From a phage: a stretch of DNA of 64,000 nucleotides. The number at the start of each line of letters is the position of its first letter. Positions within the stretch are counted from its first letter, which is position 1. Below, one piece after another: positions 1-64,000 of this stretch. The position numbers were made by a program, and so were the translations under genes. The stretch is taken from the NCBI GenBank assembly GCA_012365435.1, contig GCA_012365435.1_4518.1. The stretch is one strand, 5' to 3'. Below the pieces are notes generated by a model. That model was not told the origin of the DNA. It worked only from the letters and a program-made list of their open reading frames with translations, and made no database searches.

Positions 1-28
1 AAAAAAAAAGGGAGACGTTGTCTCCCTT
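1..28 (-). terminator. Intrinsic-terminator-like hairpin (GGGAGAC-loop-GTCTCCC) followed by a U-run on the - strand
   Basis: Perfect 7-bp stem at 10..28 with nine A on + strand (U-run on - strand) immediately downstream of ORF 36..401. Confidence 0.5.
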
Positions 29-35
29 TAGGGGT

Positions 36-401
36 TTATTTACGGAATGAAAGGAATGCTGGTGCTCGGAACGGAGTATCATCTTTAGAGTATTTAACTA
101 ATACGACCATTGGTACCTCTGTTTCTAAATGACCTGTCAGTACACCGATAAAAATTTGATCAGTGTGTTCAGGGTCACGAAAGTTTTTAAGAGGTTCCAT
201 AGCAATATGGAATGCACCTGGGAATACTCGATTCAATTCGTCAATCACAGCTTCGTTAAAAACATCATCTGCCGGGATAACATCTTCAACTACTAGTTCT
301 TGACCATTAAAGCGAAGCATAGATTTCATAACGTTTTCCTCATGTTGTTGATGGGATGATAGTATCACACATCCATGTGCTTGTAAACTATCCTTGAACA
401 A
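36..401 (-). CDS. Hypothetical protein, 121 aa
   Basis: ORF downstream of alt on same strand, followed by terminator hairpin; no recognisable motif. Confidence 0.45.
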   Translation of the reverse strand: MFKDSLQAHGCVILSSHQQHEENVMKSMLRFNGQELVVEDVIPADDVFNEAVIDELNRVFPGAFHIAMEPLKNFRDPEHTDQIFIGVLTGHLETEVPMVVLVKYSKDDTPFRAPAFLSFRK

Positions 402-2475
402 ATTTAAACGGAACCGATTCTAAATCCATTAAAGATGCTAACAATTTCAAACCTTTAGGTGCACTAGTTTTTTCTACAAATGAGGAGAACGATACCGGCT
501 CATCCGATTCGATTTCACCCGTCATAGCAACCACCTCGCCTGTTTCCATGAGAACATCACCATCATAAATGACGGCTTCATCCAACTGGTCTGAGGACAT
601 GACTTCAGCTTGAATAAATTTAAGGTTGGATTCTAAACCTGCACCGGTGTCAGATGACGCATCTGTAATTTTATTTATCTGCAAGAGAATGCCTCTAGGC
701 AAAATAATTTCTTGCTCATTAGGGTGATTACTCAACTGTCCTGGATAAATCACGTTAACTTTATGGGCGCCATCGATAGCCCATCCAACGTTAACACGGA
801 TTTGTTCTGGTGCATGCATAGCTGTTCTTACTTGACTAGGAGAAATAGTAACACCTTCGTCATTATTGTCAATGTTAAGCTCTTTGCGAACTTCTTCAGG
901 AGCAAGTCCAAGGGCAACGTTCTCTTTAAACCCACCGAAAATAATAGGAGCTAGTGAAGTGGAAACATAGTTTCTGAAGTAGAATACCTTATTTTTAACC
1001 ATTGCTTCGTAAATAGGCATTCTGATAGACTGAGCTCTATATAACGTTAGTCCTTCAGGTAAACGGTCTCCATTTAAAAACGCCGAATCAAGACCATCAA
1101 TAGCGCGTTTAACTTCATCTTCATCCGCAACATCGTAAAAATCTGGTTTATAACGACCTAACAACATATTATTGATATCGGTATACGCAGAAGAGGCATA
1201 TTCACGAATAGCTCGTTTTTCAGCAACAGAGTATTGTTTAGGGTCCCGATTCATTGTTATATTAAAGGTGCCTCTAGCCGATTCTCGTGCATAAGTATAC
1301 ATCACATTAGACAAGAACGCTGATTTACGTTGTTTCCAAGTTCTTTCAGATACTTCAGCTAAAACATCGTCAGGCAGTTGGAAATTATCACGTCTAAAAT
1401 CTTCAAACCATTCGTCTCTAATAGAGTCTGCAATTTCGTTTGCAGCTTCAACAAAAGCGGCTAATGCTTTAACAGATGTTGTTTTTTCAGTTTTAATTTT
1501 CTTAGCAAACTTTTCTAAAGTCGGCTTAATAACACTACCATAAGAAACTTCATCAGCAAATTTAAAGGATTCATCAATACGATTATAAATCTTATTTTCG
1601 ATATCAGCAACTAAAGTGCCTTTTGCTGTGGACGATGCTTGGGCTAGTACAATTTCATATGCTTCAGGAAGTAATTCGGCTGTAGCTGGGCCACTAACTT
1701 CTTTAGCAGAATTTTCATATTTCTGGAATAACTCACCTTCTTGGCGGTCAGCTTCTAAAGATTGACTTGCTGCAATAGCACGACGAGAAATTTTAGTACG
1801 AGCAATAACAGGCTTATCTTTACGTTTTTCTTCTACAGCAGCAATAGAACCAGCAATAGCCGTTTCTTTGGTGACCTTTTCACCAGTCTTTTTACTCACA
1901 TAAACTTCGCCAACATCAGAATCTACTTTCGTGTACAACTCTGTGTTAATGTTAGGGATGCCTTTAATATCTTCAATGTTGGCATTTTTACGAACCATCA
2001 TCACATAGGTGTGTTTACCTGTGAATTGATACATTGCCGACAATACTTTAAAACGACCACCAGTTTTAGTAGAAACTAAACGAGCAAGAAGAGTTTGAAG
2101 CTGCTGTCCACGTCCTTTCAATTTCTTGGTAGGGAATCGGAACAGAACTGCATCCATACGAAGAGCTTTAACCTGTTCATACACTGTGTTGAAAATGGTG
2201 TTGATTGCATCAATAGGAGCAGGACCAAGGCCATTTTTCAATTCAGCGAGATTACCCTTTTCAGACAGACTCATAATAACGACATGAGCGTATTTGTCGC
2301 CAAGTTTAACTTGTTTTACAGCGTCGCCTTCGGAAAGGTAAGAGAATAAACGAACTACGATGTTTGTATCGATATCACCAATTTTCCAGACTTGTGGAAC
2401 TTTAGCTTTAGGGTTCAAATTGACGACAGGAAGACTGCCTTCAGATTCAAACACTTCATTTAATTGTTCAGACAT
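388..2475 (-). CDS. alt: Alt-like ADP-ribosyltransferase (virion-injected), 695 aa
   Basis: Size close to T4 Alt (682 aa), position adjacent to DNA ligase as in T4; assignment by synteny and recalled similarity. Confidence 0.7.
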   Translation of the reverse strand: MSEQLNEVFESEGSLPVVNLNPKAKVPQVWKIGDIDTNIVVRLFSYLSEGDAVKQVKLGDKYAHVVIMSLSEKGNLAELKNGLGPAPIDAINTIFNTVYEQVKALRMDAVLFRFPTKKLKGRGQQLQTLLARLVSTKTGGRFKVLSAMYQFTGKHTYVMMVRKNANIEDIKGIPNINTELYTKVDSDVGEVYVSKKTGEKVTKETAIAGSIAAVEEKRKDKPVIARTKISRRAIAASQSLEADRQEGELFQKYENSAKEVSGPATAELLPEAYEIVLAQASSTAKGTLVADIENKIYNRIDESFKFADEVSYGSVIKPTLEKFAKKIKTEKTTSVKALAAFVEAANEIADSIRDEWFEDFRRDNFQLPDDVLAEVSERTWKQRKSAFLSNVMYTYARESARGTFNITMNRDPKQYSVAEKRAIREYASSAYTDINNMLLGRYKPDFYDVADEDEVKRAIDGLDSAFLNGDRLPEGLTLYRAQSIRMPIYEAMVKNKVFYFRNYVSTSLAPIIFGGFKENVALGLAPEEVRKELNIDNNDEGVTISPSQVRTAMHAPEQIRVNVGWAIDGAHKVNVIYPGQLSNHPNEQEIILPRGILLQINKITDASSDTGAGLESNLKFIQAEVMSSDQLDEAVIYDGDVLMETGEVVAMTGEIESDEPVSFSSFVEKTSAPKGLKLLASLMDLESVPFKFVQG

Positions 2476-2508
2476 AGTGTTTTCCTTTTAGTAATAATTT
2501 ATATTTAT

Positions 2509-2529
2509 GCCAAAAAGAGCCCGAAGGCT
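2509..2529 (-). terminator. Tetraloop hairpin (AGAGCC-UUCG-GGCUCU on - strand) followed by U-run
   Basis: Inverted repeat agagcccgaaggctct with A5 on + strand upstream. Confidence 0.45.
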
Positions 2530-2530
2530 C

Positions 2531-2740
2531 TTAATCCACAATCGGGAGCAAAGTACGATAAACTTCAAAATTAGGGCCTTTTTCGTACTTATCAAAATTG
2601 TCCATAAAAATATGATAGGAATCGTTATTAGGAAAATCTAATATAATCTGAGAACAAGAGGTGGAAACATCTCCACCATCCTTCTTAGCTACAATAACTG
2701 TTTCTAAATAAGCTTTCATTATAAACCTGTCTGGGACCAC
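2531..2740 (-). CDS. Hypothetical small protein (69 aa; true start may be the internal Met at MKAYLET)
   Basis: ORF between ligase and alt; overlaps ligase 3' end by 22 nt if the long start is used. Confidence 0.4.
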   Translation of the reverse strand: MVPDRFIMKAYLETVIVAKKDGGDVSTSCSQIILDFPNNDSYHIFMDNFDKYEKGPNFEVYRTLLPIVD

Positions 2741-4212
2741 GGTCCAAATACGTCTTCAAATGAATCCGCTTCTGTTTTATCAAAACGGAACCCTTTAATA
2801 ATTGGAAGGAAAATACCTACAGTACCTTCACGGCCTTTAGAATGAACCCAACCATTACATTCGCAATCAGCAATACGTCCAATCAATTTACCTTCATGAG
2901 CTTCAGCCATTAATCGTTCACGGTCTAAATCATGACGCTCATCTAAAGGAATAAGAACCTTTACACCATCAACTGTTTTATGAGTTGTATCTTTAAACCC
3001 TGAACCACAATCGGTTGTAATACGACGACAACGTGATACGAGTTCGACACCACCTAATTTGTTAGGGTCTTTAGAGTGTTCATAGTATCCTACAACTTCT
3101 AAAGCGATATCAATAACTTCTTTAAATTTAATTAGGTTCTTAGAGCGTTTGTTTTCCCAGTATGAATCACGGTTTTTAAGGATAATACCTTCAAGACCTT
3201 GGTCAACATATTTTTTATAAACCACTTTAGCTTCGTCAAGATTACGAACTAACTGATTTTCAATTGGCTCAATTCGCTTAAAGCCTTCAGCCATATTTTC
3301 AAGAGCAGCAAAACGAACATCGTATTTCTGACCTTTAATTTTGCCATCAGAGTAGACTTCATCTAAAGGAACATAGTCCCAGGCTTGAAGAACCATACCT
3401 TCCGCTTCTTTAGGAGAAATAGTCCCTTGAAGAGATTTATTTGCTAAACCATTTGAAGTGCTACGGTCTGCAACTTGTACTTCTTCGGATTCTTCATTAT
3501 CGCCAAATAAGAACGACAGGTCATTTCCTGAGCTCACAGCCTTTTTAATATCAAATGAATGATAAACTAATTCACCGTCGATTAAAACCCCATTAGGGTG
3601 TCTTTCACGAGCTTCTTTAGTCATTTCCATTAGTTCATCTGCTAATAGAGTAAGACCATGGTATTCGTTACCGGCACGAGAAAAGAATTGAACGCCATCA
3701 TCGCGAACTTCAGCGAAACAACGAGCACCATCTGCCTTTAATTGGGCAAATGCAGGCCATTTAATATTTTTAGTAATCAATTTCTCATCATATGCAGATG
3801 CTAACATCTGTGGCTGCAATTGAATAAGTCCAGGCCACACCTTATTCGCGATAGACACTGAAGCACCTACTTCAAGGTCTCGCATCATTACACGACGAAG
3901 GACTTCTACATCATCAGGTTTACCGTCAGCGATATAACCCATGAGCTCTTTAATTGCAGCATTACCAGTGAGTTTACGAGTGGCTAATGTGAACTCAATA
4001 AAATCCAACATGTCATCTAATTCAAGAAGACCATACGCTTGAGACCTTTCACCTGGTCCTGGCCATTTCTTAATATAATACTGGATACCACGTGCATATG
4101 TTAAACGATACACACGTTCAAGTAATTTGTTGTCCTTATTTTTCTTAAGGATTTCTTGTTTTGTTTTAGTAGAACCGATCGCAGCTATTTGGTTTAAAAT
4201 ATCTAAAATCAT
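2719..4212 (-). CDS. 30: ATP-dependent DNA ligase, 497 aa
   Basis: KxDG adenylation motif (KADGARCF), length and overall match to T4 gp30. Confidence 0.95.
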   Translation of the reverse strand: MILDILNQIAAIGSTKTKQEILKKNKDNKLLERVYRLTYARGIQYYIKKWPGPGERSQAYGLLELDDMLDFIEFTLATRKLTGNAAIKELMGYIADGKPDDVEVLRRVMMRDLEVGASVSIANKVWPGLIQLQPQMLASAYDEKLITKNIKWPAFAQLKADGARCFAEVRDDGVQFFSRAGNEYHGLTLLADELMEMTKEARERHPNGVLIDGELVYHSFDIKKAVSSGNDLSFLFGDNEESEEVQVADRSTSNGLANKSLQGTISPKEAEGMVLQAWDYVPLDEVYSDGKIKGQKYDVRFAALENMAEGFKRIEPIENQLVRNLDEAKVVYKKYVDQGLEGIILKNRDSYWENKRSKNLIKFKEVIDIALEVVGYYEHSKDPNKLGGVELVSRCRRITTDCGSGFKDTTHKTVDGVKVLIPLDERHDLDRERLMAEAHEGKLIGRIADCECNGWVHSKGREGTVGIFLPIIKGFRFDKTEADSFEDVFGPWSQTGL

Positions 4213-4478
4213 TTGATGTCCTCGATTTTGGTTACGGTTCTATTATAAGCCACTTCATCTAGAAGCGATTTAAGCGTTTTCTGATAGGTGGTAATCCATT
4301 TACCAAGCCCTTCAACGTAATATTCTGAAATGTAGATGAACCCTTGTTCAACACACTCTTTAAATATTTCTGCGTCTTTTACTGAACGAAACAATGGCCA
4401 GTCTCGAAAGAACATGTTAACATGGCCGTAGTCACGTGTGGTGTTTTTGCCATCTGTAATATCATGAACTACAAACAT
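4209..4478 (-). CDS. Hypothetical protein, 89 aa (30.1 position)
   Basis: ORF with ATGA overlap to ligase start. Confidence 0.5.
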   Translation of the reverse strand: MFVVHDITDGKNTTRDYGHVNMFFRDWPLFRSVKDAEIFKECVEQGFIYISEYYVEGLGKWITTYQKTLKSLLDEVAYNRTVTKIEDIK

Positions 4479-4487
4479 AATTGACCC

Positions 4488-5312
4488 TTAACAATTTATA
4501 GACCAAGTCCATTTAGACGAATCTAAAGGAAAGTTTTGAATCGTCCACCACGGCTGCATATCAGTTGGTCCTGGGGTTCGCCAGGTATATGGAGTACGTG
4601 TTGTCGAGGGGCCACCAATTTGATTAGGCCATGCACCTGGACTTGTTGCACCAGATTCTTTAAGTAAATCCGCCAATCGTTTTAAAAGGTCTTCACGATC
4701 TGAATCTGAATTATGCTTGGGTGGAACCAAACGAGATTCAATATCATCCCATGTGTGTACACGTTGTGCAGTGCGAGGAATATCATCACGTTCACCACGA
4801 GCCAACCAATAAATCGGTACATTAAGAATTTCTGCCGCATGGTCACAGTGATGAGCTAAATCGTCAACGTAACAAATCACGTTATATTTTGTTTTAGCTA
4901 GTTCGAATAATTGTTCCTTTGAAGAATCATGACCACACATCATTACTTCAGAAAAGGCGCCTGGGAACAAAGCATTCAAATTAAATTGTCTATTCAATCG
5001 AGCATCAATTGAATCACCTAGCGCCGTCACGGCTACAAAATTATAGTCTTCTTTTAGTTTATTGATAACTCGAAGAGCATCCGAATAAGGCGCTAAGTAA
5101 CGAATAAAATCAGAGCGATTATATTTTTCTATTAATTGTTTACCGAGGTTATCATCGGTATTGAATAGTTTACCAGGAGAAATAAATTTTTCGTCCTGAA
5201 TCATTTTTAAAATATGTTCTAATGGAAGATTATATTTTTGGGCAAAATAAGGAAGTCCAGATTGCCAGCTTAAACATACACCATCAATATCAGTCAAAAT
5301 AGTAGGCTTCAT
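4488..5312 (-). CDS. HAD-superfamily hydrolase-like protein with low-complexity P/W/T-rich C-terminal tail, 274 aa
   Basis: N-terminal DIDGV (HAD motif I), later VDD (motif IV); last ~80 aa compositionally unusual. Confidence 0.6.
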   Translation of the reverse strand: MKPTILTDIDGVCLSWQSGLPYFAQKYNLPLEHILKMIQDEKFISPGKLFNTDDNLGKQLIEKYNRSDFIRYLAPYSDALRVINKLKEDYNFVAVTALGDSIDARLNRQFNLNALFPGAFSEVMMCGHDSSKEQLFELAKTKYNVICYVDDLAHHCDHAAEILNVPIYWLARGERDDIPRTAQRVHTWDDIESRLVPPKHNSDSDREDLLKRLADLLKESGATSPGAWPNQIGGPSTTRTPYTWRTPGPTDMQPWWTIQNFPLDSSKWTWSINC

Positions 5313-5776
5313 AAAGAGTCTCTTAATAGGTTTAACACATCAATAAATTCAGCTTCGGTTAATATTGTATCATCTTTTGTTAGGTGGCTGGCCATGCTGT
5401 GCTTCAAAATTTTTCCTTTCGAAGCCTGTAATGCATCACGAAACCCCTTGTTTTGGATCGCGGCTTCAAAATATGCATTTGTGTATAATTCTTTCCACGC
5501 TTCAGAGTATCTTGAAAATGGAACTCCTAACCAGAAGAGTGTCCCATGGTCCTGAGCTCTTGCATAAGACCTTCCAGCTTGCTGTGCGGCCAGTCCTGAC
5601 AGCCCAAATATACGTCTTTGTTGTTCAACATTTTTCACCTTACATCCTTGGAGAAATCCTTCAAGACCTCCGAATTGAATACCATCCATAACGAAAGGCC
5701 ACTGGGCAAAATTACTTAATGCACATGACGGCCATCTAAAATTGCTTCTAATCTCTAACTCAGACATCTTTAACAC
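5309..5776 (-). CDS. NADAR (YbiA/DUF1768) domain protein, 155 aa
   Basis: LSNFAQWPF..DG..F...E.FLQ..K matches the YbiA/NADAR signature FSNFAAWP..DG..W...EHYFQAQK; stop/start overlap with HAD ORF. Confidence 0.65.
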   Translation of the reverse strand: MLKMSELEIRSNFRWPSCALSNFAQWPFVMDGIQFGGLEGFLQGCKVKNVEQQRRIFGLSGLAAQQAGRSYARAQDHGTLFWLGVPFSRYSEAWKELYTNAYFEAAIQNKGFRDALQASKGKILKHSMASHLTKDDTILTEAEFIDVLNLLRDSL

Positions 5777-5972
5777 TTATAATTTCAACATCAGCCCAAT
5801 GACCATAAGCCGGTAGACGGTCTTTGATAGATAATCCACCGTCATATTTCAGCATTTTAATTGTTTTAGTATATGGTTCAACTTTTCGGGCCCATGGGCT
5901 TACATCAGTCACACGATACGTAACTTCAACCATTTCTGTACCTAACAATTTCTGGATTAATTTATTCAACAT
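5760..5972 (-). CDS. Hypothetical protein, 70 aa
   Basis: ORF in early cluster, same strand. Confidence 0.4.
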   Translation of the reverse strand: MLNKLIQKLLGTEMVEVTYRVTDVSPWARKVEPYTKTIKMLKYDGGLSIKDRLPAYGHWADVEIISVKDV

Positions 5973-6159
5973 GTTTCAACCCTTTAATAGGAGATAACTC
6001 TTTACCCATACGTATGTCAGAAGTCCAATCAACCCATTGAACAGCATACGCTTCATTGATAATTCCAGCGGCGGTTTTAAATTCAGGGAGAACTTTAAAA
6101 ATCACCCCAGGAATTCCAACACCTTTTAATTGGACTGTTTGTGCTATTAAAAATTTCAT
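5962..6159 (-). CDS. Hypothetical protein, 65 aa
   Basis: ORF preceded by early-promoter-like element at 6180..6215. Confidence 0.4.
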   Translation of the reverse strand: MKFLIAQTVQLKGVGIPGVIFKVLPEFKTAAGIINEAYAVQWVDWTSDIRMGKELSPIKGLKHVE

Positions 6160-6213
6160 ATTTTTCCACTTACTAAAGAAATCATTATACTCTAATCCGT
6201 CCTTGGATGTAAA

Positions 6214-6828
6214 CTACTTAATGAAATTAATTTCTACCGGATGAACAATAGGTTGAGCAGTGATATATTGAGTAACTGCTTTCATGACTAGAGCTTCAGA
6301 ACCAGGATTTTTCTCAACGAATTCACGTGCTTGGTTATGAGCTTCAAGTTCACTTAGTAAACCACTTCTTTGACATCCACGGTCTTGAGTACCCTGTTCA
6401 GATAAAAAGGCGACGATGTATTTTTCATCGTCATACGGTTTAGGCAGTTGAGCAAATGTTCCTTTACTTCCAAAAGGAGAGTTATGACACCACATCACAC
6501 CGTGAGGAGTTTCAACCTTGGTATATTCGTGTGGACCATTTTTCTTAGTTTCTTGTTGTGAAACTTCATGGACCTTATGGTTATGACATTCAATAAAATG
6601 CTCATCTAAATCAGTCGAGAATATTAAAGTAAAACAATTACTGAATTTACCAACACCTGCCTGATAAATTTTACCTTCAGAAGTTCTAATTTCACAAACC
6701 GAGCCGGCATCAGTAACTTCTAAAACTTCAAAAGGCTCAATAAGGTCATATGAGAACATGTTTTTAAGGCGTGGAGTAATATCCCCATTTTTAAAATTCA
6801 TTTTATAAAAAGTATTAACTTTAAACAT
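6214..6828 (-). CDS. Hypothetical protein, 204 aa
   Basis: ORF with upstream hairpin plus aggaaattATG start context. Confidence 0.55.
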   Translation of the reverse strand: MFKVNTFYKMNFKNGDITPRLKNMFSYDLIEPFEVLEVTDAGSVCEIRTSEGKIYQAGVGKFSNCFTLIFSTDLDEHFIECHNHKVHEVSQQETKKNGPHEYTKVETPHGVMWCHNSPFGSKGTFAQLPKPYDDEKYIVAFLSEQGTQDRGCQRSGLLSELEAHNQAREFVEKNPGSEALVMKAVTQYITAQPIVHPVEINFIK

Positions 6829-6863
6829 AATTTCCTCAATGGGAGCCGAAGCTCCCAGTTAAA

Positions 6864-7229
6864 TTAGATATCAAATTCGTTAAGAACTACATCAAAGATT
6901 GCTTCGAGATGTTCAGGTTTAGCTCGGTTACTCAGGATATGACGAATCCAAGTTTTAACCAGAAGTTTACGATTAACACCATTCCAGCAAGGATGAGTAC
7001 CTAAATCACGCTGACGGAAATCATCATCTAATGCAATTTTAAAATTTGAACCTTCCATCGTGATTGAAACCGTGATACCATTTTCAAATCGCATATAAAC
7101 GTAATTAGGAGTCATGCACTGTTCGATTTCACAAACTGTACCGTTTTCGTGTTTCCATAAGCAAATAACTTCAGAAGAACCAGCAATACCGTTAGAAACA
7201 TATTTGCGTTCGAAGTTGATGTAGTTCAT
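6864..7229 (-). CDS. Hypothetical protein, 121 aa
   Basis: ORF downstream of PeSL-like promoter at 7261..7299. Confidence 0.5.
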   Translation of the reverse strand: MNYINFERKYVSNGIAGSSEVICLWKHENGTVCEIEQCMTPNYVYMRFENGITVSITMEGSNFKIALDDDFRQRDLGTHPCWNGVNRKLLVKTWIRHILSNRAKPEHLEAIFDVVLNEFDI

Positions 7230-7260
7230 TTTATTCTCCAGATGTTTAAGTTGTTTATTG

Positions 7261-7299
7261 GTACAGGTCTATAATAACATAACCTGTACCAAAGTAAAC
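7261..7299 (-). promoter_or_regulatory. Early promoter with inverted repeat (PeSL-like)
   Basis: - strand GTTTAC, 17-nt spacer, TATTAT; -10 sits inside inverted repeat gtacaggt/acctgtac. Confidence 0.55.
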
Positions 7300-7303
7300 T
7301 GTT

Positions 7304-7672
7304 TTATGCAACTTTAATCCAATTGTCTAAATTTAAAACACCTTTGGCTTTCATTTTTTCGATCAGGTTATCTGCTGTAATGCGTCCATTTTGATACCAT
7401 GTAACATCTTCAGAGTAACCAGTTTCTTCGTCAACATATGTTTCTGAACGAATTTTACCGGTAATAATAGTTTTTAATTCGTACGTGTCACCTGTGAAAA
7501 AGTTTGCTAACACAATTTTCCAAGAGAAATCATCAGAAGGACCTTCAGGGGTCATACAACTTACGATCTCAAATTGCTCTTTGTATAACATCCACTGGAA
7601 TTCTTTAATTTCGATAGCTTTATAACCATCGTGGTCTTTACATTTGATGTATGAGTTCAGATTGATTTTCAT
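7304..7672 (-). CDS. Hypothetical protein, 122 aa
   Basis: ORF downstream of PeSL-like promoter at 7705..7743. Confidence 0.5.
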   Translation of the reverse strand: MKINLNSYIKCKDHDGYKAIEIKEFQWMLYKEQFEIVSCMTPEGPSDDFSWKIVLANFFTGDTYELKTIITGKIRSETYVDEETGYSEDVTWYQNGRITADNLIEKMKAKGVLNLDNWIKVA

Positions 7673-7704
7673 TTTGTTCTCCAGGTTGTTTTATTGATTA
7701 GGTG

Positions 7705-7743
7705 GTACAAGTCTATAGTAACACATCCTACAGGAGAGTAAAC
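7705..7743 (-). promoter_or_regulatory. Early promoter (PeSL-like)
   Basis: - strand GTTTAC, 17 nt, TACTAT. Confidence 0.5.
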
Positions 7744-7783
7744 ATCTTTTTAAACTTTTTTTGCCCTAAACGCACAAAAGGGA

Positions 7784-7801
7784 GACCGAAGTCTCCCTAA
7801 A
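7784..7801 (-). terminator. UUCG-tetraloop hairpin terminator
   Basis: gggagaccgaagtctccc; on - strand followed by UUUUGUGCGUUU. Confidence 0.55.
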
Positions 7802-7802
7802 A

Positions 7803-7982
7803 TTATGCAACAACCTTTCCAAAACGAGAAGCATCATCTCGAAGAACTGCACGTGCTCTGCGCATGATCTTCTCAACTGTTTGATTAATACGAGAGTTCG
7901 ACCCACGCTTGTATCCAGCGCGTTTAGAGGTACCATCAACTTTCTTTTCAACTGCTTTCTTTGCTTTAGCTTGTTTTGCCAT
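7803..7982 (-). CDS. Small highly basic protein, 59 aa (MAKQAKAKKAVEKK...)
   Basis: ORF below the 60-aa cutoff of the supplied track; SD-like aagaga upstream, terminator hairpin directly downstream; conflicts with listed ORF 7766..7951 in another frame. Confidence 0.5.
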   Translation of the reverse strand: MAKQAKAKKAVEKKVDGTSKRAGYKRGSNSRINQTVEKIMRRARAVLRDDASRFGKVVA

Positions 7983-7994
7983 TATAAATTCTCT

Positions 7995-8222
7995 TTAAAT
8001 GAAAATGCAGGACTTATTGACATTGCCTGCGCAAGCCCTCAAGGGGAACATAGGTTTTGGGTATTTAACGACAGGATAACCATAAACCTCGTCATCATAC
8101 CACCAAGACTTACACAGATAACACTTTTCTGACGCATGATAGTAACATTCAAGAGGTACACCGTAAAATTGTCGGGGCGGTACTTCTAAAACATACCGAT
8201 TCGCAAATCGATAATCAGACAA
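7995..8222 (-). CDS. Hypothetical Cys-rich protein, 75 aa
   Basis: ORF only; several Cys and Tyr/Trp. Confidence 0.35.
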   Translation of the reverse strand: MSDYRFANRYVLEVPPRQFYGVPLECYYHASEKCYLCKSWWYDDEVYGYPVVKYPKPMFPLRACAGNVNKSCIFI

Positions 8223-8244
8223 TTCGACGGCTCCTCGATTTAAC

Positions 8245-8493
8245 TTACTTCAGGGTAATAACAAAATGACGAACTGCTTTGCGTGCTGCAGAAGCCAGAG
8301 GCTTAGCATATTTCAATTCATCTTTAGCTTCCAGTTCAGAAGCCAGAGTAGCCTGAGCAGGATTCAGATGTTTGAAATATCGCAGGATTTCCAGTGCTTC
8401 GGCTTCAACATCAATTGACGCACCGTAGTTTTCGTGACCGTTATTCCATGCGTTTCGTTGCAGTTCAAGAGCGTGTTGTAATTGTTTAATCAT
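8245..8493 (-). CDS. rIII: Lysis inhibition accessory protein rIII, 82 aa
   Basis: Length and sequence match to T4 rIII, located just downstream of gene 31. Confidence 0.85.
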   Translation of the reverse strand: MIKQLQHALELQRNAWNNGHENYGASIDVEAEALEILRYFKHLNPAQATLASELEAKDELKYAKPLASAARKAVRHFVITLK

Positions 8494-8609
8494 TTTAAAT
8501 TCTCAATTCGAGATAATATTTAGTAGCCACGTTCGTCTGAATTTCACCTTCTTTCGACAAGTCTCTCAGTTGTAGGCTACCGCTTAGAAGAGTGTTCTCT
8601 TCATATAGT

Positions 8610-8617
8610 TATTTATA
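8610..8617 (-). promoter_or_regulatory. Possible late promoter (TATAAATA) upstream of rIII
   Basis: Exact TATAAATA on - strand at the 3' end of gene 31. Confidence 0.35.
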
Positions 8618-8950
8618 TCACTTATAAAGACACGGAATAGCTTTATAGTGGCATGTTACGAATTTCTGTTTAATTTCTTTAGGTTGTTTAAGTCCCAAAG
8701 CCACAAATGGATGTGGAACATTTCGAATTTGTCCAACTGGTAGTGGAGTCAAATCACCGACTTCAACAAAACCTTCAGGAACATCAGGACCTACAGAATG
8801 AACTACACATAGTTCAGGAACTTCACCTTGAATACGTTTACCAATCACAAGTCCTGATTCGGTAACTTCTTCATCACCTGCTTGAGCGGGTTCAGAAACC
8901 AGAATGACATATTCACCAACAGCACGAATTGGGAGTTGTACTTCAGACAT
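8618..8950 (-). CDS. 31: Co-chaperonin gp31 (GroES analogue), 110 aa
   Basis: Near-identical in length and sequence to T4 gp31. Confidence 0.9.
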
Positions 8951-9007
8951 CTTATTTCCTTGTTGTTTGACGATAGATTAATAATACCATACTATTCGTA
9001 AAGCATA

Positions 9008-9316
9008 TTACATAAGAAGCAAACGTTCTACCGGAGTACCATCAACCGAAATTACTTTATCAAGGCGGAAAGAACGCCACTGACCTAACTTGGTATCGAA
9101 TGCTCGAACTAATTCACGAGGTTCAGAACGAACTTCTGTTGCCGGATTGTTATTTTCGTATTTGACTTCAAGTTCATCACGGGAGGCAAACATCGTACGA
9201 ACATCGCCGTTAGCCTTTTCAAATACAACACAATGAACGCCTACAGACAGAATAGTTTTAATACGTTCACGAAGAACCATAGTTTCTTGTTCAGTTAAAA
9301 TCATATTATTCACCAC
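9008..9316 (-). CDS. Hypothetical protein, 102 aa
   Basis: ORF between cd and gene 31. Confidence 0.5.
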   Translation of the reverse strand: MVNNMILTEQETMVLRERIKTILSVGVHCVVFEKANGDVRTMFASRDELEVKYENNNPATEVRSEPRELVRAFDTKLGQWRSFRLDKVISVDGTPVERLLLM

Positions 9317-9887
9317 AAAAGTTTCGGATTTGTTCCCAATTCAGAGAACGAAGATTATTACGAGAGTACTGAATTACTTCAATACCGGCTTGTTTAAGAA
9401 TGTCTGCCCAATTTTCAGGAGATCGGTCATATAATTCTGCATATACAACCTTTTTAATACCTGACTGTGTAATAGCTTTAGTGCAATCAGGACATGGAGA
9501 AAGCGTCGTATATAACGTAGCACCTTCAATAGAATTACCTTTACGAGCGGCAAACAAAATTGCGTTCAATTCTGCATGGATTTCATTATTAGCAGACCAT
9601 GCACTATGAGCAGCTCGGTGTTCTTTAGCCAAAACAAAATTATCGGCCCGTCCAAATGCTGTAGTGCCTTCTTTATGTCCAGCAATGATGACTGGGATTG
9701 GTTTATTCTTCAACCAACCATTTTCAGATGCATGTTCGCAACAGTTAACGCCACCTGCGGGTGAACCATTATATCCAGTAGAGATAATGCGCCCATCTTT
9801 TTCAATGACGGCGCCAACTTTCCATGAACAACACTTTGATTCTTGAGAAATCAGATATGCAATCTGAAGGTATGTGCTAGCTTTCAT
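9306..9887 (-). CDS. cd: dCMP deaminase, 193 aa
   Basis: HAE...PC..C zinc-binding cytidine/dCMP deaminase motifs (HAELNAI, CPDC); same length as T4 Cd. Confidence 0.92.
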   Translation of the reverse strand: MKASTYLQIAYLISQESKCCSWKVGAVIEKDGRIISTGYNGSPAGGVNCCEHASENGWLKNKPIPVIIAGHKEGTTAFGRADNFVLAKEHRAAHSAWSANNEIHAELNAILFAARKGNSIEGATLYTTLSPCPDCTKAITQSGIKKVVYAELYDRSPENWADILKQAGIEVIQYSRNNLRSLNWEQIRNFCGE

Positions 9888-10879
9888 TATTGAACCTTAT
9901 TAATATAAGTTAACAGCTCTTTAGTTTGTTCCCAACTGATGCACGCATCGGTAACGGAAACGCCATAGGACATATTATCAGAAATTTTTTGATTTCCTTC
10001 ATGTAGGAACGATTCTATCATAATTCCTTTGACCAAATCATTAGCTGCTAAATTTTTACCAATACCAATTTGATTGCTATAATGCCCATCAGCGTTTGCA
10101 TGGCTACAGTCAACCATTACATAATGATTCAGACCTACTGCCCTTGCTTTGTTAGAAGCTTCTTGAATATCAGAAGAATGATAGTTCGGGCCGTTGGTCC
10201 CGCCACGCAATACGATATGCGTATTCTGATTACCTTCAGCTTCAACAATGCCTACAGTACCATCGACGTCCATACCCATATACCGATGAGGCCAGGCGGC
10301 ACTATACATCGCGTCTGTAGCTACTTTAATAGAACCATTGGTTGCGTTCTTGAAGCCTACGCACATCGGTAGACCTGAAGCAATTTCACGATGTGTCTGA
10401 CTTTCAGTCGTACGGGCGCCAATAGCAACCCATGAGAAAATACCAGAAAGATACTTAATCGTGAATGGGTCTAATACTTCAGTTGCTAATGGAAGTCCCA
10501 TACGTAGAAGTTTACGACACAATGTTCGTGCAACTATAAGACCGTGGTTCATATCAAAACTTCCGTCAAGATATGGATCATTTACAAGACCTTTCCAACC
10601 TACGGTAGTTCGAGGCTTTTCAAAATAAACGCGCATCACTAACAGAACATTAGGAAGACGAGTTTGAAGTTCAGCCAGACGTTTGCCGTATTCAACAGCA
10701 GCAATAGGGTCATGAATTGAACAAGGACCTACAACAATAAGTTTGCGTGGGTCTTCACCGTTCATAATCGAATTAACTTGTTCGCGATGAGAAGCCACTT
10801 GTGATGCGTAAGCTTCCGACAAAGGAATAATCTCAGCCAGTTCTTTTGGAGAAATAAGTTTTCTGATGACAGGTAACAT
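9887..10879 (-). CDS. 3-deoxy-D-arabino-heptulosonate-7-phosphate (DAHP) synthase, class I (AroG-like), 330 aa
   Basis: GPCSIHDP, MRVYFEKPRTTVGWKGL and AIGARTTESQ.HRE.ASGL blocks nearly identical to E. coli AroG. Confidence 0.85.
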   Translation of the reverse strand: MLPVIRKLISPKELAEIIPLSEAYASQVASHREQVNSIMNGEDPRKLIVVGPCSIHDPIAAVEYGKRLAELQTRLPNVLLVMRVYFEKPRTTVGWKGLVNDPYLDGSFDMNHGLIVARTLCRKLLRMGLPLATEVLDPFTIKYLSGIFSWVAIGARTTESQTHREIASGLPMCVGFKNATNGSIKVATDAMYSAAWPHRYMGMDVDGTVGIVEAEGNQNTHIVLRGGTNGPNYHSSDIQEASNKARAVGLNHYVMVDCSHANADGHYSNQIGIGKNLAANDLVKGIMIESFLHEGNQKISDNMSYGVSVTDACISWEQTKELLTYINKVQ

Positions 10880-10999
10880 AACAATCCTTAGGAGATATAA
10901 ACAGATTCTGATTCAACAATACCTTTAACCGGATTAGATAGGCTAAGTTGGTAGTGCTCAGATTTATGACCATTCTCGATAGTAATGAGATAGCTCTCA

Positions 11000-11236
11000 T
11001 TATAGTGTTCCATATACTCGAGTTGCTTCAACAAGACCATCACTGCCTAATTTAAGATTAGTAATTTGGTCACCATCTTTAGGATTAACGATTATGAGAA
11101 AAGAACGTGGAGATTCTTGAATAACTCGTAATGTTGCATCTTGGAAACGTTCAGACACTTTATTGATGAGTGCTTGAGCAAATTCTTTTACTTTAATCTG
11201 AAATTCGTGTACTGTGATTGGGTTTTCACTTAGCAT
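11000..11236 (-). CDS. Hypothetical protein, 78 aa
   Basis: ORF downstream of PeSL-like promoter. Confidence 0.45.
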   Translation of the reverse strand: MLSENPITVHEFQIKVKEFAQALINKVSERFQDATLRVIQESPRSFLIIVNPKDGDQITNLKLGSDGLVEATRVYGTL

Positions 11237-11262
11237 TTCTATTTCCTCATTTGTTGGTAGAG

Positions 11263-11294
11263 TTATAGTATCACAACTCCACCATGTTGTAAAC
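11263..11294 (-). promoter_or_regulatory. Early promoter (PeSL-like)
   Basis: - strand GTTTAC, spacer, CTATAA. Confidence 0.45.
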
Positions 11295-11296
11295 CA

Positions 11297-11572
11297 TTAA
11301 ATTGCTTTGCATTCAATTTTTTGTGTACTGAAATTGATATCACATTGGATAACTAAATCGCCGTCAAGATCAAATACCACTATGACGTGTGCAGACCCAG
11401 GGAGAAGAGTAATAGCAATAGAATCTACTTGGTCTGGGAGCAAAGCATTGAGTACATGAGTTAGTTGAGCATGAACTCTGAGTTCGGCCGCATTATCAAG
11501 CACTTCAAACATATTATTAGCAATAATCTGACTGAAGACTACCTTTACAATTTCAGAATAAGTTGGGAACAT
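11297..11572 (-). CDS. Hypothetical protein, 91 aa
   Basis: ORF. Confidence 0.45.
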   Translation of the reverse strand: MFPTYSEIVKVVFSQIIANNMFEVLDNAAELRVHAQLTHVLNALLPDQVDSIAITLLPGSAHVIVVFDLDGDLVIQCDINFSTQKIECKAI

Positions 11573-11579
11573 AATTACC

Positions 11580-11804
11580 TCAGTGTACAGTATTTACTTT
11601 AACTCGAACAACAAATCGCTCGGTCGGTTCACCTACAGGAACAAACTCTACATGATATTCGCCTTTGTAACGAGTATTCAGATCATTACGAATTCCTGCG
11701 AGTTTGTTGATTAATGTAGGACTCATATTAAGTCCCACTAGTTTACGAAGCATTTTGTATGCTTCATCTTCGATTTCATGATGTTTATCGTACATAGTTT
11801 TCAT
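11580..11804 (-). CDS. Hypothetical protein, 74 aa
   Basis: ORF. Confidence 0.45.
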   Translation of the reverse strand: MKTMYDKHHEIEDEAYKMLRKLVGLNMSPTLINKLAGIRNDLNTRYKGEYHVEFVPVGEPTERFVVRVKVNTVH

Positions 11805-11975
11805 TTAACCATTCAATTGCCTGGTCGACGTTATCAAATATACCACCGTCCAAACGTTCTTCATGCTCATAGTCCAGCACATCAATACCGAACTGTCCAT
11901 TTACTAAAGGCCAGGCTACAAACAAATATTCTTTATGCTGTTCGATGGCCTCAATCACTTCATATAATCGTTTCA

Positions 11976-11976
<1 letters not shown>
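11785..11976 (-). CDS. Hypothetical protein, 63 aa
   Basis: ORF with ATGA-type overlap to pseT stop. Confidence 0.4.
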
Positions 11977-13062
<1,086 letters not shown>

Positions 13063-13063
<1 letters not shown>

Positions 13064-13362
13064 TATTTTATTCCTAAGAAAATTTCAAGAATACGAATGT
13101 TATGCTCGCGCCGGTCTTTATTAATTTCAGCAACGTTTTTATTAATTGACGTACTTCTAACGTTTGAAGAAATAAATTTAATCATATGACTTTTGAGTTG
13201 TTGCAAATCCAACCCTTTTTCTTTAGCAGCTTTACGAAGAGCTTTACCTGCTTCATCTAGTGCCTTTGCTGCATCTTTGTCATAATTGCCAAGTGACATT
13301 CCACGACAGATATCAATATACTCATCAGACCGTTTGATGTAATTCTCTAGTAATGTTTTCAT
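13063..13362 (-). CDS. Hypothetical protein, 99 aa
   Basis: ORF downstream of promoter 13385..13420. Confidence 0.45.
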
Positions 13363-13384
13363 TTAGATTTCCTCAATTATCCAT

Positions 13385-13420
13385 AGGAGCATTATACTCT
13401 GCTCCTGAGAGTTTGTAAAC
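13385..13420 (-). promoter_or_regulatory. Early promoter (PeSL-like)
   Basis: - strand GTTTACA, 18 nt, TATAAT; -10 lies within inverted repeat aggagca/tgctcct. Confidence 0.55.
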
Positions 13421-13644
13421 TATTTTACTAAAGATTCAATATACTCGTGAAGAGCTTTAGTCGCTACTGCCCACTTATTCTGATATTCATTTTTCAGATT
13501 AGCACGAGACTGAACTAACAATCGGTCATTAGTCGGAGGCAAAGATTCTAATCGTTGAATCTGGCGCCCATAAATCATAGCCGCCATTTCAGATTCATAG
13601 ATAAGCCCTTTAATGTATTCATGCTGTTCTTTAGTCATTGGCAT
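13420..13644 (-). CDS. Hypothetical protein, 74 aa
   Basis: ORF. Confidence 0.45.
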   Translation of the reverse strand: MPMTKEQHEYIKGLIYESEMAAMIYGRQIQRLESLPPTNDRLLVQSRANLKNEYQNKWAVATKALHEYIESLVK

Positions 13645-13925
13645 TTTTCCTCTTTTAAACCACTACGATAATAACATATCATAGTCTTCTGGTCATGTAC
13701 ATATCTTTTTACGTCGTTTAACCAGATACGAAATTCTTGAGAGTCTTCAAATGGCATTCCAACCCACGGATTACCATCAATAACCTTTACTTGCCATTTC
13801 TGGTTATATTCAACAATAGATTCAGGCCATGGCGGATGTAAAGTTTCTTTAGGGCTTAAGGGCACATCCTGGGCACATCCAGCCAAAATGCCAATAGATA
13901 ATACAACTGCGGTTAATTTAATCAT
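13635..13925 (-). CDS. Outer-membrane spanin (lipoprotein; pseT.2/Rz1 equivalent), 96 aa
   Basis: Signal peptide with lipobox LAGC; position matches T4 pseT.2, which is the T4 Rz1 equivalent. Confidence 0.65.
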   Translation of the reverse strand: MIKLTAVVLSIGILAGCAQDVPLSPKETLHPPWPESIVEYNQKWQVKVIDGNPWVGMPFEDSQEFRIWLNDVKRYVHDQKTMICYYRSGLKEEKCQ

Positions 13926-14278
13926 TCTGAGAGCTTCCTGAGGTCTTCTGCAAAGGAATCGAAGGACCTGTTGATTTGTTTTTCGACCAATCCTGGCTTA
14001 CTTGCCACCACGTTCTTCTTCTTCGAATCCTGACGGAGCTTTTCATTTTCAGCCTTAAGTTGGTCAACTAAAACACGATTCTTATATGTCATTTCTTCTA
14101 TAGACTGATATTGAATCTTGAAGTCGTCTAATACTTTAGCATTGTTTTTAGCAGTCTCTTTAACAGAAGCCAATTCAGTATTCAGCGAATCGACTCTATG
14201 GTTCAGAAATGCTATTGTTACAGTAGCAACAACTGCAAAAGCTGCCACTACAATATATGATGCATTTACTTTAAGCAT
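13922..14278 (-). CDS. Inner-membrane spanin (pseT.3/Rz equivalent), 118 aa
   Basis: N-terminal transmembrane helix then coiled-coil-like charged region; ATGA overlap with the lipoprotein ORF. Confidence 0.65.
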   Translation of the reverse strand: MLKVNASYIVVAAFAVVATVTIAFLNHRVDSLNTELASVKETAKNNAKVLDDFKIQYQSIEEMTYKNRVLVDQLKAENEKLRQDSKKKNVVASKPGLVEKQINRSFDSFAEDLRKLSE

Positions 14279-14766
14279 GTTTGAATAATCTCAATGATTT
14301 CGTCTCGGGATAATCCATTGATAAGAACTGTTTTAGGCCCATCAGTTTGGATTTTGTATGATTCAAACAATACACACAACTCTTCTGCTGTATGATACGG
14401 ACTTGAAATTCCGAGGCGGTTGAATTTGTCGGTAAGAGGGTCGCAAATAATGTAGAATTTTATACCTGCGATATGTACGTTTGGTTGACTAATATTAACG
14501 AAAACATTAGCGTCATATTTAGTCAAATTGTTTTGAAGAAATTCTACCATGGCATTAACTGCTTCCGGCATCGCTTCGCGTTTCTCTTCAGCGTATCGGG
14601 TGGAATATTCCTTTTGCTTTAACTTCTTTTTAGCATTTTTCGCTAGAGTAGTACGAAGGTCCGTAAGATAACCAACTGGACGTCCTTTCTTAAAGACTCG
14701 GATTCCGTCAGTTGTGTCTCCAAAAGCGGTTACGACCATATCATTAGTAATCAATTGCATATTCAT
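14266..14766 (-). CDS. alc: Alc-like protein (inhibitor of host transcription), 166 aa
   Basis: Length (T4 Alc 167 aa) and position between the spanins and rnlA. Confidence 0.6.
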   Translation of the reverse strand: MNMQLITNDMVVTAFGDTTDGIRVFKKGRPVGYLTDLRTTLAKNAKKKLKQKEYSTRYAEEKREAMPEAVNAMVEFLQNNLTKYDANVFVNISQPNVHIAGIKFYIICDPLTDKFNRLGISSPYHTAEELCVLFESYKIQTDGPKTVLINGLSRDEIIEIIQTCLK

Positions 14767-14794
14767 AATTTTCTCCTCGTGTTATTGATAAAAG

Positions 14795-14826
14795 CCATAG
14801 TAACACCTTCCTTGGTGTTTGTAAAC
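14795..14826 (-). promoter_or_regulatory. Early promoter
   Basis: - strand GTTTAC, 18 nt, TACTAT upstream of alc. Confidence 0.5.
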
Positions 14827-14828
14827 CA

Positions 14829-15962
<1,134 letters not shown>

Positions 15963-15977
15963 TCAGTTAGTTTTTTT

Positions 15978-16009
15978 AAATTGTACCACAATCCTTGTGG
16001 TATGTAAAC
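15978..16009 (-). promoter_or_regulatory. Early promoter
   Basis: - strand GTTTACA, 18 nt, TACAAT, with flanking inverted repeat ccacaa/ttgtgg. Confidence 0.5.
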
Positions 16010-16419
16010 TACTTTTTCTTATGTTGGATATTCCAAGGCGGGTTGAACTTTTTGATAAAAAGCGGTTCTTCAAGGTCCATTGTTGCGATGGTCATTGAAC
16101 CAAGTTCGTTGGTGACTGAAAGGTCAAAACATTGGCGGGCCCAGAATTCAACCTTTTTGCCTTGCATTAAGGCATCCAAAATCATAAGTGATTTTCTTGA
16201 ATCTGAAGTCTGGTCTTTTCGATTTATGGCTGTTCGATAATAGTTAATGCGTTTCTTTAAATTCTTGGTTTTACCAATATACACAAGTTCGTCATCTATA
16301 GCAATAGCGTATATGACATTTTTCTTATTAGGGACATCAACTGTTTTAATTGTTGCATCTTCTAATAGCTCCAATTCTGTATATTTAATAAAGGAATATT
16401 CGGCGGCAATATCTTTCAT
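16009..16419 (-). CDS. denA: Endonuclease II (GIY-YIG family), 136 aa
   Basis: Same length as T4 DenA; GIY-YIG-like IYAIAI...VYIGKT motif; position between rnlA and nrdB. Confidence 0.85.
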   Translation of the reverse strand: MKDIAAEYSFIKYTELELLEDATIKTVDVPNKKNVIYAIAIDDELVYIGKTKNLKKRINYYRTAINRKDQTSDSRKSLMILDALMQGKKVEFWARQCFDLSVTNELGSMTIATMDLEEPLFIKKFNPPWNIQHKKK

Positions 16420-16427
16420 AATAAAGT

Positions 16428-16441
16428 GGGACCGAAGTCCC
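16428..16441 (-). terminator. Tetraloop hairpin between nrdB and denA
   Basis: gggaccgaagtccc. Confidence 0.35.
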
Positions 16442-16445
16442 GTCC

Positions 16446-17624
16446 TTAGAAATATTTTTTGAACGAATTGATTACATTTTGGTCTACATCATTATCAATT
16501 TGTGCGACAAGATAAGAACTGATTTCAACTTCCTGAGGAGCTGCTTGAACTAAATCTGAGTTCAGATATTCACGAATCCAAGGATACGGATGCTTGGTCG
16601 GAGCATCAGTGATTGGGCATGGCAAACCGCACTGTTTCATACGAGACACAGTCAAGTAATCAACAAAAGCACACATACTCTGCGTATTGATACCTGGACA
16701 TGTACCATCTTTAAAGAGGTGTGCAGCCCATTCCTTCTCTTGACTATTTACTTCCATAAAGATATCTACTGCTTCTTGCTCACACTCTTTAGCAATTTGA
16801 ACCCATTCATCCCCATCAACACCAAGTTGGAGTTGTCGAATAATGTACTGAGTGCCTTTAAGGTGGAGTTGTTCGTCACGAGCGATAAACTTCATAATCT
16901 TTGCATTACCTTCCATGATTTCCATGTTCTTATGGAAGTTGAAAGTACATGCAAATGATACGTAAAAACGAATAGCTTCTAAGGCGTTAATAACGTGTAA
17001 GCAGAGATAAAGAGACTTCATTAATGCACGTTTACATTCTTCCACATGCATAAGACTATTTGAATATGCATCCAAATCATATTCATTTTCGGAAAAACAT
17101 TTAAAAATTTCTTTAGCATTTTCCCATTCACGTGTTTTAACTAGAACATCATCGTAATATTTACCTATTGATTCAGCTCGTTTCATGATTGCTTCGTCTA
17201 ATACAATCTCATCAAATACCTTCGATGGATCAGTATAAAGATTTCGCATGATATGAGTATATGAACGAGAGTGAATGGTTTCACTGAATGTCCATGTAGC
17301 AACCCATGTATCTAATGAAGGGTCGGAAAGCAATGCCATAAGTACCGCAGATGGTGCCCTGCCTTGGATAGAATCCAATAATGATTGATACTTAAGGTTG
17401 TTCGTAAAGATGTTCTGTTGGAACTGTGGAAGCTTATTGAACTGCGCAGAGTCCAACATCAAGTTTACCTCTTCAGGGCGCCAAAAAAACGACAATTGCT
17501 TTTCAATAAGCTCTTCAAAAACTTTATGGCGTTGAATATCGTAACGCGCAAGGCCAAGACCGGAACCAAAGAACATTGGTTCATTCAAAACATCAACTTT
17601 TTGGGTATTAAAAACTGTACTCAT
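16446..17624 (-). CDS. nrdB: Ribonucleotide reductase small subunit (class Ia), 392 aa, uninterrupted
   Basis: Di-iron/tyrosyl radical protein features, length near T4 NrdB; no intron. Confidence 0.93.
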   Translation of the reverse strand: MSTVFNTQKVDVLNEPMFFGSGLGLARYDIQRHKVFEELIEKQLSFFWRPEEVNLMLDSAQFNKLPQFQQNIFTNNLKYQSLLDSIQGRAPSAVLMALLSDPSLDTWVATWTFSETIHSRSYTHIMRNLYTDPSKVFDEIVLDEAIMKRAESIGKYYDDVLVKTREWENAKEIFKCFSENEYDLDAYSNSLMHVEECKRALMKSLYLCLHVINALEAIRFYVSFACTFNFHKNMEIMEGNAKIMKFIARDEQLHLKGTQYIIRQLQLGVDGDEWVQIAKECEQEAVDIFMEVNSQEKEWAAHLFKDGTCPGINTQSMCAFVDYLTVSRMKQCGLPCPITDAPTKHPYPWIREYLNSDLVQAAPQEVEISSYLVAQIDNDVDQNVINSFKKYF

Positions 17625-17674
17625 TATATTCTCTCAATAGTGACTCATCCATGAGTCAATTATAAACAAAATTC

Positions 17675-19930
17675 TTAAAGCTTACAAGCGGAGCAATCTT
17701 CAGCTTTAGGCGTTTCTAACTCATAGTCATCTGTACCAGAACCATCTCGAGTGTTATGATAGTAAAGGTTCTTACCACCAAAGTACCAGAAGTAAAGCAA
17801 GTCATCAAGCATTACAGACATTGGCACTTTGCCTTTCTCAAAGACTGAAGGGTCGTAGTATGTATTAGCAGAAGCAGATTGGCACACCCATTTTAACATG
17901 ATAACAACTTGTGTCAGATAAGGCTTATTACCTTTCTTAGCGAGTTTCCACGCATAGTCATAAAGACCCATGTTGTGTTCAATATTAGGAACAACCTGTC
18001 GGAAGTTGCCTTCTTTAGATTCTTTAATACTTACAGGTCCACGAGGTGGCTCTATACCGTTTGTGCTATTTGAGACTTGACTGCTTGATTCGCATGGCAT
18101 GAGAGCACTAAGTGTGCTGTTACGAATTCCATGTTCTTTGAGTTCAGCTCGAAGTTCTTCCCAGTCACAGACGTAGTTCGGGGCTGCGATTTGGTCAATC
18201 TTTTTATTGTACCAGTCGATAGGTAATTCGCCTCTAGACCATTTAGTGTCTGAATAATACTCACAAGGTCCTTTTTCTTTGGCGAGTTTGATTGAAGCTT
18301 TGATAAGGCCATATTGCAATCTCTCAAACAATTCATGAGTCAAATCGTTAGCGTCTTCATATGAAGCAAAGTTAGAAGCTAACCATGCGGCATAGTTCGT
18401 CACACCAACACCGAGATTTCGACGCTTTTTAGCTTTTAAAGCTTCTGGAACAGGATAATCTTGATAGTCTAACAAGTTATCAAGTGCACGTACTTGTACT
18501 TCGGCCAGTTCATTAATTTTATCTTGGTCTTGCCAATCAAATTTATCTAATACAAAAGCAGATAACGTACATAAACCAATTTCAGCATCAGGACCATTCA
18601 CATCATTAGTTGGAATAGCGATTTCACAACATAAGTTACTCTGACGAATTGGAGCTTTTTCACGAATAAACGGAGTGTAGTTATTCGTGTTATCAACAAA
18701 CTGTGGATAAATTCGAGCAGTACCAGAACGTTCAGTCATGAACAATTCAAAGAGTTCTAATGCTTTGATTCTTTTCTTTCTGATTGTTGGGTCTTTTTCA
18801 GCTTTCTCATAAAGCTCACGGAATTTATCTTGATCTTCAAAGAACGAGTAATATAGTTCGCCTGACATTTCGTGAGGGCTAAATAAAGTAATATAATCAT
18901 TTTTACCAAGGCGTTCCATCATGAGGTCATTAATCTGAATTCCGTAGTCCATATGTCGAATACGGTTTTCATCCACGCCTTTGTTATTTTTCAGGACTAA
19001 CAGGTTCTCTACTTCTAAATGCCACATAGGATAATACGCTGTAGCAGCACCACCACGAATACCACCCTGAGAACAAGATTTTACTGCGGTTTGGAAATGT
19101 TTCCAGAATGGAATAACACCGGTGTGTCGTACTTCACCCATACCAATCTTAGAACCTTCTGCACGAAGCATACCAACGTTGATACCGATACCAGCTCGTT
19201 TAGAAATATATTCAATAATTGATGCTGAAGTTTTGTTAATAGATTTTAACGAATCACCGGCTTCAATAACTACACAACTAGAGAACTGGCGAGTTGGAGT
19301 ACGAGCACCTGCCATAATTGGGGTTGGCAATGAAACTTGATGAGTAGAAACGGCATCATAAAAACGAATAATATGTTTCAAACGGTCATGAGTTTCGTCT
19401 TGATGTAAGGCCATGCCAATAGCCATGATAGCAAACTGTGGAGTTTCATAAATCTTCCCAGTTGTTTTATCTTTAACTAGATATTTTTCTTTAAGCTGCA
19501 TAGCACCAGCATAAGTCAGGTCAAAGTCTCGTTCATGTTTAATCTGTGAATCGAGATAAATGATTTCTTCTGCTGAATATTGAGACAACAGCTCAGGGTC
19601 GTATTTGCCTTCATTAACACAATAAGAAATATGGTCGATAAAAGCAGGCGGTTCAAACTGCCCATACACATCTTTACGAAGTGCAAACATTAATCCTTTA
19701 GCGGCAACATATTGATAGTCAGGTTCTTCGACAGAAATCAAGTTAGCTGCAACTTTAATACAAATCTTCTGGATATCTTTGGTACTCATCCCATCAACCA
19801 GATGAGTCTTAATTTCTTCATACAATTCGTATGGGTCGATTTGTGTTCCTTCACACTGCCAAGTTAAGACTTGAATAATTTTCTGTGCATCAAAATTTTG
19901 GGATACACCACTGCTCTTAGTTACTTGCAT
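17675..19930 (-). CDS. nrdA: Ribonucleotide reductase large subunit (class Ia), 751 aa
   Basis: Length, C-terminal Cys pair, match to T4 NrdA. Confidence 0.95.
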   Translation of the reverse strand: MQVTKSSGVSQNFDAQKIIQVLTWQCEGTQIDPYELYEEIKTHLVDGMSTKDIQKICIKVAANLISVEEPDYQYVAAKGLMFALRKDVYGQFEPPAFIDHISYCVNEGKYDPELLSQYSAEEIIYLDSQIKHERDFDLTYAGAMQLKEKYLVKDKTTGKIYETPQFAIMAIGMALHQDETHDRLKHIIRFYDAVSTHQVSLPTPIMAGARTPTRQFSSCVVIEAGDSLKSINKTSASIIEYISKRAGIGINVGMLRAEGSKIGMGEVRHTGVIPFWKHFQTAVKSCSQGGIRGGAATAYYPMWHLEVENLLVLKNNKGVDENRIRHMDYGIQINDLMMERLGKNDYITLFSPHEMSGELYYSFFEDQDKFRELYEKAEKDPTIRKKRIKALELFELFMTERSGTARIYPQFVDNTNNYTPFIREKAPIRQSNLCCEIAIPTNDVNGPDAEIGLCTLSAFVLDKFDWQDQDKINELAEVQVRALDNLLDYQDYPVPEALKAKKRRNLGVGVTNYAAWLASNFASYEDANDLTHELFERLQYGLIKASIKLAKEKGPCEYYSDTKWSRGELPIDWYNKKIDQIAAPNYVCDWEELRAELKEHGIRNSTLSALMPCESSSQVSNSTNGIEPPRGPVSIKESKEGNFRQVVPNIEHNMGLYDYAWKLAKKGNKPYLTQVVIMLKWVCQSASANTYYDPSVFEKGKVPMSVMLDDLLYFWYFGGKNLYYHNTRDGSGTDDYELETPKAEDCSACKL

Positions 19931-19989
19931 ATATTCCTCAGTATAGGTTGATAGACATTACTCCAAACGGGATAGTATTTATCCCGTTA

Positions 19990-20017
19990 ATTTATTATAC
20001 ACTTTTAAACTGAAGCG
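19990..20017 (-). promoter_or_regulatory. Possible MotA-dependent middle promoter upstream of nrdA
   Basis: - strand AACGCTTCA (near MotA box TGCTTtA) 11-12 nt upstream of TATAAT. Confidence 0.3.
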
Positions 20018-20272
20018 TTAATTATCCTCAGCAATAATTTCTTCATATTCTTTAGGAGTCAAGACTGTAATATCGAAATAAACCAGAGGTTCTTTTTCCA
20101 TACCGAATCCACCACAGAATTCACGATATTCATAAATTCGTTCATGTGAATGGCAAATGAATCGTTCACCTTTAACTGTGATTTCACTATTCGGTGAAGG
20201 GATATCCAGTTCACTTGGATTTTTCATTTCAAAAATTGTGGTGCCATATGAATTAATAAAACGTAAAATCAT
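20018..20272 (-). CDS. Hypothetical protein, 84 aa
   Basis: ORF between td and nrdA. Confidence 0.5.
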   Translation of the reverse strand: MILRFINSYGTTIFEMKNPSELDIPSPNSEITVKGERFICHSHERIYEYREFCGGFGMEKEPLVYFDITVLTPKEYEEIIAEDN

Positions 20273-20273
20273 T

Positions 20274-20585
20274 TTATACCGCCATTTTAGCTTTGATAGC
20301 TGGGTGTGATTCGTAATTTTTAAGAATAAAGTCTTTAGGACGAAGTTTTAATACATATTCGATTTGTTCTTCGGTTGTTAGATGCCTAAATTTGTATGGT
20401 AATCCGTTAATAACTAATTCACACAGTTCTTTAGGCTCACGACGTAAAACTTCTTTGCATTGCTCTACGTGGTTGCTGTAGATATGCGTGTTGCCGCCTG
20501 AGAATACTAAATCACCCGGGATAAGATTACACATCTTAGCTACAATATGAGTCAAGGCAGCGTACGAGGCAATGTTGAACGGTAG
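20274..20585 (-). CDS. td: Thymidylate synthase, exon 2 (103 codons plus stop)
   Basis: Translation LPFNIASYA... continues TS after exon 1; the ATG at 20586..20588 is the 3' end of the intron, as in T4. Confidence 0.9.
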   Translation of the reverse strand, partial: LPFNIASYAALTHIVAKMCNLIPGDLVFSGGNTHIYSNHVEQCKEVLRREPKELCELVINGLPYKFRHLTTEEQIEYVLKLRPKDFILKNYESHPAIKAKMAV

Positions 20586-21601
20586 CATTATGTTCAGATA
20601 AGGTCGTTAATCTTATCCCGGAATTATATCCAGCTGCATGTCACCATGCAGAGCAGACTATATCTCCAACTTGTTAAAGCAAGTTGTCTATCGTTTCGAG
20701 TCACTTGACCCTACTCCCTAAAGGGATAGTCGTTAGGCATTTATGTAGAACCAATTCCACTTATCAGATTTTACACGGTAAGTAACTAATCCTGATGAAA
20801 TTTCAAAATGTCTAGCCGCATCGGCTGCACATTCAAAAATAATCCCATCGCATGAAATCTTTTTGATGTTAGCTGGCTTTTTGCCTTTCATCTTTTCAGA
20901 TAGTTTAGTTTTAGTTTTTTCTGAATGTTTGTGATTAAAGAACGGGTTATTTTCACCTGAACGTTTTCGGCACTTTCCACAAGTATCAGCCGAAGATGGT
21001 ATGCGAACACCGCATTTACAAAACTTGTGGTTTTCTGGATTCCATCGGCCATTTTTACTTCCGTGTTTACCATAAAGAGCTTTCCGACCATCAGGACCAA
21101 GCTTAAGCATCTTAGCTTTAACAGTTTCAGCTCGTTTCTTAGCAATTTCTTCTTTTAATGGATGATTTGAAAGCACATCGCCAAAAGACGCATCAGCAAT
21201 ATTATATCCATTAATTTTAGAATTTAGCTCTTTAATCCAAAAATTTTCTCGTTCAATAATCAAATCTTTCTCATATGGAATTTCTTCCAGTACAGAGCAT
21301 TCAAAAACATTACCATGTTTATTAAAAGACCTTTGAAATTTTATAGAAGAGTGAACACCGTTTTCAAGGTCTTTAAAATGTCTCTTCCATCTTTTCTCAA
21401 AATCTTTAGCACTTCCAACATACACTTTACCGTTTAAAGTGTTTTTAATCTGATAAATTCCGCTTTTCATAAACACCTCTTTTTATATAGAAGTATTTAT
21501 TAAAGGGTAGTCCTACAATTTAGCACGGGATTGTCTACTAGAGAGGTCCCCCGTTTAGATAGATTACAAGTATAAGTCACCTTATACCTAGGCCTAAATT
21601 A
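20586..21601 (-). mobile_element. Group I self-splicing intron in td (1016 nt)
   Basis: 5' intron sequence TAATTTAGGCCT.GGTATAAGGTGACTTATACTTGTAATCTATCTAAACGGGG matches the T4 td intron start; exon junction restores a 286-aa TS; contains I-TevI ORF. Confidence 0.9.
20733..21470 (-). CDS. GIY-YIG homing endonuclease I-TevI, 245 aa
   Basis: MKSGIYQIKNTLNGKVYVGSAKDFEKRWKRH GIY-YIG N-terminus and C-terminal zinc finger/DNA-binding region; near-identical to T4 I-TevI. Confidence 0.92.
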   Translation of the reverse strand: MKSGIYQIKNTLNGKVYVGSAKDFEKRWKRHFKDLENGVHSSIKFQRSFNKHGNVFECSVLEEIPYEKDLIIERENFWIKELNSKINGYNIADASFGDVLSNHPLKEEIAKKRAETVKAKMLKLGPDGRKALYGKHGSKNGRWNPENHKFCKCGVRIPSSADTCGKCRKRSGENNPFFNHKHSEKTKTKLSEKMKGKKPANIKKISCDGIIFECAADAARHFEISSGLVTYRVKSDKWNWFYINA

Positions 21602-22985
<1,384 letters not shown>

Positions 22986-23050
22986 TTTATTCTCCGTTGC
23001 TTCATTTGTTTTGACAGGGTAATGGTATCACACCATTACCCTGTTGTATA

Positions 23051-23413
23051 CTATTTTATTCCAAAAATTTCTTTAATTTCTGCAATCACATCTCGAGCAT
23101 TTTCCGTAGTCACTTCAAAGATGAGTGATTGTTTAGAAATAGACTCTGGAGATACCTCGATGAAGTGTTTAAACTCATCATCATAAAGCTCAAAATATGA
23201 ACCTGGCTTACCATCAAAACCGAATTCAGTACCGTCTCGCATAGTTACACGGGTTACACATTTATCATCATCATAATCTGTGTTCATGTCTTTTACAACA
23301 AAACTAGGACCATGAAGCTCAATCAAAGCCAGCATATCGGCGTTTTGTGGGCATTCATTGGCGAAGATAGCTTTACATTCTGGATTGATGATATAAGTTT
23401 TTCCAATTTTCAT
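23051..23413 (-). CDS. Hypothetical protein, 120 aa (paralogue of 23475..23861)
   Basis: Shares IGK.YIINP...FANEC...HGPSFVV...VTRVTM.DGTE...YFE.Y..EFK.F.EV with neighbour. Confidence 0.55.
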   Translation of the reverse strand: MKIGKTYIINPECKAIFANECPQNADMLALIELHGPSFVVKDMNTDYDDDKCVTRVTMRDGTEFGFDGKPGSYFELYDDEFKHFIEVSPESISKQSLIFEVTTENARDVIAEIKEIFGIK

Positions 23414-23436
23414 TTTGATTTCCTCTCATTTGTTTT

Positions 23437-23475
23437 GATAGGGCTACTATAACATAGCCCTATCTTGTTATAAAC
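23437..23475 (-). promoter_or_regulatory. Early promoter (PeSL-like)
   Basis: - strand GTTTATA, 17 nt, TATAGT within inverted repeat gatagggcta/tagccctatc. Confidence 0.45.
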
Positions 23476-23861
23476 TACTTTTTAAAAGTTTTTTGCAAAA
23501 GTTCGATGATTTCGTCGACGTTGGTTTCATCTACGATACAATGGATTTTTGTTACACCTAAAGTTATACCTTCGTTAGTAGATTGAGGCTTTTCTAAAGT
23601 TACCTCAGTAAAGTATTTGAATTCTTCAGAGTAAATCTCAAAATACGTCTCAAGTGGGCCACCAGCCATGTATTCAGTGCCGTCTTCCATAGTTACACGT
23701 ACCACACAGTCACCAGCACAATCATTACTTTCCATTTCATCTACAACAAAACTAGGTCCGTGCTTCTCTATTAAATTTAGCATCATTACATTGCAACGGC
23801 ACTCGTTAGCAAAGTCGTCTTTAAATAAAGGGTTAATGATATAAGATTTTCCGATTTCCAT
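23475..23861 (-). CDS. Hypothetical protein, 128 aa (paralogue of 23051..23413)
   Basis: See paralogue; preceded by promoter 23888..23919. Confidence 0.55.
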   Translation of the reverse strand: MEIGKSYIINPLFKDDFANECRCNVMMLNLIEKHGPSFVVDEMESNDCAGDCVVRVTMEDGTEYMAGGPLETYFEIYSEEFKYFTEVTLEKPQSTNEGITLGVTKIHCIVDETNVDEIIELLQKTFKK

Positions 23862-23887
23862 TTTGATTTCCTCATGTTGTTGATATG

Positions 23888-23919
23888 ACTATACTAACAC
23901 ATCCAGGGAAGAAGTAAAC
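23888..23919 (-). promoter_or_regulatory. Early promoter
   Basis: - strand GTTTAC, 17 nt, TAGTAT. Confidence 0.45.
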
Positions 23920-23950
23920 AACTTTTTCGGCAATTTACAGATACTCAAAA

Positions 23951-23968
23951 GGGAGACCGAAGTCTCCC
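23951..23968 (-). terminator. UUCG-tetraloop terminator downstream of gene 32
   Basis: gggagaccgaagtctccc; on - strand followed by UUUUGAGUAU. Confidence 0.6.
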
Positions 23969-23974
23969 GATTTA

Positions 23975-24877
23975 TTATAGACCAGCTAACAGGTCATCGA
24001 GGTCGCCGTCATCAGAAGATGAGGTAGAGCTCATGAAGTCATCTTCTGTTTTTGCAGAACCAAAGGCTTCCATGTCTTTATCAAAATCGTCGAGGTCAGA
24101 AGCAACTTTATCTGCAACAGAAGCTGCGGCAGCTGCTGCACCACCAAGAGCGGCAGTACCAAGAACCTTAGCGAAAGATTCATTTAATTTTTCAAAGGAT
24201 TTGAACTGGTCTTTAGCCGTCAAAGTAGTAAGGTCTACCATCTGGTCATATAGTTCTTTCTGGAATGCTTCGTCATTAATACGAGGAATTTCAGATTGAC
24301 CCAAGAATTTAGATTCGTCGTAGTTGCTAAAACCAGAAACCTGCTTAGCTTTCAGAACGAAGTTGGCACCTTCAAACGGGCAAGTAACATCAACTGGAGT
24401 TTCACCCATTTCGGTATCAACAGCAATCATTGCATTGATTTTGTCCCAAATCTTTTTACCGAAACGATATTTAAATACTTTACCTTCGTTATCTGGAGCT
24501 TGAGGGTCTTTAACAACCAGAATATTAGCCCAATAAGAAGTTTTACGTTTCAGTTGAGAATATTCAGTTTTGTTGGTATTGTACAGGTCATTTTTAATAA
24601 TGTACTGACATACAGGACAAGAGTCGTAATCACCATGTGTAGAAGAGCAATTTTCAATATACCATTTACCATTTTTCTTGAAACCGTGGTTAACAAGAAT
24701 TGCAAATGGTAGTGCGTCATCAGTTTTTGCTGGCAGGAAACGAATTACCGCTTGACCATTACCTGATGCATCTAGCTTCAGCTTCCATTCGCCTTTATCT
24801 TCTGAAGAGAAACCTTTGTTACCGTTCAGTTTAGCCATTTGAGCAGCGAGGTCAGCAGTAGATTTACGTTTAAACAT
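23975..24877 (-). CDS. 32: Single-stranded DNA-binding protein gp32, 300 aa
   Basis: Close match to T4 gp32 including acidic C-terminal tail. Confidence 0.95.
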
Positions 24878-24993
24878 TATATTTACCTTTATTTAGATTA
24901 TTTAATTTATTTACAGTTGGTTGCTACGACACTTATACCTCGTAGCTGGTATGATTTATTTATAAAGTAATTTTAACACACAAGAAATAAAGC
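24878..24993 (-). promoter_or_regulatory. Gene 32 leader: late promoter TATAAATA (24957..24964) plus AU-rich leader with candidate structure (autoregulatory translational operator)
   Basis: Exact TATAAATA on - strand; leader contains CUACGA...UCGUAG stem and a long A/U-rich unstructured run before the AUG, as described for T4 gene 32. Confidence 0.5.
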
Positions 24994-25647
24994 TTAATAC
25001 TTACATGATTTGATTGTTTCTATGAACAATTTCTTAGCAGCATTTCCATCGATTTGAAGTATTTTTCGATATGCCTTTAATTTGGTAGAATAATTTTGCC
25101 AGACTAAATTGTCAGTAAGTTCGTCATGCTTATCTATAATATTCAAGAATGAATCCAACAACAAGAAGGTTTCAAATGAAATTATATTGCTTTGTAGCAA
25201 TTTGAATATGTAGCTCGACTGAACGTTGTTATTATAATCAAATATCTCTTGAAGCGCACTAACTTCAACTTTCTTACTGAAATAGTAGATGTTACGTACG
25301 TCTTCGGCAAACGTCTCTTTAGCTTGTTTGAGTCGTCCAATATATTCCCTATAGAAAACTAATGCATCAGCGTCTGATATCTCACCAATCCATGCATCTT
25401 GGTTAGCAACTAAGTTACTGATGAATATCAAGGTGAGTTCCTTTAACTTATATTTCTCTGCTAGTTTCTCAAAGAAATATTTATCTCGGCGTTTTTGATA
25501 CGCATTATCCGAAACACGCATGCACCAGTTATATTTGATTACGTCATACCGACCATTAAAATGTTGTTTGCACATCAAGTATAGTTTGTATACCGATTTT
25601 CCGTTAATATAACGTTCTCCATCAGGAGGCATGCGTATTTTAATCAT
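24994..25647 (-). CDS. 59: Helicase loader gp59, 217 aa
   Basis: Same length and strong match to T4 gp59. Confidence 0.9.
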   Translation of the reverse strand: MIKIRMPPDGERYINGKSVYKLYLMCKQHFNGRYDVIKYNWCMRVSDNAYQKRRDKYFFEKLAEKYKLKELTLIFISNLVANQDAWIGEISDADALVFYREYIGRLKQAKETFAEDVRNIYYFSKKVEVSALQEIFDYNNNVQSSYIFKLLQSNIISFETFLLLDSFLNIIDKHDELTDNLVWQNYSTKLKAYRKILQIDGNAAKKLFIETIKSCKY

Positions 25648-25982
25648 AATAAGAAATCTAACGTATTAGTTTTTTCACCACGAGCAACTGATGGGCGAAG
25701 CATGTTTTCGTCAATTGCTTCGCTTGTAATTTTTTCAACAATTCCTGTAGGAATAAATTTAGCAAATTGTGTTTCTGGAATAGAATTTTCTTCCAAGAAA
25801 GCAGTTGTTGCTTCTAAATAAGACATACCAAATTGTTCAACCATAGATTCGATAATGAATCCGTTTTCTTGACGGTCAAGCAATTTAGCGATATCATCTT
25901 TATCATGTTTTACCGCTAATTCTTGTTCAGATAAACCGGCCTCATCAACCGGTTTAATATCACTTAGTGAAAACTGTGTCAT
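25644..25982 (-). CDS. 33: Late transcription co-activator gp33, 112 aa
   Basis: Same length and close match to T4 gp33. Confidence 0.9.
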   Translation of the reverse strand: MTQFSLSDIKPVDEAGLSEQELAVKHDKDDIAKLLDRQENGFIIESMVEQFGMSYLEATTAFLEENSIPETQFAKFIPTGIVEKITSEAIDENMLRPSVARGEKTNTLDFLL

Positions 25983-26229
25983 AAAGCTCGACTACCTCTT
26001 CGTTTTCAGCTTCAAATTGGTCACGAGCATCTTTATGATAAAGAGCTAACAAACGATTAAACATTTTTCCATCGACACCAAGCTCTTCTTTAGCACGAGT
26101 ACGAATGTCTTTAATCAGTTCATTATAACCAGAAATTTTAAGTTTGTTATCGGAAGCTTCCTTGACTAGTTTAGCCAGTTCTTCACCATGCACATCTTGA
26201 TTAAATTCAACTGCTTCTTTCTTAGCCAT
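25960..26229 (-). CDS. dsbA: dsDNA-binding protein DsbA, 89 aa (start at MAKKEAVEF)
   Basis: Position and length as T4 dsbA; ORF extends 6 codons further upstream. Confidence 0.75.
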   Translation of the reverse strand: MAKKEAVEFNQDVHGEELAKLVKEASDNKLKISGYNELIKDIRTRAKEELGVDGKMFNRLLALYHKDARDQFEAENEEVVELYDTVFTK

Positions 26230-26236
26230 GTTTACC

Positions 26237-27154
26237 TCAGAATTCATTAATTACACTTGTTAATTTAGAAAGACCAGATTTTACAAAGTATGAATAAATC
26301 TTGCCTTTAGGTTGTTGTTTATATGAGTTATAATACTCTATAATGGTTGAAGCAATATTATCAGGGATATAATCAAAATCAATGAGAACCAAATTTTCTT
26401 GATACCGTTTATATTCTTCTGCACTTAATAATACTTCAGCTTGAGAACGGTCATTAGCAATGGCTTCAATAATCGTTGTTTTCATGCTTGGAGTTCGTTC
26501 GCCATCAACTCTGGTAAACCAGAAGTCGCCACGAACTCGAACAGATGCAACACCATCCTTACGGTCACCTTTAAGAATTTTAGTCATGCAATCAATTTCA
26601 GCAGAACCGTTCTTAATTTTAACCCATTTTTTCTGTGGTGGCGACCACTGTTTAACGTTAGGATATTTGTGTAATTGTGTAAAGTCACCATCTGATGCAA
26701 CAATACATACCTTATGACCAGCTAATGACAAATATTTAGTTAATACACCGATATGGTCATCCGCTTCATACTTGTCAATATCCATTACAACGTATGGCAT
26801 GTATTTCTTAATCTCATCAACAACTTGATGGAGTGCAGTAAAATATCCTTCCCAATCCCACTTTGAAGCTTCACGATCGGTTTTGCGATTTTTCTTGTAA
26901 TAGTAAGCAAAGTCACGTCGCCAATAACCTGAAGTAGCATTATCCATACACAATACAAATTTTGTATAGCCTTGCTTACGGAACATCACTACGTTTTTAC
27001 GAATTGAATTCAATATTACATGGCGAACCATTGGAACAGTAATTTTATCGCCATCTTCAAAGTTGTTTAATGCGGCTGCCAACGCAATGTTACTAAAGTC
27101 GGCAAGTGCAATACCTTCTTTGTAATCTTCATCCAACATCATTTCTAAATCCAT
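26237..27154 (-). CDS. rnh: RNase H (5'-3' exonuclease/flap endonuclease), 305 aa
   Basis: Same length as T4 Rnh, good match. Confidence 0.92.
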   Translation of the reverse strand: MDLEMMLDEDYKEGIALADFSNIALAAALNNFEDGDKITVPMVRHVILNSIRKNVVMFRKQGYTKFVLCMDNATSGYWRRDFAYYYKKNRKTDREASKWDWEGYFTALHQVVDEIKKYMPYVVMDIDKYEADDHIGVLTKYLSLAGHKVCIVASDGDFTQLHKYPNVKQWSPPQKKWVKIKNGSAEIDCMTKILKGDRKDGVASVRVRGDFWFTRVDGERTPSMKTTIIEAIANDRSQAEVLLSAEEYKRYQENLVLIDFDYIPDNIASTIIEYYNSYKQQPKGKIYSYFVKSGLSKLTSVINEF

Positions 27155-27186
27155 ATGAACCTCTTGTTCAGTTAGTCAACTTGTCT

Positions 27187-27216
27187 ATAGTAACACACTC
27201 ATTTGAAAGCGTAAAC
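27187..27216 (-). promoter_or_regulatory. Early promoter for rnh
   Basis: - strand GTTTAC, 18 nt, TACTAT. Confidence 0.5.
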
Positions 27217-27219
27217 TGG

Positions 27220-27227
27220 TATAAATA
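27220..27227 (+). promoter_or_regulatory. Late promoter (TATAAATA) for gene 34
   Basis: Exact T4 late-promoter octamer about 30 nt upstream of gene 34 ATG. Confidence 0.75.
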
Positions 27228-27257
27228 AGTATTATTGAAACAATAAAGGAAAAACGA

Positions 27258-30200
27258 ATGGCCGACATCAAACGTAAGTTCAGAGCCGAAGACGGTCTGG
27301 ACGCCGGTGGCGACAAGATTGTTAACGTAGCATTAGCCGACCGTACAGTAGGTACTGATGGCGTAAACGTTGACTTCCTGGTACAAGAAAACACCGTTCA
27401 AGTATATGATTCTACGCGTGGATACAACAAAGGATTTGTTGTTCTTTATGACAACCGTTTATATCAAGCAATAAATGATATCGTGTCTCCTTCCGGGGCA
27501 TTTAACCTTTTACAATGGCGTGCAGTTCGTACTGATGCACAATGGATAACTGTCGCTTCTGGGACTTATCAACTTTCTTCAGGTGAATCTATTTCGGTTA
27601 ACACTGGTGCCGGCAATGATATGGTTTTCACGTTGCCGAATACGCCGGTTGATGGCGATACTGTTGTTTTGGCTGATATTGGCGGAAGAACCGGGACAGT
27701 TAAAGTACAGATTAACGCGTCTGTGCAGAGTATTTTAAACTTTAGAGGTGAACAGGTTCGTACAGTTTTAATGACGCGTCCGCGTTCACAACTATTGTTT
27801 GTGTTTAGTAATCGTTTGTGGCAGATGTATATTATCGATTATGGTAAAGAATCAATCACTGTTACACCTGCGACACCATATCAAGCACAAGCAAATGATT
27901 TTATCGTTCGTCGTTTTACTAGTGCAGCACCAATCAACATTACACTTCCACGTAATGCTAACAACGGTGATATAATCCACCTAGTTGATTTAGATAAATT
28001 AAACCCACTGTATCATACAATTGTTAAAACATTTGATGATACAACGTCTATTGGTGAAGTCGGGACTCATATTGCTGAAGGCAGAAATGACTCTGACGCG
28101 TTTTTTGTTTTTGATGCTGCAAATAGTTTATGGCGTATATGGGAAGGCGACCAGAAATCGCGTCTTCGTATTATCCGTGCGGATTCAAATATTCGTCCAA
28201 ATGAAGAAGTTCTTATCTTTGGCACAAATAACGCTACAACCGGAACTATTAATCTTACGCTGCCTACCGGAATTTTGAGTGGTGACACTGTTAAAATTTC
28301 AATGAACTACATGCGTAAAGGCCAAACAGTAAAAATTAAAGCTGCCGAAGGTGATACAATTGCTTCCACTGTTGCATTGCTTCAGTTCCCTAAACGTTCT
28401 GAATATCCACCTGATGCTCAATGGGTCTCTGTTACTGAACTAGAATTCAATGGCACTACTTCATATGTTCCTGTATTAGAATTAGCGTATATCGAAGACA
28501 CCGTTGCTGGTACACGTTATTGGGTTGTTCAACAAAACGTCCCAACCGTAGAACGTGTTGATGCTGGAACTGATGCTACACGAGCTCGTTTAGGTGTTAT
28601 TGCGCTTGCTACTCAAGCGCAAGCAAATGTTGATTTAGAGAATACTCCAGCTAAAGAAGTGGCTATTACTCCTGAAACGTTGGCAAATCGTACAGCAACT
28701 GAAGCTCGACGTGGTATCGCTAAAATTGCTACAACAGCACAAGTTAACCAGAATTCCACAGCAACATTTGTGGACGATACTATTGTTACGCCTAAAAAAC
28801 TAAATGAGCGTACAGCAACTGAAACTCGCCGTGGTCTTGCTGAAATTGCTACTCAGGCCGAAACCGATGCCGGTCTTGATGACACAACGATTATTACACC
28901 TAAGAAATTGCAGGCACGTCAGGGTTCTGAAACACTATCTGGTATAGTTAAATATGTATCAACTACTTCTGCTACTCCTGCTGAAACTCGTGGGACCGCA
29001 GGCACTAACGTTTATAATAAAACCGTAAATAATTTAACTATTTCTCCTAAAGCCCTTGACCAATATAAAGCAACTTATGCTCAACAAGGTGCAGTAATTT
29101 TAGCTGTCGATAGTGAAGTAATTGCTGGCCAATCTCAAGCAGGTTATTCTCATGCTGTAGTAACTCCTGAAACACTACATAAGAAAACTTCTACTGATGG
29201 ACGTATTGGTTTAATTGAAATTGCTACGCAAGCAGAAACTAATGCTGGGACTGATTATACACGTGCAGTAACGCCTAAGACGTTAAATGATAGGAGAGCG
29301 ACGGAAGGATTATCCGGCATAGCCGAACTTGCTACGCAAGTTGAATTTGATACTGGAACTGATGATACTCGTATCTCGACTCCACTGAAAATTAAAACTC
29401 ATTTTGATTCTTCTGACCGTACCAGTGTTAATTCTGATTCCGGACTTATTGAAGAAGGAACCTTGTGGAACCATTATACTCTTGATATTTCTAAAGCAAA
29501 TGAAACACAACGTGGTACACTTCGCGTAGCGACCCAGGCAGAATCTAATGCAGGAACTTTAGATGATGTTCTTATTACTCCTAAAAAGCTTTTAGGGACT
29601 AAGTCCACTGAAACGTCTGAAGGCGTAATTAAGGTTGCTACTCGGGCTGAAACTGTAACAGGAACTTCTGCTAATACTGCTGTATCGCCTAAGAATTTAA
29701 AATGGATTGTCCAGAATGAACCAACATGGGCTGCTACTACAGCAATTCGCGGATTCGTTAAAACTTCATCTGGTTCAATTACATTCGTTGGCAACGATAC
29801 TCAAGGTAGTACCCAGGACCTGAATCTTTACGAGAAAAATAGTTATGCTATTTCTCCATATGAATTAAACCGTGTATTAGCAAATTATTTGCCATTAAAA
29901 GCAAAAGCTGCTGACGCAAATTTATTGGATGGTCTAGATTCATCTCAGTTCATTCGTAGGGATATTGCACAGACGGTTAATGGTTCTTTAAGTCTTACTA
30001 AACAAACTAACCTGAGTGCCCCTCTTGTATCAACTAGTACTGCTACGTTTGGTGGTTCGGTATCTGCCAATAGTACATTAACTATTTCTAATACTGGAAC
30101 GGCAACTCGTCTGATTTTTGAGAAAGGACCTCAAACTGGAACTAACCCAGCGCAGACGATGAGTATCAGAGTTTGGGGAAATGAATTTGGTGGTGGTTCA

Positions 30201-31133
30201 GATACAACACGTTCTACTGTATTTGAAGTTGGTGATGAAACGTCTAATCATTTTTATTCTCAACGTAATAAAGATGGGAATATAGCGTTTAGCATTAATG
30301 GTACTGTAATGCCAATAAACATTAATGCTTCCGGTTTGATGAATGTTAATGGCGTTGCAACATTTGGTCGTTCAGTCACAGCCAATGGTGAATTCATTAG
30401 CAAGTCTGCAAATGCTTTCAGAGCAATTAGCGGTGATTACGGATTCTTTATTCGTAATGATGCTGCTAATACCTATTTTATGCTTACTGCATCCGGTGAT
30501 CAGACCGGTGGATTTAATGGATTACGTCCTTTGGCTATTAATAATGCATCTGGCCAAGTAACGATTGGTGAAGGCTTAATCATTGCCAAAGGTGCTACTA
30601 TAAATTCAGGCGGTTTAACTGTTAACTCGAGAATTCGTTCTCAGGGTTCTAAAACATCTGATTTATATACCCGGGCGCCAACATCTGATACCGTAGGATT
30701 CTGGTCAATTGATATTAACGATTCAGCCACTTATAACCAGTTCCCAGGTTATTTTAAAATGGTTGAAAAAACTAATGAAGTGACTGGGCTTCCATACTTA
30801 GAACGTGGCGAAGAAGTTAAATCTCCTGGTACACTGACTCAGTTTGGTAACACACTTGATTCACTTTACCAAGATTGGATTACTTATCCAACAACCCCAG
30901 AAGCACGTACAACCCGTTGGACTCGTACATGGCAGAAAACTAAAAATTCTTGGTCAAGTTTTGTTCAAGTATTTGATGGGGGTAACCCTCCTCAACCTTC
31001 TGATATTGGTGCTTTACCTTCTGATAATGCAACAATCGGAAACTTGACAATAAGGGATTTCTTAAGGATTGGTAATGTCCGCATTATTCCAGACCCTGTG
31101 AATAAATCTGTTAAATTCGAGTGGATTGAATAA
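27258..31133 (+). CDS. 34: Long tail fibre proximal subunit gp34, 1291 aa
   Basis: N-terminus MADIKRKFRAEDGLDAGGDKIVNVALADR matches T4 gp34; internal repeated tail-fibre motifs. Confidence 0.95.
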   Translation: MADIKRKFRAEDGLDAGGDKIVNVALADRTVGTDGVNVDFLVQENTVQVYDSTRGYNKGFVVLYDNRLYQAINDIVSPSGAFNLLQWRAVRTDAQWITVASGTYQLSSGESISVNTGAGNDMVFTLPNTPVDGDTVVLADIGGRTGTVKVQINASVQSILNFRGEQVRTVLMTRPRSQLLFVFSNRLWQMYIIDYGKESITVTPATPYQAQANDFIVRRFTSAAPINITLPRNANNGDIIHLVDLDKLNPLYHTIVKTFDDTTSIGEVGTHIAEGRNDSDAFFVFDAANSLWRIWEGDQKSRLRIIRADSNIRPNEEVLIFGTNNATTGTINLTLPTGILSGDTVKISMNYMRKGQTVKIKAAEGDTIASTVALLQFPKRSEYPPDAQWVSVTELEFNGTTSYVPVLELAYIEDTVAGTRYWVVQQNVPTVERVDAGTDATRARLGVIALATQAQANVDLENTPAKEVAITPETLANRTATEARRGIAKIATTAQVNQNSTATFVDDTIVTPKKLNERTATETRRGLAEIATQAETDAGLDDTTIITPKKLQARQGSETLSGIVKYVSTTSATPAETRGTAGTNVYNKTVNNLTISPKALDQYKATYAQQGAVILAVDSEVIAGQSQAGYSHAVVTPETLHKKTSTDGRIGLIEIATQAETNAGTDYTRAVTPKTLNDRRATEGLSGIAELATQVEFDTGTDDTRISTPLKIKTHFDSSDRTSVNSDSGLIEEGTLWNHYTLDISKANETQRGTLRVATQAESNAGTLDDVLITPKKLLGTKSTETSEGVIKVATRAETVTGTSANTAVSPKNLKWIVQNEPTWAATTAIRGFVKTSSGSITFVGNDTQGSTQDLNLYEKNSYAISPYELNRVLANYLPLKAKAADANLLDGLDSSQFIRRDIAQTVNGSLSLTKQTNLSAPLVSTSTATFGGSVSANSTLTISNTGTATRLIFEKGPQTGTNPAQTMSIRVWGNEFGGGSDTTRSTVFEVGDETSNHFYSQRNKDGNIAFSINGTVMPININASGLMNVNGVATFGRSVTANGEFISKSANAFRAISGDYGFFIRNDAANTYFMLTASGDQTGGFNGLRPLAINNASGQVTIGEGLIIAKGATINSGGLTVNSRIRSQGSKTSDLYTRAPTSDTVGFWSIDINDSATYNQFPGYFKMVEKTNEVTGLPYLERGEEVKSPGTLTQFGNTLDSLYQDWITYPTTPEARTTRWTRTWQKTKNSWSSFVQVFDGGNPPQPSDIGALPSDNATIGNLTIRDFLRIGNVRIIPDPVNKSVKFEWIE

Positions 31134-31141
31134 GAGGTATT

Positions 31142-32269
31142 ATGGAAAAATTTATGGCTAAGTTTGGACAAGGATACGTCCAAACGCCATTTTTATCGGA
31201 AAGCAATTCAGTACGATTTAAATTAAGCATAGCGGGCTCTTGCCCGCTATCAACATCTCCTGCTTATATTAAGTTCCAGGATAATCCACTTGGGTCCCAG
31301 GTTTTTTCCGTTGGATTAAACGTTCGTGTAATAAATCCTACAACAGGTGCAGTAGTTGAATCTAAGTCATATAATTTCTCTACTGAAAACGACGCCACGT
31401 CAAGTGCATTTGTTACTTTCATGGACACATATGCTTCAAATTTTATATTTGCTCTTGTTACTAATGCTAAAACAAACTTTCCACCTGAAGTTCTTGCATG
31501 GTTTACTAAAGCTGGGAGTTCTGCTATTCCATTAGCTCAACAAGTTTTAAATATAGTGGACATTTCTTATTCTGCATTTTATATTTCTGGTAAGAACGCT
31601 ATAGCATTAGAACATATTAAGTATAGTAATAAGAAAACTTCAACCAACTATAGTACACCACTTGATGTTGTGTACGACACGATCGATGATATTGGTGCTA
31701 CCGGCTTCCCTAGTCGTACGTACGAATCGACAGACACATTTTTATCTGCTGTTGGAGGTACTAATAATGAAATTAAAAGGATGCCTACAACGTCCATTAT
31801 TACACCTCTCGCTGGGTATAAATTGAAGCCTGGAGATTTCCTTTATATGAAATTCCAACTAATGGCCGATGCTGATTTGTTAGCACAAGGGACGACACGA
31901 CTTTCTATTCGTTTCTTTAAATCTCCTTCTACTTCACCTATTTCATTTAAGGATACAAACTTTGATGGGGCTGCAGGTGAATGGAAGATATATGAAGACT
32001 ATATAGAAATTCCTGCTGGTGCTGACGGGTTCACGATTTATTGTTATCGTACAGCTCCAGTCGGGCAAGGTGGATTAAGAAACGTTATATTCACTGAAGT
32101 ATCATGTAATGGAAGCGTTTCAAAACCTGCCGAGTTTGGTATAAACGGTATTCGTGTAAATTATGTTTCAGAATCTTTAAGTACCCCAGACATAATGACA
32201 CTACCTACTCAATCTTCAACTGATACTGGTAAGGTATTTGGACAAGAATTTAAAGAAGAATCAGAATAA
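31142..32269 (+). CDS. 35: Long tail fibre hinge protein gp35, 375 aa
   Basis: Position and length (T4 gp35 372 aa). Confidence 0.85.
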   Translation: MEKFMAKFGQGYVQTPFLSESNSVRFKLSIAGSCPLSTSPAYIKFQDNPLGSQVFSVGLNVRVINPTTGAVVESKSYNFSTENDATSSAFVTFMDTYASNFIFALVTNAKTNFPPEVLAWFTKAGSSAIPLAQQVLNIVDISYSAFYISGKNAIALEHIKYSNKKTSTNYSTPLDVVYDTIDDIGATGFPSRTYESTDTFLSAVGGTNNEIKRMPTTSIITPLAGYKLKPGDFLYMKFQLMADADLLAQGTTRLSIRFFKSPSTSPISFKDTNFDGAAGEWKIYEDYIEIPAGADGFTIYCYRTAPVGQGGLRNVIFTEVSCNGSVSKPAEFGINGIRVNYVSESLSTPDIMTLPTQSSTDTGKVFGQEFKEESE

Positions 32270-32274
32270 ATTTA

Positions 32275-32299
32275 GGGAGACTTCGGTCTCCCATTTTTG
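32275..32299 (+). terminator. UUCG-tetraloop terminator after gene 35
   Basis: gggagacttcggtctccc followed by atttttgt. Confidence 0.55.
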
Positions 32300-32307
32300 T
32301 ATAAATA
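32300..32307 (+). promoter_or_regulatory. Late promoter (TATAAATA) for gene 36
   Basis: Exact octamer about 25 nt upstream of gene 36 ATG. Confidence 0.7.
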
Positions 32308-32331
32308 TGGTATACATATAAGGAGACAACT

Positions 32332-32997
32332 ATGGCCGATTTAAAAGCTGGTAGTACAACTGGCGGTGCCGTTATATGGCATCAAGGTAATTTCCCTTTA
32401 ATGCCAGCAGGTGATGACGTCCTGTATAAAACGTTTAAACTCTATTCAGAATATAATAAACCACAAGCGGCTGATAACGATTTCGTTTCTAAAGCTAATG
32501 GTGGTACGTATGCCGCTCGAGTAACATTTAATAATGGTGTGCAAGTACCTTATGCCGTAAATAACACAAATCAAAGTGGTATTTATCCTGGCAATGGCGA
32601 TGCTGCTACTTTTGATACAGCAAATATTGATATTGTTTCATGGTATGGCATTGGTTTTAAATCATCACAAGGATCTGCAGGTAGAACTGTTGTTGTTAAC
32701 ACTCGTACTGGTGATATCAGCACTAAAGGTGGTATTTATGCAACTGGTCCTGTCCGTTCTAACGCTACTGCTCCGGTTGCAGCAAATGATCTCACAAGAA
32801 AAGATTATGTTGATGGACGAATAAATATTGTTACGGATAACGCAAATTCCCGTGTATTGCGTAAAGGCGATACCATGACTGGTACTTTAACAGCACCAAA
32901 CTTTTTCTCACAGAATCCGGCGTCTGAGGCTAATCATGTTCCTCGTTTCGACCAGATTGTAATTAAAGATTCTGTTCAAGATTTCGGCTATTATTAA
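32332..32997 (+). CDS. 36: Long tail fibre distal connector gp36, 221 aa
   Basis: Same length as T4 gp36, position. Confidence 0.88.
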
Positions 32998-33005
32998 GAG
33001 GACTT

Positions 33006-36000
33006 ATGGCTACATTAAAACAGATACAATTTAAAAGAAGCAAAGTAGCAGGAGTTAATCCTACTGCAGCACAATTAGCCGAAGGCGAATTAGCGATAAA
33101 CTTAAAAGATCGAACTCTTTTTACTAAAGATGACCTCGGTAATATTATTAGCCTAGGCTTTGCTAAGGGTGGGGATATTAACGGTAATGTAACTCAAAAC
33201 GGCGATTATACACAAACTGGAAAATTTAATTTAATTGGTCCGCAAATTGTAGCAAGCGGTGGATATATTGAGTTTAATTATCGTACGACTGGAAGCGGCT
33301 CGTGGTCTGGTCAACACGCTGCAAAAGCTCCAATTTTTGTAGATTTGAGCTCCGCTACTTCTACATCTGAATATAATCCTATAATTAAACAACGCTTTAA
33401 AGATGGAACTTTTTCATTAGGTACTTTAGTTTCTGAAGGTTCATTAAAATTCCATTACATTAATGAGGCAGGTGAATCTAAATATTGGACATTTGCGCGC
33501 TCAGGTAATTTTCAAGTTGATTCTGGTAATTTATTAGTATCTGGTGGGTATTTAGTCGCTCAGAATAATATTGAAACAAGAACAGGTTCTTTGATTGGTC
33601 CACAGGTTATTACTAAAAATATCAACTTGAGCTCTAAATCTTGGGCTACTAACACTGATATAGCTTATGACGTTGTTTCATTACCGACTTGGCAGTATAC
33701 TCCAACCGAAACGGATTTGGATACTAATGGTATAAACTACCTTCGTAAATTCCGCGGACATGTTTCTTCTGCTATTTTCCATGAAGTTGCTGATGCTCGT
33801 TCAGGTAAACCACAGAATATTTCGTATTGGACGGGACGTAATGCCGAAGTTTATCAATGGTCTTATACCACAGATGGGCGTATGTCTGTTGCTAATTCGA
33901 TAGGTATAGGTCTTGCTGATGTTGGTGACCAAGGACGTTATCCATTGGTTTCGTTTGGTAAAGGTATTGCAATTGGTGACAATGATACTGGTATTAAATG
34001 GGTTCGTGACGGTGTTATTGATTTGATTGCTAATGGTATTTCGTCCGGCACAATAATCAGTAATGGTATTAATAGTACAAAGAAATTGATGGTCGGTTAT
34101 AGTCGAGATTCTGGTTCTACTTGGGATTACCCAAATAACAACCAAGCAATGTTTACTGCGCGTACCGATGTTGATGGTAATAATAACGGCGATGGACAGA
34201 CTCATATCGGTTATAGCAGCAATGCCAAGATGTATCACTATTTCCGCGGTACAGGTCGTATGTCCGTTAGTATGGGCGATGGACTTCTTGTTGAGCCTGG
34301 CATTTTAGATATTAAAACCGGTTCTAATAGCGTTGCTATTAGAGCAGACGGAACAATTAACTCCACCCAACGTATTTCAATGCGTACGGGCTTGTTTTTA
34401 AATGGTGATGATAATACCAATGCTTTGTCATTTAAAGCGCCTACAGGTGTTGACGGGACAAAAACCATTACCTGGGATGCAGGTACTCGTAATGGTCAGA
34501 ATAAAAATACTGTAACCATTAAAGCATGGGGTAACTCATTTAACGCTGAAAAGGGCAATAGAGAAACTGTATTTGAAGTATCAGATTCACAAGGTTATTA
34601 TTTTTATGCTCAACGTACCAACCCGGCTTCTGGTGAAACAGTAGGTCCGGTTAACTTTAAATTTAACGGAACTGTCGAAACAGGCAATATCATAGGCCTT
34701 GGTAATATAAGTGCCTCCGGTACAGGTTCTTTTGGTGGCAATGTTACTATGTCTAACGGTTTGTTTGTCCAAGGTGGTTCTTCTATTACTGGACAAGTTA
34801 AAATTGGTGGAACAGCTGATGCATTAAGAATTTGGAATGCTGAATATGGCGCAATTTTCCGTCGTTCAGAAAGTAATCTTTATATTATCCCGACTCTTAA
34901 AGATGCTGGAGAATCAGGCGGTATAAGTAATCTTAGACCATTGATAATAGAACTGAACACTGGCACAGTTAAAATGTCGCATGATGTTCATTTAGGAGAT
35001 TCTGGATCTGGTACAGGATTATTACAAGTAAGTAATAGTCTTAAAACTATTAAAATGATATGTCCAGTAACTATTAATGAACGTAATGCAGCGCTTACTC
35101 TAGATTCTCCTTCATCTTCTTCTGCTAATTATTTACAGGGTTCTAAAGCTGGAACTAGATCGTGGTATGTTGGTCTCGGTGGCTCTGGAAATGATTTATC
35201 AGTTTATAGTCAATCTTATGGACATGGTCTTGTTATAAGCGATAATTTCGTGTCAATTAGTAAACCTCTTAAAGTTGGAAATGCACAACTAGGAACTGAC
35301 GGTAATATTACTGGTGGTTCTGGTAATTTTGCCAACTTAAATAGTACAATTGAATCACTTAAAACTGATATTGTCTCAAGTTATCCAATTGGTGCTCCGA
35401 TTCCTTGGCCTACTGATACACCTCCTGAAGGTTATGCCATAATGGAAGGTCAAACATTTGATGTCGACTTGTATCCTAAGTTAGCTGCAGTGTATCCTTC
35501 CGGCGCTCTGCCTGATATGCGTGGTCAAACTATCAAGGGTAAACCATCTGGGCGTGCTGTATTAAGTACAGAAGCAGACGGTGTTAAGTCACATAGCCAT
35601 AGTGCAAGTGCATCAAGCACAGATTTGGGTACTAAGACCACTTCTAGTTTTGATTACGGTAGCAAAACGACTTCAAGCTTTGATTATGGTACTAAAACCA
35701 GTAATACTACTGGTAACCATAGCCATACAGTGAGTGGTACTACGAGTACGGCAGGTAATCATAATCACAGAGACGGCCGTCGATTTAACCCCAGTATTTT
35801 TAAAGATACTTATCAATATGGTTATACAAGCTCAGGTCAAAATACCTGGGGTGTACAAGGCTCAGTAGGTATGTCTATGGGGTGGTTAGCTAATACCAGT
35901 ACAGATGGTAATCATAGCCATACTTGGTCAGGAACCACGAGTACTACAGGTAACCATGCTCATACAGTAGGTATTGGCGCCCATGCTCATACAGTGGGTA

Positions 36001-36125
36001 TTGGTGCTCATTCCCATACTGTTGCAATTGGTTCCCATGGACACACAATAACTGTAAATGCCACAGGAAATACAGAAAACACAGTTAAAAACGTTGCTTT
36101 TAACTATATCGTTCGTTTAGCATAA
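33006..36125 (+). CDS. 37: Long tail fibre distal subunit / receptor-binding protein gp37, 1039 aa
   Basis: Position, length, C-terminal His-X-His repeats ([21 protein letters not shown]) typical of the T4 gp37 tip. Confidence 0.95.
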
Positions 36126-36130
36126 GGAGA

Positions 36131-36149
36131 AGGGACTTCTGTCCCTTTT
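36131..36149 (+). promoter_or_regulatory. Hairpin between SD-like ggag and the gene 38 AUG (split ribosome-binding site)
   Basis: gggacttctgtccc stem-loop followed by tttttataatATG; only SD-like sequence lies 5' of the hairpin. Confidence 0.45.
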
Positions 36150-36155
36150 TATAAT

Positions 36156-36707
36156 ATGAAACTCTATCACTATTATTTTGACACTAAAGAATTTTACAAA
36201 GAAGAAAATTATAAACCATTAAAAGGCGTAGGATTTCCGGCTCATTCAACACCAAAAAAACCTTTAGTCCCTAAAGAAGGCTATGCTGTTATATTTGACG
36301 AACGCGAGCAAGAATGGGTATATGTTGAAGACCATCGTGGAAAAACAGTATGGACTTATGATAAGCAAAAAATTGTTATTGACACTCCAGGTGCTCTTCA
36401 AAATGTTACTACAGAAGAACCTGGCGAATTTGACATTTGGACCGGCGACGGGTGGAAGGAAGATGAAGCATATAAACGCGTAGTTCAACGTGATAAGAAA
36501 ATTCATGAACTCTATAAATTATTCAGTGTTTTAAGTTCTCTTATTGACGCAGAGGTTGCTAATAGAGAAGAAAAACGAAAATTTAAAGAGCTCAAAAAAT
36601 TCTTTGCCCTTTTAGAAAAACATGAACATCTTGGCGGTGAATTCCCTAAATTCCCTGACCTTGAAAACAAATCTATTGTCAAAGCGATTATAAATATCTT
36701 TAAGTAA
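36156..36707 (+). CDS. 38: Tail fibre assembly chaperone gp38 (T4 type), 183 aa
   Basis: Same length and N-terminus MKLYHYYFDTKEFYKEENYKP as T4 gp38. Confidence 0.9.
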   Translation: MKLYHYYFDTKEFYKEENYKPLKGVGFPAHSTPKKPLVPKEGYAVIFDEREQEWVYVEDHRGKTVWTYDKQKIVIDTPGALQNVTTEEPGEFDIWTGDGWKEDEAYKRVVQRDKKIHELYKLFSVLSSLIDAEVANREEKRKFKELKKFFALLEKHEHLGGEFPKFPDLENKSIVKAIINIFK

Positions 36708-36716
36708 GGAGGTATT

Positions 36717-37376
36717 ATGGCAACACCAAAAGTATCATTTTCGCCTAGTGATATTCTATTTGGGTTGCTAGATCGTATTTTCAAAGATAACGCTACTGGA
36801 AAGGTTTTAATGTCTCGAGTAGCGGTAATTATTCTTTTGTTCCTAATGGCACTAATATGGTACAAAGGAAGTATTTTGCTGGATTATTATGTAAGAGCTA
36901 AGTATGATACTTATACTGAAATAATCCAAAAAGAACGAGCTTTACGTTTTGAATCTGCGGCTCTAGAACAACTGCAAATAGTTCATATCTCATCTGGTGC
37001 AGATTTTAGTGCTGTGTATTCTTTCAGACCTAAAAACTTAAATTATTTTGTCGACCTTATAGCTTATGAAGGCAAACTACCTAGCACAATTTCTGAAAAG
37101 TCCCTTGGCGGATTCCCAGTGGATAAAACGGCCGATGAATATATAATTCATTTAAGTGGCCGTCATTTCTCGTCTAAATCAGAATTTGCATTTTTGCCTA
37201 CAAAATCTAAAACTGCCGAACTTTCTTATATGTATAGTTGTCCATACTTTAATTTGGATAACATCTATGCTGGAACTGTGACGATGTATTGGTATAAGGG
37301 GAATAATATACTTGAGGAAGATCGCTTAGCGGCTATATGCAACCAAGCGGTCCGAATACTAGGAAGGGCTAAATAA
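36717..37376 (+). CDS. t: Holin t, 219 aa
   Basis: Close match to T4 holin, single TMD near N-terminus. Confidence 0.93.
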   Translation: MATPKVSFSPSDILFGLLDRIFKDNATGKVLMSRVAVIILLFLMALIWYKGSILLDYYVRAKYDTYTEIIQKERALRFESAALEQLQIVHISSGADFSAVYSFRPKNLNYFVDLIAYEGKLPSTISEKSLGGFPVDKTADEYIIHLSGRHFSSKSEFAFLPTKSKTAELSYMYSCPYFNLDNIYAGTVTMYWYKGNNILEEDRLAAICNQAVRILGRAK

Positions 37377-37649
37377 TTAGTTGTTAGAATACATCGCTAA
37401 ATGACGATAAATATTTTCAAAACCTTCATTGAATTCACTAATCAGTGTTTTCTTTTCTTCGGCAGTTAAATTTGTAATTAGTTTTCTAAAAGAATTCTGA
37501 TTTAGCTGCCGACCATCTTTTTTAATTCCAATCTCATTCAAGAATCCGATGAAACTTGCTCGGTCTTCAACAATATCTTCCCTAGAGAATTTAATCAAAA
37601 TAGAAGCAATAGTAATAATTTCACGTACGATTTCAATGTCTTTATTCAT
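37377..37649 (-). CDS. asiA: Anti-sigma-70 factor AsiA, 90 aa
   Basis: Same length, close match to T4 AsiA. Confidence 0.92.
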   Translation of the reverse strand: MNKDIEIVREIITIASILIKFSREDIVEDRASFIGFLNEIGIKKDGRQLNQNSFRKLITNLTAEEKKTLISEFNEGFENIYRHLAMYSNN

Positions 37650-37695
37650 AACGTTTTATTCATTCCACTTAATTGATAGGAGTATAGTACCATTA

Positions 37696-37911
37696 TCAGT
37701 GTTGATTGTAAACGGCTTTTTCTACGCTTTTAACGTAATCAATGTAGTCTTCCTGTTCATACGAGTGTAAGACCAAGAATTGAACTAATAGTTCATTATA
37801 GACTAAAGCCTCACGCTCACGTTCGGCCTCTACTACGTTCTGAAGATTATGACTCATATCGTTCCTTATAACTATCAATATAGTCCTGTATGTCGAAAAA
37901 CGACATTTCAT
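37696..37911 (-). CDS. Hypothetical protein, 71 aa
   Basis: ORF. Confidence 0.4.
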   Translation of the reverse strand: MKCRFSTYRTILIVIRNDMSHNLQNVVEAEREREALVYNELLVQFLVLHSYEQEDYIDYVKSVEKAVYNQH

Positions 37912-38146
37912 ATTCTAGGGCGTTAAGAGCCCGTTCTTCAGTATAGTCAGAACCAAAGACGATAGTGATTTCACCAGGCTTCATATGATTGAAATCGACA
38001 CTAAAAGGAATACGAGAACATACTTCGTCTGCCATATCTACGATAACACTACGACACACTTCTCGGTTAACCTGATAAAGCTCTGCAAGTTCTTCACATC
38101 GAATAACAAGTTCAGTGGCAGGATTTTCTTTGATTTTAGTAAGCAT
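37847..38146 (-). CDS. Hypothetical acidic protein, 99 aa (Arn position)
   Basis: ORF in asiA-motA interval; acidic composition; identity with Arn not verifiable here. Confidence 0.4.
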   Translation of the reverse strand: MLTKIKENPATELVIRCEELAELYQVNREVCRSVIVDMADEVCSRIPFSVDFNHMKPGEITIVFGSDYTEERALNALEYEMSFFDIQDYIDSYKERYES

Positions 38147-38220
38147 AGTCTTTACCCTTATGTTTTTGTTTACGTTTAGATTGAAGTTCTGATTTCTTTT
38201 TGTCCTTATGGACGGAAGCC

Positions 38221-38448
38221 TTATTGAAATCGTGTTTTGCTACAAGATTGTTCATAATGATTTATAACCTCATTTAAACATTTGTCTGTGAAAGAAAACT
38301 TTTTAGCCACAGAACATTCGATAATGTGCTCTTTCAAATCTTTAGAGTCAGTATAACCCATCTCAGTAATAAAGTGGCGAATTAAAGCTTTATTCTTATC
38401 ATTAACAGAATTAAAATAATCTGCTTTAGAATCAATTATTCTCATCAT
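38221..38448 (-). CDS. Hypothetical protein, 75 aa
   Basis: ORF. Confidence 0.45.
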   Translation of the reverse strand: MMRIIDSKADYFNSVNDKNKALIRHFITEMGYTDSKDLKEHIIECSVAKKFSFTDKCLNEVINHYEQSCSKTRFQ

Positions 38449-38713
38449 CTAATTTCCTTAATTGATACTGCAACGAGCTAATAATTTCTTCGTTCATTTT
38501 AATATACATGTCGCGCAAGAAAGGTTTTAACCCATCACGAATAATTGCTAACGTATCACCTTTACATAAATTAACCAAATAAGGATGGTCTAAAGCATCC
38601 CAACCAGGCTGATTAGCATACATACCATAATTTTCTTCCATCATAGCATTCAGGCGTTTGATATGATTAATGTTGGCTTCAATAGCATCAATCTGGAGTT
38701 GTTTAAGATTCAT
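38432..38713 (-). CDS. Hypothetical protein, 93 aa
   Basis: ORF. Confidence 0.45.
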   Translation of the reverse strand: MNLKQLQIDAIEANINHIKRLNAMMEENYGMYANQPGWDALDHPYLVNLCKGDTLAIIRDGLKPFLRDMYIKMNEEIISSLQYQLRKLDDENN

Positions 38714-39174
38714 TAGTAAAGGTCCTCAGAGTAAAGTTCTTTTTCATTACCACCACGTTCAATACGTACTTGTCCAGCGTAAGTTGCAATAATCATTGCT
38801 TCTTCACGTGTCCAATAATTACTATATTGGTCAATAAACCCTTGGTCATCATCACAAACTTGTTGAGTAACTAATTGAGGTTTAACTACATCTAAAACTT
38901 CTGCCATATCTTTAGAATAATGACGAGCACCTGGAATAATAAGAGTTCGTCCATCTTTTAATTTAAACCGGTTGGCTGCGCAGACAATTCGTCGTTGATA
39001 CTTTTGGTTTTCATCCCAATACAGAGTCTGCCAACAGATTTCAGGAACTTCATCTAAAACATTTTGTTCTGTATATTCACCACCGTAAGAAGCTAATTTA
39101 GCAGCCAGACTTTCCGGAGTCTCACGCGACAAAGCTTTATCTAACAGAGCTAAACGTTCTTTAAAAGTTTTCAT
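38713..39174 (-). CDS. Hypothetical protein, 153 aa
   Basis: ORF with stop/start overlap to neighbours. Confidence 0.5.
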
Positions 39175-39500
39175 TTAAACCATTCCTTAATACGTTGCCA
39201 AATAGATTTTTGTGCTTGTTTATTTACACCAATCGAACGAATAACCGGTTGTGACTGCTGATATTCTTTATAATCTTCTTTATAGATTTCGTAAGCTGCA
39301 TCAACAAATGAACTGATCGCTGCCATAAAGTTTTTACGAAGACCAAATGGCGCGTCATTATTTTCACGAATAACCGTATATTGGCCTGCTTTAATCTTTA
39401 CAATTGTCCCTAAATAAGCCCCGTGATACCAAATATCCCATCCTTCCTGAGTAGGTTCTGCACATTTACGAAGTTCGTTAATAATATTCAGCTTATTCAT
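39171..39500 (-). CDS. Hypothetical protein, 109 aa
   Basis: ORF. Confidence 0.5.
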
Positions 39501-39510
39501 TATGTATTCC

Positions 39511-40143
39511 TCACAGTACGTTAGTTACAAGGGTAATGATTTCTTTAGACACATTAGGGAAGTCGATGTAAGTATATTTACCACCGATCTTAATCTTAAC
39601 ATCATTTTCAAGAGAAGTAAACAGCTTTGATTCAGTTTCTGACATGTTGTATGCAAAGATTCTAAGAGAACCATCTCGACGAATTTCAATTTGGCGAATG
39701 CCTAGAACTCGTTTAGCGAATCGAACTTCTAAGTTACTACGGTTTTCACCAATTTCTTTAACTTCAACTTTATCTTTAATATTTTCAAAAACAAAGTTTG
39801 CTAATTCATGCATTTCAGGAGTAACTCCACGTGCTTTTCTGGTGTTACGTTTCTGAAGAAGTTCTGGAGCATTTTCTTGAGCAAATAGGTCTGCAGCTTT
39901 TTGGATAATATCCATTGCTTCGCCTGTTGCTACAAGTCCATCACCGGATTTTTCGACTAAACCTTTCTTAATCAATACACCAATGTTAGAGTTAACAACC
40001 GATGCATTGTATTCTGCTTCCAGAGCTTCACGGACATTGGCAGCAGTGGTGAAGTTGTTCTTAATGATATAAACCATTATTGCAGCAGTTTTTTCATTCA
40101 GAGCGTTTTCAGAAGCTTTGATGATGTAAGTAACTTTAGACAT
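39511..40143 (-). CDS. motA: Middle transcription activator MotA, 211 aa (start at MSKVTYIIK)
   Basis: Strong match to T4 MotA from the internal Met; listed ORF has a 20-codon upstream extension. Confidence 0.88.
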   Translation of the reverse strand: MSKVTYIIKASENALNEKTAAIMVYIIKNNFTTAANVREALEAEYNASVVNSNIGVLIKKGLVEKSGDGLVATGEAMDIIQKAADLFAQENAPELLQKRNTRKARGVTPEMHELANFVFENIKDKVEVKEIGENRSNLEVRFAKRVLGIRQIEIRRDGSLRIFAYNMSETESKLFTSLENDVKIKIGGKYTYIDFPNVSKEIITLVTNVL

Positions 40144-40174
40144 TTTATTTCTCCAATTTGGTTGTTTTGTTTTG

Positions 40175-40211
40175 ATAGGTCTATAATATCGTGTTTGAAG
40201 CAAAAGTAAAC
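40175..40211 (-). promoter_or_regulatory. Early promoter for motA
   Basis: - strand GTTTAC, 17 nt, TATTAT. Confidence 0.5.
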
Positions 40212-40220
40212 TGTTTTTGT

Positions 40221-40255
40221 GAGAAAAAAATGCACAAAAGGGAGCTTCGGCTCCC
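40221..40255 (-). terminator. Hairpin plus U-run terminator downstream of gene 52
   Basis: gggagcttcggctccc with A-run on + strand (U-run on - strand). Confidence 0.55.
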
Positions 40256-40331
40256 TAATCATGTTTGTCCAACCAATACAGCCAAATCACTAGTGCAGCT
40301 ATTGCACCGAGAAATCCTAAGGCTAGGGCAC

Positions 40332-41657
40332 TCAAAGTGCCTCCAAGTCTTTAGTGTACTCTGTCACAACATCAGTAGACTTCCAATACTCATTTTCTTC
40401 TTTCTTAGCTTTAGCTTCTTCTGCTAGTTTACGTGCTTCGTCGGAAGTGATATGGAAGATGTTAAGACCCACCAGTTTATCGACATGTTCTTTGTACATT
40501 TCGATTTGTGCTAGCTCTTCAGTCAAAGCTTTACGAGTCTTGCCCTGAATCACGATTTCACCGTTGATAACTTTTTTGATGAAGTGTGCCTTAGCAAAAG
40601 CCAGTTTAAATGCTTTTTCAGATTCAAGGATTTTGTTGTCAATACGTTTCTGAACGTAAGTCTTACGGACTTCAACAAAATCTTTGATTAAGTCTACTAC
40701 ATTATCGTAGACCGCTAATTTACCCTTTTCATTAATCACTGTGATGTTTTGTGAACGACGTTCGATGAGACTAAAATCTTTCATGATTTTTTCATGACGT
40801 AGCTCTTCGTCATCTGGAAGCGAGTACTCTTTACGGAACTTCACCTTAAACCCAAAGCCGTGTTCACCACAATCATCTTCCCATGAGATTAGACCTTTGT
40901 CTTCCAACGGGTCAAGAACTTTACTCACATACGTTTCACGGTCGAATTTATATGGGATTTCAGTTATCTGCATTTGAGTACGAGATGTGAACTTGTATGT
41001 TCCGTGAATCTCATAACGCCCATCAACTTCATGCACTTCACCACGGAATTCCGGGAATTCAACTTTTGGCTTAATGACATTTTTACCTTGAAGAGCTTGT
41101 AATACAGCCTTTTTGACCGATTTAAAACTATGAGGCAGAATATTTGTTGCGTAACCGGTTGCAATACCAGAGACGCCATTCAAAAGAACTGTCGGAATAA
41201 TAGGAAGATAGAATTTTGGTGGAACGTGTTCTTTATCTTCATGAGCTGGAGCATATTCAGTATCTTTATATACGTTATAGAAATTTTTACTTACACGAGC
41301 AAAAATATAACGAGATGCTGCAGCTTTTTGGACTGTTCTAGAACCAAAGTTGCCTTGGCCATCTAACAGTGGATAGTTGTTGTTCCATGTGTTAGCCATC
41401 AATGCACCTGCATCTTGTGCAGAAGATTCACCATGGTGATAACCTAAATCTGCAACACCGCCTGCAATTGACGCAAGTTTATGAAATTTTTCTTTATTAC
41501 CACGAGCCAAATCTAACGCACGATGGACCACAAAACGTTGAACCGGCTTAAATCCATCAATCATGTTTGGGATTGCACGGTTTTCAACGGTGTACATCGC
41601 ATATGCTAAGGCTTCGTTATCAATAATACTTTTTAGATTACGAGAATTCAATTGCAT
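40332..41657 (-). CDS. 52: DNA topoisomerase II medium subunit gp52, 441 aa
   Basis: Close match to T4 gp52. Confidence 0.93.
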   Translation of the reverse strand: MQLNSRNLKSIIDNEALAYAMYTVENRAIPNMIDGFKPVQRFVVHRALDLARGNKEKFHKLASIAGGVADLGYHHGESSAQDAGALMANTWNNNYPLLDGQGNFGSRTVQKAAASRYIFARVSKNFYNVYKDTEYAPAHEDKEHVPPKFYLPIIPTVLLNGVSGIATGYATNILPHSFKSVKKAVLQALQGKNVIKPKVEFPEFRGEVHEVDGRYEIHGTYKFTSRTQMQITEIPYKFDRETYVSKVLDPLEDKGLISWEDDCGEHGFGFKVKFRKEYSLPDDEELRHEKIMKDFSLIERRSQNITVINEKGKLAVYDNVVDLIKDFVEVRKTYVQKRIDNKILESEKAFKLAFAKAHFIKKVINGEIVIQGKTRKALTEELAQIEMYKEHVDKLVGLNIFHITSDEARKLAEEAKAKKEENEYWKSTDVVTEYTKDLEAL

Positions 41658-41661
41658 ATTT

Positions 41662-41802
41662 TCACCATATTAATGAACGAATATCCATTATAACATCTGA
41701 AATGAAAAGCACTACTTGGATTAGTCCAAACATCACACCGTAGTACAGAACCGTAAGCAACAGCAGGAGCCCGAAGGCTCCTGCTAAGATTTTCTTAATC
41801 AT
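41662..41802 (-). CDS. Small hydrophobic protein, 46 aa
   Basis: Sub-cutoff ORF with TAATG stop/start overlap to the upstream small ORF. Confidence 0.35.
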   Translation of the reverse strand: MIKKILAGAFGLLLLLTVLYYGVMFGLIQVVLFISDVIMDIRSLIW

Positions 41803-41948
41803 TACTCGCCTTTTAACACGTTAAGAAGAGCTAAGACCGCTAAGGTACCTTGTGATACCGCCTGTTGAAATACTGTTGTTTCGCCTGTAACTAAAGTGTT
41901 AACGAATAAAAACGACCAACACAGCAATGCAATAATCCATGCTACCAT
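41802..41948 (-). CDS. Small membrane protein, 48 aa (possible ac homologue)
   Basis: Sub-cutoff ORF MVAWIIALLCWSFLF...; position between 52 and ndd where T4 has ac and stp. Confidence 0.35.
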   Translation of the reverse strand: MVAWIIALLCWSFLFVNTLVTGETTVFQQAVSQGTLAVLALLNVLKGE

Positions 41949-42000
41949 TTTAATTACCTCAAAAATAAATTAAAGGCCTAACTTAATAGGCCTGTATAAA

Positions 42001-42447
42001 TTAGTAACTCTGCAGAATAAATTTGAAATTATCGGCCAGAAGACGGTTCATTTCAGTGAGTGTTTGATATTCTGATGTATGGTTGCGAGTGAACGCTAGA
42101 GCCAATTGTCCTTTACCATAACCAGTGGTCAGAGGTTTCATGTTCTTAGCTGAAACAAAGATTACATCATATTCAATATTATTAGTGCCCATGGTACGGG
42201 CGAGTTGTGAACGGCCTTGACGAATGTGAGAAAGAATTGCATCCAACCCTTGTTTAGAACGTTGACGTCCTACAAAGAATCGTGCTGCTACTTGTCGCCA
42301 GTCAGATGAACCTTTAACGAAGAAGTAAAAACCTTCACGAGAACGAAACTCTTTAGAAACTTCAGAACCGTATTCGCCATTACGAACTACTGCAACAACT
42401 TCACCGCCAACTGCCAGAAGGTCTTTACGAGTTAAATATTTGGACAT
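42001..42447 (-). CDS. ndd: Nucleoid disruption protein Ndd, 148 aa
   Basis: Match to T4 Ndd ([23 protein letters not shown] blocks). Confidence 0.88.
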
Positions 42448-42484
42448 GCTAATTTCCTCAATTGATTAATGTTTTTGTAATCCA

Positions 42485-42520
42485 TGAGAGCATTATACTC
42501 TGCTCTCAAGAGTTTGTACA
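42485..42520 (-). promoter_or_regulatory. Early promoter for ndd
   Basis: - strand TTGTACAAA, spacer, TATAAT within inverted repeat agagca/tgctct. Confidence 0.45.
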
Positions 42521-42523
42521 ATT

Positions 42524-42724
42524 TTATTCGGCTATATCAGAACGTTCAAAAAGCTCTTCAACAGTTAAACATTCAGTGTCATCTTCAATAAAGAATCGAG
42601 TCCAACACGTTGGGGCGATACAGTTATGAGTTTGTCCGGCGATAGAAGCTACACGAATAAGCTGCTGGCCGTTATTCAGAACAAATTTTTCACCAATTTC
42701 AACATCTTTAAAAAGCTTAGCCAT
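42524..42724 (-). CDS. Hypothetical protein, 66 aa
   Basis: ORF. Confidence 0.45.
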   Translation of the reverse strand: MAKLFKDVEIGEKFVLNNGQQLIRVASIAGQTHNCIAPTCWTRFFIEDDTECLTVEELFERSDIAE

Positions 42725-42974
42725 TTTGTGTTCCTCATGTTTCAGTAGGACTACTATACCATAATCCTACCGTGTTGTAAACAATTAAATTACATTAAAA
42801 TATGTTAAAGCCAACCATGTTCCAGTGAACGAACATGCAATGTAAAAACCAGTATCACAAATTGTTTTTAGTACAATAAGAAGTGCATTTTTCATAAGTA
42901 CCTCAACACAATTGAAAATATTATACAAATCATTGGGATACTAAGCAACCATATTCCTATCCACATTTTAGAGC

Positions 42975-43238
42975 TCATATCTCAACTTCCGCGAGTTCCA
43001 TATATCCTTTGTTGATAACCTCTTTAAGGTCTTTAGAAAGAATAACATTAAAATGGTCGTTCATATGCCCGTTAACCAGACGAGTTATTTCGGCTTCAGA
43101 TGACATATAAGGCACGTCCGAGTCCCAATGAGATAGACCTAAATGAGTATAAATCATCCCTTCGTCATCTGCAGTGTTGTACATTGAAACAAACTCACCA
43201 GTCACTTTATGTTTTGCGTAGAAAAATTTAAATTTCAT
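42975..43238 (-). CDS. Hypothetical protein, 87 aa
   Basis: ORF downstream of promoter 43255..43294. Confidence 0.45.
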   Translation of the reverse strand: MKFKFFYAKHKVTGEFVSMYNTADDEGMIYTHLGLSHWDSDVPYMSSEAEITRLVNGHMNDHFNVILSKDLKEVINKGYMELAEVEI

Positions 43239-43254
43239 GATGTTATCCTCTTTT

Positions 43255-43294
43255 AGATAGGACTACTATATCATAGTCCTACTTAGTTGTAAAC
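43255..43294 (-). promoter_or_regulatory. Early promoter (PeSL-like)
   Basis: - strand GTTTAC, spacer, TATAGTAG within inverted repeat. Confidence 0.45.
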
Positions 43295-43306
43295 ACTTTT
43301 ATGAAA

Positions 43307-43864
43307 TTAAAGATGAAGATACCACCCGTTGTAGTTGCTCTTGCGGACGATTTTCTTTAGGTCTTCATGGTCTCCAACGAACTTTATAGAATAAGAGAAG
43401 ACGTCAGGTGAGGTTTCTTTGACATTCAATATAATAATACAGTCAGCGACTCGATGATTAAGGAAGGGCCCTATATTGATTCCATTACCACCCGGATAAT
43501 CACCACTGTATCCTGTGGTAACCGAAATCCATTTCGAATCCATCTGATGGGTCTTTACTTCTACGCGTAGACCACAGTACTTAGGATGAGCTAAAACGTC
43601 CCATGCATACGTGTACGGGTCTTCTACGTCTTCATTACCTTTATTAACATATCCGTCTAGCCAATTTGCTACTACATACTCTGCAAAGACTGCAACCTTA
43701 CAACGTCGAACAACGTCTTCTTTTATTTGACCTGGATCTTGTTTCAACGAGTACCGAGCAGTATCAGCGATCTTAACCTTCATTTCGCTAGTCAAAAACT
43801 CATTCGACAGGATAAATGTCGGAAGATTCTTCAGCCTCAACAGTCCCAAGTTCGTCTTTACCAT
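43307..43864 (-). CDS. denB: Endonuclease IV-like protein, 185 aa from internal Met (MVKTNLG)
   Basis: Position between ndd and rIIB and length equal to T4 DenB when started at the internal Met; assignment by synteny. Confidence 0.5.
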   Translation of the reverse strand: MVKTNLGLLRLKNLPTFILSNEFLTSEMKVKIADTARYSLKQDPGQIKEDVVRRCKVAVFAEYVVANWLDGYVNKGNEDVEDPYTYAWDVLAHPKYCGLRVEVKTHQMDSKWISVTTGYSGDYPGGNGINIGPFLNHRVADCIIILNVKETSPDVFSYSIKFVGDHEDLKKIVRKSNYNGWYLHL

Positions 43865-44087
43865 AGATACCTCTGATGTGTAGTTCGCCAAAATAAATGC
43901 GGTCTCCTTCTTCAAGATATTCTGCATCTACAGGCGGGATTTCAATAACAACTTCGTCGCATTCTAACCAGCCGTAATGTGCATCGCCAGGATGTTTTAC
44001 CAATTTAGCACAATAGACTGATTTACACTTATGATGACCACGAAGATTAGCAATTTTGGATTCTGATACGTCAAATGGATGAATCAT
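43800..44087 (-). CDS. Hypothetical protein, 95 aa
   Basis: ORF overlapping denB 5' end in another frame. Confidence 0.4.
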   Translation of the reverse strand: MIHPFDVSESKIANLRGHHKCKSVYCAKLVKHPGDAHYGWLECDEVVIEIPPVDAEYLEEGDRIYFGELHIRGIYGKDELGTVEAEESSDIYPVE

Positions 44088-44107
44088 AATTACCCCTAAA
44101 GAAAAAA

Positions 44108-44123
44108 GGGGACCGAAGTCCCC
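44108..44123 (-). terminator. Tetraloop hairpin terminator downstream of rIIB
   Basis: ggggaccgaagtcccc with A6 on + strand. Confidence 0.5.
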
Positions 44124-44128
44124 AATTA

Positions 44129-45076
44129 TTATTCTGCAAATAATTCAGTAACGTCTGAAATTACTTCATAACGACAAGTACGCATCTTAGCATCACCGTA
44201 GTCAACCGGGATGGATACAACATCACGTGGATGAACTTTAACTTTCACAACTTTATCTGAGCTTGAACCAAAGTGGCGAATATAAGATTTAGCACAAACG
44301 TGGAGACCGCGAGAACAGGTTTGAGTATCATCGTCGTTAACTCGAGTACGAGGCATTGAAACAACTTTACCTGGGGAGTTATCAAATGTACCACTATAGC
44401 AGTCTAAATAGTCCTTACGAACTACTTTCCACGCATAGAAATGACCATCTTCAGTGATTTCAATATCGTTTGCAACCAAGAAGTCGAATAAACGTTGTAC
44501 AGCTTTTTCGCTCGGGTTTTCTAACAGGTTTTCAAGGAACGGCAGGTAGAATTTAAAGTCTTCGCCTTTTTCCATGGAATCAATAATACGGTTAACCAGC
44601 CCTGAACGAATCTCTATACCTTGATAAAATAAACTACCACCTTCAATAGTAACATTACCGTCAACAAACTTACTAATAGCTTTCTTGATGTTAATAAGTT
44701 CGACAGCTTTACTAAGGTTTCCTGCGACCAGATTAGCTTTAATTTCTTCAAAATTTGCATGACTTGATGGGGTCGCATTGTATGCTACGCGTCCTTCAAT
44801 GATTGAAATAAATTTAGATGACGCGTTCCATACGATTTCTGGACGATGACCTGTAATAATAGGTTCATCATTTTCTGGAACTTCTTCGATTACATAAGAG
44901 GCATCGTTTGCTTCAGGGACAACGCCTTCAGCTTTAAAATTCTTAACAATCTTACGAAGAGTATCTGTTGAAATGTCGAAGTAATCGGCAATTTCTTTAC
45001 GAGTCCATTTGCCTGATTCAACCAGGCCGTAAGCTTCTAACTGTTCTTCTTGGGACAAGCATTTGATATTGTACAT
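44129..45076 (-). CDS. rIIB: rIIB protein, 315 aa
   Basis: Strong match to T4 rIIB, especially C-terminal half. Confidence 0.93.
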   Translation of the reverse strand: MYNIKCLSQEEQLEAYGLVESGKWTRKEIADYFDISTDTLRKIVKNFKAEGVVPEANDASYVIEEVPENDEPIITGHRPEIVWNASSKFISIIEGRVAYNATPSSHANFEEIKANLVAGNLSKAVELINIKKAISKFVDGNVTIEGGSLFYQGIEIRSGLVNRIIDSMEKGEDFKFYLPFLENLLENPSEKAVQRLFDFLVANDIEITEDGHFYAWKVVRKDYLDCYSGTFDNSPGKVVSMPRTRVNDDDTQTCSRGLHVCAKSYIRHFGSSSDKVVKVKVHPRDVVSIPVDYGDAKMRTCRYEVISDVTELFAE

Positions 45077-45085
45077 AATGTTTCC

Positions 45086-47299
45086 TTATTTGGCCGCTTC
45101 CACGGCCTTCATGAATTTAACGATTTGAGCGACCTGTTCTTTGGAAAGAGTACCACGTCGTCCCATGTATTCTGACACAATATGATAATTGGTTTCAAAT
45201 TCAATAACCATTTTATCATCATTATCGTAAGCATTATCTTTAAGCTTATCGAAAATTTTAGCACACAATTCTAACTTCCTGTTCAGGTCTGTATTAGTAG
45301 CACCTGCGAATCGATTCCATCCCCAGCGATTATTTACTGTTGAGAGTTTTGCAAAGTCTTTACTGATTTCTTTGTTCTTAGAGCTAAAATATTTACTAAG
45401 GAAATTAAGCTCTTCATTACGAGTAATATGATTCAAATAAGGCTGTGCTCTACGACTTGGTGATACATACTCATCATAATCTACTTTATCGATTAGCATA
45501 ATATAGTCATTAATTGATTTTTCAAACAAACATTCTACTTCACCGAGTTTACGAACTTTCTTAGCAATCTGTGGACGAACTACAGTGAACTCTTTAATAC
45601 CTGACAAATCAGCAATACGAGTCAAGAAATTAGAGTCATAGTTCAACCAACCTTTATCTGCGTCAAGACATTCAGCGTTAGAACGATTACGAATTACAGC
45701 ATAACCTTGAATCTCATCAGCTTTACTGGCCGGAATAAAAAGGTCTTCTGATACCCAAACATCTTTTTCGTTCTTGAAGAAACGATGGGCACTCGGTGAT
45801 TTAGGACGAGGCTGCGATGAACGTTCTTTAACTTCAATCCACGGTTTAACCAATGCAAGAATTTCAGAGGTCTTATAAAATTTAAGGCTATCACCAGCGA
45901 AAATAACCTTTAATCGTTCCAGAAGTTTCATTGCAACTTCATCTTCCGGGTTAATGAATAATACGCTACTACCATATCCGGAAGGAACCTTATCAACGAG
46001 TGTTGATGCATCTGTGGAAGTCAAAGCATCGTTCAGAGCACGCATCATTGGTACGCGTCCTTTCACATCATCAATAACAATATCAATATGCTTACGACCA
46101 ATACCTAGCAGGCTATTAATTGAAATAGTTGAAGACGAGCTTCCGCTTTCACGAATACGACGAAGTCGTGGGTCTGAAACGATATCATATACAACACCAA
46201 GGTTGCACCATTCTGGTCCCATTTTAAAACGTTTGTACAACTCAGAATAAGTTAGTTGTTCTTTAGAATATTTCAGTGATTCAATATTAGAACCGGCTTT
46301 TTCCATGTATTTACGAGCAGAGTAACCAAGAGAATCGATTTCACGGAATACATGACGTGGATATTCACAATCAATCCATTTCTTAGAATCTTCAGCAAAT
46401 AATTTTGCATCAATTTCTGCAACGCGTTTATGGATATTTGCTACTGTACGTTTATCAAATGACAATGCTTCACGAGACGGGGCTACATCTAGTTCACCCA
46501 TAGGGAATTTAATATAAGCTGTAGTGCATCGCGTCATCATCCATGTTTGTTCTTTAATAACACTTCCGATTGGATATACAATACCACCATAAACAGCCAT
46601 GATATTACCACGTTCACCCCATGGAGCTTCCTTGGCCAAATATACATCGTCAAATTCAGGAAAGTATTTAATATCTTTAACACCGCGAACTTCTGCAATA
46701 TCACCTAGAGGACGCATAACATATGCAATTTCAGATGCGAACTTTTCAAAATCTTCTGGGTTAACAGGCACAACTACTTCAACGCCGGTACGGTCATCAG
46801 GGCCCATCTTATCTACAAAGGTTGGCTTAATCTGTGGACCGCTGTCATCTTGGTAGATTACGTAACCACGAACTTCACCATTGTGATAAGACGTAAGGTT
46901 AAACGTATCGGTATATGCTAGTGGAGCTTTAGAGCCGAGTCCGAATCCACCAATGAAATCGTTACTCGATGTTTTAGTTGAAGCAAAATATGAGTTATAG
47001 ATTCCTGGCTCTTCGTCATTACCTCGAATGGTGAAATCACTCATACCAGGACCAAAGTCTCGAACTACAAAACGTGGGTCTAAACGACCTGGAGCCTGAA
47101 CAATAAACTTATCAGTGCAACCATTAAGAATTTGCCCATCGATACAGTTTGTGATTAATTCACGTACACAAGCCAGTTCTTTGTTTGTATAAAGGTCATT
47201 AGACAAAATCTTATAAACTTTGCTATTGCCTTGAATAGTGAATGCTGTGCTCTTACCGCCTGAACCAATAATCGTTTCTTTAGCCGTTTCAATAATCAT
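45086..47299 (-). CDS. rIIA: rIIA protein, 737 aa
   Basis: Length and position directly upstream of rIIB. Confidence 0.9.
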   Translation of the reverse strand: MIIETAKETIIGSGGKSTAFTIQGNSKVYKILSNDLYTNKELACVRELITNCIDGQILNGCTDKFIVQAPGRLDPRFVVRDFGPGMSDFTIRGNDEEPGIYNSYFASTKTSSNDFIGGFGLGSKAPLAYTDTFNLTSYHNGEVRGYVIYQDDSGPQIKPTFVDKMGPDDRTGVEVVVPVNPEDFEKFASEIAYVMRPLGDIAEVRGVKDIKYFPEFDDVYLAKEAPWGERGNIMAVYGGIVYPIGSVIKEQTWMMTRCTTAYIKFPMGELDVAPSREALSFDKRTVANIHKRVAEIDAKLFAEDSKKWIDCEYPRHVFREIDSLGYSARKYMEKAGSNIESLKYSKEQLTYSELYKRFKMGPEWCNLGVVYDIVSDPRLRRIRESGSSSSTISINSLLGIGRKHIDIVIDDVKGRVPMMRALNDALTSTDASTLVDKVPSGYGSSVLFINPEDEVAMKLLERLKVIFAGDSLKFYKTSEILALVKPWIEVKERSSQPRPKSPSAHRFFKNEKDVWVSEDLFIPASKADEIQGYAVIRNRSNAECLDADKGWLNYDSNFLTRIADLSGIKEFTVVRPQIAKKVRKLGEVECLFEKSINDYIMLIDKVDYDEYVSPSRRAQPYLNHITRNEELNFLSKYFSSKNKEISKDFAKLSTVNNRWGWNRFAGATNTDLNRKLELCAKIFDKLKDNAYDNDDKMVIEFETNYHIVSEYMGRRGTLSKEQVAQIVKFMKAVEAAK

Positions 47300-47311
47300 A
47301 TTTTTCTCTCA

Positions 47312-47512
47312 TCACAAGTTACGTTTAAAAATTTCTGCTACTTCAAGAAGTTCTTCTTTAGTAGCTGTATCGGTTTGTATTTTATATCGAATTTCTTTAA
47401 AGCGTTCTTTAAAGGACTCTGCTGACTCGATATCAAAAAATCTTTGGATAAGCCGGAATTCCCGGAGCACTGCTTTATCAAAAAGTTCCAAGTCCACGTT
47501 ATACATTCTCAT
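47312..47512 (-). CDS. Hypothetical protein, 66 aa (rIIA.1 position)
   Basis: ORF. Confidence 0.5.
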   Translation of the reverse strand: MRMYNVDLELFDKAVLREFRLIQRFFDIESAESFKERFKEIRYKIQTDTATKEELLEVAEIFKRNL

Positions 47513-47604
47513 AATATTCTCTTCAGTAGATTCCTAGAGCACTATTACTAAAGACCATATAATTTATCATCTTATGTGTAATAGTGCCTCAGGCTATTCA
47601 GGAT

Positions 47605-48705
47605 TTACGCTGTGAAGATTTTATCCCACATCGCAACAACTGCATCTCGATTATACTTCTTCCATACTGCTTCAGCACGTTTAACTCGAGCTTCGTATGT
47701 GTCAGTGAATTCTAATACAGCTTTTGTGTAAAGCGCAACTACTTCTTTCTTAGGAGTAGAGGAATCAATTTCTACACGCACAGTATCTGGGTCGTATTCG
47801 AATGTAGCATGAGGATAATCCTTAAAAACTAACTGGATTACAGGGACACCTTTAGAGATGGCTTCAATAGAACTATTCTCTACCGTGCCTGTGTCAGGAC
47901 ACGTATTAATAAGTGCTTTAGCTGTTTTAAGACGTTCCATGATTTCACTGTGTGGAGCATCAATAATAACAGGATATTTAGCTGGTGGTGCCCATTTGCT
48001 TGGACAATAACCAATACCATTTTCGCCTAGTGCTTTAATTGCTTCAAGAGCAACATCAGTGCGACGCATCTTAGTGTCATAACGTTGAGCACTAATAATC
48101 AAATCAGTTGCCGGGAGAACTTCTGGCTTTTCAGACAAACAAATAACCGGGTAGTCATCAGGTTCAAATAATGGATTTTCACGCCAGTAGTCATAATCAA
48201 TTTTGTCAGTAAGAGCTGAAGTCATATGACAATATTTACGTTCAAATTCACGGAATGCTTTAGTAGGAGCATAGCTCTTCCCACCGTTCTTGTGAATCTG
48301 GATAGTCTGATCCCAAATTTGAACAATACCACGAGACACCGGTTCAAACGGCGTAGCCATAAAATTCTTATGAACTTTAGAGAGTCCAGCATCTTTAATT
48401 GCTTGGACAGTTAGTTTAGTCGGTTCCATAGTAACAACAAAATCGTATTCATGGATGCCGGCTAGTTCAACAATCTTACGAGCCATAGTATAACTCATAC
48501 CTAGACTGAATTTAGTCAGATGACCAACAGGATGATGATTAACCTTCCAATCACCAAATGTGTCATTATCAAAACCGATATAATCAATATCGGCACCGAT
48601 AGAAACTAAATATTTCAACACATTTAAATGTACTGCTTCAAGACCACCTTGTACACGTTCTGGGTTAAATGGGACCGCACGAGATGGGATAAACATAACT
48701 TTCAT
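47605..48705 (-). CDS. GT-B-like glycosyltransferase, candidate DNA (hydroxymethylcytosine) arabinosyl/glycosyltransferase, 366 aa
   Basis: N-terminal MKVMFIP...GGLEAVHLNVLKYL and C-terminal TGTVENSSIEAISKGVPVI resemble GT-B (GT1/GT4-like) motifs; occupies the rIIA.1-39 interval where RB69 is recalled to carry its putative arabinosyltransferase. Confidence 0.55.
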   Translation of the reverse strand: MKVMFIPSRAVPFNPERVQGGLEAVHLNVLKYLVSIGADIDYIGFDNDTFGDWKVNHHPVGHLTKFSLGMSYTMARKIVELAGIHEYDFVVTMEPTKLTVQAIKDAGLSKVHKNFMATPFEPVSRGIVQIWDQTIQIHKNGGKSYAPTKAFREFERKYCHMTSALTDKIDYDYWRENPLFEPDDYPVICLSEKPEVLPATDLIISAQRYDTKMRRTDVALEAIKALGENGIGYCPSKWAPPAKYPVIIDAPHSEIMERLKTAKALINTCPDTGTVENSSIEAISKGVPVIQLVFKDYPHATFEYDPDTVRVEIDSSTPKKEVVALYTKAVLEFTDTYEARVKRAEAVWKKYNRDAVVAMWDKIFTA

Positions 48706-48732
48706 AATTAAGCCTTATTAAAATTAAAATGA

Positions 48733-48748
48733 AGCTCCTGAAGGAGCT
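48733..48748 (-). terminator. Hairpin downstream of gene 39
   Basis: agctcctgaaggagct followed on - strand by U-rich run. Confidence 0.4.
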
Positions 48749-48763
48749 TAGGACATCTATCAA

Positions 48764-50584
48764 TTAACCAAGCATCCAGTCTTTACGGAGTTCAGGGTCG
48801 TTACCCATGAGCATTTCAAATAGTTCTTTCCAATTTTCAGGAAGTTTAACTACGTCGTACACAGGGTTTTGAATCATTTCTTTATATTCATCCCGCTGAA
48901 GTGAGCCCAATCCCTTGATGTATCGAATACTATGCTTAGGCAGTGTATCTTTAACTTCTTCATACTCAGCTACAGTATAAAACCATTTTTGAGTTTTGCC
49001 AATTTGTGCAATAATTACGGGTGTTTTAACAAAGCGAATACGTCCTTGTTCAAACAATTCAGGCCAATTACTAAAGAAAGCAAGCAAAGCCGGATAGATA
49101 CTTCCAAGACCGTCGTGATCTGCATCAGTCATAATTGCAATATTACGATAGTTTGTATTCTCTGCCTTTTCACCAAGAATAAGACCTGTGATAGCACAGA
49201 TATCGAATAACTCTTTGTTCTTCATCATATCAGCATATGACATACCCCAGCTATTCATCACCTTACCACGTAATGGGAATCCACCGTGTAGTTCACGGTC
49301 ACGAACATCAATGAGATAACCAATTGCCGAATCACCTTCTGTTAAGAACAATGTCGTATCTGCATCTTTACCACATTGGTTAGCTTTAATATGCTTATGA
49401 ACCTTAGCTTTAGTTGCCTTTTTAGCTGCTTTAGTTTCTGCAGCCTTTTCTGCCGCCAATTTACGAGCTAATGCTGCTTCAACAATAGGCATAATCAAGG
49501 CTTCATTTTTAAGAAGTGCCTGAGCAATTTTCTTAGCATCTAATTGGATATGATTACGAATATCACCATACGTTGACGTTAAACGTTCTTTAGTCTGAGA
49601 ATCAAAACGCATGTTGCTCATGTCTCTAATAAACATCAACATTGTGAGACATTCTTTAACACGAGCTTTAGTGACTTCAATACCCTTATATTTCTTTTTA
49701 ATACCCGGCAAAAGATGTTCGCAGATATCGTCCATTACACATTCAACATGATGTCCACCATTTTTAGTATGGATGTTATTCACATAAGTTAAATGACGGA
49801 AGCCATCTGGTGATGTTGTGAATGCTATAGAGACTTTATCATTTTCTTGAATGATGTTATCTTCGCCAAATTGTTTAGCAAATCGTTTAAAATTACCATC
49901 GACCTTTTTACCATTAAATGTGAACTTGATATCAGGATAAACGACTGCCAATGTTTGAAGTCGGTCTAAAGTAATATCTAAATAAATTTGAGATAAATTA
50001 TGCTCTTCAAATGAAGAGAAATCAGGAGTGAAGATTACTTTAGTGCCTTTACCTTTAGATTTCTTAGAAGACCATGATTTGTTTTCCATTCCGTTTGAAC
50101 AGTTAACAGTGATTTCATTTTCGCCATCTGACGTGATGCCTGTAAACAACGTAGAGAAGATATTAGTTAAACTACTCCCGACGCCGTTCATACCACCAGT
50201 CTTGCGTTCAGAATCATCACCAAAGTTACCACCGGCCTTTGGAATAGTCCAGGCTGCTACAGGACCAGGAATTTGTTCACCCGTTTGGTCGGTAACTAAA
50301 CCTTGAGGAATACCACGTCCGTTATCTTCCACCGAAACTTGATTATTTTTAATTTGCACATCAATTTTATTTGCAAACTTAAATGATGTACGAATAGCTT
50401 CATCAACCGAGTTGTCAATAATCTCATCGATTAATTTAACCAGACCAGGAACATATTCAACTTGTTGATATTTACCAAACAAAAAACGCTCGTGGGCTTC
50501 TTTAGCAGAAGAACCAATATACATGCCACTACGTTTCTTAATATGTTCTACATCTGACAGTACCTTAATTTCATTTTTAATCAT
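48764..50584 (-). CDS. 39: DNA topoisomerase II large (ATPase) subunit, unsplit gene 39 (39 and 60 as one ORF), 606 aa
   Basis: GHKL ATPase N-terminus and continuous C-terminal region; no separate gene 60 or bypass element. Confidence 0.9.
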   Translation of the reverse strand: MIKNEIKVLSDVEHIKKRSGMYIGSSAKEAHERFLFGKYQQVEYVPGLVKLIDEIIDNSVDEAIRTSFKFANKIDVQIKNNQVSVEDNGRGIPQGLVTDQTGEQIPGPVAAWTIPKAGGNFGDDSERKTGGMNGVGSSLTNIFSTLFTGITSDGENEITVNCSNGMENKSWSSKKSKGKGTKVIFTPDFSSFEEHNLSQIYLDITLDRLQTLAVVYPDIKFTFNGKKVDGNFKRFAKQFGEDNIIQENDKVSIAFTTSPDGFRHLTYVNNIHTKNGGHHVECVMDDICEHLLPGIKKKYKGIEVTKARVKECLTMLMFIRDMSNMRFDSQTKERLTSTYGDIRNHIQLDAKKIAQALLKNEALIMPIVEAALARKLAAEKAAETKAAKKATKAKVHKHIKANQCGKDADTTLFLTEGDSAIGYLIDVRDRELHGGFPLRGKVMNSWGMSYADMMKNKELFDICAITGLILGEKAENTNYRNIAIMTDADHDGLGSIYPALLAFFSNWPELFEQGRIRFVKTPVIIAQIGKTQKWFYTVAEYEEVKDTLPKHSIRYIKGLGSLQRDEYKEMIQNPVYDVVKLPENWKELFEMLMGNDPELRKDWMLG

Positions 50585-50635
50585 GTTGTCTCCTCGTTAT
50601 GAAGGTATTCTATCATCCGAAATCTAAAGCAAAAA

Positions 50636-50647
50636 GGGCCGAAGCCC
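50636..50647 (-). terminator. Short GC hairpin with U-run
   Basis: gggccgaagccc with A5 upstream on + strand. Confidence 0.35.
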
Positions 50648-51073
50648 TTATTTAAATTTAATTTTCTGAAGTGCATCAATTGCAGCCAAACGCCCTTGTT
50701 CACTTTTAACTGTAATGACCACATCACCTGATACGATCACCGAGCCGTCAACAAATTCTATAGAGCCTTTTTTGAAATCGACAGCTGTATCTTGTTCCTG
50801 AACTTCTTCAAAGAATTTAAATTCTGCACCATAAAGCAGAATATCACCTTGCATACTATGAATAGTTCGGCCATAATCGCCTACGGCTTCTACAGCAATA
50901 ACCGAAACACCGTAACCAATCATCTCTTCCACAATAAAATCTTTGGACAATAAAGTAGTATGCAGATTAGTATTAAGACGTTTACCAGTCGTATTAAGAA
51001 TTCTCAAGAAATTATCTTCTTGACCTTTGATAATACGATATTTCTTACCAACTTCAAAACCTTTAAAAGCCAT
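50648..51073 (-). CDS. Hypothetical protein, 141 aa
   Basis: ORF. Confidence 0.5.
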   Translation of the reverse strand: MAFKGFEVGKKYRIIKGQEDNFLRILNTTGKRLNTNLHTTLLSKDFIVEEMIGYGVSVIAVEAVGDYGRTIHSMQGDILLYGAEFKFFEEVQEQDTAVDFKKGSIEFVDGSVIVSGDVVITVKSEQGRLAAIDALQKIKFK

Positions 51074-51075
51074 AA

Positions 51076-51255
51076 TTAACCCTTTTTAAGTAAGTCGTAA
51101 AAACCACCGTTCACATGTTTAGGAGCAGAAACCCGACGAGTAGACAGACGATGACATTCAGGGCAAACATCGTTTTCTCGTTCAGAAATCCTTTTAATTT
51201 TTTCATATTCATGACCACAATCTTCAGATTGGCATTTATAGTCGTATAACGGCAT
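51076..51255 (-). CDS. FmdB-like zinc-ribbon protein, 59 aa
   Basis: Sub-cutoff ORF MPLYDYKCQSEDCGHEYE...CPECH with two CxxC pairs. Confidence 0.5.
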   Translation of the reverse strand: MPLYDYKCQSEDCGHEYEKIKRISERENDVCPECHRLSTRRVSAPKHVNGGFYDLLKKG

Positions 51256-51257
51256 TA

Positions 51258-51686
51258 TTATTCCTTAAAATGTGCTTTCAACATTTGATACAAAGACCAT
51301 GCCTGGTCGTTATTTTTGATAGTAATCTTCATCACCGGAAATTCAGACAATTCATCAAGTTCTCCAGAGTCTTGCTCTTCAGACGCTTGATATGGATTTC
51401 CAACTTCGTCAAAGAACTCTGCTTCATTCGTGGAGAGCCAGATAAAGTTTTCATCAAGGATATCACCGCCTGTTGCGTATCCAACCATGCCAGTAGATGT
51501 CACAATTTTAGTAGGACGACCAAGATGGTCAACATCTAATACTTTAAATGGTTCCATGCCAAGACGTCGTGCATAAATCCCATTATCAGTGTGGTCTTTA
51601 ATAAACTCTTCTTGGGCACGTTTATCTTTAAATTGGTACCATGAGTTAACGCGGAATTTATTAGCCATTAGTAAGTTTCCTTCCAA
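51258..51686 (-). CDS. Hypothetical protein, 142 aa
   Basis: ORF. Confidence 0.5.
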
Positions 51687-51940
51687 TAAGTTGTACCGTT
51701 TTCAGTGATTTCACGGAAGATACCATAGATAGGCATTTCATCGCCAAGTTTTTCGTAAACGTAAACCACTTCGGTGTAGCATAAAAATTCGGTCCAGTTT
51801 TTCTGTACAACAACTAAATCAGGATTAAACAGAACATCTTCAAACTCATCGATGTTTGAATCAGTAGTTACGTTTTTAATGATTTGACGTTTCATAATAT
51901 TCTCCTCTTGTTTTGATAGGTCTATAGTATCATAGACCAT
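51668..51940 (-). CDS. Hypothetical protein, 90 aa
   Basis: ORF. Confidence 0.45.
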
Positions 51941-51952
51941 AGTTGTTGTACA

Positions 51953-52477
51953 TCATTTTAGCAAAATAAAATCAACTTGTTCTGCCAATGAACGTCTAAA
52001 CATTAATTGACAACTTCCGAGGATGAAATCAGGTGCTTCATAGACCGCGATGTAGTATCCTTTAGCTTTCAAGAGTTCAACATCTACCTGGTCATCAAAC
52101 CATGCATAAACCGCATCAACACTTTCAAATCCAAAATAGAACCCTTGAGCCCAATCTTCACTCAATTCAAATGTGTGCTCAATTCTATAGTATCTTAAGA
52201 TATTTTGTTCAAGGAGTTTGTCTTCATTTACTGTAGGACGATTAGGGACATTATAGTTGTCGCCGTGATGGTAGAAGTTACCTGAGAGTATTCCATGTTT
52301 ATCAAGGAACTCCCATGTTTCTTCAGAGTTGTCGGTGCCCGACCAACCGTACGGCGAGCGAGGTTCTTTATTCCAAGAGGTTTCCCAAATTCTGACGGCT
52401 TTACCGTCTTCGATAGCAATTCCCGGTAATGATTCACGTTGAGTACAAAAACTACGTTCTACGCGGTAAACTAACAT
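51953..52477 (-). CDS. Hypothetical protein, 174 aa
   Basis: ORF. Confidence 0.5.
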   Translation of the reverse strand: MLVYRVERSFCTQRESLPGIAIEDGKAVRIWETSWNKEPRSPYGWSGTDNSEETWEFLDKHGILSGNFYHHGDNYNVPNRPTVNEDKLLEQNILRYYRIEHTFELSEDWAQGFYFGFESVDAVYAWFDDQVDVELLKAKGYYIAVYEAPDFILGSCQLMFRRSLAEQVDFILLK

Positions 52478-52536
52478 ATTATTCTCCTCTGGTTGATATG
52501 GTTATAATATCAAAACCGGAGGAGAAGTAAACAACT

Positions 52537-52956
52537 TTATGCGAAAGCAGCTGGGCTATATTTTTTGATTTGGAATTCAGGAACTACCATGAACTGACCA
52601 GCGAAAACAATGTTATAAAGCTTAACACCATCTTCTACCCAACGGTCGCTAATAAATCCGGCGATTTGCTTAGTTTTCCATGGCGTTCCATCAGTTGCCG
52701 CAGCAATAGTGAATTCATGGTCTTTTTCAACAGAAACTGATCTGCATAGTCCCCATTTGAACGCTTTTTCTTCTGGTTCAATGAATTGACTTTTAACGTA
52801 ACCAATGTTACCATCGGCGTCACGAACTTTAACTTCGTTACGTCCAAAAACTGGATCACTCACAGAAAGAACTTCAACCAACTTCCCGGCAACTTTAGAG
52901 CGAGAAGCAACAGATACATATACGTAATCACCTGTAGAGAGATTTACAATATTCAT
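52537..52956 (-). CDS. Hypothetical protein, 139 aa (member 1 of tandem paralogue trio)
   Basis: Shares C-terminal GFISDRWVEDGVKLYNIVFAGQF.VVP motif with the next two ORFs. Confidence 0.55.
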   Translation of the reverse strand: MNIVNLSTGDYVYVSVASRSKVAGKLVEVLSVSDPVFGRNEVKVRDADGNIGYVKSQFIEPEEKAFKWGLCRSVSVEKDHEFTIAAATDGTPWKTKQIAGFISDRWVEDGVKLYNIVFAGQFMVVPEFQIKKYSPAAFA

Positions 52957-52965
52957 AATAATTCC

Positions 52966-53421
52966 TTAAGCTTTACGAGGAGACACATAGCGAGTGATTT
53001 CAGATTCTTTAACAACTCGGAAGTCACCTAAGAATACGATATTGTATAACTTTTCACCATCTTCAACCCATTGGTCACTAATGAAGCCGCACATAGTATC
53101 AGTTTTGCTTGGATAACCGTATTCATCGATGAAGTCAAATTCTTTATCAGTCTGGAATTCAACACCTTTACACAAGGCCCATTTGAACTGTACATTAGGT
53201 TCAGTAGAAGCAAAATGAGCACTCACATGAGTTTCCAAGAATTTAGGACTTACGTAAGCGTACTGAGTTTCAGTTTTTCCGGAACTAGGAATGATTCGAA
53301 CTTTAACTTCTTTAACACGTCCAGTACCATTAGTACGAAGTCCGACAACTTCAACCAGACGACCTGCAGCTTTAGAACGAGATGCAGATGATACACGCTT
53401 AATTTCACCAATAGTAATCAT
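52966..53421 (-). CDS. Hypothetical protein, 151 aa (member 2 of tandem paralogue trio)
   Basis: GFISDQWVEDGEKLYNIVFLGDFRVV. Confidence 0.55.
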   Translation of the reverse strand: MITIGEIKRVSSASRSKAAGRLVEVVGLRTNGTGRVKEVKVRIIPSSGKTETQYAYVSPKFLETHVSAHFASTEPNVQFKWALCKGVEFQTDKEFDFIDEYGYPSKTDTMCGFISDQWVEDGEKLYNIVFLGDFRVVKESEITRYVSPRKA

Positions 53422-53485
53422 AATTTCTCTCTCTCTTTGTTTAAGTTGAATTCATTATACTCCATCCGTCCTTGGATGTACAACA

Positions 53486-54022
53486 TTAATTAAGGATATT
53501 AACCACAGCACTACGTGGAACTACACTAAAATCACCTGCATGAACAACGTTCAGAAGTTCAACACCGTCTTCAATCCATTGGTCAGTTACCCATCCATTT
53601 ACTGGACCAGCGAATGGGCGTCGAATTGAAACATATTTACACAACAAATCAGTAGGCTCAATAGGCTTAATCAGAGTACCGTACATACAAGTGATATCCA
53701 TATCAATACAGATATCTTTAACGGGTTCTACTTCTTCAATCAACAGTTCAAAGTCGGTGCTTGGAAGGGCGGTAGTAGAAATTGTACCATATGAATTTTT
53801 AATTTCTAAGAATAACCAAGGGCCTTCAACTTGTTTGATGAAGTTAACAATAGTGAAACTATTACCTTGAGTGGCACCTAAAATTTCACAAAACTTTTCA
53901 TAAGCTCGCACTGAAGCACCGTACCAGTTGATTTGTTTTTCATCTTTCAGGATGTAAGTAGCCGTGGTATTGATATTCATAATGTTTTCCCGTTTGGTTA
54001 AGATAGAAAGATTATACTCCAA
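53486..54022 (-). CDS. Hypothetical protein, 178 aa (member 3 of tandem paralogue trio)
   Basis: GWVTDQWIEDGVELLNVVHAGDFSVVP. Confidence 0.55.
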   Translation of the reverse strand: MEYNLSILTKRENIMNINTTATYILKDEKQINWYGASVRAYEKFCEILGATQGNSFTIVNFIKQVEGPWLFLEIKNSYGTISTTALPSTDFELLIEEVEPVKDICIDMDITCMYGTLIKPIEPTDLLCKYVSIRRPFAGPVNGWVTDQWIEDGVELLNVVHAGDFSVVPRSAVVNILN

Positions 54023-54040
54023 CCATCCTTGGTTGTAAAC
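54005..54040 (-). promoter_or_regulatory. Early promoter (PeSL-like)
   Basis: - strand GTTTACA, spacer, TATAAT. Confidence 0.45.
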
Positions 54041-54045
54041 TGTTT

Positions 54046-54723
54046 TTATCGCTGTTTTACACTTAACGGGTCAGGATTCTCAGGGACATCTTCAAGGCCA
54101 AGCGCGTACCGCTGAGCATATTTTAACATCAAAATATCTTTAGCACAATCATGAATACTATCATGGGCAACGAATCCTTTTAGCGTACCCATCGGTAATG
54201 GACACATACTTAATCCTCGTGTCAACGAGTAAGCTTCGATTGCCGTACGAATATCGCGTTGAGCCCAGAATTTAACCGGTTCTAATTTATCGGTATCAAT
54301 ATCTGGTTCAAGAACACCTTCATCACGATAGAGATCACGAATCAAATCGACCAAGATCGGGAAGTCAAAGCTCATACCACGGCACCACATCTGTGATTTC
54401 CATTGGTCAACTTTATTAGCTCGGCAATAATCTAAAAAGATTTTAATGCCTTCAAGCGTAGTGACATCGTCTTCAGACGGGGCCAAGTTTTTACGTGCTT
54501 CTGCTGACTGTTCTTTCCACCATTTCATAGTGGATTTAGCAAAAACTCGCTTCCCTTTCTGAGAAGCTAAATTAAATTTAATTCGCTTACCTCGTTGAAC
54601 AAGTTCTTCAAATGATTCAACAACTTCAGGGTCGGAATTATATGCAATAACCGCAAGGTCAATAACAGCCGCTTTTGATGTATTGCCGAATGTTTCAAAA
54701 TCTATAATAACATCAGTGCTCAT
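54046..54723 (-). CDS. dexA: Exonuclease A (DnaQ-like 3'-5' exonuclease), 225 aa
   Basis: DFETFG exo I motif at N-terminus; length and position as T4 DexA. Confidence 0.88.
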   Translation of the reverse strand: MSTDVIIDFETFGNTSKAAVIDLAVIAYNSDPEVVESFEELVQRGKRIKFNLASQKGKRVFAKSTMKWWKEQSAEARKNLAPSEDDVTTLEGIKIFLDYCRANKVDQWKSQMWCRGMSFDFPILVDLIRDLYRDEGVLEPDIDTDKLEPVKFWAQRDIRTAIEAYSLTRGLSMCPLPMGTLKGFVAHDSIHDCAKDILMLKYAQRYALGLEDVPENPDPLSVKQR

Positions 54724-54732
54724 AATTTTCTC

Positions 54733-56046
54733 TCAAATAAAATGGACGTCAAAACGACCACGAGTTGTGCCGACATACAATAACTGTTTAGCTAATTCTG
54801 AATCAGCATAATGGATACACGGTGTATAAACAAAAGCCGTGTCAACAGACATACCCTGGGCCTTATGGAAGGTTGATACTGGTAGTGCCTTCACCTTAGT
54901 GAACATACGTTTAGCATCCCAGAATTCGCTCCATGGAGCTTTACCACCTTTATTCCAGAATTTGTATGTTTCTGCAGTCTTAGCCAAAAACAAATTGAAT
55001 TTATAAAGCTCTTCTTCAGAAGAAATAACCTTTATATCCTCGCGGACGTATTCTTCATCATCGCCATATGTTTCTACTGTAAGATTCCAGTATCGTATCA
55101 TATATTCGCCTGAAACACCACGTGCTTTAACGAATGTAGACGTTTCTACAGCGTCTCGAATACGAACGAACTGCCCGTTATTGAAAAGCATTTCGGTCAT
55201 ATTTTTGCCATCTAGCTTATATGTCTTGGTAAACGGCTCTTGTAGAACAATGACTTCGTCTTTAATAAATGGTTTTTCTGTTTCAAGAAGTTTTCGGCGA
55301 ATAATTGAATTCAACTTATCTACTGACTTATTTGTGAATGCCATCATTCGATTTTCGAAAAGGTCTTCAGGAGTTTTAACGACATTAAAATAGTTCATCA
55401 TATACGATTTAAGGTCTGTATATCCATGAACACCATGCCCATCAACTACTTTATCATAAATCCATTTGCCATTACGAATATCAGTCGCAACATCAATAAT
55501 TGGTGCATTGCTACGTTTAACTTCTGTAAGGTTGCATTGCACGAAGTCTTTGTGAGTGAAGAAAGGACTTAGATACGCAGTTGATTCGCCTGGGTCTACC
55601 GGTCGAATCTGACATCGGTCACCAATTCCAATTACTGTGCACCATTTAGGGATACTATCTAACATTATTTTAAACAGAGAACGGTCACACATTGACGCTT
55701 CATCAAATAATAGTACACGACACAAGGCTAAGTCGGGGACCTTTTTCTGTTCAAACAATACATTTTCTTCGTATGTAGTTGGGTTGATTTTAAGAATGCT
55801 ATGAATAGTCGATGCTTCTTGACCTGCAAGTTTGCTTAGAACCTTTTTAGCAGCATGTGTAGGGGCTGCTAAAATAATACCTGATTCTCCAGAAGAAATA
55901 AGAGCTTCAACAATAAATCTAGTAAGGGTTGTTTTACCTGTACCAGCAGGCCCATTAATAGTTACGTGATGTTTCTTTTCTTTAATAGCTTTCATAACAA
56001 CGTTGAAGGCGTTTTTCTGGCCTTCAGTCAAATCATCAAATGTCAT
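54733..56046 (-). CDS. dda: Dda DNA helicase (SF1B), 437 aa
   Basis: Walker A GPAGTGKTT; near-identical to T4 Dda. Confidence 0.95.
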   Translation of the reverse strand: MTFDDLTEGQKNAFNVVMKAIKEKKHHVTINGPAGTGKTTLTRFIVEALISSGESGIILAAPTHAAKKVLSKLAGQEASTIHSILKINPTTYEENVLFEQKKVPDLALCRVLLFDEASMCDRSLFKIMLDSIPKWCTVIGIGDRCQIRPVDPGESTAYLSPFFTHKDFVQCNLTEVKRSNAPIIDVATDIRNGKWIYDKVVDGHGVHGYTDLKSYMMNYFNVVKTPEDLFENRMMAFTNKSVDKLNSIIRRKLLETEKPFIKDEVIVLQEPFTKTYKLDGKNMTEMLFNNGQFVRIRDAVETSTFVKARGVSGEYMIRYWNLTVETYGDDEEYVREDIKVISSEEELYKFNLFLAKTAETYKFWNKGGKAPWSEFWDAKRMFTKVKALPVSTFHKAQGMSVDTAFVYTPCIHYADSELAKQLLYVGTTRGRFDVHFI

Positions 56047-56354
56047 CGTAAAGTCCCTGCAATTGGAATACTAACAATACGGCCTGTGTCCAGGATTCGT
56101 TGATATAATCTTTGCGTCTCCGCATCTAGTTTAACGTGTTTCATTTCAAGCTTATTAAACCAGAACTTACGCGGAGTTTCGACCATTCTTAGAACTCCCA
56201 TTTTTAAATCTGTTTTATACTGTGTTTTCAAAGTATCAAAAACTTTATCTGCAATATCCTTTCTAAAAAATACTGCAGGACGATGCTCATCAAGTGGAAC
56301 CGGGACAGTAAATCCTTCCATATCTCGATAAACTATTGCATATACATAAACCAT
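56043..56354 (-). CDS. Hypothetical protein, 103 aa (dda.1 position)
   Basis: ORF with ATGA overlap. Confidence 0.55.
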   Translation of the reverse strand: MVYVYAIVYRDMEGFTVPVPLDEHRPAVFFRKDIADKVFDTLKTQYKTDLKMGVLRMVETPRKFWFNKLEMKHVKLDAETQRLYQRILDTGRIVSIPIAGTLR

Positions 56355-56356
56355 AA

Positions 56357-57103
56357 TTAACCTTTAATCAGTTGGAATAATGATGCGCTAAGTGGTAGGC
56401 CACGTTTCAATTTTAATTTACCAATGAAACCAATCTTTTCAAAACGTTGCAGACCTTGGATAACTTTATCATATGTATCGAAAAGCGATTCAGCGTCAGT
56501 TAATTTAGTTTTAGTTTTCCAGTCAGAGCCTTTAAGAAGAACGTTGAGTTTAGTAAGTTCATGGCCTTCTGCTTGATGTGAGCCATTAATGCGTGCTTTC
56601 AAAGCAACAATTCTAAGTTTAGATTCGTTAGATAAAGGTTGATTTTTCATCATGTTCGCCATATGCTTAACACGATTTTCACGTTTTGCTCGGATTTTTA
56701 AAATAGTATCATAAACCTTTTTAATTTGGGCCCATTTCTTCTCGTCGAGATTAAGTTTCTCTACTTTACGGGCAGAAGGATTAGCAATACGTCTTGCAAC
56801 AGTGTCACGTTTCTCAATAAGTTCTTCTAGTGTTAAATCAGAACGAGCCGTGTTATATTTTTTCTTAACTGGGATAACATTACCTTTAATGTAGCCTATA
56901 TCGTTATTAAAACGTTCTAAGGATAATTTCTCACCTTCAACAGAGTTATTAAAAGATTCACCTGAGTAAGCGCAGACCTTTTGATCAAGAATGTTTTTAA
57001 GGTAATTAAAGTCTAAGTTAAAATCCTTAGAGCGTCTCTTCGCAGAAGCTCTGGTGTGGTCAAGACGACGATTGATTTTGTTAATTTTATTATTTGATAA
57101 CAT
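56357..57103 (-). CDS. srd: Srd-like protein, 248 aa
   Basis: Position between dda.1 and modA and size as in T4; assignment by synteny. Confidence 0.6.
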   Translation of the reverse strand: MLSNNKINKINRRLDHTRASAKRRSKDFNLDFNYLKNILDQKVCAYSGESFNNSVEGEKLSLERFNNDIGYIKGNVIPVKKKYNTARSDLTLEELIEKRDTVARRIANPSARKVEKLNLDEKKWAQIKKVYDTILKIRAKRENRVKHMANMMKNQPLSNESKLRIVALKARINGSHQAEGHELTKLNVLLKGSDWKTKTKLTDAESLFDTYDKVIQGLQRFEKIGFIGKLKLKRGLPLSASLFQLIKG

Positions 57104-57256
57104 AATATTTTCCTCTGTCTTACGGACGTTAAGGTCATTTAGCTGATAAGCTTATAATATCATGCCCTCAGGTAGTGTACACTCTTTTTTCATAAAATGC
57201 TTTAATTTTTTATGTGTTATAATGGTTCTGAGTTCCATCCGGTTATTCTAATTCAG

Positions 57257-57865
57257 TCAGTAACTGACAATAGACAGATTCCAGATTGTATAACGTCCAT
57301 CTTGAATAATAGAATCTACACGCAGTGTAGTCCCTATAGGGAGCATAAATTCACATTCGTCAGATATAAGTCTAGCATTAGACCGTCTTGTCGCTTCAGG
57401 GAAAGCTCCATTGAACTCGCAAGATGGCGCAGCCAGAATCATATTAAGCATATGTTCACGGAAGTTGAAAGCAAATGGTGCATCTTTGATGCAGAACATA
57501 TTAAATGTTCCGTAAAAATTATACGAAGCAAAGTTACGTGCTACACCGAACACTGGGCTGAAGCTCATTACTCTGTCAAATTTAATAATACTACCAATGC
57601 CTTTATCATCAAGTGTGGCCATAGTTTTCTTAGAGATTCCACGATACATTGTCTCAGGAACAGAAGACGTCCAATTTCTACGAACGATTGAACTTAACTC
57701 CTGTTGGATGCTATCTGGCTTGTTTTCCATACACTGCCACAGTACACTTTGTTCAATGTCGCTGAATTGACTATCAATTTCGTACTGCAATACATCTTGA
57801 TATTCGGGGTTTTGAGCACGACGAACCATTTCTTCAATTTCACACTCGTTATACGGCATAAACAT
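57257..57865 (-). CDS. modA: ADP-ribosyltransferase ModA-like, 202 aa
   Basis: ART-like R (MYRG), S-x-S and E-x-E (DECEF) elements; position as T4 modA. Confidence 0.7.
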   Translation of the reverse strand: MFMPYNECEIEEMVRRAQNPEYQDVLQYEIDSQFSDIEQSVLWQCMENKPDSIQQELSSIVRRNWTSSVPETMYRGISKKTMATLDDKGIGSIIKFDRVMSFSPVFGVARNFASYNFYGTFNMFCIKDAPFAFNFREHMLNMILAAPSCEFNGAFPEATRRSNARLISDECEFMLPIGTTLRVDSIIQDGRYTIWNLSIVSY

Positions 57866-57922
57866 TTAGGTTTCTCCTGTGGTTGATAAAAGTATAATAT
57901 CATCATCGGAAGAGTTTGTACA

Positions 57923-58504
57923 CTAAAAATTCAACATTTTCAAATGAATGATTTTGTATAACCGAGATAAAGGGTCATATTCTAAGTCTTCAATTTCCAC
58001 AATCTCAAATCTAGAGATACCTGAGACCATGTATTCTTGTTCAGATTCAATCATATCTAGGACGTCAACACGCGTTTCTTCCATAACATGCTTAGGATTC
58101 TTTCCAGCGAGTATAATGTTAACCATGTTTTGGTAGTAATCAAAAATGAATGGAGCATTTCGAAGACTAAGAATAGTGTACGTTTGATATTCCCATCTCC
58201 CAGAGAATTGACGAGCTGTACTGAAATCAGTTGTGAATGATGTCACGCGTCCAGGAGACCAATGGCATCCAACAGAAAGAAGGGAAAGACGTTCTACTTC
58301 TTCTGGAGTTACACCACGGTAGAGTTCTACTGGTACTGTAGAAGTCATATGCTTACGGACAAGATGGTCTAATTCATAGTGGAAATCTGGGTCTTCCTTA
58401 GAATCAGTGCAAGCCCAGAGAATGTTTTGTTCTTGGCGGGTGAATTTGCTATCAATCAGATTTGTTAGGTATTCGCGTTCTTGAAGTTCAGATTGACATG
58501 TCAT
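57923..58504 (-). CDS. modB: ADP-ribosyltransferase ModB-like, 193 aa
   Basis: Paralogue of modA (LYRG, ESEQEY); position as T4 modB. Confidence 0.7.
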   Translation of the reverse strand: MTCQSELQEREYLTNLIDSKFTRQEQNILWACTDSKEDPDFHYELDHLVRKHMTSTVPVELYRGVTPEEVERLSLLSVGCHWSPGRVTSFTTDFSTARQFSGRWEYQTYTILSLRNAPFIFDYYQNMVNIILAGKNPKHVMEETRVDVLDMIESEQEYMVSGISRFEIVEIEDLEYDPLSRLYKIIHLKMLNF

Positions 58505-58529
58505 GATAGACCTCCATTTAAAGATAAGC

Positions 58530-58560
58530 CTATCATAACACGAGAGGAGGGAATGTAAAC
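58530..58560 (-). promoter_or_regulatory. Early promoter for modB
   Basis: - strand GTTTACA, 17 nt, TATGAT. Confidence 0.45.
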
Positions 58561-58720
58561 TACTTTTTAAGCTTTCCTACTAAAGGACCATCAGGACCGG
58601 GTTGTTCTAACATGAATAAGGATGCTTTAAAAAGCAATGTCAACCCTTTCACCATTCGGTACCATGTCTCAAAGTCTTTTTCCTTGATTTCTAGTAAGAA
58701 TTTCTCTTTAAATTTCTCTT

Positions 58721-58909
58721 TCATTTCCAAGGACTCCATGGTGGAGGGTCGTCATAATAAGATGCAAGGTCTTTCAGGGCTTCAACAGGTAAACTAAAGC
58801 CGTGTCGTTGTATAATACTATCTAGTTCATCAACAAGTTCACTACGATGCACTTTAGGAGCCTCAACTTCAGGCTCGTCAAACATACTCATAAGGTCCAT
58901 ATTATTCAC
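58721..58909 (-). CDS. Hypothetical acidic protein, 62 aa
   Basis: ORF. Confidence 0.4.
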   Translation of the reverse strand: MNNMDLMSMFDEPEVEAPKVHRSELVDELDSIIQRHGFSLPVEALKDLASYYDDPPPWSPWK

Positions 58910-59366
58910 CGAGATAAAAACTAACAGGTTCAGAGAATGTTTCTAGCGCTACACCTTTTGTCTTAAAAAATTTCCAAATAGCTCGTTGCAAATGGGTTAA
59001 ATCTGCTAATGATGTAATAAAGTATTTTTTGGCAAAATACGTATGGTCTCGCTTTTCAAACAGGTCTAAACGCTTTTCAGGATTCACATAAACAGCATTT
59101 TCCGTGGATTCATAACCTAAGTCCTTTATGCCTTCTTCAAGACTAAACGGAGAATTTTTAGAACGAGTAATAGCTCCAACTCGCTCTACACGAATTTTGT
59201 AACCTTTAGGAATCTGCAATTTGCAGAATTCTTCTACGATATATTGCGGATTATTTAGACTTTTGTTAATGAGAATAGCTATTTCTAGTGGAGTCTTATC
59301 TTCCACTGGTATATGTTTAAATGACTTGGCTTCAAGCAAATACATTTTAAATAGCATAGCATCCAT
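58902..59366 (-). CDS. Hypothetical protein, 154 aa (mrh position)
   Basis: ORF; T4 has mrh (161 aa) here. Confidence 0.5.
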   Translation of the reverse strand: MDAMLFKMYLLEAKSFKHIPVEDKTPLEIAILINKSLNNPQYIVEEFCKLQIPKGYKIRVERVGAITRSKNSPFSLEEGIKDLGYESTENAVYVNPEKRLDLFEKRDHTYFAKKYFITSLADLTHLQRAIWKFFKTKGVALETFSEPVSFYLGE

Positions 59367-59572
59367 TATAATTTCCTCGATGGTTCACCCATATAAAGTT
59401 TTACAATACGTTCGCCTTCATCTTCGACGAGCTTTTCTTCATGTTTCTGGAATTCTTTAGCCATATTCTCTTCGAGAACATCCAGCCAATCTTCTGGACC
59501 GACACCATCGTCCCAGCTTTTAAACCATTTAACTATCTTGTTCATTCGCAGCTCCCTGAGCTTGAACCACAA
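59366..59572 (-). CDS. Hypothetical protein, 68 aa
   Basis: ORF. Confidence 0.45.
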   Translation of the reverse strand: MWFKLRELRMNKIVKWFKSWDDGVGPEDWLDVLEENMAKEFQKHEEKLVEDEGERIVKLYMGEPSRKL

Positions 59573-59790
59573 TCAGAATAACTTGACCCAGAATCACCAG
59601 GCCAAGACGATACGTATGAATGATTATAACTTGAAGAGCTTGAAGCATTAACCTGTTTTGTTTTTGGACGAATAACTTCTTCCATCATTCCGTCACCAAT
59701 ATATTCCCAACTTTTTTCATGTGTATCAGGAATAGGCATCATACCTTCGCCTGGTTTAACAGCAAAAAACTTCTTCAGCATCGTAAGCAT
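59542..59790 (-). CDS. Hypothetical Ser-rich protein, about 82 aa from internal Met
   Basis: ORF; SD-like gaggaa before the internal ATG; overlaps upstream ORF. Confidence 0.4.
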   Translation of the reverse strand: MLTMLKKFFAVKPGEGMMPIPDTHEKSWEYIGDGMMEEVIRPKTKQVNASSSSSYNHSYVSSWPGDSGSSYSDCGSSSGSCE

Positions 59791-59983
59791 TAATTGTTCC
59801 TCGAACAAAACGAACACCACCATCATCCCAACGGATTTCGGCATTAAATTTGACGTCTTCACCATCCATCATGAATGAGTGTACGACTACATCATCGTAA
59901 TATCCAAGACCGTATTTCAACGAAACTTCTTGAGCAATCAAAGCACCTAATGTGTTATTAGGTTTAATCCAACGATTTAACAT
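59756..59983 (-). CDS. Hypothetical protein, 75 aa from internal Met (MLNRWIKP)
   Basis: aggaga SD 6 nt before the internal ATG; the longer listed start would lie inside the promoter element. Confidence 0.45.
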   Translation of the reverse strand: MLNRWIKPNNTLGALIAQEVSLKYGLGYYDDVVVHSFMMDGEDVKFNAEIRWDDGGVRFVRGTINAYDAEEVFCC

Positions 59984-60009
59984 ATTGTTCTCCTCTTGAG
60001 TAAGTAAGA

Positions 60010-60041
60010 ATATCTTAACACAGTTTTTAGTGGTTGTAAAC
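60010..60041 (-). promoter_or_regulatory. Early promoter
   Basis: - strand GTTTACA, 17 nt, TAAGAT. Confidence 0.4.
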
Positions 60042-60055
60042 TGTAGAAACAAAAA

Positions 60056-60077
60056 AGGAATCCCGAAGGATTCCTTA
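60056..60077 (-). terminator. Hairpin terminator downstream of soc
   Basis: aggaatcccgaaggattcct with A-run on + strand. Confidence 0.5.
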
Positions 60078-60083
60078 AATTAT

Positions 60084-60320
60084 TTAACCACTTACTGGTG
60101 TAGGGGTAAACATTGCAGCGTTCTTAGTTTTCCAGTCAGCTGCATCAGAAACTACAGTAGAATAAGCTGCCTTTTCTGATGGAAAGATTTGGTAATGAGA
60201 ATCTGCAATCCGATGTTCGTTTGAATAAATCTCAAACGGCACAGAAACTTCCATACCTTTAACTTCTTTACCTTCACCAGCAGGATGCGTAAAGGTTTTG
60301 ATGTTTACATAACCACCCAT
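60084..60320 (-). CDS. soc: Small outer capsid protein Soc, 78 aa
   Basis: GYVNIKTF...HYQ.FPSEKAAYSTV matches T4 Soc. Confidence 0.9.
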   Translation of the reverse strand: MGGYVNIKTFTHPAGEGKEVKGMEVSVPFEIYSNEHRIADSHYQIFPSEKAAYSTVVSDAADWKTKNAAMFTPTPVSG

Positions 60321-60322
60321 AA

Positions 60323-60661
60323 TTAACTCCTTTGTTGTTTAATTACAGGTGTATTTATAATGAATTTCTTCGGGACAATAAAATATCCGAATTTAGCTAA
60401 TATAACAACACCACCGTTAATTATTACCGGAGAATAATCATCTGGAGTATTAAATTTCCAGTGGAGTCTAGTATTATATCCATCAGAGCCGAATGCTTTA
60501 TTAGCCGGTCTCCCGGCTTTTTGCCATGCATAAAAATCAAGTTTCATTTGCAACCCAATCAACCATATGTAGATGGTCTGATAATTGACTAACATGCTGA
60601 AGCTGATTAGACAGGAGTTTACAAATAAGCTCACTGTTATCATTTTTAAATAGTTGGTCAA
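60323..60661 (-). CDS. Hypothetical protein (112-aa ORF; true extent uncertain)
   Basis: ORF overlaps the soc late promoter; a shorter internal start is possible. Confidence 0.3.
   Translation of the reverse strand: MTNYLKMITVSLFVNSCLISFSMLVNYQTIYIWLIGLQMKLDFYAWQKAGRPANKAFGSDGYNTRLHWKFNTPDDYSPVIINGGVVILAKFGYFIVPKKFIINTPVIKQQRS
60353..60360 (-). promoter_or_regulatory. Late promoter (TATAAATA) for soc
   Basis: Exact octamer on - strand about 30 nt upstream of soc ATG. Confidence 0.7.
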
Positions 60662-60709
60662 TACGTTTCTTATGAGCTTTCTTAAGCTGACGTTTATTTA
60701 AACGAGCCA

Positions 60710-61246
60710 TTAATAACCTCGGTCTTGACGAGCAAAGTTTTCAGCATTCTTCAGATAATACAGTTTAAAGATTTCTTCAGCCGAAAGACCTATACCTTGG
60801 AACATATTCAGAACGAAATGGAGAATATCAATCATTTCAAACTTAATTTCCAGTTGGTCTTCAGGAGTCAGTTCATCGATACGACGATTTCGATATTCAG
60901 CATGTTGTGCTTTCCAAGGTTTCCATACAGCAGATGCATCTTTTTCACCATTGCTCATACCACCAAGTGAAGTCAGCAGTTCACGGAATTCATCATCAAT
61001 ATAATCTTTCTGATTACGCAGCCAATCAACAACATCACCGGCAGTAGCCAATTCATCAGGATGTTTGTTATGTTCAGGCTTGTCATTAGCCAGACGAACC
61101 TGTAAAGATTTCTGCATATCAAGCATTACCTGCAGTGGGTCTTTATCTTCGTGAATCAGAGCATTAAAATAAGCTTCTTCTGCTTTATCAACACCAGAAA
61201 TAAGTTGTGAACATTCATTAAAGTGCGCCATTATTTTTCCTTTCAA
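60710..61246 (-). CDS. 56: dCTP pyrophosphatase (dCTPase/dUTPase) gp56, 178 aa
   Basis: Close match to T4 gp56. Confidence 0.92.
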   Translation of the reverse strand: MKGKIMAHFNECSQLISGVDKAEEAYFNALIHEDKDPLQVMLDMQKSLQVRLANDKPEHNKHPDELATAGDVVDWLRNQKDYIDDEFRELLTSLGGMSNGEKDASAVWKPWKAQHAEYRNRRIDELTPEDQLEIKFEMIDILHFVLNMFQGIGLSAEEIFKLYYLKNAENFARQDRGY

Positions 61247-61320
61247 TTCAGTAATAAGTGAGTTAATTCTAACATTAATTTTATAAAGCGTAATAAATAA
61301 TAGGTAACTAAGGAGATATT

Positions 61321-61518
61321 ATGTTTAAACTTCCATCGTTAATCAACGCTATTAAAGGCAATAAAAAGAAAACTGCTATCGCTGCAATAGTTGTAGGTGG
61401 CATTATTTCATGGAACTTCGGGATTGCACCATTGTTAGTTGCCCATGGTATTATAGTTCCTTCTGTTCCATTGGATACTGTAGTTGATTTGGCCTTTGCT
61501 ATTATAGGGCTTGTTTAA
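61321..61518 (+). CDS. Small hydrophobic protein, 65 aa, on opposite strand to neighbours
   Basis: ORF with aggagatattATG SD; two predicted hydrophobic segments. Confidence 0.4.
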   Translation: MFKLPSLINAIKGNKKKTAIAAIVVGGIISWNFGIAPLLVAHGIIVPSVPLDTVVDLAFAIIGLV

Positions 61519-62537
61519 ATCTTCGAATAACGAGATAATCTCATTTTAGCATGCAACCCACTTGAAATATTCTGTTTCATATATTCTAAAATTTCTTGTG
61601 GTGTTGCATTTTCTTTCATTACCATATCATTCACATCCTTTGAACTCCATGGAGCTCGGTCCCAGAACATGACACGTTCGCCTGCATCAACTAATCGCTT
61701 CATGCGAGCTATAGTATCCGGATGCCTAGGTTCATTATCCATTACCCATACCCGACGTTCTTTAAATGGTACCACATCCAAATCTATCGAGCCGCCTGTA
61801 ATAGCGATTGCATTGGGTATGAATAAACTATCAATAGGGCCTTCCATTACCCAGACGTCCCCTTCCTTAACACGTTCAACACCATAAATTTTTGTTGCAG
61901 ACTCAAACGCTTTAATAGTGATATATTTCTGAGGAGCATCTTTACGAAGTGCACGTCCTTGGAATGACTCGGCCTTCCCGTCTTTATTAAAAATAGGAAT
62001 CACTAAACGTGGTTCGGGAATCTCTTTCTTATACGTACCAGGTTGAATCTTGTTGACCAATTTGGGCCATTCTAATGTGAACCATAATCTGTTCCATGAT
62101 TCTTTAGGAATACACCGAGACTTAACATATTTCACAATAGGATGCTCTTCAGGCAGCTTGTCTAGACGAGAACAAGACGGCAAAGAATTTATAGTCTTTT
62201 TCTCTGGCTCTGGCTTAGCTTCAGGAACCTTTTCAATCTTTGGTTCCATTCTAGCTTTTTCTTTACGAACTTCCATTAGATATTCGCGATAAAGCTCTTC
62301 ATCATACTCTTTTAAGTATCCAGAAATTGTATTGTGGTATTGACAGTTATAGCAATGCACATTACCTGGAGTACCACCGTAATACCATCCGCGGGCTTTC
62401 ATTGCATCTGTCTGAGAGTCGCCACAAACTGGACATCGAAATGTTAATTTAAATGTGCTTGAATTATTGATTTGTCTAAAACGAGGTAGGTGAGAAAACG
62501 CACGATAAGCAAATTCATTATCTATCCATTCAGCCAT
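61515..62537 (-). CDS. 61: DNA primase gp61, 340 aa
   Basis: Zinc ribbon CPVCGDS...CYNC and TOPRIM region; close match to T4 gp61. Confidence 0.95.
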   Translation of the reverse strand: MAEWIDNEFAYRAFSHLPRFRQINNSSTFKLTFRCPVCGDSQTDAMKARGWYYGGTPGNVHCYNCQYHNTISGYLKEYDEELYREYLMEVRKEKARMEPKIEKVPEAKPEPEKKTINSLPSCSRLDKLPEEHPIVKYVKSRCIPKESWNRLWFTLEWPKLVNKIQPGTYKKEIPEPRLVIPIFNKDGKAESFQGRALRKDAPQKYITIKAFESATKIYGVERVKEGDVWVMEGPIDSLFIPNAIAITGGSIDLDVVPFKERRVWVMDNEPRHPDTIARMKRLVDAGERVMFWDRAPWSSKDVNDMVMKENATPQEILEYMKQNISSGLHAKMRLSRYSKI

Positions 62538-62576
62538 AGTATTCTCCAGAGGCCTTATTAATTTAAGGCCATCATA

Positions 62577-63071
62577 TCACAACTTATTAATATTTACTTT
62601 AATTCGCTTTCTTTTCTTGGAAGGAATTTGTTCTGGACCTTTATTTACGACTGCACCTGTAGTTGTTCCTGATGCAATAGCTTGAGGGCTGCCACCTGAA
62701 TCACCAGCAACCATATCCTCGAATAAAGGGAGTTCTTTAAATATTTCTTTCTGCTGTTCTTCTGTAATGTTATAGCGGGATGCTACAGCACTCCAGGCAG
62801 ACATCATTGAGGCCATTCCATTAAGACCCGGAACAGTGCTCATCATTCGCTTCATTGAACGAACTGAAGCATGAAAAGGTGTATAAGCCGCTTTCTCTTC
62901 AGGAGTGGAAGGACGTTTAAGAACACTTCCACGTTCGTCGATGATTTTGGCTTCGTACGCTTTCCATTCGGTAAAAGGTTTTTGCATTAGTCGAATAAAC
63001 TTATATGCGTAAACAGAATCTATTGCAGTGTTAATAATACCCATAGGTACCTCCTGAGTATATTTAATCAA
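62577..63071 (-). CDS. Hypothetical protein, 164 aa (61.1 position)
   Basis: ORF. Confidence 0.5.
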   Translation of the reverse strand: MIKYTQEVPMGIINTAIDSVYAYKFIRLMQKPFTEWKAYEAKIIDERGSVLKRPSTPEEKAAYTPFHASVRSMKRMMSTVPGLNGMASMMSAWSAVASRYNITEEQQKEIFKELPLFEDMVAGDSGGSPQAIASGTTTGAVVNKGPEQIPSKKRKRIKVNINKL

Positions 63072-63261
63072 TCACAAAGATCGCTTTATCACCGTTCGCA
63101 TCTGTGACTTCATATGTAGTGTCTTCATAGTGTGGAATATTCCAAATTACACCATCATTAGCTTTTACGCTAATATTGTATTGGTGTTTTGAAACAACTT
63201 CATAATCTTCAAAACTTGTAAAAACACTAATTTTAGAACCAGTGCAAATTGCAGTAGTCAT
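63064..63261 (-). CDS. Hypothetical protein, 65 aa
   Basis: ORF. Confidence 0.4.
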   Translation of the reverse strand: MTTAICTGSKISVFTSFEDYEVVSKHQYNISVKANDGVIWNIPHYEDTTYEVTDANGDKAIFVID

Positions 63262-63262
63262 T

Positions 63263-63922
63263 TTAACCTCGATTCATAAATGCATTAAATATTTGGTCAT
63301 CAACAGAAATTTCTAATTCGACTTCAATTGCTTCAACCTTTTCTTCAGGTGGTAATTCGTATCCACACACTACAATTTTTTCATCGATATCAAAATATAC
63401 AGAAGCAATACGATTAATGTTACTTTCAGTTAAGTCTAAATCAACATCAACATCTTTTTGACCTACACTTAAAGGATAACTAATACGAGTTATTTTATTA
63501 TCTTTAACAAAGAGTCCACCAACATACTCTGTACTACGTTTGAAGTTTACACGTTTCCGAATTGAAAGATATGATACATCTTTACCGTGAGCTCGGCTCA
63601 TAGGACATAATGAATAGCTAGAATAAGAGATGTCAAATCCTACACCTTCAATATGAGCCAACGTGTCATGAGTAAACCAATTATAATCATATGCCAAATC
63701 CATTAAATTATAATATGTGAAAGGCACTGGATTAACATCATATGTTGTACCTTTAAAATCTGCCCAGGCGACGATTTCGTTATCTTTAACAATTACAAAA
63801 ATTACACCAATATGATATCCGTTATTATTTTCATTCGGTGTTATATTATAACATTGTGCATTAGGAAATTTACCATATTTAAATGGCGCGTTTTTGTGCA
63901 TGTAATAAATCATATTATTCAC
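63263..63922 (-). CDS. Hypothetical protein, 219 aa
   Basis: ORF. Confidence 0.5.
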   Translation of the reverse strand: MNNMIYYMHKNAPFKYGKFPNAQCYNITPNENNNGYHIGVIFVIVKDNEIVAWADFKGTTYDVNPVPFTYYNLMDLAYDYNWFTHDTLAHIEGVGFDISYSSYSLCPMSRAHGKDVSYLSIRKRVNFKRSTEYVGGLFVKDNKITRISYPLSVGQKDVDVDLDLTESNINRIASVYFDIDEKIVVCGYELPPEEKVEAIEVELEISVDDQIFNAFMNRG

Positions 63923-64000
63923 CTGTGATTTCGGTTACGATATCTTTGTTATCGAAATTAGGGTCACAATACAAAACATAGTTGTACTGCATGATACCAC

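Follow-up and report, generated by a model that had tools for sequence, protein, structure and literature searches.

The window analysed in this work is a stretch of phage DNA of 64,000 nucleotides, which in the region examined here shares 96-98.6% DNA identity with RB69-like (Mosigvirus) coliphages, e.g., TH12, JS09, and SHSML-52-1; the phage is a T-even, Mosigvirus-like (RB69-like) one and not a Tequatrovirus. The locus is a compact block of genes on the minus strand embedding, from upstream to downstream, a 30.5-like ORF (5962-6159, from the ORF list), gene 30.4 (5760-5972, 70 aa, assigned through phrog_2042), gene 30.3, i.e., adfN (5309-5767, coding for a 152-aa protein of the NADAR superfamily), gene 30.2 (4488-5312, coding for a 274-aa phosphatase-like protein of the HAD superfamily), gene 30.1 (4209-4478, DUF3045, matching PF11243 with E=1.4e-26), and gene 30 (2719-4212, PF01068), which codes for the ATP-dependent DNA ligase and is the conserved downstream neighbour of 30.2. 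A preliminary description of this DNA had placed the two genes 30.3 and 30.2 close to a DNA ligase gene, which is correct, with 30.1 lying between 30.2 and the ligase.

In the ORF list, the two genes appear as minus-strand ORFs spanning 5309-5776 (155 aa from a GTG) and 4488-5312 (274 aa). The longer form of the former, on which the preliminary description was based, does exist as an ORF starting from the GTG at 5776; its true product, however, is almost certainly the 152-aa protein starting from the ATG at 5767, since T4 gene 30.3 is 459 nt long and codes for 152 aa. The ATGA overlap between the two genes that had been described is exact and lies at 5309-5312 on the minus strand: reading 5300-5330 as its reverse complement gives ...AGA GAC TCT TTA TGA AGC CT, where the TGA stop codon of the upstream gene adfN (5311-5309) overlaps the ATG start codon of the downstream gene 30.2 (5312-5310), an overlap of 4 nt that is also part of the T4 annotation. 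At its other end, adfN overlaps the last 8 nt of 30.4, in T4 as well as in the window. Overlaps also exist between 30.5 and 30.4 and between 30.1 and 30, and 30.2 and 30.1 are separated by 9 nt. In the T4 annotation, genes 30.5, 30.4, 30.3, 30.2, 30.1, and 30 form the corresponding block, including the 4-nt and 8-nt overlaps, and the RB69 annotation has this block without 30.5.

A consensus scan revealed a sigma-70-like promoter match (TTTACA-18-TATAAT, 11/12) at 6184-6213 on the minus strand, upstream of 30.5, and no terminator-like site on this strand between 6184 and 2719. This single strong promoter-like site can be regarded as a candidate for the start of a transcript running from 30.5 to the ligase.

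Both ORFs are real genes and not chance ORFs: the phage records in which tblastn retrieved their products number 1511 for the 152-aa protein and 1445 for the 274-aa one. The three ADP-ribosyltransferases that had been attributed to this phage are also present in the window, as a homologue of Alt (about 391-2469) and as two ORFs similar to ModA/ModB (about 57266-57859 and 57992-58447), all on the minus strand.

AdfN and the NADAR superfamily

The 152-aa protein matches the Pfam family PF08010 (Phage_30_3) with E=2.7e-69 and 231.7 bits against a gathering cut-off of 36. The preliminary description had recognized a YbiA/NADAR signature in it and had indicated the lack of a NADAR HMM hit as the result that would speak against this assignment. 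Indeed, no direct match with PF08719 (NADAR) exists in Pfam, even at E<=10; the protein has no phmmer match among PDB sequences, and searches in NCBIfam and PADLOC gave no match either. Nevertheless, the signature is recovered by stronger evidence, that is, by the family profile, the homologues, the predicted fold, and the residues E36, K43, and H123. PF08719 is matched by 12 of the 74 gp30.3 homologues (best E=1.5e-7), and the gp30.3 family profile reaches E. coli YbiA (2b3w, the only PDB sequence that it reaches) with E=0.0043, the match covering the SNF...E-x3-Q-x2-K motif. The AlphaFold2 model (mean pLDDT 94.2, pTM 0.89) exhibits the expected helices and short hairpins, and a Foldseek search of the PDB with this model placed the three NADAR structures 2b3w, 8bau, and 8bat on top, the next match having E=3. 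The best structural match is that with YbiA (E=1.7e-4, TM 0.67), even though the two proteins share only 18% identity; the probability for the NADARs of Phytophthora (8bau) and Geobacter (8bat) is 0.92-1.00. On this profile, transitive, and structural evidence, the protein belongs to the NADAR superfamily, and within it to the phage gp30.3/AdfN branch, which Pfam keeps separate as PF08010.

The alignment of 74 homologues locates the catalytic E-x3-Q-x2-K motif of AdfN at 5639-5662 on the minus strand, from E36 (5662-5660) to K43 (5641-5639); its counterpart in YbiA of E. coli is SEHYFQAQKF. E36, Q40, and H123 do not vary among the homologues, and K43 is conserved in at least 90% of them. H123 (codon at 5399-5401, minus strand) replaces the Glu or Asp found in the last strand of other NADARs, including 8bat and 8bau, and this His is the residue distinguishing the phage NADARs of the gp30.3 branch (PMC11125620, PMC11825919). 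AdfN is a His variant; YbiA, which is linked with riboflavin overflow and with swarming, is a Glu variant.

The T4 protein is the orthologue of the one described here: it has the same length, the same residues E36, K43, and H123, and its gene has the same position and overlaps. The two proteins are identical at 147 of 152 residues (97%) and differ by five substitutions, conservative or at the surface (R74H, P89E, V120I, I125M, and G128H), none of which is catalytic, in spite of the different phage groups, the window phage being RB69-like and T4 a Tequatrovirus. Gene 30.3 of the window can be identified with adfN, a name introduced for T4 gene 30.3 by Johannesman et al. (2025, PMC11825919), and through its near-identical T4 counterpart it has already been published.

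The idea that this NADAR protein might remove ADP-ribose from guanine and counteract DarT, as the preliminary description had suggested, is correct in the light of the data available for T4. In vitro, T4 gp30.3 hydrolyses ADP-ribose linked to guanine in DNA and leaves thymine-ADP-ribose uncleaved (PMC11125620, 2024). Deletion of adfN leaves both T4 and T2 unable to form plaques on DarTG1 hosts, and E36A, K43A, and the truncation of the C-terminal helix each impair T4 AdfN (PMC11825919). Genome-wide transposon sequencing of T4, carried out with a single DarTG1 system and in rich medium (HIDEN-SEQ, preprint 10.1101/2025.11.20.689424) revealed a log2 fold change of -7.25 for 30.3 (adjusted p 0) on the DarTG1 host, the gene being non-essential without DarTG1.

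In RB69, the adfN allele is truncated by a T insertion at nt 411 with loss of the C-terminal helix, which is the reason for the sensitivity of RB69 to DarTG1; ectopic adfN rescues this phage on DarTG1 hosts (PMC11825919). A three-way DNA alignment revealed that the RB69-type T insertion is absent from the window, where AdfN has its full 152 aa and a predicted C-terminal helix at residues 138-151. Since the frameshift is lacking and the helix is maintained, this copy should be functional, as far as the activity of the allele can be deduced from its sequence.

The fold and the hydrolysis of guanine-linked ADP-ribose, the latter demonstrated for the T4 orthologue, are shared with the DarG1/DarT1-associated NADAR antitoxins (Geobacter lovleyi, 8bat) and with the Phytophthora NADAR (8bau). 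Unlike DarG1, AdfN of the window lacks an N-terminal extension, and uninfected E. coli is not protected against DarT1 toxicity by the T4 orthologue (PMC11825919). No DarT toxin gene was found beside adfN, either by Pfam analysis of the neighbours, which are 30.4 and 30.2, or by PADLOC analysis of AdfN and gp30.2. AdfN is an antitoxin-like protein, that is, an "orphan antitoxin", and not part of a toxin-antitoxin system.

The HAD-like Protein gp30.2

The neighbouring gene had been described as coding for a HAD-type, phosphatase-like protein, and this is borne out by its motifs and by its predicted fold. gp30.2 carries all four HAD catalytic motifs (DxD, S/T, K/R, and DD or ED): motif I is represented by the nucleophile D8 and by D10 (5283-5291, minus strand), both invariant in 76 homologues, and motifs II-IV (4860-5027, minus strand) by T96 (5027-5025), K132 (4919-4917), and D150 and D151 (4865-4860), of which K132 is invariant and the others are conserved in at least 90% of the 76 sequences. 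The second Asp of motif I points to a phosphotransferase rather than to a dehalogenase. The model has a confident Rossmann-like HAD core and a cap domain, whose helices (residues 16-86) sit between motifs I and II, i.e., in the C1 cap position; in the HAD family, a C1 cap usually means a small-molecule substrate.

The HMM check against HAD families gave a weak result. The match of gp30.2 with HAD_2 (E=0.02, 15.4 bits) is below the Pfam gathering score of 23.8, while 8 of the 76 homologues match PF00702 (best E=9.6e-5). NT5C (PF06941) is not matched by gp30.2 of the window and is matched weakly, at E>=0.002, by four of the 76 homologues. Mouse 5'(3')-deoxyribonucleotidase (2jao) was reached by phmmer at E=0.8 and by the profile at E=0.3, the remaining phmmer matches among PDB sequences being noise, and NCBIfam and PADLOC returned nothing useful for this protein. 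In the alignment with 2jao, DIDGVCLSW of gp30.2 corresponds to DMDGVLADF of NT5C, with W16 placed on the Phe of DGVLADF. Identity with members of the NT5C family (cdN/mdN, 2jao, 4yih, 1q92, and 4mum; S. epidermidis 3bwv) is 14-18%, and these deoxyribonucleotidases are among the best matches, with structural scores no better than those of other HAD subfamilies. As none of the HAD subfamilies stands out, the substrate class can only be inferred; gp30.2 is a capped protein of the HAD phosphatase type and most likely a Mg2+-dependent phosphomonoesterase acting on a small nucleotide-like substrate.

Differently from the NT5C family, gp30.2 has an additional, disordered, and variable C-terminal extension (residues 196-274; 4491-4727, minus strand), which is hypervariable between phages. 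In this extension, a single helix is predicted (202-219), and after it comes a tail of about 55 residues, rich in Trp, Pro, and Thr and predicted to be disordered, with block-mean pLDDT values of 41-59 from residue 221 on. The homologues are between 176 and 347 aa long, and only the first 195 residues or so are conserved. The tail of the window protein matches that of RB69 gp30.2, with which the overall identity is 97.8%; it cannot be aligned with the T4 tail, even as DNA. The possibility that it represents a frameshifted T4 tail was considered and rejected, because neither DNA similarity nor a match in an alternative frame exists, and the tail was thus simply replaced. The literature search yielded no relevant paper on gp30.2 or on 30.1, 30.2, and 30.3 together, and the NARP3 paper is silent on HAD proteins and on 30.2.

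Linkage Between Genes 30.3 and 30.2

The order 30.3-30.2-(30.1)-ligase is found also in T4-like genomes of the Acinetobacter type and in jumbo ones (220-235 kb), and its persistence in such genomes makes the arrangement look ancestral. Nevertheless, the linkage between the two genes is far from universal, and the majority of distant phages have lost it. Among 80 viral loci anchored on 30.3, a 30.2 gene is present within 5 kb in 20 (adjacent in 14) and none is present within this distance in the other 60; in several complete T4-like genomes (e.g., PG7-like, 44RR-like, and Cronus-like), the two genes are about 55-65 kb apart. No conserved neighbour accompanies the distant homologues of 30.3, the largest neighbour cluster including 7 of the 60 loci. 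A 254-aa ORF lying downstream of the 30.3 homologue of a jumbo phage was considered as a possible relative of gp30.2 and was rejected. When the analysis was anchored on 30.2 (78 loci), the ligase gene was found within 1.5 kb in 70 of them and 30.3 within 5 kb in 36; in these 36, 30.3 was either adjacent to 30.2 or within about 1.3 kb of it. The conserved genomic partner of 30.2 is the DNA ligase and not AdfN.

Discussion

The pair of genes described here corresponds to the already known T4 genes 30.3 (adfN) and 30.2. We consider it very probable that they represent two independent early genes, one coding for the DNA ADP-ribosylglycohydrolase AdfN and the other for a HAD phosphatase, packed in the T4 style within a likely 30.5-to-ligase transcription unit. 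The identity of the genes, the predicted folds, the conserved motifs, and the linkage come from the analysis carried out in this work, and the enzyme activity and the DarTG1 phenotype from the literature on the 97%-identical T4 orthologue. According to this scheme, on a DarTG1 host DarT1 would ADP-ribosylate guanine bases of the phage DNA, with a consequent block of replication; AdfN, acting as an N-glycohydrolase with the NADAR fold, would cleave the guanine-ADP-ribose bond through E36, K43, and the branch-specific H123, and this hydrolysis would allow phage replication to be restored. gp30.2, in turn, would act through a phospho-Asp8 intermediate and would be dispensable both for growth and for the counter-defence against DarTG1.

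A different scenario, put forward in the preliminary description, is that the two genes form a true anti-defence or ADP-ribose-processing module. In such a module, gp30.2 might remove the ADP-ribose set free by AdfN, or a phosphorylated form of it, or might represent the T-even helper of AdfN. Several data might be read in this way: the ATGA overlap has been kept from T4 to the window phage, and in nearly half of the loci anchored on 30.2, gene 30.3 is its immediate upstream neighbour or is found no more than about 1.3 kb away. Moreover, AdfN, besides failing in uninfected cells, rescues T5 and Bas25 only in part, so that a T-even helper factor has been proposed (PMC11825919), and RB69, in which ectopic AdfN fully works, has an intact gp30.2. 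However, overlaps run through the whole block from 30.5 to the ligase, and the one between 30.3 and 30.2 is therefore nothing special; the two genes are unlinked in three-quarters of the loci anchored on 30.3; and the removal of ADP-ribose from guanine leaves DNA without any phosphate to be processed. T4 30.2 is fully non-essential, with insertions at 72 of 72 TA sites, and insertions in it are neutral under DarTG1 (log2 fold change -0.12, adjusted p 1.0, 71 TA sites), the same condition in which those in 30.3 are wiped out (10.1101/2025.11.20.689424). gp30.2 is thus not needed in T4 for the counter-defence exerted by AdfN; as the helper factor it is a weak candidate, and this role is rejected on these transposon data. 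On the whole, a functional module appears very unlikely and the claim is not sustained, even though a minor, subsidiary functional tie between 30.3 and 30.2 may exist.

It might also be imagined that AdfN mainly has a housekeeping role in connection with Alt, ModA, and ModB of the phage, or that it clears soluble or RNA-linked ADP-ribose, with the reversal of DarT action being secondary. In favour of this idea, Alt and two Mod-like enzymes are encoded by the phage; T4-like NADARs are expressed early together with ADP-ribosyltransferases, and soluble ADP-ribose derivatives have been favoured as their substrates (PMC9503650). Against it, the target of Alt and Mod enzymes is arginine in proteins, which is not known to be a substrate of NADARs once modified. 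Moreover, guanine-ADP-ribosylated DNA is the only substrate on which an activity has been demonstrated, thymine-ADP-ribose being left uncleaved (PMC11125620), and the complete loss of plaquing of the deletion mutants (PMC11825919), like the strong depletion of 30.3 insertions, was seen under DarTG1, in a gene otherwise non-essential (10.1101/2025.11.20.689424); we regard such a main role as highly improbable. The analogy with riboflavin damage control, where a NADAR acting on riboflavin intermediates would be paired with a HAD protein working as a YigB-type phosphatase, is the most implausible of all and was discarded. YbiA-type NADARs do have a role in riboflavin metabolism (PMC11125620, PMC9503650), and one JGI record names a gp30.2 homologue "FMN phosphatase YigB"; this name, however, is an automated COG label. 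The riboflavin function belongs to the Glu-carrying YbiA branch and AdfN to the His-containing phage one (PMC11125620), no riboflavin genes are present nearby according to the ORFs and Pfam, and the experimentally established role is the de-ADP-ribosylation of DNA.

Returning to the reading of two independent early genes, the anti-DarT role of the NADAR protein was published for T4 in 2024-2025, and so no new biology is added by its identification here. At the level of the single phage, since adfN is intact in the window and frameshifted in RB69, the phage analysed in this work should be resistant to DarTG1, a prediction which, for an RB69-like phage, matters for host-range prediction. Two small questions are also raised, concerning the role of the conserved, ligase-linked gp30.2 and the identity of the T-even factor potentiating AdfN.

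With regard to the latter, the only T4 gene besides 30.3 that is significantly depleted genome-wide under DarTG1 is 30.4 (log2 fold change -1.79, adjusted p 0.014; 10.1101/2025.11.20.689424). It might be speculated that the relevant pair is 30.4-adfN, with gp30.4, which in our search was restricted to coliphages of the T-even type (722 records), being the T-even factor needed for full AdfN activity; we consider this unlikely. The ribosome-binding site and the start codon of adfN lie inside 30.4, and the depletion is more simply explained by a polar effect of the 30.4 insertions on adfN. In addition, gp30.4 of the window shares 44% identity with that of T4, as compared with the 97% shared by the two AdfN proteins, and T4 AdfN fully works in RB69, which argues against a tight partnership between gp30.4 and AdfN.

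Alleles and distribution of adfN

Truncated or fused fragments of gp30.3 (83-121 aa) occur in many T-even phages (examples among the homologues are P0008, P0014, P0015, P0017, P0051, and P0100), and part of them are fused to Pfam families of the 30.7/30.8 type. In addition to these fragments, RB69 carries a frameshifted adfN allele (locus L160, 8268-8681). Given the many fragments and the RB69 frameshift, natural adfN-null alleles seem to be common.

The T4-annotated internal ORF 30.3' is not conserved in the window, where the equivalent alternative frame within adfN (5404-5631, minus strand) runs for 34 codons before meeting a stop, an indication that 30.3' is not a real gene.

A gp30.3 homologue (38% identical) is also present on jumbo-phage-like metagenomic contigs of up to 308 kb (loci L162-L165); NUDIX and Thg1-like genes lie close to it, and no HAD neighbour was found at these loci.

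Genes surrounding adfN

Gene 30.4 (70 aa; 5760-5972, minus strand) shares 8 nt with the beginning of adfN. When T4 was subjected to transposon sequencing under DarTG1 selection, 30.4 was depleted (log2FC -1.79, adjusted p 0.014), and adfN and 30.4 were the only genes significantly depleted (10.1101/2025.11.20.689424). The depletion of 30.4 might reflect either a polar effect or a role of gp30.4 as an AdfN helper. The gene is restricted to T-even coliphages and its product is, judging from sequence, fast-evolving, the identity to the T4 counterpart being 44% for gp30.4 versus 97% for AdfN.

The C-terminal extension of the HAD phosphatase-like gp30.2 (residues 196-274; 4491-4727, minus strand) is Trp/Pro/Thr-rich and predicted to be mostly disordered. 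It is swapped among phage lineages, matching the RB69 version and not being alignable with the T4 one. Many gp30.2 homologues, including that of T4, end with a conserved GIEYL..(Q/R)P motif, which is absent from the window allele.

The place of gene 30.6, a 95-aa gene in T4 and RB69, is instead occupied by a 204-aa phrog_17531 ORF (6214-6828, minus strand), in what looks like a gene replacement. The promoter-like site (6184-6213) lies directly downstream of this ORF.

ADP-ribosyltransferase genes

Two ModA/ModB-like ADP-ribosyltransferase ORFs (57266-57859 and 57992-58447, both minus strand) share 30-39% identity with their T4 counterparts, and the Alt homologue (391-2469, minus strand) is 41% identical to T4 Alt; all three have diverged from T4 far more than the 97% identical AdfN.

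Follow-up and report, generated by a model that had tools for sequence, protein, structure and literature searches.

Why does a T4-like coliphage carry its own gene for the enzyme that opens the shikimate pathway, and is that enzyme restrained by the same end products as its bacterial relatives? The question is raised by a locus in the genome of a Mosigvirus, a T4-like coliphage, of which we analysed one stretch of 64,000 nucleotides (GenBank assembly GCA_012365435.1; hereafter, the window). The gene is not new, because it is already annotated in about 200 phage records, has a family in PHROGs and was listed in a 2020 preprint as an auxiliary metabolic gene with function unknown (Olsen et al. 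2020, bioRxiv 10.1101/2020.01.19.911818); the first-pass annotation of the window was unaware of this wide annotation. Our literature searches on the enzymology and genetics of phage DAHP synthase gave nothing beyond two passing mentions, and it appears that the regulation of the phage enzyme and its use to the phage have never been asked about before.

A DAHP synthase gene between cd and cd.2

The gene lies between cd and cd.2/cd.3/pseT, just where the first-pass annotation had placed it. Also in agreement with that annotation, T4 has only a small ORF in this slot, cd.1 (112 aa). The locus comprises the following features:

9306..9887, minus strand: cd (dCMP deaminase; Pfam dCMP_cyt_deam_1, E=1.5e-26), with an ATG overlapping the DAHP synthase stop (TAATG)
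9878..9890, minus strand: right direct repeat, ATAATGAAAGCTA, at the DAHP synthase stop and cd start (RB69 alignments)
9887..10879, minus strand: DAHP synthase gene, 330 aa, ATG start, uninterrupted ORF; class I-alpha, AroF-type lineage, remodelled allosteric site
10885..10889, minus strand: Shine-Dalgarno sequence AAGGA, 5 nt upstream of the ATG at 10879, overlapping the stop of the preceding small ORF
10888..11013, minus strand: small ORF, 41 aa from the ATG at 11013, within a 1113-bp segment (phrog_15876, E=4e-32)
10991..11003, minus strand: left direct repeat, ATAATGAGAGCTA, bounding the 1113-bp segment (RB69 alignments)
11000..11236, minus strand: cd.2 homologue (DUF7320; Pfam PF24005, E=1.5e-35; phrog_1504; RB69 and T4 cd.2 annotations)
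11265..11293, minus strand: early-promoter-like site, TTTACA, 17 nt, TACTAT, with an upstream TG (consensus scan)

The 330-aa product matches Pfam PF00793 (DAHP_synth_1) at full length (profile positions 8-269 of 270; E=5.2e-75; 252 bits, cutoff 25.5), passes the NCBIfam model TIGR00034 (aroFGH) with 428.5 bits against a cutoff of 173.2 and belongs to phrog_5045 (E=2.5e-182). Its closest sequence match in the PDB is E. coli AroF (6agm; E=4e-105, residues 8-327). The hallmark blocks GPCSIHD, EKPRTTVGWKG, GARTTESQ, GFKN, LRGG, DCSH, IES and TDAC are all found in the protein. In the active site, we checked by alignment the metal ligands (Cys61, His268, Glu302 and Asp326 in AroG numbering), the PEP ligands (Arg92, Lys97, Gly163-Ala164-Arg165, Lys186 and Arg234) and the erythrose-4-phosphate (E4P) motif Lys97-Pro98-Arg99-Thr100. 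None was missing: C53, R83, K88, P89, R90, T91, G154, A155, R156, K177, R225, H260, E289 and D311 of the phage protein make up an intact set (14/14), which does not vary between the window protein and its counterparts in five further phage genera. The AF2 model (pLDDT 91.8, pTM 0.92) superimposes on the solved N. meningitidis and E. coli DAHP synthases with a TM of 0.95 and an rmsd of 1.7 A; it predicts a (beta/alpha)8 barrel with an inserted beta6a/beta6b hairpin (strands 198-203 and 209-214). The earlier call of a class I DAHP synthase was correct, and the ORF encodes a genuine class I-alpha enzyme, which from its residues is expected to convert PEP and E4P to DAHP and Pi. An assembly chimera is ruled out, because about 140 phage genomes, sequenced independently, have the same gene at the same locus with a protein identity of at least 95%.

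The TAATG overlap suggests that DAHP synthase and cd are translationally coupled; the two genes are also adjacent, with a gap of 0-2 nt, in Kanagawavirus and Marfavirus. In the record of phage Mizar, a ribosome-binding site is annotated at the same place as ours. The small ORF upstream matches phrog_1504 (the cd.2 family) weakly (E=1.6e-5) and shares 51% identity over 39 aa with Entb_45 cd.2, and only 30% with the phage's own cd.2; by these matches, it is what is left of a Kanagawavirus-like cd.2, derived from the C-terminal half.

Between the early-promoter-like site and the start of the DAHP synthase gene there are about 390 nt, and the cd.2 homologue is the first gene downstream of the site. 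A generic sigma-70 scan found 18 sites, compared with 17.3 in shuffles, and is uninformative alone; therefore, the promoter call is based on orthology to the early promoter Pe133295, which the T4 record places between cd.2 and cd.3. As the -35 GTTTAC and -10 TGATAYTAT elements are conserved in an alignment of T4, RB69 and the window, we regard the site as the orthologue of Pe133295. The string cd.2 - small ORF - DAHP synthase - cd would be transcribed from it before replication.

Ancestry and distribution of the phage gene

The protein had been described as AroG-like and nearly identical to AroG. The near identity holds for the hallmark blocks and fails overall, the protein being 51% identical to AroF, 47% to AroG and 44% to AroH. 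The AroG assignment itself has to be abandoned: the phage protein reaches only 364.5 bits with the AroG equivalog NF006723, which requires 568 and gives 739.5 for E. coli AroG, and the AroH model NF009396 also fails (386.7 bits, cutoff 463), whereas the AroF-type subfamily NF009395 is passed with 455.9 bits (cutoff 343). Moreover, G202 of the phage protein aligns with G212 of AroF and with S211 of AroG, and AroH also has Ser there. The phage clade is monophyletic in 100/100 bootstraps, and AroG enters its sister group in 0/100.

A recent transfer from a host is rejected, given that the closest bacterial sequences reach only 50-55% identity, none of them standing out as the donor, and that the GC3 of the gene (0.30) is phage-like, matching that of the neighbouring genes. 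With dN/dS of 0.145 at dS 0.71, the gene is under purifying selection. The phage enzyme is best explained as the descendant of a bacterial enzyme of AroF type that T4-like phages acquired once, long ago. The first-pass annotation was also right in viewing a class I DAHP synthase within the early cd-pseT string as an auxiliary metabolic gene; the PHROG category of phrog_5045 is 'moron, auxiliary metabolic gene and host takeover'.

GenBank entries named 'phospho-2-dehydro-3-deoxyheptonate aldolase' come from Mosigvirus, Kanagawavirus, Marfavirus, Winklervirus and Bragavirus, and proteins 100% identical to ours are on record for phages NBG1 and AV117. The phage can do without the gene, since exactly the 1113-bp segment that contains it is missing from RB69 and about five other Mosigviruses. 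About 85% of cd-bearing T4-like records never had the gene; a separate gp43 tblastn counted 1536 T4-like records. Aeromonas phage HJ05 is the sole other phage case that we kept. Two further contigs were excluded because both look bacterial: in that of Acinetobacter phage MD-2021a, the gene is surrounded by cob genes, and MT837410, a gut 'Bacteriophage sp.' contig, carries an ABC transporter, MarR and a dehydroquinase-like ORF.

The inhibitor site

Alignment to AroG, AroF and AroH revealed that key residues of the feedback-inhibitor site are replaced or deleted in the phage enzyme. In AroG numbering, the replacements are P150 to I (phage I141), Q151 to K (K142), D155 to G (G146), S180 to P (P171) and F209 to Y (Y200), and the N-terminal segment that holds Asp6 and Asp7 in AroG is deleted. 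These features are common to the whole phage clade of about 30 members: K/R151, P180, G/N155 and Y209 are found in all of them, I150 in all but one, and the catalytic Cys is preceded by 48-52 residues in every member, as compared with 58-95 in 98 bacterial enzymes. In those 98 enzymes, the inhibitor-site residues are 93-100% conserved overall (Q151 100%, S180 99%, D155 97%, F209 99%).

The same positions emerged from an unbiased scan, in which we compared the phage clade with the ~98 bacterial enzymes at 329 aligned positions. Only six were clade-diagnostic (150, 151, 155, 180, 209 and 223); none of the six is in the active site, and five fall into a literature set of 14 inhibitor-site or feedback-resistance positions (hypergeometric P=3.8e-7). 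Compared with random positions, the changed pocket positions are better conserved among the phage enzymes (P=0.002). A remodelled site that has a function, possibly in binding a new effector, would explain this as well as a locked-open site would.

The AroG variants P150L, S180F, F209A/S and those at Q151 are feedback-resistant; S180 and Q151 contact the main chain of the inhibitor, and D155 stabilises the inhibitor site (PMC9529685). We also considered a loss of the salt-bridge partner of D155; the candidate, a Lys at AroG position 128 in our numbering, from which that of the paper differs by one, is only 45% conserved in bacteria. Asp6 and Asp7 are part of the Phe site, and an enzyme in which they are replaced retains over 80% of its activity at 0.5 mM Phe (PMC6520568). 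The segment deleted from the phage enzyme is the one that brings these two residues to the site of the neighbouring subunit.

Two of the changes have to be read with caution. P180 and a non-Gln residue at 151 are also natural to some bacterial enzymes, a subgroup with sequences from Acinetobacter and Nostocales (pocket type T150/A151/P180) that amounts to about 45% of the 117 bacterial relatives of the HJ05 enzyme; therefore, these two changes alone are no proof of a loss of regulation. On the supporting side, the HJ05 enzyme itself, independent and distant (38% identity), also keeps the catalytic set but has A150, H151, P155, P180 and V209.

Taken together, the remodelled pocket and the deleted Asp6/Asp7 segment indicate that the phage enzyme is most likely insensitive to Phe, Tyr and Trp by nature, so that the phage probably runs the shikimate pathway without the brake of its host. 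The earlier suggestion that the enzyme escapes host feedback inhibition thereby gains strong residue-level support from pocket changes across the clade. This remodelling of the regulatory site in a phage enzyme appears to be undescribed.

Possible roles and known counterparts

We favour the reading, with a probability of roughly 0.55, that the gene provides a competent AroF-derived enzyme, expressed early and insensitive to feedback, that sustains shikimate flux in infection. Such an enzyme would keep carbon entering the shikimate/chorismate pathway while the host AroG, AroF and AroH are feedback-inhibited or repressed and, if the analogy with T4 holds, are no longer resynthesised. What the phage would probably gain is a source of aromatic amino acids and of further compounds made from chorismate, to be used in its own production when nutrients are poor or unbalanced. 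The gain in amino-acid output is uncertain, because the downstream branch-point enzymes of the host stay feedback-controlled.

It is less probable that we are dealing with an ordinary extra isozyme, still feedback-regulated, which only increases the DAHP synthase capacity and in which the pocket changes only retune the affinity or specificity for Tyr, Phe or Trp. In its favour, the phage enzyme passes the AroF-type subfamily model and has the Tyr-type Gly at the AroG-211 position; the regulatory beta6a/beta6b hairpin is kept in the AF2 model, and bacterial enzymes combining P180 with A151 exist. However, six independent inhibitor-site elements, including Q151, S180 and the deleted Asp6/Asp7 segment, are changed together, and single changes at several such positions already abolish inhibition in the E. 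coli enzymes, which makes this reading unlikely.

Somewhat more doubtful is the broader proposition that the pocket (Lys151, Pro180, Gly155, Ile150, Tyr209 and the short N-terminus) forms a new regulatory site or interface for a phage signal, or else that the enzyme manages E4P and pentose-phosphate flux in arabinosylating phages. In the first of these versions, the allosteric pocket has been re-specified for another effector (chorismate or prephenate, a nucleotide or a phage protein), placing shikimate entry under a phage-specific signal. The remodelled positions have indeed been kept, to the extent quantified above, in a clade whose members share as little as 56% identity; the residues now found there have a specific chemistry (Lys at 151, Tyr at 209), and the gene is tightly coupled to cd. 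Yet this conservation could equally stem from structural packing where the subunits of the dimer meet, with the inhibitor site filled, and the phage protein, with its single Pfam domain in 330 aa, has no added regulatory domain. Taken by itself, a re-specified pocket seems to us improbable.

In the second version, the enzyme would serve to rewire central carbon metabolism instead of providing aromatics: the irreversible removal of E4P (and PEP) would pull the non-oxidative pentose-phosphate pathway towards pentose-5-phosphates, or the enzyme would compensate for a shortage of E4P. Such a shortage could come from the drain of ribulose-5-phosphate (Ru5P) for nucleotides and for arabinosylating 5-hydroxycytosine DNA. 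The window phage has an RB69 ORF003c-type arabinosyltransferase (47605-48705), and Ru5P is the starting point of the arabinose pathway, which is entered through a phage arabinose-5-phosphate isomerase (PMC13326640). Our first co-distribution test used the ORF003c transferase; it was too narrow, because this transferase is not universal among arabinosylating phages, and was repeated with the isomerase. Isomerase and DAHP synthase occur together in Mosigvirus, EcS1, CHI14, the Erwinia, Edwardsiella and Enterobacter phages, Proteus phiP4-3 and SdyM_006, and no T4-type (Tequatrovirus) record is among the DAHP synthase matches listed. Nevertheless, each gene occurs without the other. The isomerase is found without DAHP synthase in RB69, moha, JK36/42 and mar005P1 (about ten Mosigvirus records besides RB69), as well as in 57 Acinetobacter and 6 Yersinia phage records, and, of 25 Klebsiella phage records with DAHP synthase, at most about three have the isomerase (about 22 or more do not). 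In addition, the co-occurrence is dominated by one genus and confounded by shared ancestry, and an E4P sink costs seven carbons per pentose gained. This version is, to our mind, slightly more improbable than the preceding one.

The distribution survey among T4-like phages, as proposed in the first-pass annotation, thus yielded a partial, genus-level overlap with the isomerase, and neither gene requires the other. The link to sugar modification that had been envisaged there is not borne out, since RB69 and the Acinetobacter phages have the arabinose module without the gene and most Klebsiella carriers lack the isomerase. DNA arabinosylation does not require DAHP synthase, and a looser link is possible. 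We also considered a folate link via cytosine modification and rejected it, as the 5-hydroxy-dCMP synthase of these phages uses flavin, not folate.

The least probable reading by far, also raised at first, is a repurposed condensation in which PEP and arabinose-5-phosphate, or a different sugar phosphate, would give a sugar that is KDO8P-like or novel and serves to modify DNA or the surface. The phage makes arabinose-5-phosphate, and E. coli DAHP synthase(Phe) accepts five-carbon phosphates weakly. Against this reading, KPRT and every E4P and PEP ligand are invariant, the diagnostic positions avoid the active site, the top structure and sequence matches are all DAHP synthases, the isomerase and DAHP synthase distributions do not match, and the published arabinosylation pathway has no DAHP synthase step (PMC13326640).

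If a feedback-insensitive enzyme sustaining shikimate flux is the correct reading, Enterobacterales T4-like phages possess a DAHP synthase whose feedback resistance arose in nature, through selection and not through engineering. It would provide a clear example of how a virulent phage can override the allosteric control of a host biosynthesis, beyond supplying extra enzyme copies. It would also offer a ready-made enzyme for strains producing aromatic compounds, where engineered feedback-resistant AroG and AroF are standard, and a handle on the nutrients that limit phage yield in the gut and in wastewater. The question of fitness is directly testable with presence/absence variants in one genus (RB69, moha and JK36/42 versus about 140 carriers).

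Finally, we would like to compare the phage enzyme with known systems. Relative to phrog_5045 and the GenBank phage entries there is no difference, as they represent the same family; those entries hold a name only. KDO8P synthase (KdsA, PF00793, a user of arabinose-5-phosphate) has the superfamily and the PEP-aldol chemistry in common with the phage protein, which differs in having KPRT, the type I-alpha Cys/His/Glu/Asp metal site and the beta6a/6b hairpin; among the PDB and structure matches listed, there was no KDO8P synthase. The Phe-sensitive AroG (PDB 1KFL) shares the family and the active site (TM 0.95), whereas its D6, D7, P150, Q151, S180, F209 and S211 are all absent or different in the phage enzyme. 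AroF (PDB 6AGM/6AGL; NF009395) is the best sequence match and has the fold, length class and catalytic, metal, PEP and E4P residues in common with it. Unlike AroF, the phage enzyme is without about 9-10 N-terminal residues, has three short loop deletions and a shorter C-terminus, and carries Lys and Pro in place of the inhibitor-contacting Gln and Ser, Gly in place of Asp, Ile in place of Pro150 and Tyr in place of Phe209 (AroG numbering). The engineered enzymes (AroG P150L, S180F, Q151 variants, F209A/S and D6G-D7A, and AroF P148L) are altered at the same positions as the phage clade. In contrast to these, the phage changes, the effect of which is predicted, are natural, combined and of other chemistry (I, K, P, G and Y plus a deletion), and they have been fixed by selection over several genera.

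Identity and genomic setting of the phage DAHP synthase

Two open reading frames and a pair of repeats define the locus of interest:

9887..10879, minus strand: DAHP synthase ORF, 330 codons without interruption (direct ORF reading)
10888-11013, minus strand: small ORF, 41 aa, phrog_15876, just upstream of the DAHP synthase gene and inside a 1113-bp segment
11003-10991 and 9890-9878, minus strand: 13-nt direct repeat ATAATGA(G/A)AGCTA bounding the 1113-bp segment (RB69 alignment)

The ORF, its coordinates and its family are as the first-pass annotation had them. The Pfam profile DAHP_synth_1 covers the ORF end to end (E=5.2e-75), the protein passes the generic NCBIfam aroFGH equivalog (428 bits against a cutoff of 173), and solved class I-alpha DAHP synthases match it, E. 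coli AroF being the top hit (E=4e-105, residues 8-327). The confident AlphaFold2 model (pLDDT 91.8, pTM 0.92) superposes on solved DAHP synthases with a TM of 0.95 and an rmsd of 1.7 A. However, the wording "AroG-like" and "nearly identical" to AroG was too strong, since identity is 51% to AroF, 47% to AroG and 44% to AroH; the protein clears the AroF-type subfamily NF009395 (456 vs 343), while falling under the cutoffs of the AroG equivalog (364 vs 568) and of the AroH model (387 vs 463).

The gene is real, its family assignment is right, and it is already annotated and catalogued. By tblastn, 213 phage records contain the protein (140 at 95% identity or more), under the names phospho-2-dehydro-3-deoxyheptonate aldolase, DAHP synthase, aroF or AroG; in PHROGs it is phrog_5045, category "moron, auxiliary metabolic gene and host takeover". 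The Mosigvirus enzyme has been listed among auxiliary metabolic genes of unknown function (Olsen et al. 2020), and its domain is noted in the phiC120 genome paper; our literature search found no enzymology or genetics of this phage enzyme. Labels in the Mosigvirus records are inconsistent: the dCMP deaminase gene cd appears as tRNA-specific adenosine deaminase or ribD, DAHP synthase is a "hypothetical protein" in several, and a small cd.x ORF is a "tail fibers protein" in many related GenBank records.

The window belongs to a Mosigvirus genome (T4-like, Straboviridae), and its region 9000-12000 is 98-99% identical to many sequenced coliphages. The gene order on one strand is alt, ligase, 30.x, rIII, 31, 31.1, cd, DAHP synthase, small ORF, cd.2, cd.3, cd.4 and pseT onward. 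Where the window has DAHP synthase and the small ORF between cd and cd.2, the T4 record shows cd.1 alone, in agreement with the first-pass remark that only small cd.x ORFs lie there. The gp31.1 homologue 3' of cd (9008-9316, minus strand) carries a WYL_2 / Sm-like SH3 beta-barrel domain (PF10902, E=7.5e-10), and T4 gp31.1 has an SH3 beta-barrel annotation likewise.

A Shine-Dalgarno sequence, AAGGA, lies 5 nt ahead of the DAHP synthase ATG; at the other end, the stop of the gene and the cd start overlap (TAATG). In alignment, the stretch between cd.3 and cd.2 corresponds to the T4 region bearing the annotated early promoter Pe133295, with the -35 GTTTAC and the -10 TGATAYTAT kept, and no terminator-like site was found on that strand between this region and the gene. 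From the conserved promoter, the uninterrupted path and the overlap, we infer that DAHP synthase would be expressed early, pre-replicatively, along with cd. A further 55-aa ORF (10833-11000, minus strand) begins at an ATG within the left repeat and reads through the start of DAHP synthase in a different frame; its opening codons resemble the cd start (MRAIS vs MKAST), and it has no PHROG match. This ORF probably just results from the junction, but could influence translation initiation of DAHP synthase.

A remodelled inhibitor pocket and an intact active site

Across six phage genera, the metal ligands (C61, H268, E302, D326), the PEP ligands (R92, K97, G163-A164-R165, K186, R234) and the E4P motif K97-P98-R99-T100 are invariant (AroG numbering), so that none of the metal or PEP residues is missing, and nothing in the alignment suggests a change of substrate.

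By contrast with AroG, AroF and AroH, the host-type inhibitor site is not intact. The phage proteins begin about 10 residues later, which removes Asp6/Asp7 of AroG and Asn8 of AroF; 48-52 residues precede the catalytic Cys in all phage-clade members, against 58-95 in 98 bacterial enzymes. Asp6 and Asp7 are Phe-site residues, and enzymes in which they are replaced retain over 80% activity at 0.5 mM Phe (PMC6520568). The phage proteins also carry I150, K151, G155, P180, Y209 and A223, a pattern found in every clade member among the 120 best homologues with one exception each at 150, 151 and 155, while the 98 bacterial enzymes have Q151 (100%), S180 (99%), F209 (99%), D155 (97%) and P150 (93%). 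Scanning 329 aligned positions for those where at least 90% of the clade share one residue and at least 90% of the bacteria another yielded exactly these six positions, five of which fall within a 14-position literature set of inhibitor-site and feedback-resistance sites (hypergeometric P=3.8e-7). Q151 and S180 hold the inhibitor main chain, D155 stabilises the site, and P150L, S180F, F209A/S and Q151 variants are feedback-resistant (PMC9529685). Given these roles and this overlap, the changes fixed in the phage lineage have clustered at the regulatory pocket.

Among the clade members, these pocket positions vary less than randomly drawn ones do (permutation P=0.002). The pocket was remodelled and afterwards kept, which fits a locked unregulated enzyme and a new-function site alike. 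Most likely, this gene, which overlaps the cd start with its stop, is expressed early and encodes an enzyme that would have lost the host-type feedback site; such an enzyme would hold the shikimate pathway open during infection. We infer its activity, insensitivity and benefit, and the natural presence/absence polymorphism in Mosigvirus is a convenient system for probing all three.

Descent, distribution and DNA arabinosylation

The slot upstream of cd holds a DAHP synthase gene in five genera (identity to the window protein in brackets):

Mosigvirus
Kanagawavirus, Entb_45 and PEi20 (76%)
Marfavirus (67%)
Winklervirus CHI14 (66%)
Bragavirus PM2 (58%)

Set against about 1218 phage records with a T4-type cd, the DAHP synthase records give a carriage of about 15%. 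Two phage-filed records that swell the counts appear bacterial and were rejected: in "Acinetobacter phage MD-2021a" contig CAKLQH020000056.1, aroF adjoins cobS/cobT/cobU, and the "Bacteriophage sp." gut contig MT837410.1 carries an ABC transporter, MarR and a dehydroquinase-like ORF.

The phage enzymes form a single clade on a long stem (100/100 bootstraps), whose sister group is AroF in 42/100 bootstraps and AroG in 0/100. The closest bacterial enzymes are merely 50-55% identical, and no bacterial donor was identifiable among the homologues. Entb_45 and PEi20 give a dN/dS of 0.145, with dS unsaturated at 0.71, and GC3 (0.30) is in line with cd (0.26) and pseT (0.34). The gene has long been established in phage genomes, and purifying selection acts on it.

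RB69 (locus ~10250) equals the window less precisely the 1113-bp segment with the small ORF and DAHP synthase, so that cd.2 adjoins cd directly. This gene-free junction recurs in eleven Mosigvirus records (RB69 x2, ECO111 5-P, mar005P1 x5, JK42, moha, JK36), making the gene polymorphic within the genus; it is accessory whether RB69 represents a pre-insertion state or a later deletion. The small ORF is a relic of the cd.2 C-terminal half. Since it shares 51% identity over 39 aa with Kanagawavirus cd.2 and just 30% with cd.2 of the window phage, the segment looks imported by recombination from a Kanagawavirus-like relative.

The first-pass annotation also proposed a link to DNA sugar modification, for which one more feature matters:

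47605-48705, minus strand: RB69 ORF003c homologue, 366 aa, 97.5% identical to RB69 ORF003c

RB69 ORF003c is named beta-arabinosyltransferase 2; RB69-type DNA bears arabinosylated 5-hydroxycytosine, whose synthesis employs a flavin-dependent ThyA homologue and UDP-arabinose, which comes from ribulose-5-P through a phage arabinose-5-P isomerase (PMC13326640). Given the near-identical transferase, DNA of the window phage presumably carries this modification too. Because ORF003c homologues are restricted to Mosigvirus and Acinetobacter T4-like phages, they are a poor marker of arabinosylation, and we took the isomerase (262 records) as a better one. Both genes occur together in Mosigvirus, EcS1, CHI14, Erwinia, Edwardsiella and Enterobacter phages, Proteus phiP4-3 and SdyM_006, an overlap that may reflect shared ancestry in one Straboviridae branch. 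The isomerase occurs without DAHP synthase in RB69-type Mosigviruses and in 57 Acinetobacter and 6 Yersinia phage records, while Klebsiella phages give 25 DAHP synthase records against at most ~3 isomerase records. Neither gene needs the other, the published pathway contains no DAHP synthase (PMC13326640) and the substrate residues are invariant, so the proposed link is not supported; a link on the supply side, through E4P and the pentose-phosphate pathway, is of low probability.

Comparison with Aeromonas phage HJ05

The sole credible independent phage case is the unrelated Aeromonas phage HJ05 (OQ594355, 79 kb), whose DAHP synthase (3294-4562, 38% identity) directly follows a terminase-like ORF. 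About 45% of its 117 bacterial relatives (P0124-P0240), including Acinetobacter and Nostocales, form a subgroup with T150, A/G151 and P180; P180 and a non-Gln residue at 151 are therefore not phage-only, which bears on how P180 in the phage enzyme is read. In this subgroup, S146, T150, A/G151, M179, P180 and S223 replace the canonical inhibitor-site D, P, Q, L, S and T. Even among these 117 relatives, D/E155 (116/117) and F209 (115/117) are near-universal, yet HJ05 has altered both: its enzyme keeps the catalytic set and carries A150, H151, P155, P180 and V209, a pattern seen also in three metagenomic relatives (P0121-P0123). The HJ05 enzyme may represent a convergent remodelling of the inhibitor site.

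Follow-up and report, generated by a model that had tools for sequence, protein, structure and literature searches.

Twenty-five sites on the minus strand of the window (the whole 64,000-nt stretch of phage DNA analysed here) appear from their sequence to be ordinary early promoters (Pe) of the sigma70-dependent kind, in a T4-type phage that resembles RB69, and would be transcribed early in vivo. Probably, these Pe are read by the host polymerase, about half of them carry a hairpin that acts on read-through RNA, and the joints in which they lie recombine as PeSL elements do. We observed directly that the motif and the hairpins are enriched, that the hairpins covary, that the sites are orthologous to promoters predicted in RB69 and that crossovers fall inside promoters; early transcription, and whatever the hairpin does as RNA, we infer.

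The window corresponds to the early-gene region of a Mosigvirus (RB69-like) and is ~98% identical to Escherichia phage 55, Mizar and SHSML-52-1. A sequence-only reading of this DNA had proposed that many minus-strand intergenic sites share a GTTTAC/TAnnAT architecture, and the pattern is real: GTTTAC-N16-19-TANNAT has 18 matches, 17 of them on the minus strand, against 1.18 +/- 1.05 expected from shuffles (highest 4). All 22 sites listed in that reading contain a promoter-like -35/-10 pair of sigma70 type, at the positions given for them or a few bases away, followed by a Shine-Dalgarno (SD) sequence and ATG 15-44 nt on. The exact motif is present in 14 of the 22, but the other eight are close variants, with GTTTAT, GTGTAC, TTGTAC or ATGTAC as the -35, or GTTTAC paired with a TATAGT -10 (Table 1); for one of them, listed as 42735-42775, the -35 (42782-42777) falls just outside the range. 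Three sites absent from the list (388-359, 23051-23022 and 37713-37684) were added to give the curated set of 25, in which 16 are exact matches and nine are close variants, whose -35 has one to two mismatches or whose -10 is TAnnGT. An exact match at 39622-39593 was rejected as a promoter, being internal to motA at a place with no RB69 prediction, and the sole plus-strand match (63545-63575), probably a chance occurrence, was left out.

The sites fit the T4-type Pe, which is defined by a GTTTAC(a) -35, a spacer of 17-18 nt and a TAnnAT -10, often with a TGn or GT-rich extended -10. Most also show, when read by eye, an A-rich UP-like region upstream of the -35 (aaaaagta, aaaaaca, ataaaata). All 25 lie on the minus strand, with the SD and ATG of an early-region gene 15-44 nt downstream of the -10, and the upstream stop codon is at most 5 nt from the -35 in 16 and overlaps it in nine. 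The T4-type early promoter identity proposed in the sequence-only reading is supported by orthology, at a constant offset of 14 nt, of 23 of the 25 sites to early promoters predicted in RB69 as 51-nt HMM hits (Nolan et al., 2006; PMC1524935, Additional file 3). The RB69 promoters likewise have a GTTTAC -35 and an A-rich upstream region and lie 5' of early genes and novel ORFs; that work deals with promoters only, and embedded inverted repeats and a role at indel junctions are not noted there. In the GenBank record of SA79RD, the orthologues bear the label 'T4 early promoter', and at three of them a 'rho-independent terminator' feature overlaps the promoter. A generic sigma70 scan based on TTGACA gave no overall enrichment (70 vs 63; 56 vs 67), the T4-specific GTTTAC form alone being enriched. 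MotA-dependent middle promoters, which lack a -35 and have a box (a/t)(a/t)(a/t)TGCTTtA that is centred at -30 and precedes the -10 by 11-13 nt, are ruled out since every site has a -35; the only spacer containing such a box (TGCTTCA, in P40211) has it 7 nt from the -10, the wrong spacing. No Rfam family reached its gathering score anywhere in the window.

Table 1. Putative early promoters of the window with associated hairpins and terminators (fold energies in kcal/mol; promoters named by the first base of the -35)
Feature	Coordinates	Strand	Promoter form	Downstream gene	Stem, hairpin or terminator	Remarks
P388	359..388	-		alt.-3	weak stem GGATG/CATCC	RB69 Pe:125323; SA79RD: T4 early promoter
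P6214	6184..6214	-	19-nt spacer			in segment replaced in RB69 and OLB35; paralogue of P53483
P7299	7258..7299	-		30.7	11-bp stem TTGGTACAGGT/ACCTGTACCAA around -10; -18.0, z -5.4	promoter and terminator annotations overlap at the orthologue in the SA79RD record
P7743	7715..7743	-		30.8	no significant in-promoter stem	
Classical terminator	7780..7797	-			GGGAGACttcgGTCTCCC + TTTTG	37 nt upstream of P7743
P11294	11265..11294	-		cd.2	13-pair hairpin needing G.U; RNA -16.9, z -5.0	
P13420 (focal)	13391..13420	-	GTTTAC-18-TATAAT	ORF231c-like 99-aa ORF		-35 13420-13415, -10 13396-13391; RB69 Pe:136687 orthologue; TAG of upstream ORF overlaps first -35 base
P13420 hairpin	13385..13406	-			AGGAGCA/TGCTCCT, 7 bp; RNA -12.2, z -2.9	8-nt loop with most of -10
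P13420 alternative pairing	within spacer	-			AACTCT/AGAGT	
P14826	14797..14826	-		alc	spacer palindrome AACACC/GGTGTT	
P16009	15980..16009	-		rnlA	spacer palindrome TACCACAA/TTGTGGTA; z -3.0	
P23051	23014..23051	-	GTATAC-18-TACCAT	frd.1	13-bp stem ACAGGGTAATGGT/ACCATTACCCTGT; -21.4, z -5.2	no orthologue among RB69 predicted early promoters
P23475	23437..23475	-	GTTTAT-18-TATAGT	extra FRD2 paralogue (23051-23413), putative target	10-bp stem GATAGGGCTA/TAGCCCTATC around -10; -18.7, z -7.6	
P23919	23891..23919	-		frd.2	no in-promoter stem	
Classical terminator	23951..23968	-			GGGAGACttcgGTCTCCC + TTTTG	31 nt upstream of P23919
P27216	27187..27216	-		rnh	no hairpin	first in its transcription unit
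P37713	37684..37713	-		asiA		RB69 Pe:160217
P40211	40183..40211	-		motA		segment through ATGTCTAAA duplicated in some relatives
Classical terminator	40239..40256	-			AGGGAGCcgaaGCTCCCT + TTTG	27 nt upstream of P40211
P42521	42485..42521	-	TTGTAC-18-TATAAT	ndd	8-bp stem TGAGAGCA/TGCTCTCA around -10; -13.9, z -3.6	paralogue of P13420, with compensatory changes in stem
P42782	42745..42782	-	GTTTAC with TATAGT	ndd.1	12-pair hairpin with G.U; RNA -16.1, z -5.0	
P43294	43258..43294	-	GTTTAC with TATAGT	ORF270c	8-bp stem TAGGACTA/TAGTCCTA around -10; -13.2, z -4.0	
P51953	51919..51953	-	ATGTAC-18-TACTAT	cef	7-bp stem GGTCTAT/ATAGACC; -9.5, z -4.7	
P52532	52482..52532	-		motB.2	anti-SD TTCTCCTCCGGTT (52526-52514) pairs SD region AACCAGAGGAGAA (52494-52482)	
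P53483	53454..53483	-	TTGTAC-18-TATAAT	motB		3' partner of NHEP36 chimeric promoter
P54040	54011..54040	-		motB.1	spacer palindrome CAACCA/TGGTTG	5' partner of NHEP36 chimeric promoter
P57182	57154..57182	-	GTGTAC-17-TATTAT	srd		
P57923	57894..57923	-	GTGTAC-18-TATTAT	modA		
P58560	58532..58560	-		modB		
P60041	60012..60041	-		mrh.2		
Classical terminator	60055..60076	-			AAGGAATCCttcgGGATTCCTT + TTTTG	13 nt upstream of P60041

Inverted repeats around or beside the -10, which the sequence-only reading had ascribed to the sites in general, occur well above chance but at only about half of them. In 12 of the 25, the stretch from the -35 to +14 contains a perfect stem of 6 bp or more (1.8 expected; maximum 7 in 500 shuffles), and the mean minimum free energy is -8.86 kcal/mol, as compared with -3.33 +/- 0.39 in shuffles that keep composition and the -10; fold z-scores range from -2.9 to -7.6 at ten sites. 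Beyond the 12 promoters with a stem, four have an upstream terminator and about nine have neither. In the commonest type, the arms bracket the -10 hexamer. Stems are found in 10 of the 16 promoters abutting the upstream ORF vs two of the nine others, a trend that is not significant (Fisher p = 0.10); four of those nine (P7743, P23919, P40211 and P60041) have a classical terminator 13-37 nt upstream.

These could be plain early promoters in which the repeats have no function of their own, having arisen through promoter duplication and from partial palindromy of the sequence around a TATA-rich -10, a reading that we regard as unlikely. It draws on the 3' sequence TATAGTAGTCCTATC, which is common to ~11 RB69 promoters, most of them also with the 5' arm TAGGACTA, so that many 'stems' would be copies of one ancestor. 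The 3' arm is kept even without the 5' arm (RB69 Pe:72354 and Pe:58138), suggesting another role, e.g. as initial transcribed region or 5' UTR. Also in its favour, a spacer palindrome in fixed register was not robust across 41 family promoters, a register one column off pairing better. However, unrelated arms form stems at the same place (13 bp in P23051, 11 bp in P7299 and 8 bp in P42521), the fold energies lie far outside the shuffles, and paralogues differ by compensatory double changes (GGGCT/AGCCC vs GGACT/AGTCC; GAGAGC/GCTCTC vs AGGAGC/GCTCCT). Paralogues were examined because the Mosigvirus orthologues are too conserved (0-3 changes per promoter) to be informative on covariation. When the 41 family promoters are aligned in a -10-centred register, pairing is 59.8%, against 55.3 +/- 1.5 in shuffles (reached in 0 of 500) and 34-48% in slid registers, with a covariation score of 0.29 vs 0.23 +/- 0.02; much of this family-wide signal comes from paralogous copies with the same arms, a kinship for which the shuffles do not correct.

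The preferred reading places the hairpin in RNA, and several observations hint at sense RNA, although the strand-specificity tests are no more than suggestive. The hairpins of P11294 and P42782 are strong only as sense RNA (as DNA, z is -2.4 sense and -1.4 antisense for the former, and -1.4 and -0.7 for the latter). Four stem substitutions noted by eye in orthologue alignments (P23475, P7299 and P13420) yield G.U pairs, and internal stem mismatches are G.T in six cases and A.C in one; a comparison of sense with antisense fold energy gave p = 0.065, each strand being favoured at 28 sites. Palindromes working as DNA, whether as cruciforms or operators tuning promoter opening or shut-off, or as endonuclease VII targets serving as recombination hot spots, are disfavoured by the hairpins that need G.U pairs and are weak as DNA and by the excess of G.T over A.C. 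Most stems are nevertheless perfect palindromes that fold equally on both DNA strands with the -10 in the loop, crossovers are located inside these sequences, and the mechanism by which T4 early promoters are shut off is still unknown (Hinton review). The arms differ among promoters, so that no operator is common to them. Stems of 6-10 bp with 8-nt loops are, as a general rule, poor at cruciform extrusion. Overall, we hold a DNA-level role to be very unlikely.

Termination is part of the published PeSL definition, and the hairpins might be genuine intrinsic terminators closing each upstream cassette, as proposed for the RB49 PeSLs; one RB49 PeSL stem-loop was as effective as rrnB T1 in lowering lacZ read-through. 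In the SA79RD record, the promoters orthologous to P7299, P11294 and P13420 are overlapped by WebGeSTer and TransTermHP features, and textbook terminators stand just upstream of four other promoters. However, the stems inside promoters are short, AT-rich and followed by an A-rich tract (3' flank TCAAAACAA) rather than a U-tract, and a terminator scan called none of them on the sense strand, P43294 and P51953 being called in antisense orientation only. We consider intrinsic termination improbable. The PeSL-like character claimed in the sequence-only reading holds for the layout of promoter, stem-loop and SD/ATG, but its terminator half lacks sequence support on the transcribed strand.

A further proposal is that the hairpins are mainly translational, masking the ribosome-binding site (RBS) in read-through RNA so that translation is efficient only from the transcript of the gene's own promoter. 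At seven of 48 RB69 promoters, a spacer anti-SD (TTCTCCTC...) forms 7-14 bp with the downstream SD, where shuffles predict 0.9 such promoters and partner permutation 2.1. Outside the SD, these duplexes show covariation, and the T4 ipII promoter is arranged in the same way. There is also precedent in T4 e, soc, 49 and I-TevI, where a promoter lies inside a hairpin that folds in the long read-through RNA and not in the promoter-proximal RNA (review PMC3014915). The anti-SD/SD subtype (P52532 and RB69 Pe:7443, 20537, 61376 and 64934) is the same device. The internal promoters of T4 are, however, late or middle and provide temporal control (PMC3014915), whereas those of the window are early with most hairpins off the SD. 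P52532 is the sole window site of this type, its duplex having one mismatch where RB69 has 13 perfect pairs, and among stems of the commonest type the end of the 3' arm, near +3, is separated from the SD by 10 nt or more, which leaves the RBS unsequestered. A mainly translational role seems distinctly unlikely.

In the mechanism that we favour, unmodified host RNA polymerase would read each sigma70-type Pe immediately after infection. Each Pe occupies a very short intergenic joint in which the stop codon of the upstream gene abuts or overlaps the -35 and its last codons supply the A-rich stretch. The 5' arm of the hairpin lies in the spacer and the 3' arm in the spacer, just past the -10 or, rarely, on the downstream SD. 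As the local transcript would start at or beyond the 3' arm, the hairpin could not form in it, and only read-through RNA from upstream promoters would contain the whole structure. There it may act as an attenuator or pause site, or as a 3'-end stabilizer for the upstream cistron, and a hairpin covering the SD would be a translational block. Promoters with space upstream bear a classical terminator there instead of an in-promoter hairpin. Since the same joint of ~40-80 bp recurs at many gene boundaries, it probably serves as a site of homologous recombination, by which promoter-plus-ORF cassettes would be inserted, deleted or duplicated with both neighbouring genes intact.

Exchange of this kind is seen among relatives. 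NHEP36, which does not have motB.1, retains a chimeric P54040/P53483 promoter at the deletion point. SHSML-52-1, APCEc01 and ECCR664 contain an extra 216-bp ORF between duplicated P40211-to-ATG segments, 84 bp of the window aligning twice. The extra FRD2 paralogue is located between P23475 and P23051. The mobile cassettes suggested in the sequence-only reading are borne out to this extent, with gain and loss through crossovers inside promoters, but breakpoints are not statistically enriched at promoters: comparison with eight relatives gave 16 indels or replacements, of which only four have breakpoints in these promoters, a proportion close to that of promoter-bearing gene junctions. The remaining events were homing-endonuclease or intron insertions or lay at other junctions, and the specific signal is the repeat-flanked signature only. 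A few promoters, then, have served as crossover points for swapping neighbour genes, a pattern known from other T4-type phages. The proposed clustering around small unknown ORFs likewise applies to about half of the sites, but 13 of the 25 precede named early genes (alc, rnlA, rnh, asiA, motA, ndd, cef, motB, motB.1, motB.2, srd, modA and modB).

The PeSL arrangement has been described for RB49/phi1, T4/PST and KVP40/nt-1, and by their layout the hairpin promoters of the window appear to match this class, specifically in its RB49/phi1 form (Arbiol et al., 2010; PMC2839356). Common to both are a strong sigma70-type Pe with an AT-rich upstream region, a stem-loop between the -35 and -10 or over the -10, an SD/ATG at the 3' end, and flanking copies that recombine with gain or loss of an ORF, leaving a chimeric element. 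The window differs in its T4-type GTTTAC -35 (TTGACA in RB49/phi1), in its varied, AT-rich stems of 6-13 bp (polyG/polyC in RB49/phi1), in that only about half of its promoters have a stem, and in that many have a conserved early gene downstream and not an ORFan. The published PeSL class is further marked by terminator activity, by excised mini-circles and by a preference for ORFans in hyperplastic regions. The promoter consensus TTTACW-N17-TAYWAT is shared with the T4/PST PeSLs and the T-even IP-locus elements (Comeau et al., 2014, PMC4122927; for the latter, Repoila et al., 1994, as cited in PMC2839356). P7743, P23919, P40211 and P60041 follow the T4/PST layout, with the stem-loop just upstream of the promoter, whereas most window hairpins are inside it. 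A further likeness is a degraded or duplicated copy of the -35, seen in SHSML-52-1 at the P23919 orthologue. In-promoter stems of at least 6 bp are barely enriched in T4 (three of 20 promoters vs 2.3 expected), where the fold energy is -5.4 vs -3.3 +/- 0.4.

The phenomenon is largely known, and what has not previously been reported for RB69-type phages or Mosigvirus is the in-promoter, RB49-style layout; within the library searched, no paper was found naming both 'PeSL' and 'RB69'. The analysis provides a checkable early-promoter catalogue for an RB69-type phage, extends the PeSL promoter-hairpin idea to Mosigvirus and documents concrete crossover products, namely a chimeric promoter and duplicated joints. 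These may be of use in annotation, in the design of insertion points for phage engineering and in reading gene-content differences among therapeutic T4-like phages, while the understanding of T4-type transcription is unchanged. More tentatively, and with considerable doubt, the in-promoter hairpins could serve early genes generally as a 'transcript-origin discriminator', in which read-through RNA folds and local RNA does not. If so, the folded RNA would be attenuated, 3'-capped after processing or, when the SD is included, blocked in translation. Cassettes would then be insulated from their neighbours, and the device of T4 e, soc, 49 and I-TevI would extend from late to early promoters. The palindromes could, in addition, double as preferred crossover sites that keep the cassettes exchangeable.

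The promoter architecture proposed by the sequence-only reading, a GTTTAC -35 element and a TAnnAT -10 element on the minus strand, is borne out. The pattern GTTTAC-N16-19-TANNAT occurs 18 times in the window against 1.18 +/- 1.05 expected, with 17 matches on the minus strand, and a -35/-10 pair followed by a Shine-Dalgarno (SD) sequence and an ATG is found at all 22 sites listed by that reading. Fourteen of these carry the exact pattern and eight are close variants (-35 GTTTAT, GTGTAC, TTGTAC or ATGTAC; -10 TATAGT); the range 42735-42775 does hold a promoter, but its -35 falls 2-7 nt outside. With three further sites absent from the list, the curated set comprises 25, each named P plus its -35 start coordinate. 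A generic TTGACA/TATAAT scan showed no enrichment in this AT-rich DNA, the curated sites ranking as its top matches; thus, the signal is specific to the T4-type consensus. A further exact match (GTTTAC-18-TAAGAT) within the motA coding region has neither an RB69 prediction nor an SD and ATG downstream, and is probably due to chance or else a minor internal promoter.

The 6-kb piece around the focal site, P13420, is 97-98% identical to Escherichia phage 55, Mizar, Shigella phage SHSML-52-1 and many other Mosigvirus genomes, while the identity of RB69 to the window is roughly 82-97%, varying by segment. Annotation of SHSML-52-1 and RB69 places two early/middle gene blocks in the window, both on the minus strand. 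Coordinates of 57-58 predicted early promoters of RB69 were published by Nolan and colleagues (Nolan et al., 2006; PMC1524935). Mapping of each window site onto RB69 placed 23 of the 25 on these predictions, at a constant 14-nt offset of their 51-nt model, and gave no counterpart for P23051 and P6214. Similarly, the GenBank record of SA79RD labels orthologues 'similar to phage T4 early promoter'. Judged by orthology, the curated sites are the early promoters of this phage, of an already known kind.

The intergenic joints are extremely compact: no more than 5 nt separate the stop codon of the upstream ORF from the -35 at 16 of 25 sites, the first base of the -35 being overlapped at nine (e.g. 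TAGTTTAC), and the -10 is 15-44 nt from the ATG. The A-rich, UP-like stretch 5' of the -35 is therefore coding sequence, belonging to the final codons of the gene before it. The proposed association with small unknown ORFs holds for about half of the promoters, but the remainder lie 5' of alc, rnlA, rnh, asiA, motA, ndd, cef, motB, motB.1, motB.2, srd, modA and modB.

Positions of gene blocks, promoter sites and neighbouring features (window coordinates unless marked RB69; Pe:number, early promoter predicted in RB69)
Feature	Position	Strand	Source or remark
Early/middle block, alt to rnh	about 1-27200	-	SHSML-52-1, RB69 annotation
Tail-fibre and holin genes, between both blocks	27258-37376	+	SHSML-52-1, RB69 annotation
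Early/middle block, asiA to sp	about 37400-64000	-	SHSML-52-1, RB69 annotation
Stop codon/-35 overlap sites	13420, 6214, 16009, 23051, 23475, 58560, 388, 57923, 51953	-	
Sites added to the list	388-359, 23051-23022, 37713-37684	-	
motA-internal match	39593-39622	-	
Anti-SD promoters	52482-52526; RB69 Pe:7443, 20537, 61376, 64934, 58138		anti-SD at spacer start, 8-14 bp paired with SD of downstream gene
Promoter sub-family, TGCTT(T/C)AAACATG spacer	40183-40211 (P40211); RB69 Pe:55018, 146013, 162713		
Terminator 5' of motA promoter	40239-40256		
td insertion	20586-21602	-	1017 bp
ORF in td insertion	20733-21476		
DAHP synthase gene	9887-10879	-	insertion 9891-10984
Homing-endonuclease genes of relatives, absent from window	17625-17670, 25644, 48757		LF82-5 nrdA/nrdB gap; SHSML-52-1 near gene 59; phiE142 adjoining gene 39

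Inverted repeats, described earlier as a general feature of these promoters, do exceed chance, but at about half of the sites only. The region from the -35 end to 14 nt beyond the -10 was folded for each site and compared with 500 shuffles keeping the -10. Perfect stems of 6 bp or more are present at 12 of 25 sites (1.8 expected, maximum 7), and the mean fold energy (MFE) is -8.86 kcal/mol against -3.33 +/- 0.39 in shuffles and -4.3 in random windows. The P13420 hairpin, AGGAGCA/TGCTCCT, reaches -12.2 kcal/mol (z = -2.9), and nine other sites have z of -3.0 to -7.6, among them P23051 with a stem of 13 bp, P7299 with 11 bp and P23475 with 10 bp. In the commonest layout (class A) a stem brackets the -10, its 3' arm at about -7 to +3; class B has a small palindrome within the spacer, often around AAGGA; and in class C an anti-SD in the spacer (TTCTCCTC...) pairs with the downstream SD. 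Of the 16 promoters abutting the upstream ORF, 10 have an in-promoter stem, as against 2 of 9 others, a trend only (Fisher p = 0.10). P7743, P23919, P40211 and P60041 have no in-promoter stem; each is preceded, at a distance of 13-37 nt, by a textbook terminator made up of a GC stem, a loop of ttcg or cgaa, and a T-run. The terminator 5' of the motA promoter shares its stem with the upstream joint copy of APCEc01, the loop being inverted, cgaa in the window and ttcg in APCEc01, which suggests a hairpin loop flip. The P40211 spacer, with those of three RB69 promoters, defines a sub-family, one member of which drives motA itself; its core is MotA-box-like, yet lies 7 nt from the -10 as against 11-13 nt in middle promoters.

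Since only 0-3 base changes separate the promoter orthologues of eight Mosigvirus relatives, covariation was sought in the paralogous family (55 RB69 predictions and two window-only sites). Every promoter with an 18-nt spacer, 41 in all, was aligned without selection; many are copies of one another, a kinship that the shuffles ignore. In this alignment, the -10-centred register had 59.8% paired cells (55.3 +/- 1.5% shuffled; 34-48% in slid registers) and a covariation score of 0.29 (0.23 +/- 0.02 shuffled; 0.11-0.21 slid), values reached by 0 of 500 shuffles. A fixed spacer-palindrome register was not robust. Compensatory pairs between paralogues include GATAGGGCTA/TAGCCCTATC versus TAGGACTA/TAGTCCTA, TGAGAGCA/TGCTCTCA (P42521) versus AGGAGCA/TGCTCCT (P13420), and AACCA/TGGTT versus ATCC/GGAT.

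The evidence leans, not conclusively, towards hairpins acting as sense-strand RNA. Among single mismatches inside stems, with Watson-Crick pairs on both sides, six are G.T and one is A.C; four stem substitutions at P23475, P7299 and P13420, read by eye from orthologue alignments, give G.U pairs; and the hairpins of P42782 and P11294 have strength only when folded as sense RNA (z = -5.0; DNA of either strand, -0.7 to -2.4). On the other side, most stems, being perfect palindromes, have equal stability as DNA of either strand, and the sense-antisense MFE difference is marginal (p = 0.065), 28 sites favouring each strand. One RB49 stem-loop of the promoter-early stem-loop (PeSL) class was shown to be an 'effective terminator' (Arbiol et al., 2010; PMC2839356), and 'rho-independent terminator' features of SA79RD (WebGeSTer or TransTermHP) overlap the orthologues of P7299, P11294 and P13420. 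However, A-rich sequence (TCAAAACAA) rather than a U-tract lies 3' of the in-promoter stems, and a terminator scan called none of them on the minus strand, two being called in antisense orientation only; that property is thus unsupported by the sequence. A weaker role as attenuator, pause site or 3'-end protector is possible.

For the anti-SD class, the spacer forms a duplex of 7 bp or more with the promoter's own translation-initiation region in 7 of 48 RB69 promoters (13, 11, 14, 10, 8, 7 and 7 bp), where spacer shuffles predict 0.9 and partner permutation 2.1. The non-SD parts of these duplexes covary. The sole window member of the class is P52532 (motB.2). The ribosome-binding site would be masked in read-through RNA only. 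The device recurs at the T4 ipII promoter, and it follows the promoter-within-hairpin principle of T4 e, soc, 49 and I-TevI (PMC3014915), here at early promoters.

Alignment of the window to SHSML-52-1, RB69, APCEc01, ECCR664, NHEP36, phiE142, LF82-5, SA79RD, mar005P1 and OLB35 revealed 16 separate indels or replacements in early regions. The suggestion of mobile cassettes is upheld by four with breakpoints in promoters, but roughly a quarter of gene junctions bear a promoter, so that 4/16 is no enrichment. NHEP36 lacks motB.1 (493 bp) and retains a chimeric promoter: P54040 supplies its upstream half including GTTTAC, and P53483 the -10-proximal and downstream half. The two arms of the chimeric hairpin can still pair (ATCC...GGAT). 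In SHSML-52-1, APCEc01 and ECCR664, an additional ORF of 216 bp lies between two copies of the P40211 joint, spanning GTTTAC to ATGTCTAAA, so that an 84-bp stretch of the window finds two matches. An additional FRD2 paralogue is present in the window between P23475 and P23051 (both paralogues confirmed by Pfam), with junctions at the hairpins' 3' edge (TCAAAACAAATGA), and RB69 has an extra ORF245c adjoining the P23919 orthologue. The remaining twelve comprise four homing-endonuclease or intron insertions, a DAHP-synthase gene and promoter-free junctions. The specific signature is the repeat-flanked cassettes and the chimeric promoter, exactly the model drawn for RB49 ORF192 (PMC2839356) and T4/PST (Comeau et al., 2014; PMC4122927); on these alignments, a minority of promoters demonstrably mediated cassette exchange.

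Other rearrangements were also observed. In SHSML-52-1, the -35 and spacer start of the P23919 orthologue are tandemly duplicated (16 bp, TTGTTTACTTCTTCCC twice), resembling the 'degraded/slipped' PeSL copies of Comeau and colleagues (PMC4122927). The td (thymidylate synthase) gene is interrupted by an insertion that RB69, SHSML-52-1 and four further relatives lack. This insertion is a group I intron, matching Rfam RF00028 with 36.1 bits (E = 3e-7), a value under the gathering score, and its ORF encodes an I-TevI-like GIY-YIG homing endonuclease. The DAHP synthase gene (aromatic amino-acid pathway), an auxiliary metabolic gene without flanking promoters, lies between cd and cd.2 with a 19-bp junction overlap; some Mosigvirus genomes carry it, and RB69 and mar005P1 lack it. 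Free-standing homing-endonuclease genes of relatives are absent from the window at three places.

In T4, stems of at least 6 bp occur in 3 of 20 early-promoter candidates from two regions (2.3 expected), with an MFE of -5.4 against -3.3 +/- 0.4 kcal/mol; the in-promoter layout is thus more developed in Mosigvirus. Hairpins in T4 are clearest at the internal-protein genes, in line with the remarks of Repoila and Arbiol (PMC2839356). The Mosigvirus layout is like that of RB49/phi1, while the consensus is T4's. Among the papers searched, none names both PeSL and RB69, and the class is not known to have been reported for RB69-type phages. The sequence-only reading was correct in its recognition, with some overstatement, and the finding is an ordinary one: at many sites promoter and hairpin are combined in one joint in the manner of PeSLs, which are a known class, and our best guess is that their hairpins would exert an RNA-level effect on read-through transcripts.

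Follow-up and report, generated by a model that had tools for sequence, protein, structure and literature searches.

The DNA analysed here, which we call the window, is a stretch of 64,000 nucleotides from a phage (contig GCA_012365435.1_4518.1), and its thymidylate synthase gene (td) is split in two by a segment with an open reading frame (ORF) of its own. The td intron of phage T4 and its endonuclease I-TevI are the textbook model of intron homing. This locus raises the questions of what the interrupting segment is, whether it still works as an intron and a mobile element, and how it came to lie in this td gene. Our answer is that it is very probably a functional mobile td group I intron of the T-even-type phages, residing in the td gene of a Mosigvirus.

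Exon-intron boundaries of the td gene

The split gene consists of the following three parts:

21602..22150, minus strand: td exon 1, 183 codons, with C-terminal end ...QRSVDVFLG and last base U
20586..21601, minus strand: td group I intron, 1016 nt, with 5' end UAAUUUAGGCC, 3' end ...AACAUAAUG and terminal G
20274..20585, minus strand: td exon 2, 103 codons and a stop (LPFNIAS...KMAV), beginning CUA CCG UUC (LPF)

Exon 1 ends with GAU GUU UUC UUA GGU (DVFLG) and is followed directly by UAA (21601..21599), an in-frame stop with which the intron begins. At the other end, the intron closes with AUG (20588..20586), which shares the reading frame of exon 2, and the 3'-terminal guanosine is present (...AUAAUG, with the G at 20586). 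The insertion site (...GGU before UAAUU... and ...AAUG before CUACC) and the length of 1016 nt are as in T4 (7555..8570 of record L001). A sequence-only reading of the window had let exon 1 end in ...VFLG before TAA, taken the ATG as the 3' end of the intron and given it the length of the T4 td intron, and these boundaries turned out to be exact to the base.

The predicted ligated junction, between GGU and CUA, joins ...UUCUUAGGU to CUACCGUUC, and the joined exons encode 286 aa that are matched from end to end by the Pfam family Thymidylat_synt (325 bits). Judged by its sequence, the split td is interrupted by a td intron of the T4-type family, in the TuIa-type variant, which carries I-TevI and is predicted to be self-splicing.

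Source phage and distribution of the intron

The source phage is an RB69-like Mosigvirus coliphage, not T4. The best genome matches over 24 kb are all Mosigvirus (LH01 and phiEC1, 97.5%; AV110, 95.9%), and so is SQ17, which matches best across the 2-kb td region (97.9%); no identical record was found among the public matches. The informative comparison is therefore with its intron-free close relatives and not with the intron set of T4; td is intron-free both in LH01, the closest relative overall, and in RB69, the Mosigvirus reference.

In the phage collection, a full td intron is present in about 200 records and a contiguous intron-free td junction in about 438, while a 71-nt Mosigvirus-type exon-1 probe gives a rough denominator of 91 records. 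The intron of the window is 99.9% identical to those of VEc20, NRG-P0074 and BEU50 and 99.8% identical to the td intron of phage TuIa (AY262157.1), and copies of this variant at 99% or more exist in at least 22 public records. Most of the sampled carriers, from Mosigvirus as well as Tequatrovirus, have an intron 99.7-99.9% identical to that of the window. The paper on the TuIa td intron is cited in PMC2993671.

Homing history and exon patches

The window and the Tequatrovirus VEc20 have only one difference in the 1016 nt of the intron, while their exons share 79% and 78% identity; against T4, the values are 90.5% for the intron and 79.6% and 75.6% for the exons. Since the intron is nearly identical in most sampled carriers of both genera and the exons diverge by about 21%, the spread must have been recent and horizontal. 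The TuIa-type variant, to which the copy of the window belongs, circulates nearly unchanged among Mosigvirus and Tequatrovirus phages, by horizontal transfer and not by long vertical descent.

In T4, I-TevI cleaves a td allele that lacks the intron at a CNNNG motif, 23/25 nt upstream of the insertion site (PMC2988022). When a co-infecting phage has an intron-free td, I-TevI from the intron carrier would be expected to bind around the insertion site and cut at the same distance and motif, and double-strand-break repair would transfer a copy of the intron, along with part of the flanking exons, to the cut allele. Two features of the window bear on this process:

21624..21628, minus strand: CAACG (exon positions -27..-23), a CNNNG motif and putative I-TevI cut site of intron-free alleles, from sequence reading and PMC2988022
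20580..21629, minus strand: minimum span differing from LH01, consisting of nine exon markers (-28..+6) and the intron

The intron-free LH01 also has a CNNNG motif at the cleavage position (CAGAG). Exon 1 mismatches LH01 at -4, -16, -22, -24, -25 and -28, the next mismatch lying only at -321, and exon 2 mismatches it at +1, +3 and +6, with the next only at +72. All nine differences are synonymous, and the patch that they form brackets the insertion site and just covers the I-TevI cleavage position at -23/-25. This nine-marker patch fits the prediction of double-strand-break repair with exon co-conversion, as would be expected from horizontal homing. Together with the contrast between intron and exon identity, it bears out the suggestion that the td region is a useful marker of homing history.

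The origin of the patch was considered by comparing the flanking bases in other phages. The window-type bases at -28..-16 are already present in RB69, which has no td intron, the LH01-type junction is limited to about 30 intron-free records of one subgroup, and in TB004 the intron adjoins LH01-type bases. Because of the bases in RB69 and TB004, the patch is not tied to one donor or direction, and the idea of an exon patch from a Tequatrovirus donor like VEc20 is weakened by them as well. The complete set of flanking exon markers of the window has an exact match in no sampled genome. The pattern is consistent with a recombination patch bracketing the intron, for which we claim no single donor or direction.

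These same observations can also be read as traces of an old intron that descended vertically in this Mosigvirus lineage, and that LH01 and others lost through recombination with an intron-free allele, so that the patch marks the loss. For this reading it counts that the window-type bases are the state of an intron-free Mosigvirus, that LH01-type bases can flank the intron, and that the LH01-type junction is confined to one subgroup, and two sequences cannot give the direction of a patch. However, an intron identity of 99.7-99.9% across two genera with a td exon divergence of about 21% would be impossible under long vertical descent, and intron-free junctions outnumber intron-carrying ones in the records, with RB69 among the intron-free. 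Even with a loss in LH01, the overall spread of the element would stay horizontal. We therefore consider vertical descent with loss unlikely and keep to recent horizontal homing.

One marker deserves separate mention. The A at exon position -4 (UUA vs UUG, Leu) is common to seven of the eight sampled carriers of the intron variant, and it makes the -4 pair of P1 an A-U instead of a G.U. A private G-to-A mutation after homing is ruled out by this distribution, which makes it more likely that the base travels with the intron, as it probably does.

Clearer tracts are found in two other phages. G2285, a Mosigvirus, carries a T4-type intron with 101 differences from that of the window, within a T4-type exon patch from about -49 to +35, while TB004, a Tequatrovirus, carries a window-type intron (5 differences) within a Mosigvirus-type patch from about -63 to +17. 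These two tracts are clear cases of reciprocal co-conversion between the genera and show that exchange goes both ways.

The cluster of synonymous differences at -28, -25, -24, -22, -16, +1, +3 and +6 could also go beyond neutral polymorphism and reflect selection for a recoded homing site at which I-TevI cleaves less. The cluster includes a change from CAACGC to CAGAGA at the cleavage motif and splits the window from a subgroup of Mosigvirus without the intron, about 30 genomes (LH01, ATK47 and LF82-1 among them). We hold such recoding to be improbable; if it were true, the window would give, with LH01, a natural near-isogenic pair, intron-plus and intron-minus, for measuring homing and resistance in the wild. 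As it stands, the window forms a clean natural pair with LH01, its near-twin that lacks the intron, and the pair illustrates homing-associated exon patches across phage genera.

Besides, over about 60 nt of td exon 2 (20346..20405, about +181..+240) the ungapped identity to LH01 falls to 20-23%, with flanks of 90-100%. This is another mosaic patch, which may be due to replacement of the segment or to indels that compensate each other.

The I-TevI gene and its regulation

The reading frame inside the intron and the structure in front of it are located as follows:

20733..21470, minus strand: I-TevI gene, 245 aa and stop, 738 nt (intron nt 132-869), in the P6a loop, its 3' end overlapping P6a/P6
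21469..21500, minus strand: hairpin of 12 bp sequestering the ribosome-binding site (RBS), with AGAGG inside, -13 kcal/mol, z -4.95, the T4 fold being the same

Counted from its ATG, the ORF has 245 aa, the length of T4 I-TevI, and the version of 247 aa in the ORF list results from an upstream GTG start. It contains four Pfam domains, namely GIY-YIG (PF01541, 61 bits) and the families PF22635, PF07460 and PF20987, which correspond to the linker zinc finger, the NUMOD3 helix and the C-terminal helix-turn-helix for DNA binding, so the proposal of a full-length GIY-YIG I-TevI was right. Residues 1-97 align with the solved catalytic domain of I-TevI (1mk0/1ln0) and residues 130-245 with its DNA-binding domain (1i3j), with all four cysteines kept. 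The residues Y6, Y17, R27, E75 and N90 and the four zinc-finger cysteines can all be read in the translation. The protein matches T4 I-TevI at 218 of 245 residues, and it is identical to the copies of VEc20 and SQ17, the two that were translated.

In T4, the RBS hairpin and an I-TevI operator over a late promoter delay and limit the synthesis of the endonuclease, which lets the intron fold and splice (PMC2988022). The hairpin of the window has a single substitution in its stem relative to T4 (U-A to U.G), and it adjoins AAUAAAUA, a stretch resembling the late promoter and operator that is kept between the window and T4. By analogy with the T4 work, the hairpin and the AAUAAAUA region would have the same regulatory role here, and the intron's own gene would yield I-TevI late in infection.

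The group I ribozyme core

The ribozyme lies in two halves on either side of the ORF:

21502..21601, minus strand: 5' ribozyme half (intron nt 1-100), with internal guide sequence, P2, P3 5' strand, P4, P5, P6 and P6a 5' strand
21587..21593, minus strand: internal guide sequence GCCUAGG (intron nt 9-15), forming P1 with exon CUUAGGU (21602..21608)
20586..20750, minus strand: 3' ribozyme half (intron nt 852-1016), with P6a/P6 3' strands, P7, P7.1, P7.2, P3 3' strand, P8, P9, P9.1 and P9.2

A scan of the whole window with Rfam at the gathering score gave no group I match. With an E-value threshold, the model RF00028 matched only the 3' half (20634..20864, 36.1 bits vs the gathering cut-off of 50); this partial match covers most of the 3' ribozyme half, and the 5' helices are misplaced inside the ORF. 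The score stays below the threshold because the 738-nt ORF in the P6a loop splits the ribozyme core. For comparison, the same model gives 70.3 bits (E = 8.6e-17) for the td intron of HP3.1, which has 320 nt and naturally lacks the ORF, and once this was seen, we dropped the Rfam null as evidence against the intron. The Infernal/Rfam search that the sequence-only reading had recommended as a check is thus a false negative here, and the general point of method is that the Rfam group I model at its gathering threshold misses ORF-bearing introns.

One of the outcomes named as refuting the intron, failure to fold as a group I intron, did not occur. With the ORF deleted, the minimum free energy (MFE) fold contains P1, P2, P3, P4, P5, P6, P6a, P7.1, P7.2, P8, P9, P9.1 and P9.2, in the window and T4 alike; P7 is missing because it is a pseudoknot, which such folds cannot show. 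The parts of the intron outside the ORF are well conserved with T4, with 93.9% identity over nt 1-131 (5' core and leader to the ORF) and 98.6% over nt 870-1016 (3' core after the ORF). The ten substitutions in these two parts either lie in loops or unpaired positions or turn one standard pair into another, and those in nt 1-100 (nt 6, 13, 14, 54 and 94) are all in loops or pair-preserving. Apart from the change in the RBS hairpin, the pair-changing substitutions are from G.U to A-U in P1 and P9.2.

We then examined covariation in six ORF-deleted td introns from three lineages (window, T4, HP3.1, Gelderlandvirus CGG4-1, Aeromonas Aes508 and Proteus phiP4-3). Over the canonical helices including P7, 95.1% of the cells are paired and 30 of 76 pairs show compensatory changes. 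None of 500 shuffles matched this, and slid controls reached 32-43% paired cells and 4-9 such pairs. Half of the pairs in P3 (3 of 6) are compensatory, P7 is invariant, and the U(-1).G9 pair of P1, between the last exon base U and a G of the guide, is invariant in all six introns. Covariation supports the conserved P3-P8 core including the P3/P7 pseudoknot, on a small set of sequences with only three independent lineages and with a structure that was itself derived from the same sequences. Taken together, every sequence-level defining feature that could be tested was found in this intron.

Splicing and cleavage can be expected from the near-identity to T4. By this analogy, td would be transcribed through the intron, and the intron RNA would fold to the group I core P1-P9.2 and excise itself, with the guanosine cofactor acting at the U.G of P1 and the terminal G marking the 3' end. 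Splicing would then join ...VFLG to LPFN..., giving the 286-aa enzyme.

A less favourable reading is that td is still interrupted but by a decaying relic, in which I-TevI or the ribozyme is inactive. Decay does occur in relatives, with an ORF-less intron of 320 nt in HP3.1 (record L005, 1501..1820) and one of 446 nt with a 55-aa remnant in F1 (record L007, 1501..1946), and 27 of the 245 residues in the I-TevI of the window are not those of T4. However, its ORF is full-length and keeps all catalytic and zinc-binding residues, and the same protein recurs in VEc20 and SQ17; all substitutions in the core preserve pairing, and an unspliceable intron would cost the phage its thymidylate synthase, although the exons of this gene are otherwise intact. 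A relic is thus very unlikely, and the functional intron remains our reading. The introns of HP3.1 and F1, both Tequatrovirus, represent later steps in the life cycle of a homing endonuclease, of which the window copy is the intact stage, and they can conveniently serve as natural "ORF-deleted" controls when RNA models are searched.

That there is no intron at all, but two separately translated td genes flanking a free-standing endonuclease gene, as most related GenBank records draw it, can be practically dismissed, since the remaining 278 nt of the intron, apart from the ORF, make up a covarying group I core with splice sites identical to those of T4, exon 2 lacks its own ribosome-binding site and takes its "ATG" from the 3' end of the intron, and the T4 homologue is experimentally established as self-splicing (PMC2988022).

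Those related records mostly annotate td as two "thymidylate synthase" CDSs and a "homing endonuclease". The start of exon 2 is often wrong in them, and two carry the remark "unable to determine exon/intron boundaries". Such records would be corrected by the boundaries found here, with td as one spliced CDS.

It was also observed that the 3' core P7-P9 (20586..20750) has 70-85% nucleotide similarity to stretches of unrelated phages (T7-like Yersinia, Felixounavirus, T5-like, Pectobacterium, Pseudomonas and Campylobacter phages) that adjoin genes of the HNH or endonuclease VII-like kind. Presumably, further group I introns of this subgroup lie there in different genes.

Comparison with known td introns

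The T4 td intron is a group I intron of subgroup IA2. The intron of the window resembles it in the gene, the insertion site (after the Gly183 codon), the length of 1016 nt, the set of helices, the ORF within the P6a loop whose 3' end overlaps the core, the RBS hairpin and the late-promoter-like region, although T4 belongs to another genus. The alignment to T4 that had been proposed as a check yields 90.5% identity for the intron and, for the ORF, 88.3% at the nucleotide level and 218 of 245 residues in the protein. The guide sequence is GCCUAGG in the window and GCCUGAG in T4, and exon position -4 is A in the window and G in T4; P1 therefore has two wobble pairs in the window and three in T4.

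The td intron of TuIa and its copies (VEc20, NRG-P0074, SQ17, the AV1xx phages and others) are closest, with 99.7-99.9% identity over 1016 nt, that is, one to three nucleotide differences from the window, such as at intron nt 614. More distant are the td introns of Aeromonas phage Aes508 (record L008, about 1760..2810) and Proteus phage phiP4-3 (record L009, about 1757..2811), which have a homologous core, with numerous compensatory changes, and in the same loop an ORF of the GIY-YIG (I-TevI-like) type. Unlike the intron of the window, these two are inserted 21 nt upstream, after the ...QR codons and near the I-TevI cut, with a guide sequence adapted to their own exon and a larger P7.1/P7.2 region. 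The offset resembles the known 21-bp offset between the target introns of I-TevI and I-BmoI.

The window's td intron and its I-TevI are therefore real but ordinary and already known, and nothing in them departs from the known system. The variant has been in GenBank since the TuIa entry (2003-04) and occurs in at least 22 phage genomes, so it has little weight as a discovery.

nrdB and neighbouring genes

The second gene that carries an intron in T4 was also located in the window:

16446..17624, minus strand: nrdB, 392 aa, uninterrupted, with the equivalent of the T4 intron site between 16948 and 16949

Alignment to the T4 nrdB gene leaves a single gap of 598 nt, on the T4 side, with T4 positions 664 and 1263 corresponding to positions 676 and 677 of the window gene, and nrdB of the window is therefore continuous at the T4 intron site. 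This agrees with the earlier observation that nrdB is uninterrupted. The conclusion drawn from it, that the intron content is mosaic relative to T4, holds in that the td intron is present and nrdB is intron-free, but T4 is the less informative comparator for a Mosigvirus. VEc20 also has the td intron and, as annotated, an uninterrupted nrdB. The combination is reportedly the classic pattern of T2 and T6, and the window is therefore not unusual in this respect.

The T4 nrdB intron with I-TevIII, which lies in the same gene cluster as td in T4 and is absent from the window, is nearly full length in 118 records. According to PMC2790892, in T4 it is mobilised in trans by mobE. In the lineage of the window, nrdB may never have been hit, or may no longer carry the intron. 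When all ORFs of the window were searched by phmmer, no further relatives of I-TevIII, MobE, SegG or the VEc20 nrdA-nrdB endonuclease were found. The third intron host of T4, nrdD, presumably lies outside the window, going by T4 gene order.

Several other differences from T4 were seen around these genes. The window has no mobE, the spacing between nrdA and nrdB being only 50 bp (17625..17674), and no nrdA.1; between td and nrdA there is only an nrdA.2-like DUF5496 ORF (20018..20272), next to the region 19931..20017. Between genes 59 and 32 (24878..24996), segG is apparently missing, with no SegG homologue there and none annotated in the nearest relatives. Besides, an ORF of 341 aa on the minus strand at 9890..10912 is matched by Pfam DAHP_synth_1 (252 bits) and encodes a DAHP synthase of the aromatic amino-acid pathway. 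To our knowledge, this gene is not among the T4 genes of the corresponding region, but it is also annotated in related Mosigvirus genomes.
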